From the NCBI GenBank assembly GCA_048884965.1, contig JBHLQH010000026.1, positions 1-47,045 on the forward strand: a DNA stretch of 47,045 bases. Direction: 5' to 3'. This DNA comes from Candidatus Thorarchaeota archaeon. GTDB taxonomy: Archaea; Asgardarchaeota; Thorarchaeia; Thorarchaeales; Thorarchaeaceae. The notes beneath the pieces are model-generated. The model saw only the letters and a program-made list of their open reading frames with translations. It had not been told where the DNA came from and made no database searches. The position numbers and the translations under genes are program-made. Below, piece by piece: positions 1 to 47,045 of the stretch. Within the stretch, counting starts at the first letter, position 1. The number at the start of each line of letters is the position of its first letter.

Positions 1-461
1 ATGAATAACGCCACAGTCACCGCACTGACGTCCTTTCTTGAACCAGGATCAGCAGCGACCTTGACACCAGTCCAGATACCCAGGATAATGGATACGATGG
101 ACGAAGTACCCATCAGCAAAAGGGTGTTGGGTAGTCTCGCCATCAGCTCATCCATCACGGGCCTTTGACTGACGAAGGAGATGCCGAAATTACCTGTGAA
201 CATATTCACGACATACCGCCAGAACATGTAGACCCAGTCGAAGATGTCTGGATCAGGCACGAGTCCAAATCTCTCGTAGAGCTGCTGCAATGCATCTCGC
301 GTCAGATTCCTTCGAAGTTCCTCACTGATCATCAGGTCAACAGGACTGACATCCAACAGCAAAGTTGGAAGTCTAAAGAGAAAGAAGTTGAAACAGACTA
401 CAGCTACCACAAGCAAGAACATGTAGATGCTTCGTCTGATTATGTATTCACGAAGTCCCAA
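1..461 (-). CDS. Peptide/nickel ABC transporter permease (DppB/OppB family), N-terminal part; runs off the window
   Basis: Not in the ORF track. Manual translation from TTG at 461 (AGGTGA RBS upstream) gives MGLREYIIRRSIYMFLLVVAVVCFNFFLFRLP...YVVNMFTGNFGISFVSQRPVMDELMARLPNTLLLMG..., the typical DppB N-terminus and 'G.FG.S....PV...l..RlPnTl.L' motif. Confidence 0.9.
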   Translation of the reverse strand, partial: MGLREYIIRRSIYMFLLVVAVVCFNFFLFRLPTLLLDVSPVDLMISEELRRNLTRDALQQLYERFGLVPDPDIFDWVYMFWRYVVNMFTGNFGISFVSQRPVMDELMARLPNTLLLMGTSSIVSIILGIWTGVKVAADPGSRKDVSAVTVALF

Positions 462-481
462 CTTATATCACCTGATTGATT

Positions 482-502
482 ATACATAGTGTTACTATGT
501 AT
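482..502. promoter_or_regulatory. 9-bp perfect inverted repeat (candidate operator)
   Basis: ATACATAGT-GTT-ACTATGTAT, 20 bp upstream of the permease start in a divergent promoter region. Confidence 0.45.
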
Positions 503-642
503 TGTATCACAATATACTCTGTGGCTTTGTACTAATAAAGCGATGGTTCAACGTAGGTTTGTATGACCAAAATTGGCTATAGCTATCAGTCTACATACCG
601 AAGAGAAGACTGATATTATGCTGGATATATTCAGAGAGTACA

Positions 643-1398
643 ATGAAAGTCACGCTCCTAGGAACAGGAACCTCATTTCCAGATCCCGCCCGGGTGCAAT
701 CTGGGATAATGATAGAAGAAGGGGAGATGTTCATTCTAATAGATATAGGATCAGGAGTACTACATAGACTGACACAAACTGGGGTGAATCTCACAACCCT
801 TTCGGGAGTGTTCATAAGTCATTTTCACATCGATCACTGGTCGGATTTTGTGACATTAATTCAGACACTCTGGTTGCAAGGATATGATAGGTCCTTGCCT
901 CTCTTCGCACCACCAGATATTAGGAATGTCATGAGAGGACTCTTTGATGTTGCAGTTCCATTCTATCGAGATAAGGTGATAATAGAACCGCAAATACTCT
1001 CGGAACGAGATTCAGTACAATGCGGGCCATTCTCAATATCCACCTGCCCTACTGTCCACAGTACACATGATGTTCGAGCATTCAAAATCGAGCAAGGGGG
1101 AAAATCTATTGTCATCTCTTCGGACACAGCTTTTAGTCGTGATATAATTGAGCTTGCTCGTGATGTAGATGTTCTGATTCATGAATGCAATTGGCTCGAT
1201 GGGTCAAATCCTGAAGGTGTCCATACTAGTCCATTGGAACTCATGAGAGTGGTCGAAGAGTCGAACCCGAGGAGAATCATACTCACACACATGATGCCTG
1301 AAGTTGTGAAGGAGCGTGATAAGGTCCTAAGTATTGTAGGTAGACGAACAAATGCTGAGGTCATCATGGGAGAGGATCTCATGACTATTGAAGTCTAA
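643..1398 (+). CDS. MBL-fold metallo-hydrolase, RNase Z/RNase BN-like
   Basis: N-terminal LLGTG, SHFHIDH (HxHxDH), SSDT, LIHEC, HTS and LTH motifs. Confidence 0.85.
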   Translation: MKVTLLGTGTSFPDPARVQSGIMIEEGEMFILIDIGSGVLHRLTQTGVNLTTLSGVFISHFHIDHWSDFVTLIQTLWLQGYDRSLPLFAPPDIRNVMRGLFDVAVPFYRDKVIIEPQILSERDSVQCGPFSISTCPTVHSTHDVRAFKIEQGGKSIVISSDTAFSRDIIELARDVDVLIHECNWLDGSNPEGVHTSPLELMRVVEESNPRRIILTHMMPEVVKERDKVLSIVGRRTNAEVIMGEDLMTIEV

Positions 1399-1919
1399 CG
1401 CTTCTTGGCAAGTATCATCTCGTCAGAGGGCTTATACATTCTTTCAATGTTCTTGCATCCGAAAGCGGCCATCAGAACGAACAAAGGCGCCGTAAGAGTA
1501 AGACTCTCCAAATCAGGAAAGATTGCTGGTATTCCAGTTTGCATTATCGAGAAACCATTTATCGCGAGTACAATGAACCATGCCGTCGCATGAAGTGCAT
1601 TAAAGATTGAAGCTTTCCTAGCGAACCCATATGAATAGAATTCAAGGATGTAATAGGTTTCACGAAATATGAAGACCAAGACGGCCAAAGTACCAATGAC
1701 TAAGAACTCTATTCCCAGTAAATAGTATAGGACATAGATCGCAAAGATTCCAGCTGCAAACTCAAAGTAGGTGGTCATAGGGTTGAAAGGTCGACGTGGG
1801 TTCTCCTTCTCAGTATCATCTTCAATTACTGGAGGTTTGACTTCAATCTCATTCTCATCGCTCAATGCAGATCGATGATTTTTACTATCGAATGCTTTTA
1901 ACTGAGGGTTTCCTCGCAA
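1395..1919 (-). CDS. Hypothetical membrane protein (about 4 TM); true start may be downstream
   Basis: ORF with several hydrophobic segments; stop overlaps the stop of the convergent gene. Confidence 0.65.
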   Translation of the reverse strand: MRGNPQLKAFDSKNHRSALSDENEIEVKPPVIEDDTEKENPRRPFNPMTTYFEFAAGIFAIYVLYYLLGIEFLVIGTLAVLVFIFRETYYILEFYSYGFARKASIFNALHATAWFIVLAINGFSIMQTGIPAIFPDLESLTLTAPLFVLMAAFGCKNIERMYKPSDEMILAKKR

Positions 1920-2008
1920 AAATCTTCAAAAAAGCACATCGTGTGAATCTTTAAAACAGCTCAGCTTCACGTACTATCAGTACTCGAATTAATACGGGTG
2001 TAAATAGC

Positions 2009-2887
2009 ATGGCAGATGCGATTGAATGGACGAACGCTGGACCAGATCAAATCGTTTGGCGTTATCCAGATAATAGGATTGATTGGGGCTCACAGCTAAT
2101 TGTTATGGAAAATCAAGCAGCCATCTTCTACAGAGATGGCAAGGCTCTTGATACATTCCTAGCCGGGCGCCACAAGCTAACTACAAGTAGTATGCCTGGT
2201 CTTGTAGGTTGGCTTCAGAAGAAAGTCAAAGGAGACGTGTTCGAAGCTACCTGCATATTCCTCTCTCGAGGTCAGTTCCAAGGCAAGTTTGGCGGACGCG
2301 GTCAGACAAGTGATCTAGCTCCTCTAATGTTCCATGGCAACTTCTGGTTCAAGATAGCAGAACCAAAGATCTTCACCAATGAAGTTGTTGGGAATCAGAA
2401 CGCTTTCGATACACGGAGAGTTAACGATTACCTACGCTCATTCATGAACGAACGTATCATTGATGAGTTTGCACACTATGACCTCCAAGCTGTATTTACT
2501 CAGCTCGATGAAACAAGCATGAAAGTAAAAACAAAGGTTCGAATGAACTTCGAACGCATTGGTCTCGAACTCGTCGACCTCAAGTTTGAGGGTATGGATA
2601 CTACAGAAAAGTACCGAGAGAGACTCTTCATGCTTAGAACAGCTGGTGTCAGCGGCTCACAACTTTTGGGTTCTGAAACCATGAGAGACGCTGCTGATTC
2701 AATTGGTCGAAGCCCTGGTGCTGGATTTGGCGCTGGAGCAGCCATGATGGGTGCAATGGGTGCAGCAATGGGAGCTGGTAGTGGTGGTCCCGCAGGGACA
2801 CCTGCTGGAGCCAAGTTCTGCAGTAACTGCGGCAACGCTCTCAACGGAGCTAAGTTTTGTCCAAACTGTGGCTCAAAAGTAGGATAG
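2009..2887 (+). CDS. SPFH/band-7 domain protein (YdjI-like) with Gly/Ala/Met-rich linker and C-terminal double zinc ribbon
   Basis: IVWRYP..I.WGSQLIV.ENQ.AIF..DGK..D.F.AGRH.L.T N-terminus; C-terminal KFCSNCG...KFCPNCG. Confidence 0.85.
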   Translation: MADAIEWTNAGPDQIVWRYPDNRIDWGSQLIVMENQAAIFYRDGKALDTFLAGRHKLTTSSMPGLVGWLQKKVKGDVFEATCIFLSRGQFQGKFGGRGQTSDLAPLMFHGNFWFKIAEPKIFTNEVVGNQNAFDTRRVNDYLRSFMNERIIDEFAHYDLQAVFTQLDETSMKVKTKVRMNFERIGLELVDLKFEGMDTTEKYRERLFMLRTAGVSGSQLLGSETMRDAADSIGRSPGAGFGAGAAMMGAMGAAMGAGSGGPAGTPAGAKFCSNCGNALNGAKFCPNCGSKVG

Positions 2888-2898
2888 ACTCAAGTAAT

Positions 2899-2935
2899 CT
2901 GGAGAGTCGAAAGACCTCCAGTTTCTTCTATTTTT
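2899..2935 (+). terminator. Hairpin plus U-tract terminator
   Basis: CTGGAG-A-GTC-GAAA-GAC-CTCCAG followed by TTTCTTCTATTTTT right after the SPFH stop. Confidence 0.6.
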
Positions 2936-3043
2936 CACACGCTCATACAATGAGAATCAGCTGCATACTTGCAAATCACTGATTGCATTCTGCAAAGAAT
3001 GATTGAAATTCATCAATGTGAATATACTCATTGAGAGAAAAAC

Positions 3044-3700
3044 ATGAAGCATCTAGTGTTATTCATAGCAGTGATTCTGGTCATATCGAATTTATTGCTA
3101 TTAGATACTTCTGATAACATACAGGGGTTACATTGGGGGTATTCGGAAGGTGCTAGATATGATTTCAAAATAGAAGAATATACAGACCTTAATGGCAGCA
3201 TTACAAAACATTCTGAATACCTTTATTCTATCTCACCCGAGTATAGCAATATTCCAGACTATGTTGGCGTAGATGATTCCATACCTAGAATATCATTTGG
3301 GTTGTTCTATGAGAATGGAACCACTGCAGGAGAGAGAAATTTGGCAGTACCAGTTGGGAATTGGAGTGTCTATACAGAGATCATTCAGAAGTATGCATTA
3401 GACGAGAACAGATCAGTGGAAATCATAGACATAGATACTGAATGGGGATACAACGCAACCATCATAGATTATGAATACTTCACATTCTCTGTCCTAATTA
3501 TATACTCAAAGTCCGATGGGATAATAATAGAACATGCGTGGGAAGACCGTGTAAGTGGATTCTTCCATTCACGGGATTCCATCACTCGTATCTCCATAAG
3601 TCCAGTTATCCAAGGATTAGCAGTATCTGGTATTGTAGGAATTGGCGTGATTTCTGTGATTGCAATTCTTTCAAAGACTCGAGATTCAAGTCTCGAATAG
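3044..3700 (+). CDS. Hypothetical exported protein with N-terminal signal and C-terminal TM anchor
   Basis: Hydrophobic N-terminus, beta-rich middle with NxS/T sequons, C-terminal hydrophobic helix. Confidence 0.75.
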   Translation: MKHLVLFIAVILVISNLLLLDTSDNIQGLHWGYSEGARYDFKIEEYTDLNGSITKHSEYLYSISPEYSNIPDYVGVDDSIPRISFGLFYENGTTAGERNLAVPVGNWSVYTEIIQKYALDENRSVEIIDIDTEWGYNATIIDYEYFTFSVLIIYSKSDGIIIEHAWEDRVSGFFHSRDSITRISISPVIQGLAVSGIVGIGVISVIAILSKTRDSSLE

Positions 3701-3714
3701 CAAAGTCGCAATAG

Positions 3715-4035
3715 CTATTCTTCTTTTTCCGATGAGAATGATATGTATATCTTCTGATCAGTCTCGTCTATTATCGAACGATAGTTGATAGCACCGATTT
3801 CGTTTATCTTAATCTTCAACTCTTCAATTGCTGAGTCGTCATCATGTCGAAGCCGAAGATACTCCTTCAAGAAGTCAAGCTGAATAGCCTTGTCTGTGTC
3901 CTTCACCTCTTCGAGTATATCACGAAAACGTTGCATAGACTCCATATCAAGCTGAACGTTCTTTTTGTGAATATCTTCCATCTTCTTCACATATTTTGTA
4001 ATATCCATTTTATCAAAATCCTCCTCATTATTCAT
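3715..4035 (-). CDS. Hypothetical acidic protein
   Basis: 106-aa ORF with ATG start, fills the gap, protein-like charged composition. Confidence 0.65.
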   Translation of the reverse strand: MNNEEDFDKMDITKYVKKMEDIHKKNVQLDMESMQRFRDILEEVKDTDKAIQLDFLKEYLRLRHDDDSAIEELKIKINEIGAINYRSIIDETDQKIYISFSSEKEE

Positions 4036-4367
4036 ATGATTGGCTGAGAATATTTAGGTAACAGATTCTTATGAGTCTTAACAATTCATTGGCGGTAATT
4101 TATGACAATGATCTCAACATATCAATAAACCAAAGAAGATTATATGCGACGGATCACTAGCAACCATTTTTCATGGATTTGAGGAGTCAGAAGTCTTCCA
4201 TTCACATAACATTGTTAAATTATTGTTTTATGCATAAAATAGTAATATTTATATTCGGTTCATGCCTTGCTAGGTGTGAGAGAGCACAGAATGCATTTCA
4301 AACTCCTCAGTGGAGGGCTGAATAATCATAACTGTGGCATCTCATATAAACGGAGGAAAGTAAGTAA

Positions 4368-5054
4368 ATGAATAGAAAGAGAATGATGGTGTTGATAGCA
4401 TTGGCATTCACAGTTTTTCTGGTGTGGAATACATCCAATGTAAATGCTATTGATCTTGATCCAGGTGATGGATCAGGGTATGTTTATGCTAATATCACCG
4501 TGACATTCAAGACTCTACAGTGCGTAGCTGACACAGATGCTATGTCTGGCACTGGTCTAGCGAGGGGAGGAGCTGATGTATGGTGCAGGACCGCAGGTTC
4601 TGGGTTCACAACTATAAACAGCCAACCCTATGTGCTAGACAAATACTATGGAATTCCAAATGATAGTGGAATCCTGCTTCCTGAAACCATTATCGCGCAA
4701 AGATTCGGGATGAACATTTGGAATGGTCAATACTTTACTGTGACCTACAATAATGTGTATCTTGATGGTGACAAGACCCTTGATTTATTCGTTTATGACC
4801 AAGATCTGCTAGGGTTCAAGCAAGAACTTGTTCAGGCAAGACTCGTCATCAAATCAATCGGATCTGTCATTTCACCTCGAGATTACAACAACATCTTCGC
4901 AGAATTTCCAAATGATTATGTAGATTCCTATATTGATTTCGGCAGAGTCGATGGAGCGTATTATTCGACCTATGTGCCTACTCCATGGGGTAGTTACACA
5001 TGGACTTGGCCAAATGGTCTCTTCATCGATTTAGATATTGTCTATCACTCTTAA
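4368..5054 (+). CDS. Secreted protein with possible C2-like beta-sandwich domain
   Basis: GGAGG RBS; signal peptide ending in VNA; C2-like segments ITVTFKTLQCVADTD...ADVWC, NIWNGQYFTV, TLDLFVYDQD. Confidence 0.7.
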   Translation: MNRKRMMVLIALAFTVFLVWNTSNVNAIDLDPGDGSGYVYANITVTFKTLQCVADTDAMSGTGLARGGADVWCRTAGSGFTTINSQPYVLDKYYGIPNDSGILLPETIIAQRFGMNIWNGQYFTVTYNNVYLDGDKTLDLFVYDQDLLGFKQELVQARLVIKSIGSVISPRDYNNIFAEFPNDYVDSYIDFGRVDGAYYSTYVPTPWGSYTWTWPNGLFIDLDIVYHS

Positions 5055-5070
5055 GGAATTTCAACATTCG

Positions 5071-5110
5071 GTTGGAACGATGTTTTGCTTTCGTTCCAAC
5101 TCTTCTTTTT
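5071..5110 (+). terminator. Hairpin plus U-tract terminator
   Basis: GTTGGAACGA-(10 nt)-TCGTTCCAAC then TCTTCTTTTT after the stop at 5054. Confidence 0.6.
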
Positions 5111-5170
5111 ATCTCCGCAAACTTGACATTACCAAAATTCAAATGGAGGTGCAATTCCCTTCATCCAGAA

Positions 5171-6952
5171 ATGGATCTGAGTTTGAATGGCTCGCTAAGA
5201 AGGGAGCATAGAAGAAGGACAGGTAGCTATTACACCCCTCAAGATATAGCCAGAGATATTGTTGAGCAAACACTGGACCGATGGATTCGCGATAGACATG
5301 ATTTGAGGGGGAAAAGTGTATCTTCCCTGCCTACAAAAGAGAAGGAAGAAATACTGGCATCGCTTCTTGGATTAAGAGTACTGGATCCCTCAGTTGGAGA
5401 TGGTATATTTCTGAAGATGACTGGTGAATACTTGGAAACGTTGTTTCTTGCACTTGGTGACAAAAGAGATGGAATCTACATTCGGGAAGATATCGTGAAG
5501 AATAATCTCTTTGGAGTCGATATCCAGCAGACAGCAGTACAAGACTGTAGAAATACCCTAGTTGACTGGATTGAAGGGAAGGATCTGCATCATCTGACAA
5601 AAGACACTATCAAACAAGGCAATAGCCTCATCGGTAGTATCCGAAAGAAGGACATTACTGCATCTAATGGTTTAGATCTAAGAATGGATTGGTACAAGGA
5701 ATTCCCAATGGTGTTCTCCGAGGATCGAATGGGTTTCGATATTATAGTAGGCAATCCCCCCTATGGAAATCTTCTAAGTGCAGAAGAAAAGGAGTATGTC
5801 AAGCAAGCCTTCAGCTATGACATAATGTCAGGTCGAGATGGGAGCTGGAATATTGCACCCATATTCATAGTACGCTCAAAAGATCTACTGCATGCTCACG
5901 GACACATGGGTCTTCTGCTTCCAAATAGCATCCTTCGTGTTGGCCAGTTCAAAAAGACTCGAGACTTCATAAGGGAAAAACTTGGACTCTGGAGCATAAC
6001 GGATGAAGGCAGTCCTTTTGAAGGAGTCACTTTGGAGATGGTTAGTATCTTCTGTAGTGCTAATCCATTATCAGCAAAATCGGAAATAATTGTGAAATCC
6101 CGCAGGAAAGGTCTCGCTGGTAGGTATAGTATATGCAGAAGTGATCTACAGAGCCGCATCTTCTCGATATATTCGGATTCTCTATTCAAATCCATAAGAA
6201 AGAGAGGACAAACGAATCTTCTCAGCGCCACAAGGGGAAGGGATATTCCTGCACAACATACCACACATGAACCGTCACGGGAATTCTCAGTACCATATGC
6301 CACCAGAGGAAGAAGCATTGGACGTTACAAAATAAATGATGAATACCTAACTTACACGGATGATTGGTTCAAGCAAGATGGGGTTTTACTGGACTCATTT
6401 TCGCATGACTTCCTTATCGCAACAAAGAATTATCCATATCCTAGATGTGTTCACAAGCCAAAAGGTGTGGTGCATGGTGGAGGTGTTGTACGAATCAATT
6501 CTTTGGTGGAGGATCTAGATATGAAAGCTGTTGGACTCTTGCTAAATTCCAGACTGATCCGATTCTTGAGTATTAAATACCTAACAAACTATGCACAGCT
6601 GACAACATGTATGAATACAGGAATTGTTGAGGAGATACCATTGGTCATTCCAGAAGACACTCTCCCAATTTCATACATATTCGATATACTGCAGGAAATG
6701 CATAGTCACGAATCATTGAAGGAAAAGACCGAATCCTTGGAGGCATTTGTAGATGCCTTAGTCTATTCCATCTATCTTTATCCACGAAGCGACGATACTG
6801 AACGATTGCTTGATTTTTCGAAATCACTCATTAGGAAATCATCCTCAAGAATAATCCACGATATTGGTGCAAATGACCAACAGGTTGTGATAGAGCGTGT
6901 TATGAATCGCTCAGTGGTCAAGAAGATTGAATCATCGCCAAGAATGGAATGA
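5171..6952 (+). CDS. N6-adenine DNA methyltransferase (TaqI/Eco57I-like gamma class), apparently orphan
   Basis: GSYYTP (motif X), VLDPSVGDGIFL (motif I), FGVDI, FDIIVGNPPY (motif IV), C-terminal TRD-like region with LLNSRL. Start moved to ATG 5171 because the track start at 5000 overlaps the upstream gene and its terminator. Confidence 0.9.
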   Translation: MDLSLNGSLRREHRRRTGSYYTPQDIARDIVEQTLDRWIRDRHDLRGKSVSSLPTKEKEEILASLLGLRVLDPSVGDGIFLKMTGEYLETLFLALGDKRDGIYIREDIVKNNLFGVDIQQTAVQDCRNTLVDWIEGKDLHHLTKDTIKQGNSLIGSIRKKDITASNGLDLRMDWYKEFPMVFSEDRMGFDIIVGNPPYGNLLSAEEKEYVKQAFSYDIMSGRDGSWNIAPIFIVRSKDLLHAHGHMGLLLPNSILRVGQFKKTRDFIREKLGLWSITDEGSPFEGVTLEMVSIFCSANPLSAKSEIIVKSRRKGLAGRYSICRSDLQSRIFSIYSDSLFKSIRKRGQTNLLSATRGRDIPAQHTTHEPSREFSVPYATRGRSIGRYKINDEYLTYTDDWFKQDGVLLDSFSHDFLIATKNYPYPRCVHKPKGVVHGGGVVRINSLVEDLDMKAVGLLLNSRLIRFLSIKYLTNYAQLTTCMNTGIVEEIPLVIPEDTLPISYIFDILQEMHSHESLKEKTESLEAFVDALVYSIYLYPRSDDTERLLDFSKSLIRKSSSRIIHDIGANDQQVVIERVMNRSVVKKIESSPRME

Positions 6953-6988
6953 GCCTACGTGGACACTGATGCTTATATACACTAGACA

Positions 6989-7633
6989 TTGTTAGAATTC
7001 AGACCTGATATGAACGCTGAAGAGAATGGTACGGGCGACACAACCGAAATGGCAGAAGCAATTGTTGATGCAGTTGAAGAGGAAAGAAGTACTGTGAATG
7101 ATGAAGACGCTCTAACTAAAATGGAAAGAGAGGTTGAAGCAGATAAAGAACAAGAGCGTATTAGAAGGGCAAAAGAACTGAAAAAACAGCTACGACGTAG
7201 AGAAATTGGACTTCTTTACTACCGATGGCCCGCTGCTGTACTCATCCTTAGTGGCATATTGGCCATCGCCACTGAATTCTTGCCTATTTGGGTTCAGGAA
7301 GAAGCAGTTTTCGGATTCTATACTTTCTGGGAAGGGTTCATTGTAGCAGGCAGTGTTTTCTGGTTGTTTCCAATCGCATCCGGAGCAATTATGATCGTTC
7401 TTGGATATTTCGCGTATGCTAGACCAAAGACAACCTTTCTAGCTGTGATACCTGCGATGCTTATGGCAATGGCTGGCTCTCAAGTCTATTTCCTAATCAC
7501 AGCAGCATATACTGCAGCAGAGATAGCCGGAACACCAATTGATTTCGCTTTCATGGCAACAGGTACTCCACTACAAATGATTATTGTTGCACTTCTTGCA
7601 TTGCTGTCCATAGCTATTCGAGAGAAGGAATGA
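6989..7633 (+). CDS. Hypothetical membrane protein: acidic/coiled N-terminus plus about 4 TM (start probably ATG 7010 or later)
   Basis: Charged helical N-terminus followed by four hydrophobic stretches. Confidence 0.75.
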   Translation: MLEFRPDMNAEENGTGDTTEMAEAIVDAVEEERSTVNDEDALTKMEREVEADKEQERIRRAKELKKQLRRREIGLLYYRWPAAVLILSGILAIATEFLPIWVQEEAVFGFYTFWEGFIVAGSVFWLFPIASGAIMIVLGYFAYARPKTTFLAVIPAMLMAMAGSQVYFLITAAYTAAEIAGTPIDFAFMATGTPLQMIIVALLALLSIAIREKE

Positions 7634-8206
7634 TTACTCATCTTGGAGGAAATCCTCCAACCTTCCTTCTTCTTCCAGCATGATCATCCAGTCAATCCGC
7701 TGTGGAGGTTCTTTTTGTTGGAGAGATTTTAGTAACTCATCTGCAAGTTGACGAGGAGTGTGCTTTGAGGCATCTATTTCATATACCTTCTGTTCACCGA
7801 ATGCATCAATCGCGTCAAGCTGGCAGACACCAAATATCTCAGATTCCACATTCTCATTTACTTTCTCTTCTGGATAACCGCGTTCTCGCAGTCTTTCAAG
7901 TAATTCATCAGGATGAACACGAAGTACAAAAACTCTCTCTACTCGTCTACTTGGCACGAGATCTATGTAATGGCCCTCAATGATGAGATCGGAGGTTTCT
8001 TCATCGATAATTCTCTCAATAGCATCAACAAGGCAATCCTCATCAATAACAAAAGTATCGCGGGCATCATCGCGATCACGGTGACAATTCCCATCCTTTG
8101 CTACTTGACCAAGATTGATGACTGAACGTCCAAGCCTTCCGCCCATCAGATTTGCCACTGAGGTTTTCCCTGTACCGGGTGTGCCTCCGATAAGAATTAC
8201 TTTCAT
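7634..8206 (-). CDS. Adenylate kinase 6 / Fap7-family NMP kinase-ATPase
   Basis: GGTPGTGKT P-loop, IIEGH (Fap7-type hhhh(D/E)xH), LRxRGYxxxKxxEN(V)ExE motif. Confidence 0.88.
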   Translation of the reverse strand: MKVILIGGTPGTGKTSVANLMGGRLGRSVINLGQVAKDGNCHRDRDDARDTFVIDEDCLVDAIERIIDEETSDLIIEGHYIDLVPSRRVERVFVLRVHPDELLERLRERGYPEEKVNENVESEIFGVCQLDAIDAFGEQKVYEIDASKHTPRQLADELLKSLQQKEPPQRIDWMIMLEEEGRLEDFLQDE

Positions 8207-8323
8207 GAAGCGCGCGTCAGATAGATTCAGAGATAAGCTATTTGATACAGCAAAAAGTGCAGAGCTATAATTCCTTATAAGACATCAAATTGTCATAGTA
8301 CATGAAAATAATTTGAAATCAGT

Positions 8324-9088
8324 GTGATGCCTTTGAAACTCAAAACGAGTATCGCCAAATATACTATCGCTATATTGATCCTACTGATAGCAGGCATATT
8401 TCTATGGGGAATAAACACAGTGGCATCAGTTGCCCTCTTTTCAATTGCTTTAGCTGGAAGTCTTGTTCTAGTTTGGAACGTGTTTATCGACAGAATTGAG
8501 ACAAACACCGGATTCACCCAGCCCATCTATCGTGAACAGAATCTATCACGTCGATCACTTGCAGATATCGAGAACAGAATGAAGACAACCCTAGAGAAGA
8601 TAGAGAATGCGTATAGCTCTTATGGATCAATATTCGATGATATCGATGAGTCCGAACTCTCAGAGAATACTATGGAAGATTACGACGCAGAAATTCCCAT
8701 CGGATTGATTGATGGAATACAAACTGAATACTGCGACAGGCTTGAGAACATAGGGATAATGGACATTGATGAACTTGCTATTGCTGATCCTGAGGAGATC
8801 AGTGATTCAGCTAAGGTATCCAGGCAGACGGCAGAGGAATGGATTCTTGATGCGAAGATATTGTTTGTTGGCGCACAGATATCTAGTCTGATTCCTCTAT
8901 CTATGTCCGATCCAAAGGAAATTCAAAAGAGGATAGAAAAAGCCAGAAAATCGGGAGCTCTTAAGATGCCTGTTGACCATGATGTTTCACTTTCCAAGAT
9001 TGAACGATGGATCAATAGAGCGAATGAAATGGTTTCCTCATTCGATGTTGCAGAGATACAGAAACTCCTTGACGACAGCGATAGATAA
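8324..9088 (+). CDS. Membrane-anchored protein with helix-hairpin-helix (DUF4332-like) domain(s)
   Basis: Two N-terminal TMs; IGLIDGIQTEYCDRLENIGIMDIDELAIADPEEI...AEEWILDA pattern plus a degenerate second copy. Confidence 0.7.
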   Translation: MMPLKLKTSIAKYTIAILILLIAGIFLWGINTVASVALFSIALAGSLVLVWNVFIDRIETNTGFTQPIYREQNLSRRSLADIENRMKTTLEKIENAYSSYGSIFDDIDESELSENTMEDYDAEIPIGLIDGIQTEYCDRLENIGIMDIDELAIADPEEISDSAKVSRQTAEEWILDAKILFVGAQISSLIPLSMSDPKEIQKRIEKARKSGALKMPVDHDVSLSKIERWINRANEMVSSFDVAEIQKLLDDSDR

Positions 9089-9197
9089 TCAAATCCGTAG
9101 GTAAATTGACCTCAAGGTTCTATAAAAACTGATAAAAAGCGCACGAATTTCAGTTTTAGTGACTCTTATTGCAATAACAGACTACAAGTGAAGCAAA

Positions 9198-9713
9198 ATG
9201 ACCAGCAACTACTCGATTCGGTTCTTTAGTCGTGATGACATCAGAGCAGTTGTCGATATCAATAGGTCATGCCTCCCTGAGAACTATCCTGATCAGTTCT
9301 TTCTAGGTCTCTTCCATCATGCACCGAAGTCTTTCATCGTTGCTGAATGTGATGAAGGGGTATGTGGGTATATCATGTGCCGAATAGAGAGAGGAATCTC
9401 TAGCTTCGGGAGGGCCCCTGTGAAGAAAGGTCACATCGTTTCTGTAGCTGTACGAAATGAGCACAGGCATCATGGAATTGGTACTAAATTAGTAGAAGCT
9501 GCGATGGAGGGTATGGAGGAGTACGGGGCATCGGAATTCTTCCTAGAGGTACGAAAGACCAACGAAGAAGCGATTGCAGTTTACGAAAAGCTTGATTTCG
9601 AAATCAAGCGTGTATTGAAGGGTTACTATAGAGATGGTGAGGATGCCTATCTAATGGTTCGTCAGAGCGATTCCCCGGATATCACCGAGGAGGCTGTCCC
9701 AACTGACGAGTAG
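9198..9713 (+). CDS. ard1: N-terminal protein acetyltransferase (archaeal Ard1/Naa10-RimI family)
   Basis: CLPENY, GYIMCRIE, KGHIVSVAV...R.HGIG, LEVRKTN..AI..Y, YYRDGEDAY motifs. Confidence 0.9.
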   Translation: MTSNYSIRFFSRDDIRAVVDINRSCLPENYPDQFFLGLFHHAPKSFIVAECDEGVCGYIMCRIERGISSFGRAPVKKGHIVSVAVRNEHRHHGIGTKLVEAAMEGMEEYGASEFFLEVRKTNEEAIAVYEKLDFEIKRVLKGYYRDGEDAYLMVRQSDSPDITEEAVPTDE

Positions 9714-9729
9714 GCCAATAGTAGTCCCA

Positions 9730-10617
9730 TTGATTCCTGAGTGCTCTTCCTGTATTGTGAGTAGCTTGCAGATGCTCATTCCACTTCTTACTGATGATGA
9801 AGGAGAGCAAATGAGATTCTTCACCTATGCGTATAACAGAATCGCCGAAGGGTTTGAGAAGAAGCTTGAACCTGTTCTTCTGTCAATAGGATTGTATCAA
9901 GAACTCTACCAAATGGGCAACAAGACAGACCCCTACCGAGATATAAAGGATAGAAGCATAAGAGCTGCAGAGAAAGCCCTACCTATTATTGAACTGGAGA
10001 TAAGAAAGTTCCAAGGATATGATAGGCTCCGAGCCGCGCTTTCAGCATCAATAGCAGGAAATCTCATTGATTTCAATACTGCATATCACAAGCCGGATCT
10101 TGAAACCTTGTCAGAAGTATTCCATTCGATCATGCGTGAAGGATTTGCATTGGATGACTCTGAATCGCTTTGGCAGATATTGAATTCATTCCAAGGTCAT
10201 GCGGTAATCCTTGCCGATAATGCAGGGGAAACCCATTTCGATTTGCCTCTCCTCGAGGTCATGAAAGATTTGGGTTGGAAGATGACCTATGTTGTCAAGA
10301 TGAAACCAATGATAAATGATGCAACAAGAGATGACATCACTGGATCACGAATCGAGGAGTTAGCAGACATTGCGGATAATGGCGGATGGGCCCATGGAGT
10401 ACCTCGATCCTATGTTTCACATGAATTCCTCGAACTAGTAGCATCTTGCGACCTCGTTCTCTCAAAAGGACAAGCGAATGTTGAAACATTTCCTGAAATT
10501 CAACGAGAACTCAACATCAATACCTTCTACATTATTCGAGCGAAATGTCCTCATATTGCTCAAGCTGCCGGAGGAAAGGTAGGAGACAACATTGTCCTTC
10601 AAATACCTGCTCGTTGA
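9730..10617 (+). CDS. DUF89/ARMT1-like damage-control metal-dependent phosphatase
   Basis: N-terminal CxxC, DPY..K, AGNLIDF, DNAGE, INDAT, KGQANVE, KC motifs. Confidence 0.88.
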   Translation: MIPECSSCIVSSLQMLIPLLTDDEGEQMRFFTYAYNRIAEGFEKKLEPVLLSIGLYQELYQMGNKTDPYRDIKDRSIRAAEKALPIIELEIRKFQGYDRLRAALSASIAGNLIDFNTAYHKPDLETLSEVFHSIMREGFALDDSESLWQILNSFQGHAVILADNAGETHFDLPLLEVMKDLGWKMTYVVKMKPMINDATRDDITGSRIEELADIADNGGWAHGVPRSYVSHEFLELVASCDLVLSKGQANVETFPEIQRELNINTFYIIRAKCPHIAQAAGGKVGDNIVLQIPAR

Positions 10618-10667
10618 GAATCGAACTATAGAAAGTTGGACCTTGATATCCATCCGCATCATAGACA

Positions 10668-11249
10668 CTAGTAATTCCTTTCTGATGATATTGCATAATT
10701 CTCAATCAGTTTTTTCTTAACCTCACCAAGTACTGTACCTATAGACATAGGTTCTTCCATTGAAAGACGCGTCAGCTCTTCGAGCTCATTAGCTAACTTC
10801 ATACACTGCTGTTTGCCTTTGATAGTGTATTCGAATGCAAAATCGCTAGTGAAAGGACTTCTCTCCACACTAATGCCTGAAATAAGGTGGCTCAACCTGT
10901 GCAATTCACTCCAGACCACATATTGCCGAACTGAATCATCAGAACGTACCAGACTCCTCGCTACTCCTAGCAAAATGTCATCAAGACGCGCTAGCATATT
11001 GGACATAGCTTCGGATGTTTCTCCAATTTCCTCCCTTAGATCTTCTTCCATCTCTTCTTCATTGGTCTTGCTGAATATGTTTACTCTATCCCAAATAGAG
11101 ATGTGCGATCTCACTTCATCCAAATAGGAATCCGTTTGAATCAGCTTGCGATCAAGTTCTCGGATATCATTCAACAAGCTCTTGGTTTCGTCTAATTCGA
11201 GTATCGTTGATTCGATCTTCTCAATCACGTATCTTGGAGTGTAGGTCAA
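10668..11249 (-). CDS. Hypothetical helical/coiled-coil protein
   Basis: 193-aa ORF; GGTGAG RBS upstream of TTG. Confidence 0.6.
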   Translation of the reverse strand: MTYTPRYVIEKIESTILELDETKSLLNDIRELDRKLIQTDSYLDEVRSHISIWDRVNIFSKTNEEEMEEDLREEIGETSEAMSNMLARLDDILLGVARSLVRSDDSVRQYVVWSELHRLSHLISGISVERSPFTSDFAFEYTIKGKQQCMKLANELEELTRLSMEEPMSIGTVLGEVKKKLIENYAISSERNY

Positions 11250-11353
11250 AGAGATTTCTCACCCATGACCCCTCCTCGGGAAATCTCATATAGTTTGTTC
11301 AAAAGCTCATCAAAGGCTTGCAAAACGGACATTCCCAAGATTTCATCCTCGTT

Positions 11354-11422
11354 GACAAGGTTTTTATTCAACCTCCAGCGGCATCCTAATGTTTGACCGA
11401 GTCCTAAGACAAGGTTTAAATA
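11354..11422 (+). promoter_or_regulatory. Two tandem BRE/TATA-like elements upstream of the thermosome gene
   Basis: GACAAGGTTT repeated at 11354 and 11408, continuing TTATT and AAATA. Confidence 0.4.
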
Positions 11423-11526
11423 AAAACAATCAACCGGAGCCCATGTACAGTTTTATTCCAGAACTGCATTTACTATGGTTAATGCAGCTAGCATGATAAC
11501 ATATCAAAGCTGGAGGAAACATAAAG

Positions 11527-13164
11527 ATGAGTCAACAGATACCTGTCGTCGTCTTGAGAGAAGACGCGGAGAGAACACGTGGCCGTGATGCTCAAAGAAA
11601 CAACATCATGGCAGCCATCGTCATCGCTGAAGCAGTCAAATCAGCATTAGGTCCAAAAGGAATGGACAAGATGCTCGTTGACAGCTTTGGAGATGTGACT
11701 GTTAGCAACGATGGTGCTACTATACTAAAAGAGATGGACGTAGCCCATCCAGCTGCAAAGATGGTCATTGAGGTAGCAAAGACGGTTGACGCAGAAGTGG
11801 GGGACGGAACTACTACTGCAGCAGTCCTGACCGGAAACCTGCTAAAACAAGCAGATACCTTGCTGGACCAGAAAATACATCCAACTACCATCATCAGTGG
11901 GTACAGAAAGGCAACTGAAAGGGCTTTGAAGGTTATTGATGACGTCGCTGAAAAAATCGATCCAGCAGATGCATCATTCAAGAAAGTGCTACTGGATGTA
12001 GCAATGACCTCAATGTCGAGCAAGTTCGTTTCGGACTCAAAGGAAGAACTAGCTAAGGTTGTGGTAGACGCTGTCTTGGCCGTTGCAAAGGAACGCGCAG
12101 GTGATGAGGATATCGATATGGAGAACATCCCTCGTCAAAAGCAGAAAGGAATGCCTGTCACAAGAACCGAACTTGTGAGGGGTATCGTTCTCGACAAGGA
12201 GATAGTTCATCCTGCAATGCCAAAGAAGATCGAAGGCGCAAAAATTGCTCTTCTTGAAGCACCAATCGAAATCACCAAAACCGAGTTCGATGCAAAGATC
12301 GCCATTTCAAATCCAGCGGCTATGCAGAATTTCCTAGATGAAGAGGAACGAATGCTTCGCAGCTTGACTGATAAGATTATCCAGTCAGGAGCCAATGTTG
12401 TCATCGCCCAGAAAGGAATTGATGATGTTGCACAGCATTTCCTAGCAAAGGCTGGTATTCTAGCTGTTCGTAGAATAAAGAAGTCTGATGTCGAACGTCT
12501 TCACAAGGCAACTGGTGCTGCAATCGTTTCAAAGATTCAGAACCTTACCAGTGCAGACCTTGGTAAGGCGAAGCTCGTTGAGCAACGCCAGATTGGAGAG
12601 GATAAGATGCTCTTCGTTGAAGGTACTCCGAAATCATCAGTGGTTACACTCCTTGTAAGAGGAGGGACAGATCACATCGTTGATGAAGTCGATAGAGCTC
12701 TAAACGATGCACTCTACGTCGTGCGAGATGTAGTCATTCATCCTCATATCACCTATGGCGGTGGTGCTCTAGCAAGCGAGATCGCGAAAGAACTAAGAGA
12801 CTACTCATCAAAGCTTGAAGGAAGAGAGCAATACGCAGTCAACTCCTTTGCTGAGGCAATCGAGGGACTTCCAGCTACTCTTGCTGAGAATGCTGGTCTT
12901 GATCCTATTGACATTATGGTGGATCTAAGGACAGCCCATGCAGATGGCAAAGTCACCTTCGGTGTCGACCTAGGAAAAGGTAAAGTAGGAGACATGAAGA
13001 GTGCTCATGTTGTCGAGTCAGCACTTGTCAACAAGCAAATCGTTATGTCTGCTGCAGAAGCTGCTCAGATGATCCTCAAGATCGATGATGTCATTAGCTC
13101 GAAGGGTTCAGGTGCAGGCGGTGGAATGCCTGGTGGTCCTGAAGGCGATATGGACGACGAATAG
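11527..13164 (+). CDS. ths: Thermosome (group II chaperonin) subunit
   Basis: LGPKGMDKML, NDGATIL, GDGTTT, GIVLDKE, YGGGA and a C-terminal Gly/Met-rich tail; GGAGG RBS. Confidence 0.98.
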   Translation: MSQQIPVVVLREDAERTRGRDAQRNNIMAAIVIAEAVKSALGPKGMDKMLVDSFGDVTVSNDGATILKEMDVAHPAAKMVIEVAKTVDAEVGDGTTTAAVLTGNLLKQADTLLDQKIHPTTIISGYRKATERALKVIDDVAEKIDPADASFKKVLLDVAMTSMSSKFVSDSKEELAKVVVDAVLAVAKERAGDEDIDMENIPRQKQKGMPVTRTELVRGIVLDKEIVHPAMPKKIEGAKIALLEAPIEITKTEFDAKIAISNPAAMQNFLDEEERMLRSLTDKIIQSGANVVIAQKGIDDVAQHFLAKAGILAVRRIKKSDVERLHKATGAAIVSKIQNLTSADLGKAKLVEQRQIGEDKMLFVEGTPKSSVVTLLVRGGTDHIVDEVDRALNDALYVVRDVVIHPHITYGGGALASEIAKELRDYSSKLEGREQYAVNSFAEAIEGLPATLAENAGLDPIDIMVDLRTAHADGKVTFGVDLGKGKVGDMKSAHVVESALVNKQIVMSAAEAAQMILKIDDVISSKGSGAGGGMPGGPEGDMDDE

Positions 13165-13200
13165 AAAGAGTCAAACGTACTAAAGTAGGTGTGCGAACTC

Positions 13201-13881
13201 ATGTCAAAAGACCCCGATAACGAAGTAAATGAAAGTGATGAAGAGGAGTTGGGAGACCTCACTCCTGAAGAAATCGCTGACATGCTAACAAACATACAAG
13301 GTGTTGGACCCAAGAATGCAGTAAAACTACTGGAAGAGGGTTATGACAACATCAGAAAAGTAGCAGAAGCGAATGCTGAAGAGCTAGCAGAAGCAATCTC
13401 TGGATTTAGTGTATCTAAAGCAGAGGACATCATAGATGAAGCAAAGGCTCTTCTTGAAGCAATTGAAGCCGGGGTTGTAGACGTAACTGGCAAAGCTAAG
13501 AAGTCAAAGAGGAAGAAGGCTCCAGAGCCAGACCCAGAAATTCACGAACTCCCACCGGGAGAAGCGATCGAGAAAGTCATTGAGAGACAAAGTCTCTCAA
13601 CAGGTCGTGAGAAGGAGAATGTTGACATGGGTATTCCAGCAGGAATGAAATGGCTTAGCAAGTTCGAAAAGGCTCGTATCATCGGCGCCCGCGCACTGCA
13701 AATCTCGATGGGCGCTCCAGTCCTCGTGGATATGACCAGTGCTCCCTCTGGGCTTTTTGCGCTAGCTGAGGTAGAACTAAGCTCCGGTGTTTTACCAATG
13801 ACTGTGCGAAGGACATTACCAACCGGAGAGTTCTTTGACATACCGTTAGCATCGTTGCTTAAACATACAAGACTGGACTAA
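13201..13881 (+). CDS. rpo6: RNA polymerase subunit Rpo6 (K/RPB6) with N-terminal acidic tail and (HhH)2 domain
   Basis: C-terminal LSKFEKARIIGARALQISMGAP...LPMTVRRTLP is the Rpo6/RPB6 signature; N-terminal LTNIQGVGPKNAVKLLEEGY is an HhH. ATG 13201 follows AGGTG. Confidence 0.92.
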   Translation: MSKDPDNEVNESDEEELGDLTPEEIADMLTNIQGVGPKNAVKLLEEGYDNIRKVAEANAEELAEAISGFSVSKAEDIIDEAKALLEAIEAGVVDVTGKAKKSKRKKAPEPDPEIHELPPGEAIEKVIERQSLSTGREKENVDMGIPAGMKWLSKFEKARIIGARALQISMGAPVLVDMTSAPSGLFALAEVELSSGVLPMTVRRTLPTGEFFDIPLASLLKHTRLD

Positions 13882-13907
13882 TTCGGTCCAGTCATTTCAT
13901 CTTTTTT
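13871..13907 (+). terminator. Hairpin plus U-tract terminator overlapping the rpo6 stop
   Basis: GACTGGAC-TAATTCG-GTCCAGTC then ATTTCATCTTTTTT. Confidence 0.55.
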
Positions 13908-13972
13908 CATGGAGCAATAGTACGCCTTAAATGGGAGAACATACTCATCCATAGGTCCGGACGTGAGCTCCA

Positions 13973-15310
13973 GTGCAAAATGCTATAGATTTCCTTACTG
14001 CAGATTTAGTTCTTAGATTACTAGTGGGTTTTGCAGTAGGAGGTCTCATAGGTCTTGAACGACAGAAGAAACAGGAGCATGATCGGACCATTGGAGTGCG
14101 TTCCTTTGGTTTGCATAGCCTGCTTGGCACTCTTGCCGCTTACTCCTATGTCGTTTCCGGAAATCCTCTGATATTGTTCTATGCAACGGCAATCTCGATA
14201 ATGATTGTTGGTGTGCATTTGTATCAGAAGATAATTCGATCCATGAGGAAAGGAATGACGACCACAATTGTATTTGCGATGTCATATGTTCTTGGGGCCT
14301 TGGTCGGTTTCGATGTGCCTCCTGAAGGACAGCTACTTGGCACATTGCAAATATTGGCAATGACAGTATCATTTCTTGTCTTCCTGGTTTTAGGATTCAA
14401 ACAGGAACTTGCTTCCGCAGTTGCTGGGATAAGTCATGAGGAAATGATCAGTGCGGTAGAGCTGGGAGTGTTGATACTATTCTTCTGGCCACTTGTACCT
14501 GACACTATTCCGGTTCCAGGTCTACCATCCGGCTTTCCAATCTTTACAACATATCTTCTGATAGTCATCCTACTTTCAATCAGCTTCGCGAACTACCTTC
14601 TGATCAAGAAGTACAAGGACCGAGGAGAGTATTTCTTTGGCTTCTTTGGAGGTTTTGCTAATAGTGAAGCGACAGTATCAAGTCTAACTGATAATTATGT
14701 GAAAACCGAAAGAAAGAAGGTTGGACTCACATCCGTATCCACAATCTTGGCTAATGTAGGAATGGTCATTCGAAATGGAATATTAGTGCTTATCCTTGAT
14801 CCGACATTTAGTATCTTCGGCTACTATATCATTCCCCTACTAATTCTTCTTACTATCGGAGTCTTTCGTTTTATCTATCAGGAACAGCATGAAAAAGATG
14901 AAGAATTACAAGAGCTAGACGCAAAGATGGTTTCTCCGTTTGAATTTGGTGCTGCCATCAGATTTGCAGTAGTCTTCGGATTCATCCTCTACATATCACT
15001 TGTCGCTCAGGCAGTCGCAAGTGATTTGGGTTTCCTTATAGCAGCAACAATCGGAGGGCTTGTCAATGCGGGAGCTATTGTGACGACTGCTGCGTTAGCT
15101 TATGGTGCAGGAGGAATCTCGCTAATTACCGCAGCTTATGCTGTCATCATTTCGACGATGATGGCGGTCATGAACAAGATCATCTTCGTATATCAAGCGG
15201 ATAGAGATACAAAATTAGTAAAGGTCGTTGCCAGAGATGCCCTACTAATGGCGGCCGTGGTAGTCATCTATCTCATACTCTTGAGTGCAGGAGTTATTCC
15301 AGTTGCTTGA
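13973..15310 (+). CDS. MgtC/SapB-DUF4010 family membrane protein
   Basis: GGLIGLERQ...GVRSF.L..LLG, GMTT, ISFANY, SPFEF..A..F; more than 10 TMs. Confidence 0.88.
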   Translation: MQNAIDFLTADLVLRLLVGFAVGGLIGLERQKKQEHDRTIGVRSFGLHSLLGTLAAYSYVVSGNPLILFYATAISIMIVGVHLYQKIIRSMRKGMTTTIVFAMSYVLGALVGFDVPPEGQLLGTLQILAMTVSFLVFLVLGFKQELASAVAGISHEEMISAVELGVLILFFWPLVPDTIPVPGLPSGFPIFTTYLLIVILLSISFANYLLIKKYKDRGEYFFGFFGGFANSEATVSSLTDNYVKTERKKVGLTSVSTILANVGMVIRNGILVLILDPTFSIFGYYIIPLLILLTIGVFRFIYQEQHEKDEELQELDAKMVSPFEFGAAIRFAVVFGFILYISLVAQAVASDLGFLIAATIGGLVNAGAIVTTAALAYGAGGISLITAAYAVIISTMMAVMNKIIFVYQADRDTKLVKVVARDALLMAAVVVIYLILLSAGVIPVA

Positions 15311-15462
15311 GATGCTCAGCAAAACACTTAAAGAAGAAATTACTGAAACCACAAATGGTGACAGAATATGCAAGATGGTGGATTCGTTCATCTACTTTTG
15401 GAATAATTTCTTAGAGGATATCATCTTAGCTGTTACTGGAGAATCTCAAGGAGGATTCAATC

Positions 15463-16770
15463 TTGAATGACATGCGAACAGTACGTGGTATGAGAGACCT
15501 CATGGGAGATGAGATGCTAATCCGCAATTATTTGATAGATCAAGCGACTCAAGTCTTCAAAGGTTTCGGATATGAGCCCCTAGATTCACCAGTAATGGAG
15601 CTATGGGAAACACTCTCTGCAAAAGGCGGAGAAGAAGTCGAGGCTGAAACTTTCAAGTTTACTGACAAGGGTGAACGAGAAGTAGGACTAAGATTTGATC
15701 TTACGGTTCCCCTAGCCAGAATAGCAGCATCTAATCCGCATCTAAAGAAACCCTTCAAGAGATATGCCATAGGAAAAGCTTGGAGATATGACCGACCGCA
15801 AGCAGGAAGATATCGAGAATTCATGCAAGCTGATGTGGATATCATAGGAGCAGCGAGTGCTGCTGCTGATGCCGAGGTTGTGCTTGTTGCATTAGAATTC
15901 CTACGAAGAACCTTGCAGAAGAAATACATAATCAAGGTCAATAACCGGAAAGTCCTGAAAGGACTGACAGAAACTGCAGGGGTCAAAGATGACCTTGCTC
16001 ATGAATGCTTCCGCTCCATAGACAAGTTGGACAAAATTGGAAAGGATGGAGTAATTGAGGAACTCAACTCAAGAGGAATCCCCCAGAGTTCAACAGAAAC
16101 CCTTCTAGATGCCTTGGATATTAGAGGTTCAGGTGTGCAAGGTCTCGAGGAGTTCTCACTCCTTCTAAAGGACTCGGAGATCGGATTAGAGGGGGTAGAG
16201 GAGCTTCGACTCATGGCAGAAGTCTTTGAAGAAACAGGGGTTTCTGAATCAGTTATCTTCGACATGTCGCTTGCCAGAGGATTAGACTACTACACAGGGC
16301 CAGTATTTGAAGGGAGATATCTGGGAAAGCCCAAGGTAGGCTCAATATTGGGAGGTGGCCGCTATGATCACCTCATTGCTAAGTTTGGAGGCAGTCCTAC
16401 TCCAGCAACAGGAATATCACTAGGCATCGATCGGATTATCGATGTGCTTCTTGCAAAAGGAGTCCCAAAGGGTCTCGAAGGTAGACTTGATGTCTTCATT
16501 GCCCCAATCAAGAAAGCACAAGTCAAGAATGGTATGCGAATTGCAAACCTTCTGGTCCAAGAAGGAATGACTGTCGAGGTAGATCTCATGGATAGGTCTC
16601 TTGGCAAGCTCCTAGAACAATCTGAGCTTAAAGGCGCTCGATATACAGTCATTATCGGACCAAAGGATATCGCAAAGGGCGAAGTGAGTATCCGAGATAT
16701 GGCATCAAAAGAAACACAGGCAGTGAAGATAGAAGATGCTGTGAAGTATCTCCGAACCCATGCAAAATAG
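15463..16770 (+). CDS. hisS: Histidine--tRNA ligase
   Basis: RGMRD, LRFDLTVP, WRYDRPQAGRYREFMQADVD, LARGLDYYTG, GGGRYD, anticodon-binding C-domain. Confidence 0.98.
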   Translation: MNDMRTVRGMRDLMGDEMLIRNYLIDQATQVFKGFGYEPLDSPVMELWETLSAKGGEEVEAETFKFTDKGEREVGLRFDLTVPLARIAASNPHLKKPFKRYAIGKAWRYDRPQAGRYREFMQADVDIIGAASAAADAEVVLVALEFLRRTLQKKYIIKVNNRKVLKGLTETAGVKDDLAHECFRSIDKLDKIGKDGVIEELNSRGIPQSSTETLLDALDIRGSGVQGLEEFSLLLKDSEIGLEGVEELRLMAEVFEETGVSESVIFDMSLARGLDYYTGPVFEGRYLGKPKVGSILGGGRYDHLIAKFGGSPTPATGISLGIDRIIDVLLAKGVPKGLEGRLDVFIAPIKKAQVKNGMRIANLLVQEGMTVEVDLMDRSLGKLLEQSELKGARYTVIIGPKDIAKGEVSIRDMASKETQAVKIEDAVKYLRTHAK

Positions 16771-16778
16771 AATAGTAC

Positions 16779-16814
16779 TGAGAAGGAGATTTGCCTAGGC
16801 AAATCCTTTTCTCA
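16779..16814. repeat. Perfect 18-bp palindrome within a longer imperfect inverted repeat (terminator or operator)
   Basis: TGAGAAGGA-GATTTGCCTAGGCAAATC-CTTTTCTCA between hisS and MEMO1. Confidence 0.6.
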
Positions 16815-16845
16815 CTCAATGCCCTTTGTAATTCTGGGATTTGAA

Positions 16846-17685
16846 ATGACACGACTTCCTGTTGTAGCGGGCAGATTCTATGAAGGCAGTGAAGATATGT
16901 TAAGGCAAAGAATTGAGGAGTGCTTCCTGAAGGGAAGTGGACCGGGTAGATTGCCTGATATGGATCAAACCAATGAGAGAAGAATCAAGGCTCTTATTGC
17001 ACCTCATGCAGGGTATGTCTATTCAGGGATGCCAGCTGCACATAGCTACCTCTCACTGTACGAAGATGGCAAACCAGATCATATTGTAATCATCGGACCA
17101 AATCATTCAGGATATGGAGCACCGGTCGCAATCTGTAATGAGGACTGGAAGACTCCACTTGGTATCGCAAAATATGATCGACAGCTAGGTCCTTTGATAG
17201 TCGAGCAGAATCAATATGCAACAAATGATTGTGTTGCTCATAGCGCAGAGCATTCAATAGAAGTACAGGTTCCATTCTTACAATACACTTTTGGAGAGGA
17301 TGTGAGTTTCGTACCAATCTGTTTGCGAAGTCATGATTTCAAAGTCATCGAATCCTTGGGAAATACAATAGCAGAATTATCAGAAGAGATGGATATACTT
17401 GTGATTGCGAGCTCTGACTTTACACATTTTGAATCATCTCAGAGCGCAAAAATGAAAGACAACCAAGCTATGGAGTTTCTAGAGTATCTGGATCCCATGG
17501 GCTTCATGCGCTTCATTCAAGATCATCGAGTGAGCATATGTGGAGCTGGACCGATTGCTGTATCTCTGGTGTTTGCAAAGCAGAAAGGTGCTACGAACTT
17601 TAGATTACTCAAGTATACGAATTCGGGTGAAATCACTGGAGACCATAAGAGTGTAGTCGCATACGTTTCTGCAATGTTCGTCTAA
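16846..17685 (+). CDS. MEMO1 family protein (AmmeMemoRadiSam protein B)
   Basis: R.PVVAGRFY, APHAGYVYSG, GPNH, EHSIEVQVPFLQ, ASSDFTH, ICGAG, VVAY. Confidence 0.95.
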   Translation: MTRLPVVAGRFYEGSEDMLRQRIEECFLKGSGPGRLPDMDQTNERRIKALIAPHAGYVYSGMPAAHSYLSLYEDGKPDHIVIIGPNHSGYGAPVAICNEDWKTPLGIAKYDRQLGPLIVEQNQYATNDCVAHSAEHSIEVQVPFLQYTFGEDVSFVPICLRSHDFKVIESLGNTIAELSEEMDILVIASSDFTHFESSQSAKMKDNQAMEFLEYLDPMGFMRFIQDHRVSICGAGPIAVSLVFAKQKGATNFRLLKYTNSGEITGDHKSVVAYVSAMFV

Positions 17686-17688
17686 ATC

Positions 17689-18945
17689 TTATCTCCTCGA
17701 ACGCGAACGTTCTACTTTACGTGGCAATCCTATAATCGCACCAATGCCTCCAATACTGCTGACTATGACCGCAACAGCTAGGGCCTCGTAGGCTGAACCT
17801 GACTGATCATATAGAACACCGCCAAGGAGAGGGCCGACAACATATGCACTGTTGCTGATTGCACCCATCATTCCCATGATTGTGCCGTAGGAGCGCGTAT
17901 CAGTAAGATCAGCGGTTAAAGCCTGAATCGTAGGTCCCCGCATAGACATCGCGACACCTAGAATTGCCCCTCCAATATAGAAGCCAATTATGTCTGTTGC
18001 AATCATAAATACGTATAATGATAGAGCTCCAACAAAAGATCCAATGACGATGAGCCATTTCCGCCCCAATCGATCTGACAGCTTTCCAAAGATAATATTC
18101 CCAATGATAGTAATGACTCCAAGAACTCCAAAGAAGGCTCCAATCTCGAGAGGACTTACGCCATAGCTGGTAACTATGTCAAGTGTGAATGCGACTTCGA
18201 GAATGCCGAGAGCGAACATATTAGCAAACATCGAAAGTCCAAGAGCTGAATACCCTTTCGTATTGGTACGAAGCACATCGATGATCGGAGGCCGAACTAC
18301 TTCATTTTCTTCTAACCGCGAGCTTGTCCTCTCAGGCTCTGTGACAAATACAACTATCGCTAAAAATGTGGCGAGAGTTCCTATTGCCGCAATAATGAAT
18401 GGAATGCGAATTCCTAGAAACTCTGCGAGAACTCCACCAATAGTTGGACCAATGACAAATCCAAGCATATTGCCCATCGAGATGTAACCCATTGCAGTCC
18501 CACGGTTCTCAGGCGTTGTGACATCAGATACATAGGCATTGGCAGATGGATAGAATCCAGCTGAAACCGCTCCTTCGACTGCACGCGCCGCGATCATTAC
18601 CGTGATGTCTTGGGCAAAGGCATACACAACATTTGCGACTGCGAATCCGATGAGTGAGAACATCAGGATTGGCTTTCTACCTGTCCTATCAGACAATTGA
18701 CCCATCGGGCCTGCAAGAAAAATACGAGTAAGTGCAAATGATGCTGCCAATATTCCCAAGTCGATCGCTCTTGCTCCAAGCTCTACAACATAATATGGAA
18801 AAATTGGTGTTACTATACCGAAACCAACCTGAAGAATAGCCAAAGCAAATGCAAGTGTCAATACCTGACGCATACCTTGATCCTTTTCTGTTTCATGATA
18901 ATTGTCAGCTGTCAAAGAATCATCACTGGTGGAATCGGTATCCAT
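17689..18945 (-). CDS. MFS transporter (DHA1/TetA-like)
   Basis: 12 TMs; GQLSDRTGRK and GKLSDRLGRK motif A copies. Confidence 0.93.
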   Translation of the reverse strand: MDTDSTSDDSLTADNYHETEKDQGMRQVLTLAFALAILQVGFGIVTPIFPYYVVELGARAIDLGILAASFALTRIFLAGPMGQLSDRTGRKPILMFSLIGFAVANVVYAFAQDITVMIAARAVEGAVSAGFYPSANAYVSDVTTPENRGTAMGYISMGNMLGFVIGPTIGGVLAEFLGIRIPFIIAAIGTLATFLAIVVFVTEPERTSSRLEENEVVRPPIIDVLRTNTKGYSALGLSMFANMFALGILEVAFTLDIVTSYGVSPLEIGAFFGVLGVITIIGNIIFGKLSDRLGRKWLIVIGSFVGALSLYVFMIATDIIGFYIGGAILGVAMSMRGPTIQALTADLTDTRSYGTIMGMMGAISNSAYVVGPLLGGVLYDQSGSAYEALAVAVIVSSIGGIGAIIGLPRKVERSRSRR

Positions 18946-19005
18946 GTGGCTAAACGCTCAACTGCCGTGTTTTAGGACTGCTTTTCAGTCTTGTTAAGAG
19001 GTACA

Positions 19006-19530
19006 TTATTTGTCTATGATAACTCTACTTACTCCGGGAATTGCTGTCAGAGTTTCAATCACTCGTCCCGGCAGAGGTTCTTGAGTAATCACCTTCAAAC
19101 AGGGTTGCTCATAGATGGCGACATCCTCTGCAAGTATTTGGCGAATCGGAATTCCATATCCAGCAATTGTAGAGGTAACCTCTGACAGAATGCCAGGATT
19201 TTCTGGAGATTCAACAAAAATGGTAACGACTCCATATCCCAAGACTCTACTGACCTTCTCTAGAGAGGGTCCAGCTGGCAATAAACAGGAAAAGAAAGAA
19301 AGGAGCTCGGGATTCTCATAGATATCCTCAGTAGTCGCTCTTACAGTTCGGCGATCGAAACCTAGAGCATCGCCAATTGATTTGAGAGGGATTCGAATAG
19401 TACCACACTTTACTTCTCCAGGACCTTCTACTTTGAATCCATGTCGTACAAAGGCTTGTGCGACTGCAAGTCTACTTGGTGATTCTTTAAAGTGGTCGAC
19501 AATTCTACGCCACACATTCAACGCATCCAT
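19006..19530 (-). CDS. HTH plus ACT-domain regulator of amino-acid metabolism (COG2150-like)
   Basis: W..I...F..SP.R..VA, DRRTV, and the C-terminal ACT domain PGIL.EV...IA..GI.IRQ. Confidence 0.85.
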   Translation of the reverse strand: MDALNVWRRIVDHFKESPSRLAVAQAFVRHGFKVEGPGEVKCGTIRIPLKSIGDALGFDRRTVRATTEDIYENPELLSFFSCLLPAGPSLEKVSRVLGYGVVTIFVESPENPGILSEVTSTIAGYGIPIRQILAEDVAIYEQPCLKVITQEPLPGRVIETLTAIPGVSRVIIDK

Positions 19531-20060
19531 CAGACTATGAGCTTCTCCATAAGTATTTCATCGATATATCCCTTTGGCATTAGAAAGTGTTTCTGTCTGT
19601 GCCCAACTAATCTATATCCAAGAGAATGATATAGAGCACGGGCGATAGTGTTTGATTCAAACGTACTAAGCACAATCTTATCATAATGGTGCTCTCGACC
19701 TGCATCTTCTGCAACGAGCATCAATGCCCTTCCTACACCAATATTCCGATACTCTTTCTTGACGATTATTCCTAATCTTGCAACATGTCGAGCTGCTGCC
19801 CATTCCTCAGGTTGTAAGCTGAGGTGGCCTGAATAGCTCCCTCCAATGAATGCGATAAGGAGAACTTCTCGATTTGTTTGTGTCCTTTGAATCCATTCTG
19901 CCCATTCAGACCTATTTGAGTTTGGACGCATTGTTGGCAACCACTCAGCTTCTGACACCACATTGCAGAAATTCTCGTGAAGATCCTTGGCATCTTCGAC
20001 ACGAGCGTGCCGCACATCAATTTGTCTTGCATCTTTGGTGCTAAACTGCCATGTTGTCAA
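19530..20060 (-). CDS. GNAT family acetyltransferase
   Basis: LGIIVKKEYRNIGVGRAL, N..A.ALY..LGY, DEILME. Confidence 0.9.
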   Translation of the reverse strand: MTTWQFSTKDARQIDVRHARVEDAKDLHENFCNVVSEAEWLPTMRPNSNRSEWAEWIQRTQTNREVLLIAFIGGSYSGHLSLQPEEWAAARHVARLGIIVKKEYRNIGVGRALMLVAEDAGREHHYDKIVLSTFESNTIARALYHSLGYRLVGHRQKHFLMPKGYIDEILMEKLIV

Positions 20061-20085
20061 TCGGATTCCTCATTCTTTTCAAATT

Positions 20086-20916
20086 TCATTGCTTTAAGGA
20101 TTCAACTAAAGGTACATCAATTCTAGCTCCAGGGCGAGGCAATGAACAGACGTACACCCTGTCAAGCTCGACTATAGCTGTATTAGCATTAAGTTCTCGG
20201 AACGTTCCCTTCATCTGAAATGCTGCTGGTTCAAGAGTGACCAATGAAATCGCGACTCTTTGACCATCTTCGATATGGTATCCACGTTTTCGCTCTTGGG
20301 TTCTTTTCATTATTACTCGATTTGAATGAACTGGCAACATACCGAACTCAGGAAAACCAGCTGGATAGCCATCATCATCAATGAAGGAAAGAATCTTGAC
20401 TGCAGCCATTTGGGAGAAGCGGCGAAGAATTGGTGGAGACATATTGCCCTCATCCGTGGTAACAGAAGGCACCTTTCCCGCACCTATTTTTGCTTTGAGA
20501 AAACCAGTGAGGACGGAAAGCTTGGAGATACCATACTTCGAGCTTATGGATATAGGGTCAGCCAATCCAGCACCTCGTGCATTCGTATACTGGTTGTATC
20601 TGAAAAGGGGTGTCATTGCGATGAACTCATAGACTTCGTCATTTCTATGAAATGATTCGAAATTAGCTTTTATGAGCCAACTATCAAGATTCATAGTCAT
20701 CACAAGTAGAGACATCTGAGAGTTGCCATCAAGTAAATTCTGTCTGCTCTTGAAGGTCATGAAATCACCATAGACTAGGCGATTCTCGTCATAAATTGTC
20801 CAAGTCATTACAAGAGAACTGTTAGGTTCACCTTTGGCATCTTTCGTAAGCATGAACTTAGGGGTCTCAAAGATGTTCAATGCCTCTTTCAAGTCTTCAG
20901 GTATTCTGTTATCCAC
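20086..20916 (-). CDS. Tandem pyridoxamine-5'-phosphate-oxidase-like (split-barrel flavin-binding) protein
   Basis: Two repeats: KFMLTKDAKGEPNSS...KSRQNL..N..MSLLV and KILSFIDDDGYP...VAISLV...FQMKGTF. Confidence 0.7.
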   Translation of the reverse strand: MDNRIPEDLKEALNIFETPKFMLTKDAKGEPNSSLVMTWTIYDENRLVYGDFMTFKSRQNLLDGNSQMSLLVMTMNLDSWLIKANFESFHRNDEVYEFIAMTPLFRYNQYTNARGAGLADPISISSKYGISKLSVLTGFLKAKIGAGKVPSVTTDEGNMSPPILRRFSQMAAVKILSFIDDDGYPAGFPEFGMLPVHSNRVIMKRTQERKRGYHIEDGQRVAISLVTLEPAAFQMKGTFRELNANTAIVELDRVYVCSLPRPGARIDVPLVESLKQ

Positions 20917-21886
20917 AAGTGTTCACCTCATTTATCGTAGTCTTATTCCGCTCCAATGGATCGTATTTTGTCATCCCCGACCATACAACATTTTCAAGAC
21001 CTTCAGCACGAGCGATCTTAGCCAGCTCCTCCATCTGCGCCGTCTCCATCAATTCGTAGTCCTTCAAAGGATATTCCAATCCAAAGAGCTGATATTTCTC
21101 AACACACATCTTATTGAATGTAAGAAGATCATACCGAGTTGCATTGGGTATATTGTTTTTGATGAATCTAGAGATTGCACGGATATTCTCTGCGCTATTA
21201 GTATGATTTGGTATCACTGGTGTACGAATCCAAATTGGAATGCTCGTCTCTGCAAGAATCATGATATTTGATAGGATTCGTTCTAATGGAATCCCGGTGT
21301 ATTCCATGTGTTTCTCGGGATTCATATGTTTGATATCTAGAAGTACTAAATCAACACAATCGAGAATCGATCGCCATACTGCTTCGCTGGCGTAACCGGT
21401 TGTATCGAGAGCGACATGTACTCCCTGCTTTCTCAACGCCTTAGCTACTTCCATGACGAAGCTTGCTTGAAGCAGTGGCTCACCACCGGATAGTGTTATA
21501 CCTCCCTTTGATGTTTCAAAGAACACCTTATCTCGCAGCAATTCTTCCACTAGCTCATTTAGCTCTCGTACTGTTCCAATTATCTCCATAGCACCAGTAG
21601 GGCAAGCTTCCACGCATTTGCCGCACAGTGTACAATTAGTATGCCTGATAGACATTCCTTCCTCGTTAAGAGAAAGAGCATTCTCTGGGCAAGATGCGAC
21701 GCATGCCTGATCGCCAATGCATTTTGCCCTGTGCCAAACCAACTGCTGGCGGGAATCAATTGTTTCGATATTATGACACCAAATACAATGAAGCGGGCAG
21801 CCTTTCATGAACACAGTCGTTCTGATACCAGGTCCATCCTCTGTTGAACACCGCTGTATATTGGTTATCATTCCAGTATCTGTCAT
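20909..21886 (-). CDS. Glycyl-radical enzyme activating enzyme (radical SAM, ferredoxin insert)
   Basis: DGPGIRTTVFMKGCPLHCIWCHN, two ferredoxin-type motifs, GGITLSGGEP, DTTG, DIKH. Confidence 0.97.
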   Translation of the reverse strand: MTDTGMITNIQRCSTEDGPGIRTTVFMKGCPLHCIWCHNIETIDSRQQLVWHRAKCIGDQACVASCPENALSLNEEGMSIRHTNCTLCGKCVEACPTGAMEIIGTVRELNELVEELLRDKVFFETSKGGITLSGGEPLLQASFVMEVAKALRKQGVHVALDTTGYASEAVWRSILDCVDLVLLDIKHMNPEKHMEYTGIPLERILSNIMILAETSIPIWIRTPVIPNHTNSAENIRAISRFIKNNIPNATRYDLLTFNKMCVEKYQLFGLEYPLKDYELMETAQMEELAKIARAEGLENVVWSGMTKYDPLERNKTTINEVNTCG

Positions 21887-24291
21887 TACAGGCTATGCTC
21901 CGTGCGTGCAATAATTTCTTCTTGAAGCTCACGCCCAATTTGTGTGAAGAAGGCATTATACCCGGTCACTCTGACCAAGAGGTTTGCATAGCTGTCAGGA
22001 TCAGCTTGAGCTGCGCGAAGTGTATTTGCATCAATCACATTGATTTGAAGTGCGGTGCCGCCAACCTCATTGTATGCTCTTAGAAGAGCTGCCAACTTCT
22101 TGATGTGCTCAGGCGTCTTAACCATAGATGGACTCAGTGTAATAGTGTGTGATGCTCCATTTGGTATGGTCTTGAGATCTAGCTTTCCAACAGAGCGTGT
22201 GGATGCAGTAGGCCCTTGGGAATCCATTCCTTGAACAGCACCTACACCGCCAGATAGAAACTCACCTCTCCTACGACCATCAGGTGTGGCAGATGTAAGG
22301 GGAGCCAGTGGGACGAAGTAGTTCCAGCTGAGATACCCAGCGCGATATTTCCGTTTGGTAATTGGATTCTCGTGCTTGATTACCTCCTTTGCCCAGAAAG
22401 TGGAGAGATCTCTAGCAACCTCATCTGCATAATCATCATCATTCCCAAACTTGGGAGCTTTTTGACGAAGCAATTGACGAAGTTCCTCAAAACCCTCATA
22501 GTTGCTCTGTATAGCATCAATTAGATCCTTCATGGAAATCCGCTTGGTTTCGTACACCATTTTCTTCATAGCTGAAACAGAATCTGCAAGAGTGGCAATA
22601 CCCATGCCTTCCATGGTATTGTAATTCCAGATTGTACCTCCCTCATTGACGTCCTTCCCATTCTGAGCACATCCATCCATGAGTGCGCTTAGATAGGGAG
22701 TAGGTTGCCACTTGGCTCGAACTGTATCAGCCATATTGCCAGCATCAGCAAGTAATCGTACAATTTCTGAGAGTTGGGTCTTTACAGCGTATAGGAATTG
22801 CTCATAGGTGGAGAATGAGAAAGGACTTCCAGTCCTTATGCCAACTTGCACACCTGTCGCTAAATCCTTGCCATCATTCAGAGCAAATTCCACTGCTTTT
22901 GCTAGATTCATATTAACATCCACAGTATCAGATCGGTCATTACCCTGCATGGTATTCTCAAGGCAGCCTACAATACCATAATCCCATGCATCTTCTCGAG
23001 GAATCCCTTGCCAGACCAAGCCCTCGATACTATGCTCATCGAAGTTCAGAAGGAATGGAGACCCTTGGGCTCTAGAAAGCATCTCAGCGATTCTAAGCAG
23101 CAGATCTTCAGGCGTGTTCCTATGGATTCTGATATTTGGCTTAGGCTCGAGCAGATTCATCTCCTCGATAACATCCAAAGCCAACCACGTAAGATCATTC
23201 GTCAAGTCCTCTCCATTGGGACCACATCCACCCAGTGTTATCAATTGGCCAAAGCTCGAATTGATTCCTTGGTTCAGACCAAGTCGTCCCTGAAAATCAT
23301 AGACGTAGTTATGCTTAATCCAGTAGCACTGAAGTAGCTCTTTCGCCTCCGCACTAGTCATTTCTCCAGTATCAATACTTGCTTTGTAGAATGGATACAT
23401 GTATTGGTCCCATCTGCCATGGGATAAACCAGCACCGGGATAGGACTCTGCCGCCATCACGAGCATGTGCGTTATCCATAGGGATTGAAGAGCTTCCCAG
23501 AAGGACTCTGGAGGAGCCCATGGTACTTTTCGGCATATTCGCGCAATCTCGCGAAGTTCATCTTTCCTTTTATCATCAGTTTCTGCTACAGCCATTGATT
23601 CAGCTTTCTCAGCATATCGCAGACTGAAATCTCGAGCTGTGTTGCAGCTGAGTATCAGGGATTCTACGAATTCACGATGCTCTTTGGTGAGTTCATCCTT
23701 CAATATCTCACGATATTCCTCTACAAGACCCTTCAAGCCTATTCGCATGACCTTGGCATAATTTGGGATGATATGACCAGGGACTGAAGAAGCAGTACCG
23801 ACACCTACACTGTTGAGTCGCTTGGCTTCATCAAACCATTTATCCATCTCCTTATTTCGAACCTTGGTTTCTGACTTTGTGAGAGACCTTGACAGAGCTG
23901 TATTGAAATTAAAGCCAACAATGAGCTCACCATCGAGGATAGTGATAGGCATATACTTGGTCATGACTTCATGGAAGAAGATAGCACGCCGCATCGCTAA
24001 ACCGTGATTGAAGTAACCTTCAAGTAGTTTTACAGGGATAGCCATTGCCTGTAAAGTCGCATTGATTGAGGGGAAGAAAGGATAGATGGCAGGCTCATTC
24101 GCCCAGTCATGTGTCGAATAGACTTCGTCCCAATCAGTACCAGTTGTAAATGCCAGTGGTTCATTGGTTTCTTCTCGCTCATGGAAGGAATAGAAATGAC
24201 TCCGAAGCCGTTTCACTCGATCTGAGAGATTATCTGAAGGAGACCAAATCGCAGTAGGTCTAGTTATCTCACCTATGGTCATCAATGTCAC
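21886..24291 (-). CDS. Glycyl-radical enzyme (PFL2/dehydratase-like clade), substrate unknown
   Basis: Cys loop IVGCLE, Gly loop LLVRVTGYNAFF, FWEALQ, GRWDQY, PKFGND, ATPDGR. Confidence 0.95.
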   Translation of the reverse strand: MTLMTIGEITRPTAIWSPSDNLSDRVKRLRSHFYSFHEREETNEPLAFTTGTDWDEVYSTHDWANEPAIYPFFPSINATLQAMAIPVKLLEGYFNHGLAMRRAIFFHEVMTKYMPITILDGELIVGFNFNTALSRSLTKSETKVRNKEMDKWFDEAKRLNSVGVGTASSVPGHIIPNYAKVMRIGLKGLVEEYREILKDELTKEHREFVESLILSCNTARDFSLRYAEKAESMAVAETDDKRKDELREIARICRKVPWAPPESFWEALQSLWITHMLVMAAESYPGAGLSHGRWDQYMYPFYKASIDTGEMTSAEAKELLQCYWIKHNYVYDFQGRLGLNQGINSSFGQLITLGGCGPNGEDLTNDLTWLALDVIEEMNLLEPKPNIRIHRNTPEDLLLRIAEMLSRAQGSPFLLNFDEHSIEGLVWQGIPREDAWDYGIVGCLENTMQGNDRSDTVDVNMNLAKAVEFALNDGKDLATGVQVGIRTGSPFSFSTYEQFLYAVKTQLSEIVRLLADAGNMADTVRAKWQPTPYLSALMDGCAQNGKDVNEGGTIWNYNTMEGMGIATLADSVSAMKKMVYETKRISMKDLIDAIQSNYEGFEELRQLLRQKAPKFGNDDDYADEVARDLSTFWAKEVIKHENPITKRKYRAGYLSWNYFVPLAPLTSATPDGRRRGEFLSGGVGAVQGMDSQGPTASTRSVGKLDLKTIPNGASHTITLSPSMVKTPEHIKKLAALLRAYNEVGGTALQINVIDANTLRAAQADPDSYANLLVRVTGYNAFFTQIGRELQEEIIARTEHSL

Positions 24292-24442
24292 ATCCCAGTT
24301 GTTCTAGAAGTGCTTTAGTAAAAATGACTAATATATCTCCTGTTGTACACCTTTCAAACTGGCGCTAGCCTTAAAAGTGGTCTATTTTCTTGTGGCTCAT
24401 CCGCCCGAATTATATCATAATGGGTTCAAGGAAGGCTTCAGA

Positions 24443-25996
24443 ATGAAGAAAACAAATCTGGTAACATTGCTGATTGTAACTTTGATGCTAGCCGGCAGCT
24501 TTTACATTCAACCCATATCACAAACGCAACAACTAGTTGCGACTGAAGCACCTGTATCACCACATGAAACTGCAGGATTTGATTCAGAGAATTTAACAAT
24601 AGTACTAATATCTCCCGCTAATCAAAGCACACTTGTTGGAACAGTTGATTTGAATGTGACAATAACTTCTGTCAACGGACCCATCAATATAACACTCCTT
24701 GTCGGGGGAGAGATTTACTTTTCGAATTACAACGGTACTGAGATCACTCCAGGATCTATGAACATCACAGTAGATACAACAATGCTTCCAGAAGGCGCAC
24801 TTAACTTCACAATACTACTCGAAGATAATAGCACTGGAACAAATGATAAAGAAACCTATCACCTAGTATTTACAATCGATAATCATGGAGCCCCAGTAGT
24901 TGAATTACTCTCTCCAGCGGCGGATGGTATCTTTACGGGACTTGATGACCTCGAACTCAATATTACCTCTGATTACACTGAAGTTTTTCTGAATGTGACA
25001 GTAGACGGTGCAATCACCTCCGAATTCAACGCAACACTGGTCCCAGTTGGTGCAGGAAATTTCACCATTAATGGAACAAGATATGAAAACGGACATCACC
25101 AAATTGGTATCATTGTCTATACGGAGGAAGGTCTCCAAGATTCTGTCACACTCACACTGATTTTCTTGGACTATATTCGCTTCCTCATCAATGACGTCAC
25201 TGCATACGATGACATTGCAGGAGTATTTGAGTTTGACATCACCATTCAATCACCATATGATTCAGCTACAATAGAATTGTTTGTTGATGATGTATTCGAC
25301 TCCTCAAACGATTATGAAGTCACAAATGATAGCGTCATCTTTCCGTTGGACACAACAGCCTATTCAGAAGGTGAACATAACTTCACTTTCATAGCTAGTG
25401 ATGAGTTTGGACACACTTGGACAAGATTGTGGGTGTTTGTAATCGACAATCATGGCGTACCCGAGATTGACCTAATTTCACCAACCACAGATGTCGTTGT
25501 GGGATATGCTGCCTTCATCGTCAACATTGAGAGTACCTGGGATACTGTGACTGTGAGAGTATTTGTTGACAATGTAGAGATCGAGAACTATACAGATGTC
25601 GTACCAGGTGAGTTCATCTTCTATATTGATACTAGTATATATTCGAAATGGGAGCACACCTTGAAGGTCGTCGTTGAAACTGAAGAGGGTGAGTCTGCAG
25701 AAGTTGAAGATGTCTTTGGTTTTGCGAATATCAGAATTGAAGAGGTCATTAGCCTAGTTGTCCTACTGGGACTTGCTATAGCTATCCCATTGACACGCAA
25801 GAAAGGAGGAGAGCCTATTAGGCCAATCATCATCCTTGATTTGATCTACATTGCAGTGATCGCAGCGGGATTCCTAGTACTTGGCATTACGACACTCAAT
25901 TATCTTGTCTGGCATTTCAATCTCGGAAGCATCTGGATCTTGGGAAGTATTCTCGTGATTCTGAACTGGGTCTTCCCATTGCTGAAGGAAGAATAG
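24443..25996 (+). CDS. Cell-surface glycoprotein with about four Ig-like (Big) repeats and a C-terminal 3-TM anchor
   Basis: Signal peptide; repeats marked by IDNHGAP.V.L.SP / IDNHGVP.I.L.SP and DTT...EG..NFT; many NxS/T sequons; three hydrophobic C-terminal helices. Confidence 0.8.
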   Translation: MKKTNLVTLLIVTLMLAGSFYIQPISQTQQLVATEAPVSPHETAGFDSENLTIVLISPANQSTLVGTVDLNVTITSVNGPINITLLVGGEIYFSNYNGTEITPGSMNITVDTTMLPEGALNFTILLEDNSTGTNDKETYHLVFTIDNHGAPVVELLSPAADGIFTGLDDLELNITSDYTEVFLNVTVDGAITSEFNATLVPVGAGNFTINGTRYENGHHQIGIIVYTEEGLQDSVTLTLIFLDYIRFLINDVTAYDDIAGVFEFDITIQSPYDSATIELFVDDVFDSSNDYEVTNDSVIFPLDTTAYSEGEHNFTFIASDEFGHTWTRLWVFVIDNHGVPEIDLISPTTDVVVGYAAFIVNIESTWDTVTVRVFVDNVEIENYTDVVPGEFIFYIDTSIYSKWEHTLKVVVETEEGESAEVEDVFGFANIRIEEVISLVVLLGLAIAIPLTRKKGGEPIRPIIILDLIYIAVIAAGFLVLGITTLNYLVWHFNLGSIWILGSILVILNWVFPLLKEE

Positions 25997-25997
25997 A

Positions 25998-26861
25998 TCA
26001 TATCAAACGTGTGACAGGAATGTCACGTGTATCCTCAACGGACCAACGAGCGCTTTTTTTGAAGCGTTCAAGTTGGTCCTTGGGGATAGTACTCTTTATT
26101 CTTTTGACTTTCAATGCTGTACTCATTGACAATAACTTAGACAGGATAGTATTCACATTTTCTGCTGAAGGATCAATAGCATCCAGGACAATATGGCATT
26201 CATCTATGTCAGTTTTTACTATGATTCCGATTCCAACATGCTTGCCACCTTTTGAGAACTCAAAGAGTCGACCAGGGAGCTTCTGATCAATGAGAAGGCT
26301 TGAGAGGTTGGAGAAGCTTCCAGGAACAGAGATGTAGGAATATGCCATGGAGCTTGGTATCCTTGATATGGATTTTAACTGGGTAGCCTTCAGACCCTTA
26401 AATGGTATGGCTTTGATCTTTGATGGTGTTGTGGTAATATTGACAAGAGAGCCTCTGGCGAAATAATCAACCTTCATCCAATAATTATATGCCTCAGGAG
26501 GCGACAGTGCAACTACCCTCGCTGCTTTCTTCTCCTTCAAAATTGATTCGGTTGCTCGGGTCAACTGAGTTCCGATTGTCCTCTTCTGAAATCTCACGTC
26601 GATGTCCAGATTGCGGATTATCCCAATGCGACCAATTAAGGGGTTTTTTTCTAGATTGAAGACAATCTCTCCAATTACGACACCCTCTTCTTCAGCTACA
26701 AGCCATCCCCAATTCTTGAATCCTATGCCCCGGTGTTCAAGCTTGACTTCCTCAACTGTTTGATAGCCACCATCCTTCGCACGATAATACCAACGGGTCG
26801 TTTGGTATACAGTGAGGAGATCTTTGCAATCTCGCATCTTCCCTTTTCTGATAGTGACCAT
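25998..26861 (-). CDS. GNAT family acetyltransferase with additional C-terminal domain
   Basis: WLVAEEEGVVIGEI, LDIDVRFQKRTIGTQL, A.NYW.K..Y. Confidence 0.8.
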   Translation of the reverse strand: MVTIRKGKMRDCKDLLTVYQTTRWYYRAKDGGYQTVEEVKLEHRGIGFKNWGWLVAEEEGVVIGEIVFNLEKNPLIGRIGIIRNLDIDVRFQKRTIGTQLTRATESILKEKKAARVVALSPPEAYNYWMKVDYFARGSLVNITTTPSKIKAIPFKGLKATQLKSISRIPSSMAYSYISVPGSFSNLSSLLIDQKLPGRLFEFSKGGKHVGIGIIVKTDIDECHIVLDAIDPSAENVNTILSKLLSMSTALKVKRIKSTIPKDQLERFKKSARWSVEDTRDIPVTRLI

Positions 26862-26937
26862 TCACGATTCTCTCCAGAGAGTGTTCATCCTCGTAGGAGA
26901 AGGAACTAAACATAAAACGATGTAACACAATGGCGTA

Positions 26938-27861
26938 TCAATTCACGTGAATACCAATACGATTTGAGAGCTTGGCCAAATCGAATGCAGATTTACCGAA
27001 TATATACAGAATGGGCTCGACGCCGATTCCGCCAGGCACATTAATCCCGAGAAATCCTTTTGGTCGCGATTTCAATAACTCAAAAACAGCAGCAGCGATG
27101 ACATTCACATCATTCTGAGCGTCTTTGAGATGGATCACATTTACGCCTTCTTGTTCTGAAGCTACAATAATCGAGTCTTTTCCACTGATGCATAAACAGG
27201 CTCTATAGTAAGACCATTTCTCTCGTATATTGAGGAGTAAGGATGCGGTATGCTTTGAAGCTCCGAATTGAGGCCCTAAAAAGGCTCTTGCTCTACCTTC
27301 GATTAGGGTTATTCTTCCAGGAATGCCCGCAACATCAGAAAGCGCTCTTGCTTCTTTGAGGCATGAAACTAGGTTAGCCCGTACTTCAGGAACAAGGTAG
27401 GAGAATGTATTTGAACTCTCGATTGTATCTAGAGCTTCTTGCAGATCTCCAATAACTTCTGAACGTGAAGTCAGCTCCTGATCCGAGCCTCCGAGGAGCT
27501 CTGAGCAGATTGTACACTCTTCCTCAGCCAAGACTGCATGGGATCGTTTATGCAGTGTACAGATATCGGAGCCAATCCTCAGGGTCATGCATGTGCCACA
27601 GACTTGCTTGAGAATTTGTGATTGGGTCTTTGAATCATCCAGAAGATCTTGGGCGATTCTGGTGGCAAGTACATGGATGTGGCGGTCAATACTTCGCGTT
27701 CGGTCTGACTGCCTTAGATATTTACTTACAGCTGCTTGCGTCAAACCGATTCTCTCAGCTATCTCCATTTGCGAAAGACCTCGTTCCTTCAGAATTCGTG
27801 AAAGGGAAGCCCGTAAATCAGGTAAGAACTCTCGTTGAACTATCTCGCAAGGCGGACGCAT
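26938..27861 (-). CDS. thiR: ThiR-type transcriptional regulator (HTH plus ThiN-like thiamine-phosphate-binding domain)
   Basis: PCE...LP..R, LSQ.EIA..IGLTQAAVSKY HTH; LVPEVRANL, DVAGIPGRI, FGASKH, G.EP ThiN motifs; divergent from a thiamine ABC transporter. Confidence 0.88.
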   Translation of the reverse strand: MRPPCEIVQREFLPDLRASLSRILKERGLSQMEIAERIGLTQAAVSKYLRQSDRTRSIDRHIHVLATRIAQDLLDDSKTQSQILKQVCGTCMTLRIGSDICTLHKRSHAVLAEEECTICSELLGGSDQELTSRSEVIGDLQEALDTIESSNTFSYLVPEVRANLVSCLKEARALSDVAGIPGRITLIEGRARAFLGPQFGASKHTASLLLNIREKWSYYRACLCISGKDSIIVASEQEGVNVIHLKDAQNDVNVIAAAVFELLKSRPKGFLGINVPGGIGVEPILYIFGKSAFDLAKLSNRIGIHVN

Positions 27862-27902
27862 TTACTGACCTCCAAAGAAAGCTATTTATGAGACCAGCTT
27901 TC

Positions 27903-27921
27903 TATAACTTAGTTGTATAAC
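27903..27921. promoter_or_regulatory. Candidate ThiR operator
   Basis: TATAAC-TTA-GTTGTA imperfect palindrome overlapping a second TATAAC in the 84-bp thiR/thiB divergent gap. Confidence 0.55.
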
Positions 27922-27945
27922 ACCGATATAAAGGATGCAGTTTAG

Positions 27946-29070
27946 GTGAACGATTCAGAATATCCTGTCCGTCGTAATCCAAAAGTGGTCATTGGTGCTA
28001 CTGCGTTGGTTGTCGTTATCGTGATTGCAGCGTATGGCGTCCTAAGTTGGCAGGGACCCACTCCTACATTGACAGTATATACATACGATAGTTTTCTTCT
28101 ATGGGGAGATGATCCTGATAACATCGATAGTACTGTATTCGCATCCTTTGAAGAACAGCATGGAATCGATGTTGACATTCGTAGATTGAATACAGATGCA
28201 AATGGAATTGTATCAAGACTCATTGCTGAATCATCAAATCCAGTAGCAGATGTGGTAATTGGCATTGACAATATCTTGATCCTTCAAAGTCTCACGAAGA
28301 GCGTTCTAGAGCCATATACACCAACGAATATAGATCAGATTGACAGCTCAATCATCACAGCCTTGGATGCAGAGCATTATATCTCCCCATTTGATTTTGG
28401 ACTTGTAACTCTCATCCATAGAACATCAGAGCTCAATACCACTTCAAATCCTGAGATGGAGAACCTCACCCTAACAGATTTGATTGGGCTCTCCTCAATG
28501 CTTGTAACGGAAAACCCTCATTTTAGTAGCCCAGGTTTGGCCTTTCTTCTTAGTCAAATTGCAGTTTATGACAAATTGATGGAAATGGATTGGAAAGATT
28601 GGTGGCAAGCTGTCCAAGACGATATTGATGTTCAAGAAGGATGGACTGAAGCTTGGGGCAAATGGGATACGGATCCAACCAAAAAGATCCTAGTGAGTTA
28701 TGGGACAGATCCAGCATATGATGCTTCATGGACTGGCGAGGAACCCGATACTGCAATTGCCCCAATTTATTATGAAGGTCAGGATTACGCATGGATGCAG
28801 GTAGAAGGGATTGGGCTCGTAAAAGATGGCCCTCATCAGACATTAGGAAAAGCATTCATTGACTATTGCATATCATCGGTGGTTCAACAACATATTGCAC
28901 TAAACCAATGGATGTTCCCTGCAAATTTGAATGTAGAGCTTGACCCAGTATTTGATTATGCACTTCATCCAAATGATGTCACACTTCTGAATCCATTACT
29001 GCCAAGTACAGAGATTGCTGCAAACCTGGATTCATGGCTTGACGAGTTTGATGAGATAATGATCGGATAA
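27946..29070 (+). CDS. thiB: Thiamine ABC transporter substrate-binding protein
   Basis: LTVYTYDSF, ADVVIGIDN, SSPGLAFLL, SY.TDPAY, QVEG, NQWMFP. Confidence 0.92.
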   Translation: MNDSEYPVRRNPKVVIGATALVVVIVIAAYGVLSWQGPTPTLTVYTYDSFLLWGDDPDNIDSTVFASFEEQHGIDVDIRRLNTDANGIVSRLIAESSNPVADVVIGIDNILILQSLTKSVLEPYTPTNIDQIDSSIITALDAEHYISPFDFGLVTLIHRTSELNTTSNPEMENLTLTDLIGLSSMLVTENPHFSSPGLAFLLSQIAVYDKLMEMDWKDWWQAVQDDIDVQEGWTEAWGKWDTDPTKKILVSYGTDPAYDASWTGEEPDTAIAPIYYEGQDYAWMQVEGIGLVKDGPHQTLGKAFIDYCISSVVQQHIALNQWMFPANLNVELDPVFDYALHPNDVTLLNPLLPSTEIAANLDSWLDEFDEIMIG

Positions 29071-29083
29071 TGAGGCATCTATT

Positions 29084-30730
29084 GTGAATCCAAACAAGAT
29101 GTTGAAGTATGCAGTCCTTTCTCTACCATTCATCATACTGATAATATTCCTTGTCTATCCTGTTGCGGCAGTTATCATTCAAGGGCTTCTCTTTGGACCA
29201 GGCTCAAGTTTCATTGAAGTTGTAAGCTCACAAGTAAGCTATAGGGTGTTCATGTTCACATTTTCTCAAGCTATATTGAGTACGGCTCTTGCCCTAGTTC
29301 TAGGAATCCCTGGGGCTTTGATTATCTCCAAGCTGCGATTTCGTGGAAAGAGCACTATCCGTGCATTGCTTACAATTCCTTTTGTACTGCCGCCAATCGT
29401 TGTCGTTGTAGGGTTTCTACAGGTCTTTGGAACCAGAGGAATTCTCGATTCGCTGCTCATGATGCTTACCAATTCATCTGAATCTCTTCTCAACCTCGCG
29501 ACGGGGTATCTAGGAATCATATTGGCACATGCATTCTATAATATACCACTATTCCTTCTGATGGTTTCAGCTTCACTGGAAAGACTGGACCCGCAGCTAG
29601 AAGAGGCTGCTGAGATACTCGGAGCATCACCTATATACAAATTCAGAAAGGTTACATTTCCTCATATTCGGTCTTCAATTGCAGCTGCTTCGGTCCTTAC
29701 ATTTCTATTCTGCTTCATGTCATTTCCAATAGTCTTGGCTCTGGGGGAAGGAAATTTCATAACTCTTGAAGTTCAGATTTGGAATGCTTTCAGATTCTTT
29801 GACTATGGAGAGGCAGCATCGTTGGCATTGGTCCAGCTTCTCATCACGGTATGTTTGGCGTATCTCTACTTCAAATCAGGTGATAGCGATCAGAATACAG
29901 CTGGACAAACAGCCTACATCAAGACAGTTTCATTTTCAGATCTCTCGAAAAAGTATAGAGCTCTTATCTTGGTTTACGCGATTCTGATTGTCATGCTTGT
30001 TATCGGACCAATGGTATCTATCATACGATCTGCGATTTATGATCCGAATACAAATAGCTATACCATGAGAGGATTCGAGAACCTACTGAATCCAGGAATT
30101 GATGGTGCCTTCATTCCTATGGTCAATTCAGTCTTCTACGCAGGATTGGCAACATTATTCTCCGTAATCTTGGGACTGCTGATTGCTTATGCTAGAAAAT
30201 CAGATACAAGGATGCTACCAGAACTCTCGTCTATGATAACGCTTCTTCCTCTCGGGGTCTCGGCCATCACGATTGCCTATGGACTAATGATTGCTATCGC
30301 TGTACCACTGGGCATTTCTTCCAATCCTTGGCCCCTTATAGTAGTCGCCCAAACAATGATCGGAATCCCCTTTAGTGCACGGGCAATTGAGATTGCAAAA
30401 TCAAAAATTGGACCATATATTCTGGAACAAGCAGAGTCCTTAGGAGCGAATTCTCTTCATAAGATGTTCTATGTCGAACTGCCTCTATTGGCACCAGGCA
30501 TTTTAGTCGCGGCAGTCTTTTCATTCGCAATGGCCATTGGAGAGATGTCAGCTACAATATTTCTAGCAAGTACACAAAATATCACTCTGGCAATCTCAAT
30601 CTATAGAGACCTAGCAATAAAGAAGTTTGCTGAAGCTGGCGCTGCATCTCTGCTACTTGTAGCGGTCTGCATCATTGCATTCTTACTAATAGAAAGGCTT
30701 TCTGAAAATGGTTATAGAGGTGCTCTATAA
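29084..30730 (+). CDS. thiP: Thiamine ABC transporter permease
   Basis: Duplicated permease with PFVLP, AHAFYN.P, EEAA..LGA, F.FCF.SF, GE..AT. Confidence 0.9.
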   Translation: MNPNKMLKYAVLSLPFIILIIFLVYPVAAVIIQGLLFGPGSSFIEVVSSQVSYRVFMFTFSQAILSTALALVLGIPGALIISKLRFRGKSTIRALLTIPFVLPPIVVVVGFLQVFGTRGILDSLLMMLTNSSESLLNLATGYLGIILAHAFYNIPLFLLMVSASLERLDPQLEEAAEILGASPIYKFRKVTFPHIRSSIAAASVLTFLFCFMSFPIVLALGEGNFITLEVQIWNAFRFFDYGEAASLALVQLLITVCLAYLYFKSGDSDQNTAGQTAYIKTVSFSDLSKKYRALILVYAILIVMLVIGPMVSIIRSAIYDPNTNSYTMRGFENLLNPGIDGAFIPMVNSVFYAGLATLFSVILGLLIAYARKSDTRMLPELSSMITLLPLGVSAITIAYGLMIAIAVPLGISSNPWPLIVVAQTMIGIPFSARAIEIAKSKIGPYILEQAESLGANSLHKMFYVELPLLAPGILVAAVFSFAMAIGEMSATIFLASTQNITLAISIYRDLAIKKFAEAGAASLLLVAVCIIAFLLIERLSENGYRGAL

Positions 30731-31785
30731 TGGTCGAGATTCAAATCAATAATCTTTGGAAGCGATTCCCAGATGGCACTTGCATTGGTCCCATCGAGTT
30801 CCAAGTAGAGGATGGAGAAATGATTGCTCTTCTTGGACCAAGTGGATCCGGAAAGACAACAACGCTCAGGATGGTTGCAGGATTCATTAAACCTGACAAA
30901 GGCAGGATCTTGTTCAATAAGGAAGATGTTACCTATTTACCTCCGAATGAAAGACGAATCGGGATGGTCGTACAATCTGTGGCACTTTTTCCAAATATGA
31001 ATGTCTTTCAGAACATTGCATTTGGATTAGATGTTAGGAACTGGATTCAAGAAGAGGTCATTCATCGTGTAGAAGAGCTGGCAGACATGCTTGGAATAAG
31101 GAATCTTCTACATAGGAGAATCAATGCCATCAGCGGAGGAGAAGGGCAAAGGGTTGCTTTGGCAAGAGCATTAGCACCTAATCCCGAACTATTGCTCTTA
31201 GATGAGCCTCTCTCAGCTCTAGATCCCAATCTGAGGGAGAATCTTCAGAACGAGATTAGAAAGATCCAGCAGGAACTTGAGATTTCCACTATCTATGTTA
31301 CACACAATCAAGAAGAAGCCTTTGCTATCGCAGATAGAATAGCAATCCTTGAAAATGGGATTGTTAGCCAGATTGGTTCACCTTCCGACCTATACGATAG
31401 GCCTAGAAACAAGTTTGTGGCATCATTCATTGGTAGAGGGAGTACAGTAGAAGCAGTCGTTACACAACGAGATGGTAATAGGATTGAGGTAGAAATCGGG
31501 GACCAGAGAATCTGGATTAGTGGAAATGAGGTAGTACACAAGCACCTTTCCATTTCAATCAAGCCTGAAGATATCTCGATTTCAAAAAGCAAATCAGGCG
31601 CAATCACAGGGGAGGTGCAATCAGTCACCCCTCAACCTGGAAGGTACAGAGTACAACTTGAAGTTGGGCGACAAACTCTCTACACCTATGTCTCAAGCAA
31701 TACATTGCCTGATTCGATCAAACCCGGAAACACTATCTACATATTAATAGACCCTGATGAGGTCACGATTCTTTCAGAATCCTAA
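30730..31785 (+). CDS. thiQ: Thiamine ABC transporter ATPase (with TOBE domain)
   Basis: GPSGSGKT, ISGGEGQR, LLLDEP, VTH; TAATG coupling to thiP. Confidence 0.9.
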   Translation: MVEIQINNLWKRFPDGTCIGPIEFQVEDGEMIALLGPSGSGKTTTLRMVAGFIKPDKGRILFNKEDVTYLPPNERRIGMVVQSVALFPNMNVFQNIAFGLDVRNWIQEEVIHRVEELADMLGIRNLLHRRINAISGGEGQRVALARALAPNPELLLLDEPLSALDPNLRENLQNEIRKIQQELEISTIYVTHNQEEAFAIADRIAILENGIVSQIGSPSDLYDRPRNKFVASFIGRGSTVEAVVTQRDGNRIEVEIGDQRIWISGNEVVHKHLSISIKPEDISISKSKSGAITGEVQSVTPQPGRYRVQLEVGRQTLYTYVSSNTLPDSIKPGNTIYILIDPDEVTILSES

Positions 31786-31788
31786 GGG

Positions 31789-33525
31789 TTATGGAAGATA
31801 GTCCTCCAGTTCCCTTAAGATCCGCTCCTTGGTCCTGACAACATTGGCACCTTTGCTCTCCACGATAAGATCCTCAATCACTCCATTCTTTCGATCATAG
31901 CTGAGTGTGACAGTGGCCTCTTGATCCATGTCCTGATCAGAAAACAGATAGTGAGTTCTAACCATCTCACTACCCTCTTGTACTTCTTCATCTACGGAGA
32001 TGACTGTTTTTGAATTCAAGTAGGCTTCTACATTAGCGGGATTGCACCTAATGTTGAGCGTATGTCGAATCATGTGTTCCTTCTCAATACGACCACCGAG
32101 ATAGTCCATTGATTTCTTTAAACCAACGACAATCACGAGCCAGAGCAATATTGCACTAATGAAGAAAACGAGAGGATACTCCATTGAGAGTGAAGCTAGT
32201 GGAGTAGTATACTCTCCTGTGAATGCAATGACAATATCAAACGCTATTGTACCCGACAACACCAGTTGGATGACATCCAGAACATCTCCGGTCCTCTCAC
32301 TTGCCTTAATCACCTCACTTGTGTTCCGAGTATTATCGCGCAGAGCGCTGTATACACGGCGCATCTGCTGTTCAATCTGAGTAGATAGCAATGTTTGGAG
32401 ACCCTCTACTTCACTCTTTATGCTGTTCAGTACCAGCTCGATATCCCTTATCCGATCGATTAATGACTCCAACCCTCTATCAATTCCAATCAGATTTCTA
32501 AGGCTTGAATCGACTTGGTCCTTAACAAGATTCCACCTATCAGAAATCAATCGGAACCCACGTTCTAAATAACCCCCAGTTGAGCCCAGGATGGTATAAT
32601 TAGCAGTTGCCTCAGTTAGAATATTCTGTGCTTTGGTAATTACTGTATAATCACCCTCAGAAGTCTTCTCGATGTAGGTTCGTGCTTGATTTAGCTCATC
32701 ACTCAGAAGCGACATCCTGTTGAACAAACCATCAACGAAAATCTCGGAACTTCGAAGAAGAGAATAGAATGTGATTAGCGTTTCATACCGCATCCATTCT
32801 GGGGAAACGATAAGAATACCACCAGCTCCTAAGAATAGGAAGCTATCCTTCTCAGAAAGAGGTTCAGCAAGCTGGATATTGTCGATGATCTGTTCAAGCT
32901 CATTTTGATATTCCTCGCCATCAATATAGCTAGCGACATCGCTAAAGACCGGAGCCATTGAAGATGCCATCAGTCCAATGAACTTGTATCTGCTGTTAGG
33001 AGTTCCTTTGAAAATGCAATCAAGGATGCGGCGTTGGTGATGGGTCAACAAGGTGTCCATGAGTAGAGAAGAATCATTCATCATATCAGCGATTATTCGT
33101 GCAAGATGATCAAGTGACGCACTTGGATTTTCCGTGATTGGTTTATCATAGATGGCTGTGATCTCACAACCGTATACCATGTGCCCTTCGTGCGTGATAT
33201 GCATTCCAATTACTTCTTTCTGCTCTACTTCGTCGCTCGGGTCTTGCATTGAGGCTTCGCAGGAAATTGATTCAGATGCGTTCGACTCAATGATACGAAC
33301 TGAGTTACATCTTCTCTCTGATGTGAAAGTTGTGCTCTCTGGCCATGCATCCATTAGCATCGTAACAAACTCACCATGCATGGTACGCTTTGACATCAGC
33401 TTTTGATTGATTGCCTCAAGGGTGTTTCGATCACATGGCAGGTATTCACTAAGAATGAGCCGAACTCCTCCTAGCAGGATAGACTCTTGCAGCTGATCTT
33501 TGATATGAGGATCATCAGTCACCAA
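31789..33525 (-). CDS. Hypothetical protein: large soluble domain, long helices, two TMs, C-terminal domain (CorA-like topology)
   Basis: 578-aa ORF; coiled-coil LIDRIRDIELVLNSIKSEVEGLQTLL...; two hydrophobic helices near the C-terminus; GGAGG RBS. Confidence 0.75.
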   Translation of the reverse strand: MVTDDPHIKDQLQESILLGGVRLILSEYLPCDRNTLEAINQKLMSKRTMHGEFVTMLMDAWPESTTFTSERRCNSVRIIESNASESISCEASMQDPSDEVEQKEVIGMHITHEGHMVYGCEITAIYDKPITENPSASLDHLARIIADMMNDSSLLMDTLLTHHQRRILDCIFKGTPNSRYKFIGLMASSMAPVFSDVASYIDGEEYQNELEQIIDNIQLAEPLSEKDSFLFLGAGGILIVSPEWMRYETLITFYSLLRSSEIFVDGLFNRMSLLSDELNQARTYIEKTSEGDYTVITKAQNILTEATANYTILGSTGGYLERGFRLISDRWNLVKDQVDSSLRNLIGIDRGLESLIDRIRDIELVLNSIKSEVEGLQTLLSTQIEQQMRRVYSALRDNTRNTSEVIKASERTGDVLDVIQLVLSGTIAFDIVIAFTGEYTTPLASLSMEYPLVFFISAILLWLVIVVGLKKSMDYLGGRIEKEHMIRHTLNIRCNPANVEAYLNSKTVISVDEEVQEGSEMVRTHYLFSDQDMDQEATVTLSYDRKNGVIEDLIVESKGANVVRTKERILRELEDYLP

Positions 33526-33536
33526 TTCTCAACCTC

Positions 33537-34082
33537 CTAATCGAATTCAACAGAAGGAAGGTAAGCCTTCGTAGCGTAAGGTATGTCCTCTATATTCCCA
33601 ATTTGGATTTCCTTTTCATCACCACATTCCTTGCAGAGGAATGTAATCCTGCTGCCATTCACAATTACTTCATGCAATGAGCCGCACCTGTGCCGGATGA
33701 GTGATGCCACTTGCTCCTTGAGGTTCAGATCTACGGTATCAGCCAATACTTGCCCGGTTTCAGTCAATTTGTAGGCGGTGACAAAACCATAGTGGGATGT
33801 ACTAAGCCGAAGAATCGCCAAATATCTCAGATTCAACAGGTCCTCCAAATCGTCCTTTCCCTCCCTGCTAATATTCAACCATTGCCGAGTTCCATCGAGC
33901 ATTGGAACACTCCATGGCGCGTAATCATAGTCCTTGAATACACCATCAATGATACCTTGGTAGATAATAGCCATTAGAGGTAGCTCTTTGATCCAGGTGG
34001 GGTTCTCATCATCAGTGGATTGTGTGTAGCACTGAATGATGTGAAGGAGCTTCATCATATCATCTGTAATCCCAGTTCCCAT
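33537..34082 (-). CDS. Hypothetical protein, possible winged-helix core with C-terminal zinc ribbon
   Basis: YKLTETG wing-like motif; HRCG...CKECG metal-binding pattern; 11 bp from the downstream gene. Confidence 0.75.
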   Translation of the reverse strand: MGTGITDDMMKLLHIIQCYTQSTDDENPTWIKELPLMAIIYQGIIDGVFKDYDYAPWSVPMLDGTRQWLNISREGKDDLEDLLNLRYLAILRLSTSHYGFVTAYKLTETGQVLADTVDLNLKEQVASLIRHRCGSLHEVIVNGSRITFLCKECGDEKEIQIGNIEDIPYATKAYLPSVEFD

Positions 34083-34300
34083 GTCATCGACCCTCTCTAT
34101 GTCTGATATGTTTACAGGCTTTGAAACATCTTAACCTAAGAGTGTTTTGTGGATTCATATTGTTCAGCATTTGACAGACAGAGTAAGAATTATCATACGG
34201 ATACAACACAGCAACAGTATTATACCCATAATTGAGATATCGAACATCACACAGCTAGCGGCCTAATGTTAGCTATTAATCTAGGGCGTAGTGATTAGTA

Positions 34301-35257
34301 ATGGTTATCGGCTACGAGGTTTCTGAAGACGGAACACTGCAAGAGGTAGAGTTGACAAAGGACGGACTAGACTCAACCAAGGTCGTCTGTGTTGTCGACG
34401 ATGAAACAAAGAGTATCTACCTGTGGAAAGGAGTCCAAGCAGGCGTTCGCAAGAAGTTTATTGGAGCACGAGTTGCGACCAATCTTAGAACTGAATACGG
34501 ATTTCACTTTAAAGTGAGGCCGCTTGATGAAGGTGAAGAACCTCCAACCTTCTTCACTGCGTTGGATGGGAGCACTGCCGCGACTCGAGTAATGAAGCCA
34601 GGCGATAAGGCACCACCTCCAACACCGCCAAGTGCGGCTGCATCAGACACTGCAGCAGAACCTGAAGTTGAACATGTCAAGACCGAAGTAGTCCGTAAGG
34701 AACCAGAGGTCAAGACCACAACTCCACCCACCACGCCGAAGGTTTCTACCAAACCTCCAACTCCACCCGTTACAACAACCTCAACTACTCCTACCTCAAC
34801 AAGGCCAGTCACCTCGAGACCCGCAGCTACAACCTCTGCTCCTATATCGCAGGACATACTGAGTGATATGCTGAAGGAACTTGAGCAAGAAGAGCCACCT
34901 GAGGGATACCAGAGAGAATTACTAATCGTATACAATGAGATATACACAGTCGCGGAACATAAGATATCGGTCTTCGGTCAAGAAAAGGTCGAACGCAAGT
35001 TCGAGAAAGTCAAGGATCCACCTGAAGGAACGTTTATGGCTGAAGGATTCATACCGCGAGTTATTGTTAAAGATGGAAGGGTCTTGGGCATTGAACTACT
35101 CAAAGGTACGCCAGATGCTATTCTAAGCCCAATCAAAGCAGAGATGAAAGAGAGATTGGGAGACCTCATCAGCTTCTTTAGATCTGAAGTCGAGGAAGAT
35201 GAAATAAAAGAAGGAAAGAAGAAACAAGATGCAAAGAGAAAACTTGTCGCTAAATAG
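34301..35257 (+). CDS. Asgard gelsolin-domain protein (1DGelX-like: gelsolin domain, Pro/Thr linker, domain X)
   Basis: LDSTKVVCVVD...IYLWKG..AGVRKKFIGARVA...DEGEEPPTFF is a gelsolin repeat; followed by a low-complexity linker and a PEGYQRE-containing C-domain. Confidence 0.85.
   Translation: MVIGYEVSEDGTLQEVELTKDGLDSTKVVCVVDDETKSIYLWKGVQAGVRKKFIGARVATNLRTEYGFHFKVRPLDEGEEPPTFFTALDGSTAATRVMKPGDKAPPPTPPSAAASDTAAEPEVEHVKTEVVRKEPEVKTTTPPTTPKVSTKPPTPPVTTTSTTPTSTRPVTSRPAATTSAPISQDILSDMLKELEQEEPPEGYQRELLIVYNEIYTVAEHKISVFGQEKVERKFEKVKDPPEGTFMAEGFIPRVIVKDGRVLGIELLKGTPDAILSPIKAEMKERLGDLISFFRSEVEEDEIKEGKKKQDAKRKLVAK
34595..34849 (+). repeat. Pro/Thr-rich low-complexity linker in the gelsolin protein
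   Basis: APPPTPP...TTTPPTTPKVSTKPPTPPVTTTSTTPTSTRP. Confidence 0.8.
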
Positions 35258-35269
35258 GAGGAACCACCT

Positions 35270-35656
35270 TTGTCCACAATAGATCCACAGAAAGAGAAAG
35301 AGCTAGTAGAGCTCCTAATGGGATTGACGAATTATGCCGACCTTGATGCCATTGCTGTCGTAAGCAAGCAAGGAGTGAAGCTTGCGTACTTTGCCACAGA
35401 GGAATCGGATGCAGATCCTGATCTAATGGCTGCTGTCAGTGCAGCGCTACTCGTTCAAGGAGAGATGGCAGCAGATAAACTCTATCTCAGTGAACTCTAC
35501 GAGGTTATTGTAAGAGGCAAAGAGGGATTCGTTGTACTCTCGCATGCAGGAGATTTTCTGATCATGGGCTCTGCGAAGGACCTTACATCAATGGGACTGG
35601 CAGTTACTCAGATGCGCAAGTACGCCATTGAGATTGGAAAGCTGTTAAGTAAATAG
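35270..35656 (+). CDS. Roadblock/LC7 (MglB-like) domain protein
   Basis: AIAVVSKQG..LA, DLMAAVSAAL, VIVRGKEGFVVL, MGLA...MRK.A..I..LL; GGAGG RBS directly after the gelsolin stop. Confidence 0.9.
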   Translation: MSTIDPQKEKELVELLMGLTNYADLDAIAVVSKQGVKLAYFATEESDADPDLMAAVSAALLVQGEMAADKLYLSELYEVIVRGKEGFVVLSHAGDFLIMGSAKDLTSMGLAVTQMRKYAIEIGKLLSK

Positions 35657-35753
35657 ACCTGCATTTTTCCATGAATGGTTATTTCTTCCATTCTAGAGAG
35701 TAGAAGGATTCTGTAGTTCCAATAGAGATAAAAAATAATTATCTAAACGGTTC

Positions 35754-35945
35754 TTGGTGATTGAGCTGCGGAGAGGAAGAGGAAGACCAATGATGCGTCC
35801 GGGTCCAGTGCGGCGACCTATGATTCGAGGAAGAGGATATCGTAGACGACCTTGCTGCTGTGGCAGCTGCTGTGCCTGTGTCATCTGTTTTGTGTTACTG
35901 ATCATTATCTTTGGTATCGGCATTCTAGCTTGGCTCCTACCTTAG
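35754..35945 (+). CDS. Small Arg/Pro-rich, Cys-rich, C-terminally anchored membrane peptide
   Basis: RRGRGRPMMRPGPVRRP...RRRPCCCGSCCACVICFVLLIIIFGIGILAWLLP; fills the intergenic gap; start codon uncertain. Confidence 0.65.
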   Translation: MVIELRRGRGRPMMRPGPVRRPMIRGRGYRRRPCCCGSCCACVICFVLLIIIFGIGILAWLLP

Positions 35946-35976
35946 ATATTCAAGGGGAATGGAAACGAGAGGTCAA

Positions 35977-36480
35977 TCAACCTCGATGTAACTCCTTCCA
36001 ACAATTGTGCCACCAGTCTTGGAATGCATTAGTGGAAGAGATCTCGATTCCCGATTCTATGGAAATCTCTCTAGGCAAGTCATTCTTGATTTCCTTTATC
36101 TCAATCTCAACAATGGCATATCGTGGGTCGAAATCCCATGGATCCTTGACGACTCTGGCAATGCCTTTGATACTAATCGCTAGAGATGGTGAGCAAGCAA
36201 CGAAGATCATGATCCGAGGCTCTCTCCTTATGTTCGTGAGAGAATCATGGTGTCTATTCACAACAGCCCTCAGAAGAACTGGGGTTATTGCATGCAGACT
36301 ACCAAATGGAGCCGTACGGGGACTTCCATCTTCGTCCACTGTAGCTATCACTGAACTTGGATTCATTTTCCCTCCTATCTTCTGAAGCAATTGGAACATT
36401 TCAGGTGAGAGTTCATTCTTCAACCTCCAACTACTTTCTCCATCCCTACTAGCCATATGATTCACAACCCCAGATAGCAC
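35977..36480 (-). CDS. Pyridoxamine-5'-phosphate-oxidase-like flavin-binding protein
   Basis: VIATVDEDGSPRTAP, SLTNIRREPRI, ISIKG.ARVV. Confidence 0.85.
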   Translation of the reverse strand: MLSGVVNHMASRDGESSWRLKNELSPEMFQLLQKIGGKMNPSSVIATVDEDGSPRTAPFGSLHAITPVLLRAVVNRHHDSLTNIRREPRIMIFVACSPSLAISIKGIARVVKDPWDFDPRYAIVEIEIKEIKNDLPREISIESGIEISSTNAFQDWWHNCWKELHRG

Positions 36481-36563
36481 TATGACTAGGGAATTTCCCT
36501 CTTATCTGCATTTGTAAAAAATATGGAGAAGCGGCTTCATACAGCTGAAACCGCATTATGCTT

Positions 36564-36950
36564 TTAGATAGATGCTCCACAGGACTCACAATATCTAGCA
36601 CCAGAAACTGAAACAGGAGTCCCACAATGTGGACAGTATCTACTGCTTGAGGGCTGCATCCCACCTGAACCATGAGTCATCACCGAACCCTCTGTTGATG
36701 ATGTTTGAGTGGGGTAGTATGTGGGGTACGTGGGGTATGCGGCTGATGATACCGATGCCTTCTTCTTTGAAGAACTTGCGAGTAGAATTATGCCAACAAC
36801 GAGCATGCCTGTCATGACGAGAGCTGCGTTATCTGTTTGCATCGCTGGCTCGTCGCTACCAAAGATTAGAGCAAATATCGGAATTACTATTAGAAACAAT
36901 CCCATGCACCGATTGCCATTCGATTGTTGTGACATAGGCTTCACTTTCAT
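36564..36950 (-). CDS. Two-TM membrane protein with C-terminal double zinc ribbon
   Basis: Two hydrophobic helices, Pro/Tyr/Ser linker, YCPHCG...YCESCG. Confidence 0.8.
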   Translation of the reverse strand: MKVKPMSQQSNGNRCMGLFLIVIPIFALIFGSDEPAMQTDNAALVMTGMLVVGIILLASSSKKKASVSSAAYPTYPTYYPTQTSSTEGSVMTHGSGGMQPSSSRYCPHCGTPVSVSGARYCESCGASI

Positions 36951-37152
36951 TATTGAGTTTCATTCATCTTGTCTTTTTTCAAGTCCCGAATGGATTTGAC
37001 AAAAAAAAGGCTGATGAATGCCTGTTATAGTGCGAAAATATTCCTCCTATAAGCAAATCTTTCTGACCAAAAATCCCTTCATCTTTTCAGCTCGAAAAAT
37101 ATGAGAAAAGCAGTGATAACTCAGTTTTCACCACTCACACAGGGTAGTTTCA

Positions 37153-37980
37153 ATGGTTAACTCTGATGATATTTCGATACATCGAGCAGGAACAGAGGAG
37201 GCATCAGTCCTAACACAAACATGTAGACGAGCCTTTGATTCTGACTCAGAATTCGGAGCGCCAGGTCCAGGAGGACCTCCAGGTTATGATTCAGTAGAAT
37301 GGAACTTGAGTAGGATAAGGAACAATCATCTGCAGTACTACAAGATTAACTGCCAAGAAGATATTATTGGTGGATTCATTGCAGGAGATAGAGGTCCAGG
37401 ATATCAAGTATGTGAACGAATTTGGATTGATCCGGAACACATGCGAAAAGGTATCGGAGAAAGAACCTTTGAATTGATTTGGAATGAGTATCCATCGGCA
37501 GATGTATGGGTGCTAGGAACACCGGAATGGAATACTCGTACGAATCCATTCTATCAGAAGGTTGGATTCTCCCAAATAGGCATAACGAGGGATTATCCTA
37601 CGTGGAATGGGATCTACTACCAGAAAAGAATCGTTAAGGAATATCCGAGGGCAATGTCGAAAATCGTTGACCTGCAAGATAGGCAGAACAGAGTGATTGT
37701 CGATGGATATGTTGAACAGATATCAAATGAGCGAATAGTAGCATCAAGGAAAACTAATGAGGAATTGCGAGTAGCTGATGCAATCCTATCTGATGATACT
37801 GAATCTATTAAGCTAGTTCTTTGGAACGATCAGATTAGACAAGTGAAATCCGGTACAAGTATCAGAATCGAAGAGGGATATGTTAAGGAGTACAGAGGAG
37901 ATCTGCAATTGAGTTTATCTCAGTGGGGCATTGTGATAACATTGCTAAATAAGGTGGATTCAACGAATCCGATGGAATAG
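37153..37980 (+). CDS. GNAT acetyltransferase fused to an SSB/RPA-type OB-fold domain
   Basis: GNAT: GPPGYDS, IWIDPEHMRKGIG, N.FYQKVGF. OB fold from M at 37654: KIVDL...V.VDG.V...VADAILSDDTESIKLVLWNDQ...IEEGYVKEYRGDLQL. Confidence 0.85.
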   Translation: MVNSDDISIHRAGTEEASVLTQTCRRAFDSDSEFGAPGPGGPPGYDSVEWNLSRIRNNHLQYYKINCQEDIIGGFIAGDRGPGYQVCERIWIDPEHMRKGIGERTFELIWNEYPSADVWVLGTPEWNTRTNPFYQKVGFSQIGITRDYPTWNGIYYQKRIVKEYPRAMSKIVDLQDRQNRVIVDGYVEQISNERIVASRKTNEELRVADAILSDDTESIKLVLWNDQIRQVKSGTSIRIEEGYVKEYRGDLQLSLSQWGIVITLLNKVDSTNPME

Positions 37981-38058
37981 TAGGAGGTCAATAGTTTTTT
38001 TCTCATTTGGATATTGTCATAATTCTAATATAGAGGCGAAACTACTAGTAGTTCAAGT

Positions 38059-39582
38059 ATGAAAGAGTTTCCTCAACGAACACATAATGATGAGTTACTA
38101 AAGTCTCTTCTCACTAGAGTAGAGAGAATGAAAATCATTGAAGATTTTATTGACATATTTTGGTCACTAGATACAAATTTCAACTTTGCATATGCAAGTC
38201 CAGCTGTTGAGAAATTGCTTGGATCTTCACAGGATGAAATTCTAGGAGTCTCATTCCAAGAATTCGCTACAGCGGCATCCTACGATCTTGTCAAGAAATC
38301 ATTCACTGATGCTCCAATCCTAGATTCACCGGGAGTTCATGAGGTTCCCATCCCTCTCGAATTAGAGTTAATACACCGAAACGGAACCTCTGTCTGGTTT
38401 GAGATCCTTCAAGTGGTGCTTAGGGATGATAATCAAGCCCCAATTGGACTAGTCGTTGCTGCCAAAGATATATCCAATCAAGTTCGAGCATTACGAGCAC
38501 TAAAAGAGAGTGAGGAAAAGTATCGGGCGCTCGTAGAACAATCAGTTCTTGGAATAACTATAGCCAAAGGGAATCCGGTGAAATTGGTCTACATCAATGA
38601 TACAATCGAAGAAATGCTAGGATATTCGAAAGCTGAGATGTTGAATTGGAAACCTGATGAGATTGCCAAGCTAATTCATCCTGAAGACAGAACAGCCTTT
38701 TTTGGAAGGTTCCAAGATAGACTCCATGGAAAACAAGTCCCGGAATCATACGAGTTCAGAGCGATACGGAAAACTGGAGAGAGTGTTTGGTTTGATGTAC
38801 ATGGAGCAAGAATTGAATATGAGTCTGAACCTGCAGTCATTGCTCTTTTCATTGAAATTACAAAGCGGCGATTGGCGCAACGTGAGGCAGATGAATCGAG
38901 GAAGTTCACCGAGTTTCTCATTGATTTGATGAGCCATGACCTAAATAATATTCATCAAGGAATGATGACCGGACTTGAACTTGTCATAATGCGAGGAGAA
39001 GCCAAGCCTGAAAATCTTGAGCTTCTTGAGAGCATAATATCACAACTTCAAAGAGCGGATGATCTGATTTCCAGAGTCAGAACTCTATCGGATGTACGAT
39101 CAGAAAGATTCCTTCAGACATCAATCGATATCCATGGTCCAATATCAAAGGCCATACAATCCATTAAGAATACATTTCCCAAAAAGGAAATCGTGGTCAA
39201 TCTAAATATCAATCCGGGAGAATACTTCGTTGACGCCGGTGAATTCCTAATGGATGTATTCTACAATTTGTTCCACAATTCTGTCAAATTTGATGTAAAT
39301 AGTCCGATTACTATAGATATCAATACTAAGTTACTTGAAAATAGAGCAATGCTTCAGATAGTAGTAGAGGACAGAGCTTGTGGTATATCTGATGCTAAAA
39401 AGAGAAGCATATTGAGAAGATTGGATGACGGACAAAAGACACATTCAGGAATAGGACTTACTCTCGCCAAGGAGATATTAGATCGATATGGTGGAAAAAT
39501 TCGGATTGAGAATCGGATAGATGGAGATTACTCGAAAGGATCGAGATTCGTGATTTCACTTCAACTGCATCAGGGTTCATAA
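38059..39582 (+). CDS. Cytoplasmic PAS-PAS sensor histidine kinase
   Basis: Two PAS/PAC repeats, H-box MSHDLNN, N-box NLFHNSVKF, G2 SGIGL, GSRF. Confidence 0.92.
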   Translation: MKEFPQRTHNDELLKSLLTRVERMKIIEDFIDIFWSLDTNFNFAYASPAVEKLLGSSQDEILGVSFQEFATAASYDLVKKSFTDAPILDSPGVHEVPIPLELELIHRNGTSVWFEILQVVLRDDNQAPIGLVVAAKDISNQVRALRALKESEEKYRALVEQSVLGITIAKGNPVKLVYINDTIEEMLGYSKAEMLNWKPDEIAKLIHPEDRTAFFGRFQDRLHGKQVPESYEFRAIRKTGESVWFDVHGARIEYESEPAVIALFIEITKRRLAQREADESRKFTEFLIDLMSHDLNNIHQGMMTGLELVIMRGEAKPENLELLESIISQLQRADDLISRVRTLSDVRSERFLQTSIDIHGPISKAIQSIKNTFPKKEIVVNLNINPGEYFVDAGEFLMDVFYNLFHNSVKFDVNSPITIDINTKLLENRAMLQIVVEDRACGISDAKKRSILRRLDDGQKTHSGIGLTLAKEILDRYGGKIRIENRIDGDYSKGSRFVISLQLHQGS

Positions 39583-39794
39583 AGTGCATTAAGGGTAGAT
39601 TCTTACTACATATCAATGATATCTCTTATGTGGCAAAGGATATAGTCGAATACTACCGATGAGATGCTATACTGCAGATCTAGATACCTATGAGGGTGGA
39701 TGTGAGTCAATCCATCCGCAATGTGCGTTGCTTGCTACTGAAGTTCTTCAGAAGCATCCTAGTCACCAATCGAACCATTTCGTACCAATCCGGA

Positions 39795-40565
39795 TTACTT
39801 TTGCATGCTTGGAGTCCATCGTTCAGATCGTTCCCAGTAGTACAGGAAGAGGTCTTGAGTCCACTTGCGGAATTTCTGATCGGTTCCAAAAAAACCGATA
39901 TAATGCATTTCTCCATCACGTCTACGGAAATTAACCACTGATTCTTTTTCAGTAATCAAGAATGTGACGCAGATACGTTCACGCCACCTTCTTTCTTTCA
40001 GATTCTCTACTTCAGGAGTAACCTTGATTGTCTTTGCCAAATCCTCCTGCATGATGAATCTGAATTGAAGACCTCTAGCCACCTTCTCATTTGTTACTTC
40101 TACATGACTTGATTCACTCTGCTCGGCCATAGCCCATATGTACTCCTCTGCTTCGTACACCATTTTCCTGACACGATTAAAATTGATCAGTGTGTTTCCG
40201 CAAAATTCACCATTTGAAAGTTCACCGAGTCTGTTGACAAACTCATACGGAAGGCAGGACAGGTCATGTTCGAGGAAATAATCCCCATGTTTTAGTACGA
40301 AATTCAAAGTTGATAGAAGTCCTACAGCTAGGTTACCAAGCGGAGTTGCCGCATAGGTTCCGTCAACCCTTTTTTCTACAAGTTTAGCATCGCTAAGTCT
40401 CTGCAAGTGCCGGAATGTTTCTGTCATATTCATATCCAAAGACTTTGCTATTTGCTTCATCTTGAGTTCGCGTTGAGCCAATTCAAAAAGGATACTCGCC
40501 CTTCGGGTACTAGCTAGTTCAAAGAGAACTTTGGAAATCTCCGCATCTTCTAGGTTGTCTGACAT
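39795..40565 (-). CDS. Winged-HTH transcriptional regulator (ArsR-like, COG4742/DUF1724 type)
   Basis: LFELAS..R..IL..L, E..RHLQRL....LVEK, YF..HD...LP..F..RLGEL, W..DLF.YYW. Confidence 0.85.
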   Translation of the reverse strand: MSDNLEDAEISKVLFELASTRRASILFELAQRELKMKQIAKSLDMNMTETFRHLQRLSDAKLVEKRVDGTYAATPLGNLAVGLLSTLNFVLKHGDYFLEHDLSCLPYEFVNRLGELSNGEFCGNTLINFNRVRKMVYEAEEYIWAMAEQSESSHVEVTNEKVARGLQFRFIMQEDLAKTIKVTPEVENLKERRWRERICVTFLITEKESVVNFRRRDGEMHYIGFFGTDQKFRKWTQDLFLYYWERSERWTPSMQK

Positions 40566-40658
40566 CGTAATAATTTTGCACCCGTGCTAAGAAGTTCGTA
40601 TTGGCATCAATTAAAGATTATCACAAATCAATTGAATGATCATCATGAGGCATTCGAA

Positions 40659-40925
40659 ATGGCTATTCAAGTAGATGATAACGGTGAACGTGACTTTTCT
40701 ATTGAACTCAAATCCAGCAAGCATTTGCACTCAGTTCTCTCAAACCGAGAGACTGAATGTGTCATAATAGAAGGAACGCTTGGATATCTACAACATGCTT
40801 CATTTGTTGATCCTGAGATATTCGAAGTCAAAGGAAGTTACGGAATCCTGAGAGTATACTTGAGATCTAGCGAAATAACTGCTAGAGTTACAGAAAATAG
40901 AAACCTAGGAGATGATGCCGAATGA
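40659..40925 (+). CDS. Hypothetical small beta-rich protein
   Basis: FSIELKSSKHL...VIIEGTLG.L....F....IFEV.G..GILRV; ATG 40659 after GAGG; ATGA overlap with the next gene. Confidence 0.65.
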   Translation: MAIQVDDNGERDFSIELKSSKHLHSVLSNRETECVIIEGTLGYLQHASFVDPEIFEVKGSYGILRVYLRSSEITARVTENRNLGDDAE

Positions 40926-41113
40926 ATAGAAAGGAGAAAATACTGACCGTAGTACTTGGAATCTTGATTTTCGTTTTTATTGGTGCGAATATGTGCACAT
41001 TTTACTCCACTGGTGTAGTAGACTGGATTTTCGCTATTTCACTTGGAGTCCTAGTCTTTGTAGAAGCAGGCGTGATAACGTGCTCACACTACAATAGTAG
41101 ACTACAACTGTGA
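40922..41113 (+). CDS. Small two-TM membrane protein
   Basis: GGAG RBS, ATGA coupling, two hydrophobic helices. Confidence 0.6.
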   Translation: MNRKEKILTVVLGILIFVFIGANMCTFYSTGVVDWIFAISLGVLVFVEAGVITCSHYNSRLQL

Positions 41114-41147
41114 ACAGTGAAATATTTGCTTTGGCGCTTCCGCTCAA

Positions 41148-41186
41148 AAGGGTTCAGGCTTTTGTTTGAGCCCTTCTTTTTCTCTT
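41148..41186 (+). terminator. Hairpin plus U-tract terminator
   Basis: AAGGGTTCAGGC-TTTT-GTTTGAGCCCTT (with G-U pairs) followed by CTTTTTCTCTT. Confidence 0.55.
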
Positions 41187-41362
41187 CGGTGAATTTCTCT
41201 TGCTGCACAGAAAGACAGAAACTAATTGTTCATTATCAATCAAATCCATCTTATGGTAGAATACATGCCAAGATAAGTCACAATACTTCTTATCAATGAT
41301 GACCTTGGTTTGATAGCAAACAATATACGTTGGTTACATCGCCCCACGAGCAGGGGTACGGA

Positions 41363-42562
41363 ATGAAACTCAATATCACTCCTGGTGCAGCAAACCTTCA
41401 GTACGCTATACGAGACATCGTAGTAGCAGCAAAGAGCTATGAGAAACGAACTGGTGAGAAACCGCTCTATCTGAATATTGGAGACCCTATCCAATACGAT
41501 TGGAAGACTCCTGATTTCATGGTAGAGGCGATGTGCAAGGCAACAAAGGATGGTTGGAATGGCTATTCACCATCAGACGGTGAACCAGAACTCCGACAAG
41601 CTGCGGCTGAGAAAGAGAAACGGGTCAATGGAATAGACATCGATCCAAGTCGAATGATCGTAACAGCAGGGGTTTCAGAGGCAATCCTATTTCTTACTGG
41701 AGCTCTGGTTAGCCCTGGCTCTGAATTCCTCCTTCCAGGACCTTCGTACCCACCTTACATAAGCTATGTGAAGTTCTTCGGAGGGGTCCCGGTCACCTAT
41801 CGAACCATTGAGGAGGACGACTGGAACCCGGATCCAGAAGACCTTCGAAACAAGATATCTGACAAGACTGTGGCCATCCTAGTCATAAACCCCAACAATC
41901 CAACTGGTTCAGTCTATAACGAGAAGACACTGCGCGAGATTGTTGACATTGCAGGAGAATATGGACTTCCACTGATCTCAGATGAGATCTACGATCAGCT
42001 CACCTACGATGAAGCACAAACACCCATGGTAAAGATTGCGGGGGATGTCCCTGTCATTGGGTTCAACGGTGTGAGCAAGGTCTACCTTGCACCAGGATGG
42101 AGGGTTGGCTATGCATACTTCCATGACCAGAATGGAGAACTCAACCCACTGTATGATGCGATGATGCGACAGGCACGAGTGAGAATCTGTTTGAATGCAA
42201 CTGCACAGATCGCCTCAGTTGCAGCACTGAGAAGTGATGGAAGTCACTTGAAAGAAACAATGAGCAGATTACGAGAAAGGCGTGACCTAATTCACAAGCG
42301 ATTGAATGATATCGAATCAATCTCTACAAGACTGCCTGAAGCAGCGTTCTACATCATGCCAAAGATAGAGCTTCGAAATAGGTGGAAGGATGATACCGAG
42401 TTTGTCAAGGATGTGCTCAATGAAACAGGTGTTGTCTTTGTCCCGGGTTCAGGTTTCTGTCCAATCTACGGTGCAAGCCACTTTAGAAGTGTCTTCTTGC
42501 CGCCTCCAGATATGATAGATGAGGCAATGAATAGACTAGAGTCATTCATGGCGAAACGGTAG
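41363..42562 (+). CDS. Class I/II PLP aminotransferase (alanine aminotransferase AlaA-like)
   Basis: YAIRD, LNIGDP, INPNNPTG, SDEIYD, SKVYLAPGWRVG, VPGSGF, HFRSVFLP. Confidence 0.93.
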   Translation: MKLNITPGAANLQYAIRDIVVAAKSYEKRTGEKPLYLNIGDPIQYDWKTPDFMVEAMCKATKDGWNGYSPSDGEPELRQAAAEKEKRVNGIDIDPSRMIVTAGVSEAILFLTGALVSPGSEFLLPGPSYPPYISYVKFFGGVPVTYRTIEEDDWNPDPEDLRNKISDKTVAILVINPNNPTGSVYNEKTLREIVDIAGEYGLPLISDEIYDQLTYDEAQTPMVKIAGDVPVIGFNGVSKVYLAPGWRVGYAYFHDQNGELNPLYDAMMRQARVRICLNATAQIASVAALRSDGSHLKETMSRLRERRDLIHKRLNDIESISTRLPEAAFYIMPKIELRNRWKDDTEFVKDVLNETGVVFVPGSGFCPIYGASHFRSVFLPPPDMIDEAMNRLESFMAKR

Positions 42563-42581
42563 AGTAGCTATTCTTCTGATA

Positions 42582-42609
42582 TCCCGCGGATTCTGAATAC
42601 ACCGCGGGA
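42582..42609. terminator. GC-rich hairpin between convergent genes
   Basis: TCCCGCGG-(12 nt)-CCGCGGGA. Confidence 0.45.
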
Positions 42610-42705
42610 CTATCTCTCACTTTCTCAAGCTCGATATTGACTGGGAGGTCACAACCATCGTGATTCTTAGTAGATACTCCAGTACTTGAGAATTCTTTTT
42701 CAAAC

Positions 42706-44571
42706 CTAAAGTTCGTCAAGCTTGTTGTCAAAGGATTTTAGAAGTTTTTCACGAACAGAATCGATTGCCCCTTTTGCCTTTGTTATCTCAGGATGCTCAG
42801 CTGGCCGATGAGCACTTGTCAAAGCATCGGCAGATGCAATACTTTCAATGTCAGACCTCAGAGCACTTAGAGAGGACTTCAGCCCATCCATAGCGGTTCT
42901 AACCTTGGTCCGGGTCTCTGCAAGCTGGATATTGTCACTTGCAGACGCCATTGGTATAGAATCATATGTAGATTCCAAGTCATGGATTACTGCTGATACT
43001 TTGTCTTTTAGAGCGGCTATATTGCTTTGGATCTTCTTTCTTCTAGATTCCGTTTCTTCCCACTTTTGAAGCAGGGTGGTATTCTCAGATTCTAAGGTTC
43101 GAGTACGAACGTCAAGAAGGTCAACACTTGATCTCTTCAATGACTCAAGGATTCCCCTAGCGTACTCCTTCTTCTCTGCGGTACGCTTCTGAGTGATCTT
43201 CGTTTGTAATTCTTCATCACCTAGAAGTCGGTCAATGGTGTCAATCAATGAATTTACAATGGCTATTCGTGCTTTCGCTGAAGCCAATTCCTTCTTACCT
43301 ATATCTGCACGTGCAGTGTTTAGAGAGGATTCAAGTGATGATGCAATCTGAAGCAAAGGATCCGATTCTAATTCGGAGGCATCAATCGAGGGATACAAAA
43401 TACTGACTCGTCCTTCGGTGACATCCACATCTTGAAGCAGCTTCTCGGTTTCTTTGAAATCCTTCAGAACAAAAGTTCCTGGGCCTGCCTGCAGAGTATA
43501 TTCAGTCTTCAGGTCATCAGCATAGGACCCTTTTAGAACAACAGAGAATTCCTTCACGCCCATCATATCTTCAGCTGATTGTGCTGTCACCACAAAGAAT
43601 CTGGTTTCGCCAGGGGGAATCGTTCCCACCTTGGTTTTGATATCTCCGGAATGAATTTTCAATCCGTCATCCAGATGCCATTCAACAACAACATTACTTG
43701 CTGGGCCATCACCCTTGTTTTCGACAACTGCGCGGATCTCAAATTGCTCCTTGAATGTCATATCAATGGGAAGCTCAAGTTGAGAGGATATCTTTGGAAC
43801 CTTTAGTTTGCCACGGAGAATTTCTCGGACCATCTCCACGCCTTTATCAACATATGTAGCGAATTCCTGTGCCTTCGCTCCTGCAAGTGCAGCCTTCAAT
43901 TCAGTCGCTGCAGCTGTTTCAGCGTCTGCGAAGGCATTAAGATCCATTGAGTTGATGGCACTCTCAAGCATTTGCGGAATTTGACTGAGTCGAACGACTC
44001 CAGGAAATCTCAAACGTGAGGCATTCTCAGCCGCGTAACGTCGTGCTCTTGAAAACGCTTCATTCTCCTTCCCAATCATCAAGTAAATCATACTACCAGT
44101 TATCGCAAGGGCTGTGCCATTTTTAGTTTCAGCGTCCTCATTCCACATCAAATGCTCGGTGGAGGCACCAAACAAATCATCTGCACCTTGCTCGTAGGCC
44201 TTTAGCGCGTTCTCAACATCTGACAGTTCAGAGTAGACATCACCAGCTAAGCACATATTCAATGAAGCGGCTTTGTAGCTCTTTGATGCACGGTACTCAT
44301 TTGCTGCTTTCCAGAAGTTCTCAGCAGCTTGCTTTTGTAATTTTTCAACATTCGCATAGTCTCCTTTCATCTCACTGGCTCTTGCAGCCTCAAGGAATTT
44401 GTGACCGGCTTCAGTGAAAGATTGCTTCATAGCTTCCTTGGTTGCTTCTTCAACCATACGTCTGATGTCTTCTTCTGACATGAGATTCTTCTCCTCTCTG
44501 ACTAATTGCCTATGAGTGACTCTGGTTTTCTCTTTTTCGCCTTCAGGTGATGACTGTGGGAGGGTCACCAA
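42706..44571 (-). CDS. Multidomain protein: alpha-SNAP/TPR-like solenoid, CARDB/Ig-like domain, helical bundle/coiled coil (alternative start ATG 44481)
   Basis: aa ~50-250 Ala-rich helical repeats (AAENFWKAANEYRASKSYKAA); aa ~258-370 FEIRAVVENKGDGPASNV...GTIPPGET Ig/CARDB signature; aa ~372-621 heptad-rich helices. Confidence 0.8.
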   Translation of the reverse strand: MVTLPQSSPEGEKEKTRVTHRQLVREEKNLMSEEDIRRMVEEATKEAMKQSFTEAGHKFLEAARASEMKGDYANVEKLQKQAAENFWKAANEYRASKSYKAASLNMCLAGDVYSELSDVENALKAYEQGADDLFGASTEHLMWNEDAETKNGTALAITGSMIYLMIGKENEAFSRARRYAAENASRLRFPGVVRLSQIPQMLESAINSMDLNAFADAETAAATELKAALAGAKAQEFATYVDKGVEMVREILRGKLKVPKISSQLELPIDMTFKEQFEIRAVVENKGDGPASNVVVEWHLDDGLKIHSGDIKTKVGTIPPGETRFFVVTAQSAEDMMGVKEFSVVLKGSYADDLKTEYTLQAGPGTFVLKDFKETEKLLQDVDVTEGRVSILYPSIDASELESDPLLQIASSLESSLNTARADIGKKELASAKARIAIVNSLIDTIDRLLGDEELQTKITQKRTAEKKEYARGILESLKRSSVDLLDVRTRTLESENTTLLQKWEETESRRKKIQSNIAALKDKVSAVIHDLESTYDSIPMASASDNIQLAETRTKVRTAMDGLKSSLSALRSDIESIASADALTSAHRPAEHPEITKAKGAIDSVREKLLKSFDNKLDEL

Positions 44572-44577
44572 CTGAGG

Positions 44578-44868
44578 CTAGTAGACCTCACGCGGGGAAT
44601 GTTTCAGTCTATCTGGAAGACTGCCACCATGTCCCTCAATTACAAGCTCATATCCTCTACCCCAAGTGGCTCCACTTTTACTTTTGAAACCAGCTTTTGA
44701 TATTCCTCTGGCAGCTCTTTCAGCAGACCTTCTTTGAATCATACTGACACCACCCGGAACGCTCAGAATGAGCTTTTTCTGTGACTCATCTACTTTCAGA
44801 GTAATCTCAGAGGCAGGTTGTCCCTTGACCTCGTGAAATTGACTATCGCGATATTCTAGAAACGTCAT
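44578..44868 (-). CDS. Small hypothetical protein, possibly a divergent single gelsolin/ADF-like domain
   Basis: 96 aa; the pattern LKVDE..KKLIL......SMIQRRSAERAARGI parallels the gelsolin domain at 34301. Confidence 0.7.
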   Translation of the reverse strand: MTFLEYRDSQFHEVKGQPASEITLKVDESQKKLILSVPGGVSMIQRRSAERAARGISKAGFKSKSGATWGRGYELVIEGHGGSLPDRLKHSPREVY

Positions 44869-44957
44869 CTAATCAGACCCTTCCCTAATCCAATATTATG
44901 AAAAAAGTGTCATGGCTGCATATTAGCATTTGGCCGATGAAGTGATACCATTGTGTC

Positions 44958-45015
44958 AAAGAAAAAGAATAGAGTTGTGAGTCAAATGGTCCCTGATGAG
45001 ATCACTGACTCACGA
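44958..45015 (-). terminator. Hairpin plus U-tract terminator (minus strand)
   Basis: GTGAGTCA (44977) ... TGACTCAC (45013) stem followed on the minus strand by CTCTATTCTTTTTCTTT. Confidence 0.55.
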
Positions 45016-45038
45016 TTTTGAAATAAATCCCAATAGTA

Positions 45039-45314
45039 TTAGTCTGGCGGTGGAGGTGGAGGAGGTGTGTCGTCCAACTTAGTACTGACTGGTGTAAGAA
45101 CCGAGTCACGCTTCTTCTTTGTGAAGAAGAATCCACAAACCACAAAAACAACACCCAACACTGCTAGCACAGCACCAATAATGGTGTCATATCCGGCTAC
45201 GACAGTGATGTTCATCGTTGGCAACAAGACAAAGACTGCGCCTACGATGATCAGAATTACGCCTAGACATATTGGTCCAGAACGAACATATTCTCGCCAC
45301 GTTAGATAGGACAT
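45039..45314 (-). CDS. Two-TM membrane protein with C-terminal poly-proline tail
   Basis: Start at ATG 45314 (GGGAG RBS); two TMs, KKKR, then DDTPPPPPPPD*. Confidence 0.75.
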   Translation of the reverse strand: MSYLTWREYVRSGPICLGVILIIVGAVFVLLPTMNITVVAGYDTIIGAVLAVLGVVFVVCGFFFTKKKRDSVLTPVSTKLDDTPPPPPPPD

Positions 45315-45416
45315 TTTGAGATCTCCCTGACCGATACGGAAAACAATCCGTTCAGTACACTTCCACACCATGTGCTGGGAGTGATTTAAGATTATTGCGC
45401 GAGCATCAAGTGGGCT

Positions 45417-46274
45417 TTACTCTATGGACATTGTCACAATGCAGCCAGTAGATGATGTGTTAACACCGATTTTCAAATCGGTGACCTGTGAGACTTTCTG
45501 TGCTAGAATTTCATGAAATGCACAGGGATATCCTGCAGGCATCCGGTTGCCATTTGGATCAATCTTGCGAGCCATCTTCAAGAGCTCACAACCTTGCGTT
45601 TCTACCGACACATTCAAGGTGCCGGTTTTTGGAAGTTGACTATCGCCCGAACAGCTGTAAATAAGCTCTCCGAAGCGTATTGGAAGAATAATTGGATCTT
45701 CTGGGTCAATCCACATATGAACAAGTTCATTTGCGAGCTGCTCAAACATCGCAGTCAGATGTCCACTGGGAAGAGTGGCAGCATATACCGCGAGCTCACA
45801 GATTGTAGTGCCATGAGCTTCCGCAATCACTTTCCATGCATTCTTACCAGCTTGTGGAGTAACGGTGGGTAAGTGACCTACGGGAGCATGAGGTAGTTCC
45901 TTGGTGTCACTTGTGACGACCGTGCTTTCTTCCGAGGACGAACCCACTTCAATATATGATTCACCATCGTCATAGTAGAGATCGGGCACTTCATAATTTG
46001 GAGAGATCCCAGATGTCTGATATTGCCGTGAGAATTGCATCAAGCGACCAGCGCACATCGCCACCGCATGTCGACTCAATCCTTCAACCCTAATGTGACC
46101 ATAGATAACTCCAACAAAATTATCGAGACTCAGTTCGGTCATAGTCTTTTCAGCAAGAATCTTCTTGCCCCTAATCACACGACAAGCCCACATTTCATCC
46201 ATGACGCCAGCCTGAGCAGAGTAGCTTGTATTGGTAATCATGACCGTAGGAGATATTGGGTAGAATCCAGACAT
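45417..46274 (-). CDS. Hypothetical two-domain protein with C-terminal V4R/H-NOX-clan-like domain
   Basis: C-terminal VSVETQGCELL...YPCAFH...GCIVTM three-Cys pattern; unknown N-terminal domain; low-complexity linker. Confidence 0.7.
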   Translation of the reverse strand: MSGFYPISPTVMITNTSYSAQAGVMDEMWACRVIRGKKILAEKTMTELSLDNFVGVIYGHIRVEGLSRHAVAMCAGRLMQFSRQYQTSGISPNYEVPDLYYDDGESYIEVGSSSEESTVVTSDTKELPHAPVGHLPTVTPQAGKNAWKVIAEAHGTTICELAVYAATLPSGHLTAMFEQLANELVHMWIDPEDPIILPIRFGELIYSCSGDSQLPKTGTLNVSVETQGCELLKMARKIDPNGNRMPAGYPCAFHEILAQKVSQVTDLKIGVNTSSTGCIVTMSIE

Positions 46275-46347
46275 TGGTTTGCCTCACTAACTAGCCACAC
46301 CTTTCTCTCCCTGAAAAGCATATCGCCAACGTAGTTGAATATCAATC

Positions 46348-47045
46348 TTAGTGCATCTTGATCTTCATCGTGATGATGGAATGCGGGTCAACAGGTAATG
46401 ATACTGAATCCGAGCTCACCATTAATTCACCAATCTCATTACCAATGAAGTCTACAAGAATAGCACTATCAACAACTCGACGGAATTTCAGAGTACTTGT
46501 CCCTGAACATCCCTTAATCTCATAAAGACGTACGATGTACTCTGAATCCTTTTCGCTGGGCCTAAAGCATGAGAGCTCCAATTCAGCGCCTTCAATTACC
46601 AGTGCTGGTAATACATTGTCATTGCTAGGGATGAAATTGGCATCAAGTGGAAAAGCAATCAGAGGTAAGCGGTGCTCATCCGATCTTCTATGCACCATGC
46701 CAGATTTCCAATCAGATTTGTGTGGTAGCAGAGATATCCTGAAAGAATGCTCGCCGTGCTCTCGCGCAGTCTTTGCTTCCATAACCTCATCATCTCTGCC
46801 ATGAGATAGCTGTGTTGGACTTCTAAGAAAAGTCAAACCAAACTCTCCATCTTCATACTGGAATTCGTGAATACCAATCGCAGAAACGCCCAATCCATAT
46901 TCAGGACTCCTGCAATCAACCCAATCCAAAGCAGAGAAGATACCGTGTCCATGGTCCTCAAAGGAAGACAATTCGGAATGCATAACATGCTTCTCTTCCA
47001 CCATGAATTGAGAACCTGTAGAAACATGATTCGAGTAGATAGGGA
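46348..47045 (-). CDS. Alpha-mannosidase (GH38), C-terminal part; ORF extends past the window end
   Basis: The frame is open to the window edge (PIYSNHVSTGSQFMVEE...). WVD, LTFLRSP, GEHSFRISLLPH..DW, IVRLYE and VDFIG are GH38 C-domain motifs. Confidence 0.85.
   Translation of the reverse strand, partial: PIYSNHVSTGSQFMVEEKHVMHSELSSFEDHGHGIFSALDWVDCRSPEYGLGVSAIGIHEFQYEDGEFGLTFLRSPTQLSHGRDDEVMEAKTAREHGEHSFRISLLPHKSDWKSGMVHRRSDEHRLPLIAFPLDANFIPSNDNVLPALVIEGAELELSCFRPSEKDSEYIVRLYEIKGCSGTSTLKFRRVVDSAILVDFIGNEIGELMVSSDSVSLPVDPHSIITMKIKMH

Follow-up and report, generated by a model that had tools for sequence, protein, structure and literature searches.

An (HhH)2 domain tethered to RNA polymerase subunit Rpo6 in one family of Thorarchaeota: architecture, distribution and possible function

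The RNA polymerase of the Thorarchaeota genome studied here carries a tethered arm on its subunit Rpo6, in which an acidic tail, a structured (HhH)2 domain, a lysine patch and a disordered Pro/acidic tether precede, from N- to C-terminus, a canonical Rpo6 core, for a total of 226 aa; this arm is found family-wide and is under purifying selection. The initial annotation, made from the letters of the window (the whole stretch of 47,045 nucleotides of contig JBHLQH010000026.1, assembly GCA_048884965.1), had proposed that the polymerase may carry such an arm, and our analysis supports it. All the motifs quoted there for the acidic tail, the (HhH)2 domain and the basic/Pro stretch are present ahead of the core, and the ORF at 13201-13881 on the + strand does read without internal stop or frameshift; the N-terminal extension is real, while its length has to be corrected from about 150 to about 135 residues before the RpoK model. 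A single PF01192 match was found in this 95.7%-complete genome, hence no core-only paralogue: the HhH-bearing form is its only Rpo6. The features of the locus are listed in Table 1. As sigma-70 promoter predictions carry no meaning in archaea, the terminator-like hairpin alone was retained.

Table 1. Features of the rpoK/rpo6 locus, with positions in the window.
Feature	Position	Strand	Basis or remark
Shine-Dalgarno-like AGGTG	13187..13191	+	9 nt before ATG 13201
Whole gene rpoK/rpo6	13201..13881	+	226 aa + TAA stop; ATG 13201, TAA 13879-13881
Acidic N-terminal tail, predicted disordered, aa 1-24	13201..13272	+	charge, pLDDT, variable length
(HhH)2 domain, aa 25-90, five helices	13273..13470	+	HHH_5, AF2 model
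Hairpin 1, GVGPK, aa 34-38	13300..13314	+	residue conservation
Hairpin 2, GFSVSK, aa 68-73	13402..13419	+	residue conservation
Lysine/arginine patch KAKKSKRKK, aa 98-106	13492..13518	+	charge, conservation
Pro/acidic motif APEPDPEIHELPP, aa 107-119	13519..13557	+	conservation, pLDDT
Remainder of tether, aa 120-135	13558..13605	+	fixed length, dN/dS
Rpo6/RpoK core, aa 136-226	13606..13878	+	NF002207, Foldseek
Internal AAGGAG, 9 nt, ATG (Met143)	13612..13629	+	candidate internal start, not conserved
Terminator-like hairpin	13871..13893	+	overlaps stop codon; 9-pair stem, then T-rich tail

The Rpo6-HhH fusion is already known, from precomputed Pfam annotation and from Shematorova & Shpakovski (Int J Mol Sci 2026;27:4679; PMC13257274), who described the Rpo6 of Thorarchaeota as having a long sequence at its N-terminus, in which AlphaFold3 showed a folded element, and who mention the fusion in one sentence and cite the HhH fold paper. 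Their article contains no analysis of distribution, selection, start site or origin, and does not deal with the conserved basic patch and tether, the tandem arms, the C-terminal fusion or the fusions of Topo VI-A, L32e and S25e. What is new here is the independent addition of (HhH)2 to the Rpo6 C-terminus in another Asgard family, the tandem arms of some Thorarchaeota and, for the genomes sampled, the family-confined arms of Topo VI-A.

The core is recognized as Rpo6 by sequence and by fold. It is matched by the NCBIfam RpoK model NF002207 over aa 136-225 (81.6 bits, cut-off 71), by NF002208 (72.3 bits, cut-off 57) and, closer to the threshold, by Pfam RNA_pol_Rpb6 (PF01192) over aa 150-196 (26.9 bits, cut-off 26); Foldseek superposes it on chain F of Pol I, II and III and on chain K of the Sulfolobus polymerase with an rmsd of 1.4-1.5 Å over ~72 residues and a probability of 1.00.

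The arm domain is just as readily recognized. Pfam HHH_5 (PF14520) matches aa 27-82 with 51.7 bits (cut-off 27; E 1.2e-13), and AF2 models the N-domain as five helices, with a pLDDT of 94 and a pTM of 0.83. Both hairpins expected in such a five-helix bundle, G-h-G and G-h-S, are conserved as GVGPK and GFS: in hairpin 1, G36 and P37 are invariant, as is K42 just past it, and conservation is 90% or higher at G34, V35 and K38; in hairpin 2, G68, S70 and K73 are invariant. The domain is acidic, with a net charge of -8 in the protein studied and a family mean of -3.4. A profile search of the PDB retrieved Topo V (8e-14), RadA (1e-11) and NusA (5e-5); Foldseek retrieved the two acidic repeats of NusA, AR1 (1wcl, TM 0.79) and AR2 (1wcn, TM 0.70), the N-terminal domain of RadA at 40-42% identity and, among the top matches, the N-terminal lobe of RAD51 with a bound histone H4 tail (8xbw). 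Judged by sequence, the closest relatives of the arm domain are RadA and Topo V modules rather than those of NusA.

The segments on either side of the domain differ from one another in conservation. The tail, with its acidic motif DPDNEVNESDEEE, is weakly conserved: its length varies from 14 to 33 aa, its dN/dS ranges from 0.09 to 1.2, its net charge averages -6.7 in the family, and aa 1-19 have a pLDDT below 50; disordered, strongly acidic and placed ahead of the core, it is in these respects like an RPB6-type tail. On the other side, the basic/Pro stretch (aa 98-112, KAKKSKRKKAPEPDP) opens with a patch whose net charge is +5 to +8 across the family and in which K103, R104 and K105 are invariant. 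The Pro/acidic motif that follows has an invariant P112, with A107, E109, P110 and L117 at least 90% conserved and a predicted pLDDT of 78 for aa 111-120; the stretch from aa 107 to 140 is exactly 34 residues long in 112/112 homologues, the domain-to-core spacing is about 45-50 residues, and the tether has a dN/dS of 0-0.07. The "flexible linker" of the initial annotation does exist as a tether, but not as a passive spacer, given its near-constant length in 112 homologues and a mean top-residue frequency over aa 97-118 of 0.81, against 0.84 in the core.

In a sampling of Rpo6 across Asgard families, the full-length fusion was found in about 70 of the 76 genomes of the same family, and the N-terminal HhH insertion was found neither in the sister family nor in the 28 other Asgard families sampled, where the N-terminus of Rpo6 is core-only or tail-only. 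Six genomes of the family gave no full-length match (G016, G176, G194, G260, G197 and G263); a PF01192 search of the first four found no Rpo6 whatsoever, so we read these four exceptions as assembly gaps and not as core-only forms. An absence of the fusion from close relatives, which would have pointed to an assembly artefact, is therefore not what we see: close relatives have it, and the same architecture stands on hundreds of independent contigs, on which ground we rejected the artefact. Among 1.84 billion representatives, clusters at 50% identity with the N-terminal architecture number only three. In the sister family, Rpo6 begins with an acidic tail of 65 aa and has neither HhH domain nor basic patch; the patch came together with the domain, and the HhH insertion itself is derived within a single Thorarchaeota family. 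The initial annotation described archaeal Rpo6 as normally core-only, which is only partly true of Asgard archaea, since many of these bear charged tails at the N-terminus (PMC13257274). The dN/dS of the (HhH)2 domain (0.05-0.13) and of the tether is similar to that of the core, which indicates purifying selection on the arm. A few arms looked free-standing (P0132, P0133, P0139 and P0193); we discarded them because each seems to be a frameshifted or truncated gene call, with the break inside the Lys-rich stretch or directly behind it.

One has to consider whether the arm is translated at all, as a start at the internal MGIPAG would yield a core-only Rpo6 and leave the extension dispensable or rarely translated. 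In the genome studied, an SD-like AAGGAG does stand 9 nt ahead of that internal ATG. This signal is, however, confined in its GGAG to the nearest relatives, where it is a by-product of Glu-Lys-Glu codons, and the position of Met143 is Met in 6 of 11 related loci and Leu in the other 5 (TTG, CTG or CTT, of which CTG and CTT are non-start codons), whereas each of 12 related loci has AGGTG or GGTG 6-10 nt ahead of its N-terminal ATG; moreover, the extension, at the dN/dS given above, keeps its frame intact in more than 110 homologues. With AGGTG conserved and the internal Met not conserved, the arm is in all likelihood translated from the upstream ATG; we rejected the internal start as a conserved product, since Met143 and GGAG both vary among related loci, and consider a core-only functional product extremely improbable.

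Rpo6 is not alone in having acquired such domains. In some Thorarchaeota variants (P0015 and P0016), the cassette of HhH domain and basic patch is duplicated in tandem, and in a second Asgard family (G247; P0126, P0270-P0273), one or two HHH_5 domains follow a Lys-rich linker at the C-terminus of Rpo6. This C-terminal fusion is restricted to part of its family, in which most relatives are core-only; from a core identity of 67-71%, the lineage was placed as a relative of Asgard family f14. BLASTP gave no alignment between the N-terminal and C-terminal HhH modules, and a common origin of the two was rejected on that basis; the reversed order, the unrelated HhH sequence and the patchy presence in the second family all argue that the C-terminal Rpo6-(HhH)2 arose by an independent fusion event. 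In the Thorarchaeota genome studied, Topo VI-A and the ribosomal proteins L32e and S25e also bear HhH2 with Lys-rich linkers, which favours a generic nucleic-acid tether; haloarchaeal L32e likewise has HhH2. Among 41 genomes, the long form of Topo VI-A is found only in the family of this Thorarchaeota (685-954 aa vs 391-479 aa). One could imagine that (HhH)2 "grappling arms" were added throughout the Thorarchaeaceae to Rpo6, Topo VI-A, L32e and S25e, each on a Lys-rich tether, and that these arms, besides binding nucleic acid, pair HhH2 to HhH2 and couple the respective machineries; we regard this as a long shot. If the arms did pair, as NusA-AR2 with alpha-CTD or XPF with ERCC1, transcription would be physically coupled to supercoil removal and to translation, and the C-terminal Rpo6-HhH2 of the second family would mark Rpo6 as a preferred docking platform.

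The likeliest function of the arm, to which we give about an even chance, is to tether duplex DNA non-specifically at the cleft or entry channel of the polymerase. The Rpo6 core would assemble at the clamp base, its place in every archaeal and eukaryotic polymerase; near the cleft or the DNA entry channel, (HhH)2 domain and lysine patch would jointly hold the phosphate backbone of the duplex, with no sequence preference; and the arm would make the polymerase more stable on DNA while it searches for promoters, forms the open complex or elongates. The nearest parallels to such a grip would be Rpo13 of Sulfolobus, the bacterial alpha-CTD and engineered chimeras of polymerases with HhH or Sso7d. 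The acidic tail could fill the cleft while it is empty, or cover the lysine patch up to the loading of DNA, like the RPB6 tail in Pol II. DNA binding, the reach of the arm and its effect on transcription are what we infer here, and we favour such a grip because the invariant G36, P37, K42, G68, S70 and K73 cluster at the two hairpins. In HhH proteins, hairpin elements contact phosphates. Binding of the backbone without sequence specificity would be expected from the relatives of the domain, as in Topo V-DNA complexes, where (HhH)2 domains touch the backbone alone (PMC9489208); the N-terminal tail of RPB6 lies inside the Pol II cleft, where it clashes with template DNA (PMC10237034), which suggests that an N-terminal arm of Rpo6 can reach DNA; and tethered HhH or Sso7d domains give better polymerase performance in vitro (PMC8313265, PMC12630135). 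As the fold itself also requires Gly and Pro in the hairpins, the conservation of these residues does not point specifically to DNA contact. The acidity of the (HhH)2 (-8) and its best superposition, on an acidic (HhH)2 that binds proteins and not DNA (NusA AR1), count against a grip on DNA, and HhH2 arms on L32e and S25e fit a duplex-DNA role poorly.

Domain and tail being both net negative, the arm might instead be a protein-recruitment module, whose acidic (HhH)2 and tail would together attract a basic protein, be it a transcription factor, a histone tail, a helicase or a repair protein; we find this rather unlikely, though less so than the other alternatives. NusA AR1/AR2 bind lambda N and alpha-CTD, and the N-terminal domain of RAD51 binds the H4 tail. 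Both are among the top structural matches of the domain (TM 0.70-0.79 for the former, 8xbw for the latter), the RPB6 tail is a documented factor-binding element, recruiting TFIIH p62 (PMC8754651), and the Pro/acidic motif resembles a short linear docking motif whose conservation, unexplained by a grip on DNA, suggests a specific protein docking site. Against recruitment, hairpin 1 retains the canonical G-h-G-x-K with invariant flanking lysines, an invariant +7 patch adjoins the domain, its sequence kin are the DNA-binding RadA and Topo V (1e-11 to 8e-14, to be compared with 5e-5 for NusA), and the module is also present on unrelated nucleic-acid enzymes in the same genome. Binding of RNA or of another non-duplex nucleic acid, for instance ssDNA, R-loops or the transcript as it emerges near the exit channel or stalk, with effects on termination, pausing or co-transcriptional processing, would suit the position of Rpo6 near the stalk base, established in the Pol II architecture, as well as the HhH2 arms on ribosomal proteins, haloarchaeal L32e included, for which RNA is the obvious ligand. 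The (HhH)2 domains characterised so far, however, bind the backbone of duplex DNA (PMC9489208), the arm has its closest relatives among DNA enzymes and our analysis gave no RNA-specific pointer, so that we hold this reading to be improbable.

For DNA handling, the polymerases of archaea and eukaryotes are believed to depend on separate factors (TBP, TFB, TFE, Spt4/5). If the arm is indeed a duplex-DNA tether, a polymerase with its own grip on the duplex would be nature's equivalent of the alpha-CTD of bacteria and of processivity fusions made by engineering, and it would belong to the archaea most closely related to eukaryotes. Two Rpo6 fusions at opposite termini, together with the arms of Topo VI-A, suggest that the Rpo6 position is favoured for adding DNA contacts, and the arms of Rpo6 and Topo VI-A may reflect a general need of the lineage for extra nucleic-acid tethering.

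Among known systems, the comparison with alpha-CTD made in the initial annotation holds as a functional analogy but not as membership by fold or sequence. The bacterial domain is likewise a small helical HhH-type domain, attached by a flexible linker to a polymerase assembly subunit and contacting DNA and activators; it sits on another subunit and at the other terminus, reads the minor grooves of UP elements and is present in two copies. Membership was rejected, as PF03118 gave no match to P0001 at E≤1 and alpha-CTD is missing from the top 50 Foldseek matches of the arm domain; the C-terminal form P0126, taken as a whole protein, has a weak PF03118 score of 32.4 bits. The NusA repeats AR1 and AR2 are, like the arm domain, acidic (HhH)2 folds tethered to the transcription machinery, but their sequence similarity to it is weak, they belong to an elongation factor, and they bind proteins and auto-inhibit NusA. 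The N-terminal (HhH)2 of RadA/Rad51 and the (HhH)2 repeats of Topo V, the nearest in both sequence and fold, are parts of a recombinase or a topoisomerase, and HhH-polymerase chimeras, in which the fused domains raise salt tolerance and performance (PMC8313265), are man-made, whereas the Thorarchaeota module sits on a natural multisubunit RNA polymerase. In the second-family Rpo6, the module differs by its C-terminal position and its HhH sequence. Rpo13 of Sulfolobales, likewise a small polymerase element limited to one archaeal lineage, uses its Lys-rich C-terminus to bind downstream dsDNA non-specifically where the entry channel ends (PMC3479171). It is, however, a subunit of its own, its fold is helix-turn-helix, it is not homologous to the Rpo6 arm, and it was not found in the Thorarchaeota genome studied.

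Finally, the arm had been thought perhaps relevant to the origin of the eukaryotic RPB6 tail, an idea that our results do not uphold: the HhH insertion, not found in the sister family or in the 28 other Asgard families sampled, is derived and hence not ancestral to RPB6, and so does not account for the origin of that tail. TFIIH p62 is not known to have a counterpart in archaea. RPB6 has a homologous core, 42% identical between the arm-bearing protein and yeast Rpb6 in Foldseek (rmsd about 1.5 Å), and both proteins have an acidic disordered N-terminus; unlike that of Thorarchaeota Rpo6, the N-terminus of RPB6 has neither folded domain nor basic patch. The acidic tail being of low complexity, an alignable similarity to the eukaryotic tail would not be expected. 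Only the acidic tail resembles the N-terminal tail of RPB6, and it does so in composition only.

As the initial annotation had described it, the gene encodes an Rpo6 subunit with an acidic tail and an (HhH)2 domain, free of stop codons and frameshifts: the reading frame is intact, and both the HHH_5 and the RpoK models match. In the Thorarchaeota Rpo6, residues 27-82 match Pfam HHH_5 (E 1.2e-13), residues 150-196 match RNA_pol_Rpb6, and residues 136-225 score above the cut-off of the NCBIfam RpoK equivalog NF002207; genome-wide, this Rpo6 is the sole PF01192 match of the 4.09-Mb, 95.7%-complete genome. The fusion itself is already known, since the HHH_5 and Rpb6 pair figures in precomputed Pfam annotation and the long Thorarchaeota Rpo6 was noted in an earlier paper, albeit without distribution or selection analysis (PMC13257274). 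What we add is the conserved start signal, a convergent C-terminal fusion, tandem-arm variants, a sister-family state dating the insertion, and a Topo VI subunit A arm whose distribution matches that of the Rpo6 arm.

Features discussed in the text. Nucleotide positions refer to the window unless a contig (C) of its genome (G000) or an extracted locus (L) is named; the five Rpo6 segments (aa) were delimited from an alignment of 112 homologues.
Feature	Position	Strand	Net charge	Remarks
Thermosome gene	11527-13164			36-nt gap, then rpoK
rpoK/rpo6 ORF	13201 (ATG) to 13879-13881 (TAA)	+		226 residues, unbroken
Terminator-like hairpin and T-run	13871-13893			After rpoK
Acidic tail	aa 1-24		mean -6.7	Poorly conserved; length varies 14-33 aa
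(HhH)2 domain	aa 25-90		mean -3.4; -8 in the window's protein	Always 66 residues
Basic patch	aa 98-106		range +5 to +8	K103, R104, K105 invariant
Pro/acidic segment	aa 107-140		mean -4.3	Constant length of 34 residues; invariant P112; motif APEP-x-P...HELP
Rpo6 core	aa 141-226		mean +4.5	Canonical Rpb6 fold
Topo VI subunit A (Spo11-type)	G000:C11:5831-8200 (L022:132-2501)	+		790 aa; two HHH_5
Ribosomal protein L32e	G000:C16 (L025:110-1088)	-		N-terminal HHH_5; Lys/Pro/Glu-rich linker
Ribosomal protein S25e	G000:C5 (L023:168-1166)	+		(EEKPKKV)n repeats; C-terminal HHH_5
Polytopic membrane protein	G000:C13 (L024:1203-2780)	-		~526 aa; HHH_5 at end
Rpo6, sister family (G112)	L014:1273-1734			153 aa; 65-aa acidic tail
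Rpo6-HHH_5, another Asgard family (G247)	L029:655-1227			Reverse-order fusion
ORF with embedded Rpo6 core, G247's family (G235)	L033:1294-2871			525 aa; Pfam core at aa 135-184

A homologue search at E<=0.001 returned 300 matches; among the 120 listed, nearly all are 215-236 aa long with HHH_5, most have a recorded Rpb6 match, and the labels, where the source names them, are Thorarchaeota RpoK, a few generic “Promethearchaeota” and one “Hodarchaeota”. In a survey of 301 genomes from the phylum, matches over the full length are restricted to the window's own family, where about 70 of the 76 genomes have one, which disposes of the concern that the fusion might be an artefact missing from close relatives; an Rpo6 search in four of the six exceptions came back empty, so these four are assembly gaps. 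In 28 other Asgard families of the same survey, the match is confined to the core, and among 1.84 billion 50%-identity representatives the N-terminal HhH plus core architecture occurs in three clusters only. The HhH domain and the basic patch are both absent from the Rpo6 of G112, the only sampled genome of the sister family. Given a fusion limited to one family, a tail-only sister family and matches confined to the core elsewhere, we conclude that the HhH and basic-patch cassette was inserted into an acidic tail already in place at the root of one Thorarchaeota family. In two metagenomic proteins, P0015 and P0016 (320-325 aa), the entire cassette is duplicated in tandem. As for the suggestion that the arm bears on how the RPB6 tail arose, it is unsupported for the HhH module; the acidic tail alone is shared more widely, and only compositionally. 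The G112 tail is purely acidic, with Phe embedded among acidic residues, a composition reminiscent of the RPB6 N-terminal tail.

The arm is, as far as sequence can tell, translated and under selection, because the upstream start signal is conserved, the internal Met is not, and dN/dS is low. Indeed, AGGTG or GGTG lies 6-10 nt before the N-terminal ATG (MS-x-[DEG]-[PSG]...) in all 12 related loci examined, and the position of Met143, the internal start envisaged in the initial annotation, is occupied by Leu in 5 of 11 loci, CTG and CTT codons included, both of which run counter to an internal start yielding a core-only Rpo6. The GGAG ahead of Met143 is found in the nearest relatives only, as a by-product of the Glu-Lys-Glu codons there; a minor core-only isoform may exist in the window's genome. 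In pairwise comparisons, dN/dS ranges over 0.05-0.13 in the HhH domain and 0-0.07 in the tether; the core gives 0.04-0.12, and the tail spreads from 0.09 to 1.2.

Invariant or near-invariant positions of the (HhH)2 domain are concentrated in its two hairpins and in the lysines after each (G34, V35, G36, P37, K38, K42; G68, S70, K73). Residues 97-118 are conserved as strongly as the core and more than the HhH domain (mean top-residue frequencies of 0.81, 0.84 and 0.70, respectively). The segment first read as a “flexible linker” does join domain and core, but it is no mere linker: given this core-like conservation, it is a tether of fixed length and constrained sequence. In AlphaFold2 models built with the family alignment, the core has a pLDDT of 85-93, the tail is disordered, and the tether is of low confidence except at aa 111-120 (pLDDT 78); the core superposes at 1.4-1.5 A on Rpb6 of Pol I, II and III and on Sulfolobus RpoK. 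The N-domain alone is predicted to be a five-helix bundle (pLDDT 94, pTM 0.83). In profile searches it comes nearest to the (HhH)2 repeats of Topo V (8e-14) and the N-terminal domain of RadA (1e-11), and next to haloarchaeal L32e, Pol X/beta, Rad51 and NusA AR2 (5e-5); its nearest relatives by structure are Topo V, NusA AR1 (TM 0.79) and AR2 (TM 0.70), and the RadA/Rad51 N-terminal domains (40-42% identity). The bacterial alpha-CTD gave no match to the Thorarchaeota Rpo6 in a sequence search at E<=1 and is absent from the top 50 structural matches to the N-domain.

Rpo6/Rpb6 sits at the base of the polymerase clamp. A tail extending from its N-terminus can reach the DNA path, since the acidic Rpb6 tail has been seen within the Pol II cleft, clashing with template DNA (PMC10237034). 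In Topo V, the (HhH)2 domains touch DNA at the phosphate backbone only (PMC9489208), and the Lys-rich end of Sulfolobus Rpo13, a subunit not detectable in the window's genome, grips downstream duplex DNA non-specifically (PMC3479171). HhH or Sso7d domains tethered to polymerases improve salt tolerance and performance, with linkers of ~30 residues optimal in one study (PMC8313265, PMC12630135). Our preferred reading, to which we give about even chances, is that the arm is a grip, in which the lysine patch would join the (HhH)2 domain in clasping duplex DNA non-specifically, both held by the ruler-like tether beside the cleft or the entry channel; the acidic tail could act as a placeholder in the cleft or as a mask over the lysine patch. 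The main rival, an acidic module that would recruit proteins in the manner of the NusA acidic repeats or of the RPB6 tail, which binds TFIIH p62 (PMC8754651), can claim the net negative charge of the (HhH)2 domain and the structural match to NusA AR1; we hold it to be rather unlikely.

Additions to Rpo6 are not limited to this arm. In a reverse-order fusion (proteins P0126, P0270-P0273 and P0167, and genome G247), the core comes first, and a linker, Lys-rich or acidic, connects it to one or two HHH_5 at the C-terminus; most genomes of G247's family have a core-only Rpo6. No alignment is obtained between the C-terminal-type HhH and the Thorarchaeota HhH, and this fusion is a second, independent event. 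The whole P0126 protein scores weakly (32.4 bits) against bacterial alpha-CTD (PF03118). The Helarchaeota RpoK P0163 (172 aa) starts with a histone-H1-like Lys-rich tail followed by an acidic stretch, and the core of G235 is embedded in a long ORF in which Pfam is silent on the ~130-aa N-terminal and ~300-aa C-terminal regions, the latter ending Cys-rich. The C-terminal fusions, the Lys-rich tail and the embedded core thus make Asgard Rpo6 a recurrent accretion site.

HHH_5 modules with long Lys/Glu/Pro linkers occur on four further proteins of the window's genome (Table). Among these, the first module of Topo VI subunit A is the nearest paralogue of the one on Rpo6 (42% identity); from its N-terminus, this subunit has a Lys-rich tail of the KKETP type (~160 aa), two HHH_5, a charged linker (~200 aa), TP6A_N and Toprim. 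The frame that encloses its core runs to 685-954 aa in each of the five genomes sampled from the window's family, and to 391-479 aa in the 18 further Asgard families sampled; the window's genome also holds a second, short Top6A paralogue (~352 aa, 29% identity). L32e reading frames, compared by length with HhH content read in the window's genome, span 269-390 aa in the family versus 146-305 aa elsewhere. The membrane part of the ~526-aa protein matches no Pfam family; a DNA-binding-type module at the end of a membrane protein is odd.

On the 3' side of rpoK, the window encodes an MgtC/DUF4010 membrane protein and histidyl-tRNA synthetase. Upstream, the thermosome-rpoK order recurs in the sister-family genome G112, suggesting a conserved gene pair or co-transcription.

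Follow-up and report, generated by a model that had tools for sequence, protein, structure and literature searches.

A solenoid, an Ig-like sandwich and C-terminal helices combined in one Asgard archaeal protein family, a probable cytoplasmic scaffold with locally SNAP-like repeats

We analysed a 47,045-nucleotide stretch of a Thorarchaeia (Asgard) contig, referred to here as the window, and confirmed the existence of an open reading frame at 42706..44571 on the minus strand. A start at TTG 44571, which would give 621 aa, was rejected. The N-termini of homologues read MSEED or MSDE and match ATG 44481, a GGAG Shine-Dalgarno sequence is present 8–10 nt 5' of this ATG in 8/8 Thorarchaeia loci, where the spacer is unconserved apart from this ribosome-binding site, and the open frames of relatives reach just 1–20 codons upstream of the ATG. 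Given these three lines of evidence, the coding sequence is therefore 42706..44481, encoding 591 aa. The features of this gene and of its surroundings are as follows:

42706..44481, minus strand: coding sequence of the solenoid-Ig-helical gene, 591 aa; start ATG at 44481, stop codon at 42706-42708
43798..44481, minus strand: N-terminal helical solenoid (aa 1-228), 11 antiparallel helices, TPR-like, delimited by the AF2 model, conservation and fold matches
44173..44337, minus strand: SNAP-type repeat unit (aa 49-103), containing aa 50-86, with profile matches to alpha-SNAP
43453..43797, minus strand: Ig-like beta-sandwich (aa 229-343) of CARDB / TRAP-beta / MG type, assigned from strands, invariant residues and fold matches
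42709..43452, minus strand: C-terminal helical region (aa 344-591), six helices, one of them of 85 residues (423-507)
44578..44868, minus strand: 96-aa basic protein, always directly upstream with a spacer of ~100 bp, 69–88% identical within Thorarchaeia
45039..45371, minus strand: small membrane protein, two hydrophobic helices, PPPPPPPD tail at the C-terminus; likely start M20 at 45314, giving 91 aa
45417..46274, minus strand: 285-aa protein of no known family, first gene of a conserved four-gene block
46348..47045, minus strand: C-terminal part of a GH38 alpha-mannosidase (Pfam Glyco_hydro38C2), truncated at the contig end

The three-part architecture lacking a membrane segment that had been proposed in the preliminary description was borne out by the strands and helices of the full-length AF2 model (pLDDT 86) and by a maximum Kyte-Doolittle 19-residue mean of 0.83, which leaves no transmembrane segment in the 591-aa protein. 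It has no signal peptide, neither the protein nor its homologues matched a catalytic family in Pfam, and an Rfam scan of 42000-47045 returned no match. Conservation is highest in the head and lowest in the distal tail.

The head, with 64% mean pairwise identity, was modelled alone at pLDDT 94 and pTM 0.89, with its 11 helices in hairpin connectivity and the invariant residues A52, A60, K67, A72, A79 and A92 at packing positions. Foldseek and VIA-align matched it to SNAPs, CTPR, LGN, Rap, Get4 and designed repeats. Together, model and conservation indicate that the head is a TPR-like helical repeat (Pfam clan CL0020), predicted to form a stack of antiparallel hairpins with small packing residues. 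All individual TPR models of Pfam stayed below their cut-offs for the 591-aa protein and its homologues, and a fold search of the atlas with the head as query found nothing above TM 0.39. A conserved LKVPK linker connects the end of the head (aa 228) directly to the sandwich.

The second domain, aa 229-343, is a CARDB / E-set Ig sandwich, as had been suspected from the sequence. The AF2 model has eight strands at 231-340, the motif N-x-G-x-G-x-A is formed by N255, G257, G259 and A261, and TRAP-beta superimposes over 112 residues at 1.8 A rmsd (Z 14.5). Foldseek matched the sandwich at E 3.8e-6. CARDB matched 15 of the 26 homologues, with one distant homologue exceeding the cut-off (24.9 versus 22.7 bits) and P0096 reaching 22.1 bits; for the 591-aa protein itself, the one Pfam match in this region was DUF11 at 15.9 bits.

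The C-terminal region was initially described as about 250 aa of heptad helices with SNARE- or Habc-like character. Its helical nature holds (pLDDT 80–92 in the AF2 model), with the first three helices conserved at 50% identity and the remainder variable at 29%. Given that a crude Fourier test gave no evident heptad periodicity, the label "heptad" is not shown to apply. The comparison with SNAREs did not survive, since family models recognised neither a SNARE motif nor an Habc bundle in the tail and returned generic coiled-coil matches, all below cut-offs. The Syntaxin model matched 3/22 homologue tails and STX6_N 6/22 (best E 0.0017–0.0027, below cut-offs), among 167 other, mostly coiled-coil families; the best PDB match of the tail profile was apolipoprotein A-I (E 0.0055), followed by other helical bundles, and syntaxin-1A Habc reached E 0.19 with the full-length profile.

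Of 41 relatives, close and distant, 30 carry the family; collinear single-copy matches number ~88 in 201 genomes of the phylum, and a search of 1.84 billion representatives gave ~55 collinear clusters. The family is single-copy, widespread across Asgard lineages and near-universal in Thorarchaeia. Every named member is Asgard (Thor, Wukong, Heimdall, Hod, Odin, Baldr, Loki and Hermod).

In Thorarchaeia, the conserved gene order is cdc48, GH38, the 285-aa gene, the polyproline membrane protein, the 96-aa protein and then the solenoid-Ig-helical gene. The first 667 residues of GH38, preceded by cdc48, were placed by tblastn on contig C96 of the same assembly, and the cdc48-GH38 order also occurs in five other Thorarchaeia genera. 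In six genera, the source genome included, cdc48 is found 4.7 kb upstream of the solenoid-Ig-helical gene, on the same strand. The position of the 285-aa gene is conserved in Thorarchaeia genomes; its product had no Pfam match, and an atlas search returned nothing above 0.83. The polyproline membrane protein, which has weak DUF308/DUF3185 membrane-repeat matches, adjoins the gene in Thorarchaeia genera and also in a second family of the same order, and was the one conserved neighbour seen outside Thorarchaeia; neither cdc48 nor GH38 occurs in the flanks of seven distant relatives. The block as such is kept only in the Thor family and order, and since long-range synteny holds there anyway, its linkage may reflect descent rather than function.

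The 96-aa protein had no Pfam or PDB relative, including in a search of PDB with its profile. A language model had pointed to small gelsolin-like proteins of archaea, but this lead was rejected because profiles did not confirm it: hhalign gave 0.7% against the annotated gelsolin of the window and under 1% against five gelsolin ORFs of the genome, and PF00626 did not match at E<=10. A complex prediction of the full 591-aa protein with the 96-aa protein scored 0.00, which neither supports nor opposes binding.

The alternative that fares best among those we considered is that the protein is a true SNAP relative, a sister or precursor of the eukaryotic SNAPs that would act as an adaptor through which a Cdc48-type AAA+ ATPase reaches substrates built as coiled coils or helical bundles; these might be the protein's own tail or the SNARE-like proteins of Heimdallarchaeia. 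The preliminary description had reached a similar idea, a trafficking-adaptor precursor, from a gapless alignment of aa 50-86 to alpha-SNAP. The alpha-SNAP string given there is correct when compared with retrieved alpha-SNAP sequences, and phmmer reproduced the alignment exactly as its top PDB match, but the single-sequence E value of 0.56 is not significant and lies at chance level. A SNAP signal was seen only with an N-domain profile that includes distant homologues, which matched alpha-SNAP at E 4e-5 and Sec17 at 1.7e-4, with CTPR at 3e-4; the full-length profile gave only non-significant coiled-coil matches in PDB, with SNAP at E 7. Using hhalign, the N-domain reached 76.7% probability (E 2.1e-5, 83 columns) against a SNAP alignment and 68–77% against single SNAPs, far over the 0.2–17% obtained with most TPR ORFs of its own genome. 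Likewise, the N-domain HMM scored SNAPs at 23.5–31 bits and all own-genome ORFs but one at 17 bits or less.

This resemblance does not extend along the SNAP domain. The single stretch aa 49-103 can be placed on three consecutive repeats of alpha-SNAP (38-89, 98-151 and 139-193), no match spans more than 83 of the 282 SNAP positions, and the longest Pfam SNAP matches fall, depending on the homologue, on model positions 22-104, 63-143, 81-183, 95-148 or 104-163. No collinear match over the whole ~282-position domain was found, and registers shift between homologues and methods. With the Pfam SNAP model (PF14938, gathering cut-off 25 bits), the 591-aa protein reached 12.5 bits in the genome search (E 0.16, 44185-44343), and hmmscan of the protein did not return PF14938 at E<=10. 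The model matched 22 of 26 homologues at E<=1; among eight homologues scanned individually, P0037 (33 bits) was the sole one to pass, and P0030 fell just under at 24.3 bits. Ordinary TPR ORFs of the same genome outscored the 591-aa protein on this model (26–35 bits), and matches also appeared in 10 of 14 control prokaryotes, so that prokaryotic PF14938 matches need careful reading.

The structural searches gave a similar picture. Foldseek of the head placed Sec17 at ranks 1-13 (E 8.6e-4), but with TM 0.27–0.36. VIA-align also listed SNAPs first (gamma-SNAP Z 12.3, Sec17 Z 11.9–12.7), and re-alignment of the head to SNAPs gave Z 12.2–12.7 at 3.6–3.8 A rmsd; designed helical repeats tied with them at Z 10.8–12.2, Z values under about 13 being common for helical repeats in this method. 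Structural registers differed as well, with model residues 8-227 placed on Sec17 111-289, 9-183 on alpha-SNAP 0-158 and 1-220 on gamma-SNAP 49-275. In alpha-SNAP, the free C-terminal end of the helical domain contacts and stimulates NSF. The head of the 591-aa protein is internal rather than C-terminal and runs into the Ig sandwich, so that the SNAP-type free C-terminal end towards NSF is missing. An N-terminal hydrophobic membrane loop is also absent, the first inter-helix turn of the family being KQSFTEAG.

Genomic context can be read both ways. The nearby co-oriented cdc48 would suit a SNAP relative, but the mannosidase and three other genes separate it from the gene, and it is not nearby in the seven distant relatives. 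Heimdallarchaeia and Hodarchaeales, where SNARE-like complexes exist, also encode the family; SNARE-like genes have been found only in Heimdallarchaeia, and their complexes resist murine NSF (preprint 10.64898/2026.10.19.760048). The source genome, on the other hand, has no SNARE domain above cut-off, its best PF05739 score being 15.8 bits versus a cut-off of 26.8, equal to control prokaryotes.

We conclude that the head repeats are a SNAP-like subclass of TPR-like hairpins, that the head resembles SNAPs only weakly and locally, at repeat level, and that the 591-aa protein is not a SNAP orthologue. The trafficking-adaptor precursor thus keeps in its favour that SNAPs came first in profile, Foldseek and VIA-align searches, and loses by the shifting registers, the structural tie with designed repeats and the low score on the SNAP model; we regard a true SNAP relationship as unlikely. 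Two observations had been named beforehand as speaking against the idea, a head no closer to SNAPs than to generic TPRs and an architecture common in non-Asgard prokaryotes, and neither was made, given that the head scores SNAPs above nearly all own-genome TPRs and that the named relatives are Asgard only.

A coat- or adaptor-like protein would be a further possibility, with an alpha-solenoid and an appendage-type sandwich in the order known from adaptin and COPI large subunits; its role would be to bring cargo or accessory proteins to membranes. Foldseek of the full model aligned ~400 columns to Integrator INTS7 (E 4.5e-7), COPI 5a1u_E (E 2.5e-5) and 5nzr_G, and also matched the appendage domains of gamma-COP, GGA and alpha-adaptin; the Ig domain is cytosolic, like appendages, and adaptin-appendage, TPR and Ig-like domains have been described in Asgard proteins (PMC10936438). 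However, the TM-scores of these matches were 0.10–0.17 at about 20 A rmsd, none of the chains remained in the top 50 after re-alignment, the sandwich fits TRAP-beta and MG/CARDB domains better than appendages, and no adaptin Pfam family was matched. The kinship to TRAPP or adaptins raised in the preliminary description comes down to low-TM Foldseek matches, and we consider a coat or adaptor function very unlikely. Most improbable is a link to ESCRT through the first three helices as an MIT-like bundle binding ESCRT-III tails: the first 60 residues do superimpose on the MIT domains of katanin, calpain-7, Vta1, VPS4A and MITD1 (rmsd 1.6–2.1 A, Z 8.2–8.8), Pfam MIT matched 8 of 26 homologues weakly (E at least 0.012) and the N-domain profile matched the MIT of Sulfolobus Vps4 (E 0.021), but the best MIT (PF04212) score was 17.2 bits versus a cut-off of 30, designed three-helix binders score higher (Z 9.4), the three helices belong to a continuous solenoid, the ESCRT genes of the genome lie on contig C42 and not near the gene, and neither Vps28-C nor a steadiness box was found in the 591-aa protein, the genome search with Vps23_core giving no match in its gene.

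Our preferred reading is that the gene product is probably a soluble, non-enzymatic cytoplasmic scaffold or adaptor specific to Asgard archaea, preferred over a proven SNAP ancestor because the SNAP resemblance is only weak and local. The protein itself has a rigid 11-helix solenoid, the LKVPK linker, a single CARDB/TRAP-beta-type Ig sandwich and a helical C-terminal region. The solenoid groove and the sandwich may bind protein or peptide partners, and the C-terminal helices may pack into an elongated bundle with a spacing or oligomerising role. Within Thorarchaeia, the protein could act jointly with the 285-aa, polyproline membrane and 96-aa proteins encoded by the upstream block, probably at the cytoplasmic membrane face. 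Given that helical repeats and Ig domains are promiscuous, "scaffold" is a weak and generic prediction. The top rank of SNAPs in searches of three different kinds allows for a kinship closer than that of a TPR-like scaffold.

To our knowledge, SNAP and NSF are trafficking parts without a convincing known archaeal forerunner, and a single-copy, Asgard-wide protein with a head nearer to SNAP repeats than to ordinary TPRs is a concrete candidate for a forerunner of SNAPs. Taken further, the family would be the Asgard sister or forerunner of SNAPs, coupling a Cdc48-like ATPase to helical-bundle substrates, and its Heimdall and Hodarchaeales orthologues the missing SNARE-like disassembly factor; we judge this quite unlikely. 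If true, these orthologues would let archaeal Cdc48 dismantle the SNARE-like complexes that murine NSF cannot. Failure of the SNAP link is the more likely outcome, and even then the family would add a conserved, undescribed scaffold to the extended interaction proteins of Asgard archaea, one that unites a solenoid, a cytosolic Ig domain and a helical rod and that, in Thorarchaeia, is encoded in the same block of genes as a polyproline-tailed membrane protein.

Compared with known systems, SNAPs (Pfam PF14938; PDB 3j96, 9ojz, 1qqe, 9cru and 2ifu) and the head are both all-helical solenoids of antiparallel hairpins and share the repeat signature A-x-x-[YF]-x-x-A-A ... K-x-[YW]-x-x-A-A. They differ in that only one ~55-aa unit of the head matches, in several registers, that alpha-SNAP sequences carry a hydrophobic FFSGLFGG loop whereas the 591-aa protein has no FFxxLF-type loop, and that the protein is twice the size of a SNAP, with an Ig sandwich and 250 helical residues coming after the head. 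Generic TPR-like scaffolds (CTPR, LGN/Pins, Rap phosphatases, Get4 and designed repeats) have the same hairpin stack with comparable scores, but canonical 34-residue TPR families all fall below the Pfam cut-off for the head, and SNAPs lie much closer to it than do most TPR proteins encoded in the same genome. Adaptin and COPI large subunits and INTS7 show the same order of fold types in their long local Foldseek alignments, and differ by their low TM-scores, by a solenoid far longer than that of the 591-aa protein and by the lack of a family-level sequence signal. The sandwich is matched by the MG domains of C3 and alpha-2-macroglobulin at Z 11–12 and also contains the N-x-G-x-x-A motif of CARDB; CARDB, TRAP-beta and macroglobulin domains are extracellular or luminal, whereas here the sandwich lies between two helical domains of a protein lacking a signal peptide or transmembrane segment. 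Among Asgard proteins, "putative SNAP" clusters of 2–11 proteins with a patchy distribution and a copy number of 0.34 in the Thor ancestor were reported (Eme et al., 2023, PMC10307638, Supplementary file 7), as were TPR/Ig-containing, ESCRT-associated proteins (Makarova et al., 2024, PMC10936438). Like the 591-aa protein, these are Asgard TPR-like proteins; they had already been labelled SNAP-like or trafficking-related from weak domain matches, and, judged by cluster size and spread, the "putative SNAP" clusters are small and patchy, in contrast to the solenoid-Ig-helical family, which nearly every member of Thorarchaeia encodes.

The 591-aa window protein is real and conserved, is restricted to Asgard archaea as far as its members are named, and is probably a scaffold; it combines a TPR-like head of SNAP type (aa 1-228), a cytosolic CARDB-type Ig domain (aa 229-343) and a helical tail (aa 344-591). 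The open reading frame at 42706..44571 on the minus strand, as delimited in the preliminary description, exists, but its TTG start with 30 extra codons did not hold. Full-length homologues have 585-595 aa and an N-terminus (MSEED or MSDE) at the internal ATG of the window gene, relatives have only 1-20 open codons 5' of this ATG, and a GGAG box 8-10 nt before it was the sole conserved part of the spacer in eight Thorarchaeia loci. Given these three observations, we place the coding sequence at 42706..44481, listed here with its upstream neighbors:

42706..44481, minus strand: CDS of the window protein, 591 aa, starting at the internal ATG
44578-44868, minus strand: basic 96-aa protein, 69-88% identical across Thor genera
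45039-45371, minus strand: two-helix membrane protein (hydrophobic helices in the sequence) with a C-terminal PPPPPPPD tail
45417-46274, minus strand: 285-aa protein, its position conserved in Thorarchaeia
46348-47045, minus strand: GH38 alpha-mannosidase of the conserved string, truncated by the window end

The window protein was matched in 30 of 41 related genomes. Across the phylum, a profile of head plus Ig domain detected a single collinear copy in ∼88 of the 201 genomes sampled; the gene was near-universal in the Thor family (34/43 genomes) and in a number of further families, while some families of this sample gave no match. Genomes of one family (e.g., G197:C5:46558-46788) encode a separate family of ∼436-460 aa that has only the Ig domain in common with the window protein (E ∼1e-11) and that occurs in many genomes without the collinear family. 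Among 1.84 billion representative proteins, we found ∼55 collinear clusters, while the other strong matches were multi-CARDB surface proteins that matched the Ig domain only. Named members, drawn from two ten-cluster samples and the first homologue search, were all Asgard (Thor, Wukong, Heimdall, Hodarchaeales, Odin, Baldr, Loki, and Hermod); the names carried by homologues assign the source of the window to the Asgard lineage Thorarchaeia.

The full-length AlphaFold2 model, built with 26 homologues (mean pLDDT 86), consisted of helices at residues 3-225, eight strands at 231-340 and six helices at 344-590, one of which spans 85 residues; modelled alone with distant homologues added, the head reached pLDDT 94 and pTM 0.89. 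Conservation declines along the chain: the head stands at 64% and the Ig domain at 53%, the three leading helices of the tail at 50% and what follows them at 29%. Distant members keep head and Ig domain with tails of varying length (437-700 aa in total). The proposed CARDB/Ig-like sandwich was borne out by these strands and by CARDB matches in 15 of 26 homologues, with N255, G257, G259, and A261 of the motif invariant. In superposition, the sandwich fits the TRAP-beta luminal domain (Z 14.5, rmsd 1.8 Å) and macroglobulin-type domains (Z 11-12). Also as previously described, the protein has no transmembrane segment: no hydrophobic stretch was present (19-residue Kyte-Doolittle mean ≤0.83). The tail, in turn, had been described as SNARE/Habc-like heptad helices, and neither part of that description was supported. 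Strong heptad periodicity was not found, and in the PDB the tail profile had no matches beyond apolipoprotein A-I (E 0.0055) and further helical bundles. Its Pfam matches spread over 167 mostly coiled-coil families, every one under its cut-off, including syntaxin-related models in 3-6 of 22 members. Full-length Foldseek likeness to INTS7 and COPI large subunits (TM 0.10-0.17) was lost on re-alignment, and is attributed to the common order of solenoid then sandwich.

The gapless alignment of aa 50-86 to alpha-SNAP, for which the alpha-SNAP string given earlier was correct, was reproduced exactly by phmmer when the single protein was compared to PDB sequences, with alpha-SNAP as the top match but at E 0.56. 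Shared residues are mainly small or aromatic, at packing sites that do not vary within the family (A52, A60, K67, A72, and A79); N61 and C77, which are more distinctive, are unconserved in distant members. Whether the head resembles SNAPs more than generic TPRs received a divided answer. A head profile including seven distant relatives matched alpha-SNAP (E 4e-5), Sec17 (1.7e-4), and consensus TPR (3e-4), in that order, followed by MIT domains (E 0.02 at best) and gamma-SNAP (0.1), and hhalign to eight vertebrate SNAPs gave a probability of 76.7% (E 2.1e-5, 83 columns). When the head HMM was run against all ORFs of this genome plus SNAPs, the latter scored 23.5-31.4 bits, only C15:65241-67043 came near them (26 bits), and the remaining TPR proteins scored ≤17 bits. 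Similarly, hhalign probabilities were 68-77% for single SNAPs and 0.2-17% for most TPR ORFs, except two on contig C15 of this assembly (68 and 36%). Since SNAPs outscore most of these ORFs by both methods, the head falls in a SNAP-like subclass of repeats and is no average TPR.

The Pfam SNAP model, on the other hand, ranked ordinary TPR ORFs higher: the window protein scored 12.5 bits against a cut-off of 25, which places it 12th among the 15 matches of its genome, below TPR ORFs of the ordinary kind that reach 26-35 bits. The model also had matches in 10 of 14 control prokaryotes. At E ≤1 it matched 22 of 26 homologues, and among eight scanned singly, only one (P0037) exceeded the cut-off (33 bits, model positions 22-104 of 282). 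Registers varied among homologues (22-104, 63-143, 81-183, 95-148 or 104-163), and query residues 49-103 aligned to three SNAP stretches (38-89, 98-151, and 139-193), which marks a common repeat type and not a collinear orthologous domain. ORFs outscoring the window protein on this model included C15:65241-67043 (+) (L017:925-2727), C15:11626-12522 (-), and C15:30891-31835 (+); on this contig, a 601-aa ORF reached 37.9 bits and a 299-aa ORF of SNAP-like size 36 bits summed.

Structural comparison allows a SNAP relationship of the modelled head without establishing one, given Z levels shared with designed repeats, differing registers and low TM scores. Sec17 chains occupied Foldseek ranks 1-13 (E 8.6e-4 to 4e-3, TM 0.27-0.36, rmsd 12-15 Å). 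Exhaustive VIA-align, in which Z below ∼13 is common among unrelated helical repeats, placed gamma-SNAP first (Z 12.3, rmsd 7.5 Å, 184 residues) and Sec17 next (Z 11.9), directly followed by designed helical repeats (Z 10.8-11.0). Re-alignment of the full model gave Sec17 Z 12.2-12.7 (rmsd 3.6-3.8 Å, ∼160 residues), equalled by a designed repeat at Z 12.2. The head lay on SNAPs in three different structural registers, and its first 60 residues fit MIT domains at rmsd 1.6-2.1 Å, with designed three-helix proteins fitting at least equally.

In Thorarchaeia, the window gene closes a co-directional series comprising an FAD oxidoreductase, Cdc48 (CDC48_N, CDC48_2, and two AAA domains), GH38 alpha-mannosidase, the 285-aa protein, the membrane protein, and the 96-aa protein, an order kept in five other genera; an aminotransferase gene is convergent to it. 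The missing part of GH38 (first 667 aa) and the upstream cdc48 lie on contig C96 of this assembly, which thus adjoins the window on its right. The cdc48-GH38 pairing, conserved in six Thor genera, recalls by analogy the eukaryotic route in which a cytosolic mannosidase comes after glycoprotein degradation dependent on p97. However, linkage of the window gene to cdc48 may reflect nothing more than common descent, since synteny within the family extends over the entire 12-kb region; neither cdc48 nor GH38 was near the gene at any of seven distant loci, and beyond the Thor family the polyproline membrane protein is the one neighbor retained, in a single family. This membrane protein likely starts at M20 (45314; 91 aa). 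Its PPPPPPPD tail recurs in a relative belonging to a different family of the order (L009:1460-1720); on a membrane anchor, such a polyproline stretch could attract binders of the profilin or SH3/WW type. The 285-aa protein had no Pfam family, with no match to V4R at E ≤0.01, and no atlas neighbor above 0.83. The 96-aa protein is more conserved than its large neighbor, and no relative was found in Pfam or PDB. A language-model search placed it beside small archaeal clusters, one with Gelsolin in 28% of members (score 0.94). Compared by profile, it matched gelsolins at <1%. The six PF00626 matches in the genome (E ≤10) all lay off the window's contig, and thus outside 34301-35257 (+).

SNAP is unmentioned in the main texts of two catalogues of Asgard ESPs, the Liu et al. 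preprint and Eme et al. (2023), and of the 2026 structural-clustering preprint, and the ESCRT survey of Makarova et al. Supplementary file 7 of Eme et al. lists four small "putative SNAP" clusters of 2-11 proteins, with a Thor ancestor copy number of 0.34 (Eme et al., 2023; PMC10307638). They fit the window family badly because its gene is near-universal in Thor; the C15 TPR ORFs may correspond to them. Our Pfam search detected no SNARE domain above cut-off in this genome, and SNARE-like genes are described as confined to Heimdallarchaeia, not in Thorarchaeia, with SNARE-like complexes that resist murine NSF (preprint 10.64898/2026.10.19.760048). Patchy Asgard proteins combining TPR, Ig-like, and ESCRT domains have been reported (Makarova et al., 2024; PMC10936438); those carry ESCRT domains, whereas none was found in the window protein or its homologues by Pfam scan and genome search.

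The earlier suggestion of a candidate SNAP-like precursor of a trafficking adaptor or tether therefore stands as a likeness of repeat type, at which level SNAP kinship of the head is plausible, and not for family membership, hallmarks or SNARE partners, considering the registers, the 12.5-bit score, and the missing loop and free C-terminal end. SNAP-family membership and SNAP-like function are not established, with several defining features missing. SNAPs present the free C-terminal end of their helical domain to NSF, and the alpha-SNAP sequences compared bear a hydrophobic FFSGLFGG loop, which has no counterpart in the sequences of the window family. In contrast, the head of the window protein is internal and has no such free end because the Ig domain, joined to it by the conserved linker LKVPK, follows directly, and then the tail.

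Follow-up and report, generated by a model that had tools for sequence, protein, structure and literature searches.

The locus and its distribution

Four neighbouring, co-directional open reading frames, here called A, B, C and D, fill positions 42706–46274 on the minus strand of a 47,045-nt stretch of a Candidatus Thorarchaeota genome (the window; contig JBHLQH010000026.1; Table 1), and none of them has a significant match in Pfam or NCBIfam. Orthologues of each are present in 20–22 of the 24 genomes of the Thorarchaeota family, and all four are real genes. An earlier note on this DNA had described four co-directional genes without ordinary annotation, each resembling by eye a component of eukaryotic trafficking or actin systems; the coordinates it gave are exact and its three fold assignments survive, that of C (gelsolin) strongly, that of A (V4R) moderately, and that of D (SNAP) for ~86 residues only.

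Wherever contigs let the order be seen, A-B-C-D is kept nearly always, in 16 genera by coordinates and independent gene calls; gene order beyond close relatives, on which the earlier note had staked its proposal in advance, is thus conserved. Three of the family genomes (G002, G008, and G024) lack the whole cluster, never just one gene, and the sole rearrangement seen (in genome G018) has its break exactly between A-B and C-D. Only B and D remain together in the sister family, where the homologue of C lies on a separate contig and gene A was not found with the query used. Among six D homologues from other Asgard families, none has an adjacent C and five have no adjacent B, and the C paralogue carried by nearly every family genome, like the C homologues elsewhere in Asgard, is not adjacent to a D gene. 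The locus is a family-wide conserved Thorarchaeota cluster of four genes whose products have eukaryote-like folds.

Two gene starts have been corrected. B probably begins at 45314, as its homologues start with MSYLTW and its length in an independent gene call is 91 aa. D most likely begins at the ATG at 44481, which is preceded by a Shine-Dalgarno-like sequence; its homologues are 585–595 aa long and start with MSxE, and the independent gene call for it is 592 aa. Along with these starts, the division between B and C by terminator- and promoter-like elements and a conserved upstream CDC48 gene are new here.

Table 1. Coordinates of genes, domains and intergenic elements in the window (nt, window positions; aa, residues of the encoded protein).
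Feature	Position	Strand	Remarks
GH38 alpha-mannosidase-like gene, C-terminal part	46348–47045	minus	Glyco_hydro38C2, E 1.4e-6; cut by contig end
ORF A	45417–46274	minus	285 aa
A N-terminal domain	aa 1–90	minus	three-strand beta-meander and two helices; unassigned
A linker	about aa 95–140	minus	low confidence; pLDDT <50 at 107–123
A C-terminal domain, V4R/TRAPPC3 fold (moderate support)	aa 144–285, nt 45420–45845	minus	AF2 model and structure matches
ORF B	45039–45371	minus	start probably 45314, giving 91 aa
B Pro7 run	45045–45065	minus	
Terminator-like hairpin	44977–45013	minus	3' of gene B
T-rich tract TTCTTTTTCTTT	44958–44969	minus	next to the hairpin
Motif CCAAATGCTAATATG	44919–44933	minus	~50–60 nt upstream of C start; candidate BRE/TATA promoter of C-D
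ORF C	44578–44868	minus	96 aa
C gelsolin/ADF-fold domain	aa 1–82	minus	AF2 model, pLDDT 83.8
C tail GGxLPDRLxxSPREVY	aa 81–96	minus	conserved, most positions invariant
ORF D	42706–44571	minus	start most likely 44481, giving 42706–44481, 591 aa
Shine-Dalgarno-like GAGAGGAG of D	44491–44498	minus	
D SNAP-type TPR-like hairpins	aa 1–227, nt 43801–44481	minus	profile matches
D putative CARDB-like Ig domain	about aa 228–345	minus	Pfam on family members
D long helical C-terminal region	aa 346–591	minus	layout from alignment with distant Asgard homologues
Roadblock ORF	35270–35656		Robl_LC7 match, 8.5e-11
Two-gelsolin-like ORF	34301–35257		match to Pfam-verified two-gelsolin protein, 1e-8

Transcription units and genomic surroundings

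The division of the cluster into two short transcription units, A-B and C-D, is well supported, because a hairpin with a T-tract and a conserved promoter-like motif lie between B and C. The earlier note had placed a terminator dividing the genes at ~44960–45015, and the hairpin and T-tract are indeed present there, the former folding at -18 kcal/mol (z -2.9), a value reached by 0 of 200 shuffles. At the same spot, the loci of ~9 different relatives have a stem-loop of differing sequence accompanied by a T/C-rich tract, although the T-tract is weak in one. The motif downstream of it, CCAAATGCTAATATG, is nearly invariant where B and C are spaced apart in relatives belonging to several genera, and we infer it to be a candidate promoter for the C-D unit. 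Spacers within the pairs are short; that between C and D (75–99 nt) is free of terminators and contains a Shine-Dalgarno-like site.

Upstream of A, the window ends within a GH38 gene, the N-terminal part of which is found on an overlapping contig of the same genome (C96), together with a gene for a CDC48 family ATPase further upstream (TIGR01243, 1058 bits). A CDC48 gene on the same strand lies upstream of A in the flanks of 15 of 16 relatives, as well as in G018 and, via C96, in this genome. This gene was absent from the earlier note. Ten relatives and this genome have GH38 interposed between cdc48 and A, and 5 others lack it there, which means that the cdc48-A junction tolerates insertion. 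In relatives, cdc48 is directly preceded by a conserved ORF of 136–150 aa that resembles the C-terminus of alpha-crystallins by eye, with Pfam HSP20 not significant in 4 of 4 orthologues.

The gelsolin-roadblock pair that had been reported ~7 kb from the cluster is likewise confirmed for both ORFs (Table 1). The surrounding ~20 kb, comprising cdc48, an aminotransferase, the roadblock pair, and an ABC transporter, are syntenic across genera, so the conserved order of A-D partly reflects descent and the gene-order argument for joint function is weakened. In this genome, an insertion of ~7 kb separates the aminotransferase from the roadblock pair.

Structural character of the four proteins

The C protein, 63–91 % identical over the full-length homologues listed, is modeled with gelsolin topology, one long helix packing on a central beta-sheet. 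Its best structure match is Thor ProGel (7c2f; Z 8.8, rmsd 2.9 Å over 72 aa, 17 % identity), followed by ~30 gelsolin and cofilin domains, and matches with Z ≥ 4.6 are exclusively gelsolin, cofilin, and the Sec23 gelsolin-like domain. Foldseek also ranks 7c2f first (prob 1.00, E 2.8e-3), and an ESM Atlas feature neighbour (score 0.94) carries Pfam Gelsolin on 28 % of its members. The only link at the level of sequence is transitive, the C profile matching proteins that, at the site of the match, also score weakly against Pfam Gelsolin; C itself has no Pfam Gelsolin (PF00626) match at E ≤ 1, and hhalign against the ProGel-type ORFs of its own genome is not significant. A PF00626 search of that genome returns six other sites, none on the contig of C. 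In a further genome (G036), a Pfam-verified two-gelsolin protein is encoded 1 kb downstream of a C homologue. Since TWG in this protein but RIG in the family consensus occupies the place of the gelsolin DWG, the C family does not conserve the Trp of this motif; the DWG motif and the Ca2+-site residues of gelsolins are missing from C, and its tail is basic rather than acidic. The model strongly supports a single gelsolin/ADF-fold domain, ProGel-like, with a conserved C-terminal peptide, as the mini-gelsolin assignment had anticipated. ProGel binds and bundles actin in vitro, although binding is very weak (KD about 337 µM; PMC7444086).

For A (AF2 model, pLDDT 83.7), support for a V4R/TRAPPC3-like C-terminal domain is moderate. 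Residues 144–285 match Thor TRAPPC3 (7yh2) with Z 6.2 over 123 aa, and Bet3 (2cfh, Z 5.7), 7b6d (5.4), PoxR (5fru, 5.1), and 6iy8 (4.8) each span the whole domain, but these Z values lie in the range that unrelated folds can reach and the top rank is held by a de novo designed protein. By shape, A matches an ATC_hydrolase cluster of the Atlas (TM 0.63). Across 61 sequences, distant Asgard homologues included, C229, C251, and C278 never vary and H254 hardly does, and this Cys/Cys/His/Cys spacing parallels, by eye, the Cys motifs of TRAPP and V4R ORFs of the same genome, which lie on other contigs only. The V4R assignment of the earlier note is moderately supported by structure and by the conserved Cys/His residues but not by a signal in sequence, as A has no Pfam V4R (PF02830) or TRAPP (PF04051) match and no significant hhalign signal or profile-level similarity to those genes. 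A has 199 homologues; of those that a source names, nearly all carry the label of Thorarchaeota or of the Asgard phylum at large. Thor TRAPPC3 forms dimers and binds Zn through cysteines (PMC10933270), and A is a soluble protein whose V4R/TRAPPC3-like domain probably binds zinc.

The B protein has two transmembrane helices with basic flanks (hydropathy peaks of 2.9 at aa 13–31 and 45–63) and a C-terminal tail of the form KKKRDSV...PPPPPPPD, and is a two-helix membrane hairpin with a heptaproline tail and both ends probably in the cytosol. PPPPPPPD is conserved in all orthologues, including those of the sister family, and only 5 open frames in the genome, B among them, contain six or more consecutive prolines.

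The N-terminal part of D is partially SNAP-like. Its profile finds alpha-SNAP/Sec17 as the top 7 PDB matches (best E 9.5e-6), and residues 17–102 align with positions ~46–143 of true SNAPs (hhalign 95.9 %, E 6e-9, 86 columns). Pfam SNAP matches 21 of 51 family members at E ≤ 0.01 (best 5.5e-8 at 33 bits, the cut-off being 25), spanning positions 22–104 of 282, and does not match the D protein of this locus. CARDB, TRAP_beta, and DUF11 are found in 16, 10, and 3 of the 51 members, respectively (Pfam, E ≤ 0.01), this protein's own putative Ig region having only DUF11 (0.018) and FxLYD (0.003) matches below cut-off. Of the SNAP-Ig-coiled coil architecture suggested earlier, ~86 residues of SNAP-type hairpins hold; the full SNAP architecture (~280 aa, a nine-helix sheet and C-terminal bundle) is unmatched beyond ~1/3 of SNAP, and in a search of 1.8 billion proteins with the D profile, true SNAPs score lower than generic, multi-repeat TPR_12 proteins. 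Approximately 36 of the 51 proteins end in ...EL or ...ELx, a tail absent from the closest relatives.

Joint function and relation to known systems

Because genes for eukaryote-like proteins rarely sit in operons, little is known about which of these proteins act together (PMC10933270). Here, four proteins that lack annotation and have folds of trafficking or actin type are encoded side by side over a whole family, making the question of joint action testable with recombinant proteins: B may be a natural poly-proline ligand of Thor profilin, C represents a gelsolin-fold family missed by sequence annotation, and D is a SNAP-like repeat protein encoded near Cdc48.

The earlier note had gone further and proposed a functionally linked module that connects the membrane with actin and a SNAP-like adaptor, but no result links the products and the syntenic surroundings weaken the gene-order argument. 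We tentatively favour, while hesitating to call it probable, an adaptor assembly close to the membrane and in contact with the actin system, encoded by a conserved two-unit locus downstream of cdc48; every physical contact in it is one that we infer. B would tether a poly-proline ligand at the inner membrane face, where Thor profilin and/or the beta-meander of A, encoded in the same operon, would recognize it. This role is proposed for B because its tail is conserved into the sister family, long proline runs are rare in the genome, and Thor profilin binds poly-proline (KD 200–500 µM; PMC8410842). C may bind actin in the manner of ProGel or cofilin, with its C-terminal peptide contacting either actin or the repeat domain of D, the other product of its operon, and D could supply multivalent scaffolding in the cytosol through its SNAP-type hairpins, putative CARDB-like Ig domain, and long helical region. 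Counting against such an assembly are the lack of a Pfam Gelsolin signature and DWG Trp in C, the very weak binding of ProGel to actin, and the occurrence of C paralogues and homologues away from D and of D without an adjacent C in other Asgard.

It is rather unlikely that the four proteins have no joint function, A-B and C-D being independent small operons, or all four independent genes, whose adjacency was inherited in a slowly rearranging region. The synteny of the entire neighbourhood, the conserved terminator and promoter-like motif that part the two pairs, their separation in G018, and the sister family, with its C on another contig and no A found with the query used, all point this way. 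A might then be a small-molecule-binding V4R sensor, as V4R/TRAPPC3 domains have been proposed to be ligand binders (PMC10933270), and D a generic TPR/Ig scaffold, consistent with the better scores of TPR_12 proteins. Against this, A-D stay contiguous while their flanks vary (GH38 present or absent, and the ~7-kb insertion in this genome), the spacers inside each pair are short, and four consecutive genes encode proteins of eukaryote-like fold without Pfam annotation.

Less likely still is a Cdc48-adaptor module, in which D serves the upstream-encoded CDC48 as alpha-SNAP serves its relative NSF, with B and A as membrane receptor and C as accessory subunit, and which extracts or disassembles membrane-associated protein complexes. 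The full-length CDC48 gene is retained upstream on the same strand in nearly all flanks and stays with A-B in G018 after C-D moved away, and alpha-SNAP/Sec17 rank first among solved structures for D. The ...EL/...ELx ends of D proteins further recall the acidic, Leu-bearing C-termini of the SNAPs compared, and the penultimate Leu of alpha-SNAP is needed for NSF stimulation; however, the closest relatives do not retain this tail and just ~1/3 of SNAP is matched. Moreover, two transcription units separate D from cdc48 in position, an unrelated GH38 gene often intervenes, D homologues of other Asgard families have no cdc48 within ~4 kb, and cdc48 may form its own stress pair with the small ORF that precedes it. 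Least probable, and by some distance improbable, is an archaeal forerunner of the NSF-SNAP principle, in which D, held at the membrane via B and A, presents membrane-associated complexes to Cdc48 while C couples to actin, and which, if true, would connect AAA-driven complex disassembly with TRAPP-like proteins and the cytoskeleton at a pre-eukaryotic stage.

Archaeal heat-shock gene pairs of a small heat-shock protein and an AAA+/Cdc48 protein exist, and the small ORF directly before cdc48 in relatives is likened to them, although its HSP20 signature is not significant. Among the products of the cluster, tentatively preferred here as an adaptor assembly, A resembles Thor TRAPPC3 (7YH2) and bacterial V4R proteins (PoxR, DmpR; Tran et al., 2024, PMC10933270) in its probable two-layer alpha/beta fold (~140 aa) and in a putative Cys-based metal-site pattern at the junction of beta-sheet and helix, but has three Cys and a His instead of four Cys, Z values of just 5–6, and an extra conserved N-terminal domain with a disordered linker. 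The uninterrupted 7–8 prolines of B, on a flexible cytosolic segment, resemble the poly-proline tracts of formin FH1 and Ena/VASP, which are profilin ligands and of a kind that Thor profilin binds weakly in vitro; unlike these, B, as a candidate ligand, is a two-helix membrane protein of 91 aa that carries one run only and no FH2 or EVH domains. C, like ProGel of the same lineage (7C2F; Akil et al., 2020, PMC7444086), is a single gelsolin/cofilin-fold domain of ~90–100 aa, but differs in its low identity, absent Pfam match, unconserved DWG Trp, strongly basic long helix, and C-terminal peptide LPDRLxxSPREVY, canonical ProGel/2DGel-type genes being located elsewhere in the same genome. Finally, only ~86 of some 290 residues of alpha-SNAP/Sec17 (PF14938) align with D, which lacks a match to the C-terminal globular bundle and runs on into a putative Ig domain and ~245 aa of helices, but D shares with them Ala-rich helical hairpins of the same spacing, finds in them its best solved-structure match, and is encoded near a gene for a Cdc48/NSF-family ATPase.

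Gene order and transcription units

The four co-directional genes A, B, C and D have no significant Pfam or NCBIfam match, in line with the earlier note, which had described them as lacking ordinary annotation. The window is one entire contig (C26) of a 4.09-Mb genome, assigned to Thorarchaeota by the source names of its homologues, and the stretch is contained in four DNA sets, all from one sediment study, with no RNA set listed. The start codons of D and B were reset by orthologue comparison. D most likely begins at an ATG at 44481, with a Shine-Dalgarno-like GAGAGGAG located 10 nt upstream, and the resulting 591-aa protein agrees with homologues of 585-595 aa and an independent gene call of 592 aa, while B probably starts at 45314, where orthologue comparison and an independent gene call give a 91-aa protein with the N-terminus MSYLTW.

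The sample for gene order comprised 24 further genomes from this family, representing 16 genera, in which orthologues were found for C in 22, for D in 21, and for A and B in 20 each. The order A-B-C-D is kept wherever contigs permit, as judged from coordinates and tblastn, and the entire cluster is missing from three genomes (G002, G008, and G024, which are 60, 92, and 88 % complete, respectively). The sole rearrangement was seen in G018, in which A-B and C-D lie on separate contigs, with 32 kb of unrelated sequence 5' of C. In the sister family (genome G025), B is found immediately 5' of a shorter D (461 aa), a C homologue is located on a different contig, and the query used did not recover A. 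More distant Asgard families encode D homologues of 460-560 aa with no adjoining A or C, as well as weak homologues of A and of C. A breakdown of gene order outside close relatives, which the earlier note had named as part of what would refute its linked module of membrane, actin and SNAP-like adaptor, is thus not seen at the level of the family, although the complete cluster is specific to that family.

The gap between B and C contains a hairpin (-18 kcal/mol, z -2.9, no shuffled sequence being as stable) followed by TTCTTTTTCTTT. At the same spot, the loci of about nine different relatives contain a stem-loop of differing sequence with a T/C-rich tract, the T-tract being weak in one of them, and CCAAATGCTAATATG is nearly invariant among relatives 50-60 nt ahead of the C start. 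These elements are read as a candidate terminator followed by a candidate BRE/TATA-type promoter, and the C-D spacer (75-99 nt) contains no terminator- or promoter-type element. This arrangement points to two transcription units, A-B and C-D, consistent with the split into at least two transcripts proposed previously, and it agrees with the rearrangement in G018.

Location of the four genes and of related features (window positions unless a contig or locus is named; G000 is the genome of the window, other G numbers are further genomes, and L numbers are loci extracted from genomes)
Feature	Location	Strand	Remarks
Cluster A-D	42706-46274	minus	
Gene A	45417-46274	minus	285 aa
Gene B	45039-45371	minus	listed as 110 aa
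Hairpin after B	44977-45013		
Gene C	44578-44868	minus	96 aa
Gene D	42706-44481	minus	listed as 621 aa; coordinates from the reset start
318-aa ORF, then Roadblock/LC7 gene	34301-35656	plus	12 nt apart; Roadblock/LC7 Pfam 8.5e-11
318-aa-type ORF and roadblock pair, another Thorarchaeota genome	L072:12093-13555		about 1.3 kb from D
CDC48 ATPase	C96, L070:2107-4296	minus	on a 4.4-kb contig of G000
GH38, N-terminal two thirds	C96, L070:1-2016		gene's end sits at window edge
Small ORFs 5' of cdc48	L066:1851-2285; L058:2487-2897; L064:2365-2811; L063:1729-2172; L072:1706-2158		
C paralogue with SPREVY tail	G000:C13:51124-51414 (L033:4622-4942)	minus	
Distant A homologues	L022:1033-2067 (G030); L023:905-1897 (G036)		330-344 aa
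Paralogous family linked to D	L031:2260-3507; L032:1246-2547		415-436 aa
Protein with long proline run	G000:C21:29437-30381	minus	314 aa, very acidic

Predicted architecture of A, B and D

Three parts make up the model of A (pLDDT 83.7): aa 1-90 form a three-strand meander with two helices, aa 144-285 form an α/β domain, and a low-confidence linker joins the two. The α/β domain matches Thor TRAPPC3 (7yh2; Z 6.2 over 123 aa), Bet3 (5.7), the Drosophila TRAPP core (5.4), PoxR (5.1), DmpR (4.8), BcsD, and YslB, with a designed protein ranking first and Z scores falling where unrelated folds also appear; by shape, it matches an ATC_hydrolase cluster (TM 0.63). A single fold has been reported for these proteins (PMC10933270). 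In addition, C229, C251, and C278 of A are invariant and H254 nearly so, and, by eye, these residues are arranged like the Cys motifs in the recognised TRAPP and V4R ORFs of the genome. A has no Pfam match and no significant PDB match with single protein or profile, and hhalign of the A family against the same TRAPP and V4R ORFs, a comparison of low sensitivity with single sequences on one side, was not significant. The V4R likeness first seen by eye gains from the fold matches and the Cys/His pattern but draws nothing from Pfam or hhalign, and A is probably best read as a V4R/TRAPPC3-like protein. For its N-terminal domain, the best fold matches were a designed protein (Z 5.4) and, lower, a WW domain (4.4), neither of them convincing. 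The distant homologues of A in other Asgard families share its N-terminal domain and Cys pattern and have a Pro-rich linker, and that of G030 is convergent to an alanine aminotransferase gene, the same one that flanks D in the window.

B contains two hydrophobic helices flanked by basic segments, which probably place both ends of the protein in the cytosol. Its tail, KKKRDSV...(D/E)DxPPPPPPPD, is conserved, sister family included, and only 5 open frames of the genome contain at least six consecutive prolines. Because poly-proline is bound weakly by Thor profilin (KD 200-500 µM; PMC8410842), B is a plausible candidate for a natural ligand of this profilin. The other long proline run belongs to a protein encoded on contig C21, with PPPPPPPPD near its end and the terminus ...RRRRARRLFFGG.

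The N-terminal region of D (aa 1-227) matches Pfam SNAP at E ≤ 0.01 in 21 of 51 family members, the best match being 33 bits, which is over the cut-off and covers only positions 22-104 of 282. A profile of this region that includes distant homologues finds α-SNAP/Sec17 as its best seven PDB matches (top E 9.5e-6), and it aligns to five true SNAPs with 95.9 % probability over 86 columns; full-length D, as single protein or profile, found nothing significant in the PDB. In a search of 1.8 billion proteins, true SNAPs were reached at 1e-8 to 2e-6, under many multi-repeat TPR_12 proteins, and residues 103-227 gave no match. SNAP-type hairpins are thus the part of the proposed SNAP assignment that stands, as judged from profiles, but membership of the SNAP family itself is not established. 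The middle region has weak CARDB, TRAP_beta, and DUF11 matches and the last ~245 residues show a non-significant likeness to helical bundles; the Ig and helical regions are putative assignments from sequence. The C-terminal extension is confined to the family in which C adjoins D. A surface-protein reading of D was rejected, as by inspection its N-terminus is hydrophilic and there is no signal peptide or membrane segment. About 36 of the 51 D proteins terminate in ...(K)KxEL or ...ELx (alignment A1), similar to true SNAPs, whose ends are acidic and contain Leu, and this terminus is not retained in the closest relatives of the present genome. Several Thorarchaeota family genomes also encode a paralogous family that is linked to D via the Ig domain and combines TPR-like repeats with a CARDB-like domain; in its ESM Atlas cluster, 25 % of members carry Pfam SNAP.

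Neighbouring genes and readings of the cluster

In 15 of the 16 upstream flanks of relatives, a CDC48 gene (727-735 aa) is co-directional with A, adjoining it directly (~230 nt) in five and separated from it by an 828-840-aa GH38 α-mannosidase-like gene in ten. The window end cuts the GH38 gene, and its remainder is found with CDC48 (TIGR01243, 1058 bits) on contig C96, which overlaps the window by 70 aa at 93 % identity, so that strain variation may lie behind the assembly break. A second full-length CDC48, 54 % identical, is present elsewhere in the genome. Relatives carry, directly 5' of cdc48, a conserved 136-150-aa ORF (M(I)DDDF...RNGV.EI), α-crystallin-like by eye, for which an HSP20 reading found no confirmation, Pfam HSP20 being non-significant in four orthologues. 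In the 318-aa ORF paired with the Roadblock/LC7 gene, a Pro/Thr-rich linker connects a gelsolin-like N-terminal domain to a C-terminal domain; the ORF has no Pfam match itself and matches a Pfam-verified two-gelsolin protein by BLASTP (1e-8).

The components of the cluster match the guesses of the earlier note, while the joint link that would make them one four-part module is one that we infer. The reading favoured here, albeit tentatively, is that A-D would form a membrane-proximal adaptor assembly encoded in two operon pairs. The sober rival, mere inherited adjacency, is considered rather unlikely, and it draws on a 1.55-Mb contig of another Thorarchaeota genome that carries an oxidoreductase, a small ORF, CDC48, GH38, A, B, C, D, an aminotransferase, roadblock, a 324-aa gene, and an ABC transporter, a shared larger neighbourhood which implies that part of the conservation of A-D is simple descent. 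The more exciting rival, D as a Cdc48 adaptor, is improbable. Complex prediction for full-length D with C (score 0.00, mark 0.32) weighs neither for nor against binding. In the literature searched, neither the A-D cluster nor the families of C and D were found to be described.

The gelsolin-type fold of C and its comparison with ProGel

In an exhaustive comparison, the top structural match of the C model, which was built from a 61-sequence alignment (pLDDT 83.8), is ProGel, the single gelsolin-domain protein of Thorarchaeota (7c2f; Z 8.8, rmsd 2.9 Å over 72 aa, 17 % identity). All further matches at Z of at least 4.6 are to gelsolin, villin, fragmin, cofilin/ADF, or the Sec23 gelsolin-like domain, and Foldseek is concordant. 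These model matches give strong support to a gelsolin-type fold for C, in line with the mini-gelsolin that had been proposed by eye. A Sec23/24-like reading was rejected, with the Sec23 domain appearing at Z 5.0 only, under every true gelsolin. C has no Pfam match and no significant PDB match by single sequence or profile, and hhalign of its family against the two ProGel-type ORFs of the genome, again of low sensitivity with single sequences on one side, was not significant. The ESM Atlas contains no model of C or of D; among the members of a feature neighbour of C (score 0.94), 28 % carry Pfam Gelsolin, a weaker sequence link. The C profile also matches the N-terminal domain of Asgard proteins of 250-315 aa (E 1e-10 to 5e-5), and in two of these proteins a marginal Pfam Gelsolin match falls in the same place. 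The complete genome G036 carries a C homologue ~1 kb 5' of a Pfam-verified two-gelsolin protein.

A C paralogue is present at a second site in nearly every family genome; that of the present genome has the same SPREVY tail as C and is flanked by a zinc-finger/RING-like ORF and a PRC-barrel protein. Compared with ProGel, the C family does not conserve the Trp of the DWG motif, whereas its long helix is strongly basic, with invariant residues including R47, E50, R51, and R54, and its 16-residue C-terminal end, GGxLPDRLxxSPREVY, is conserved, with invariant residues at most positions.
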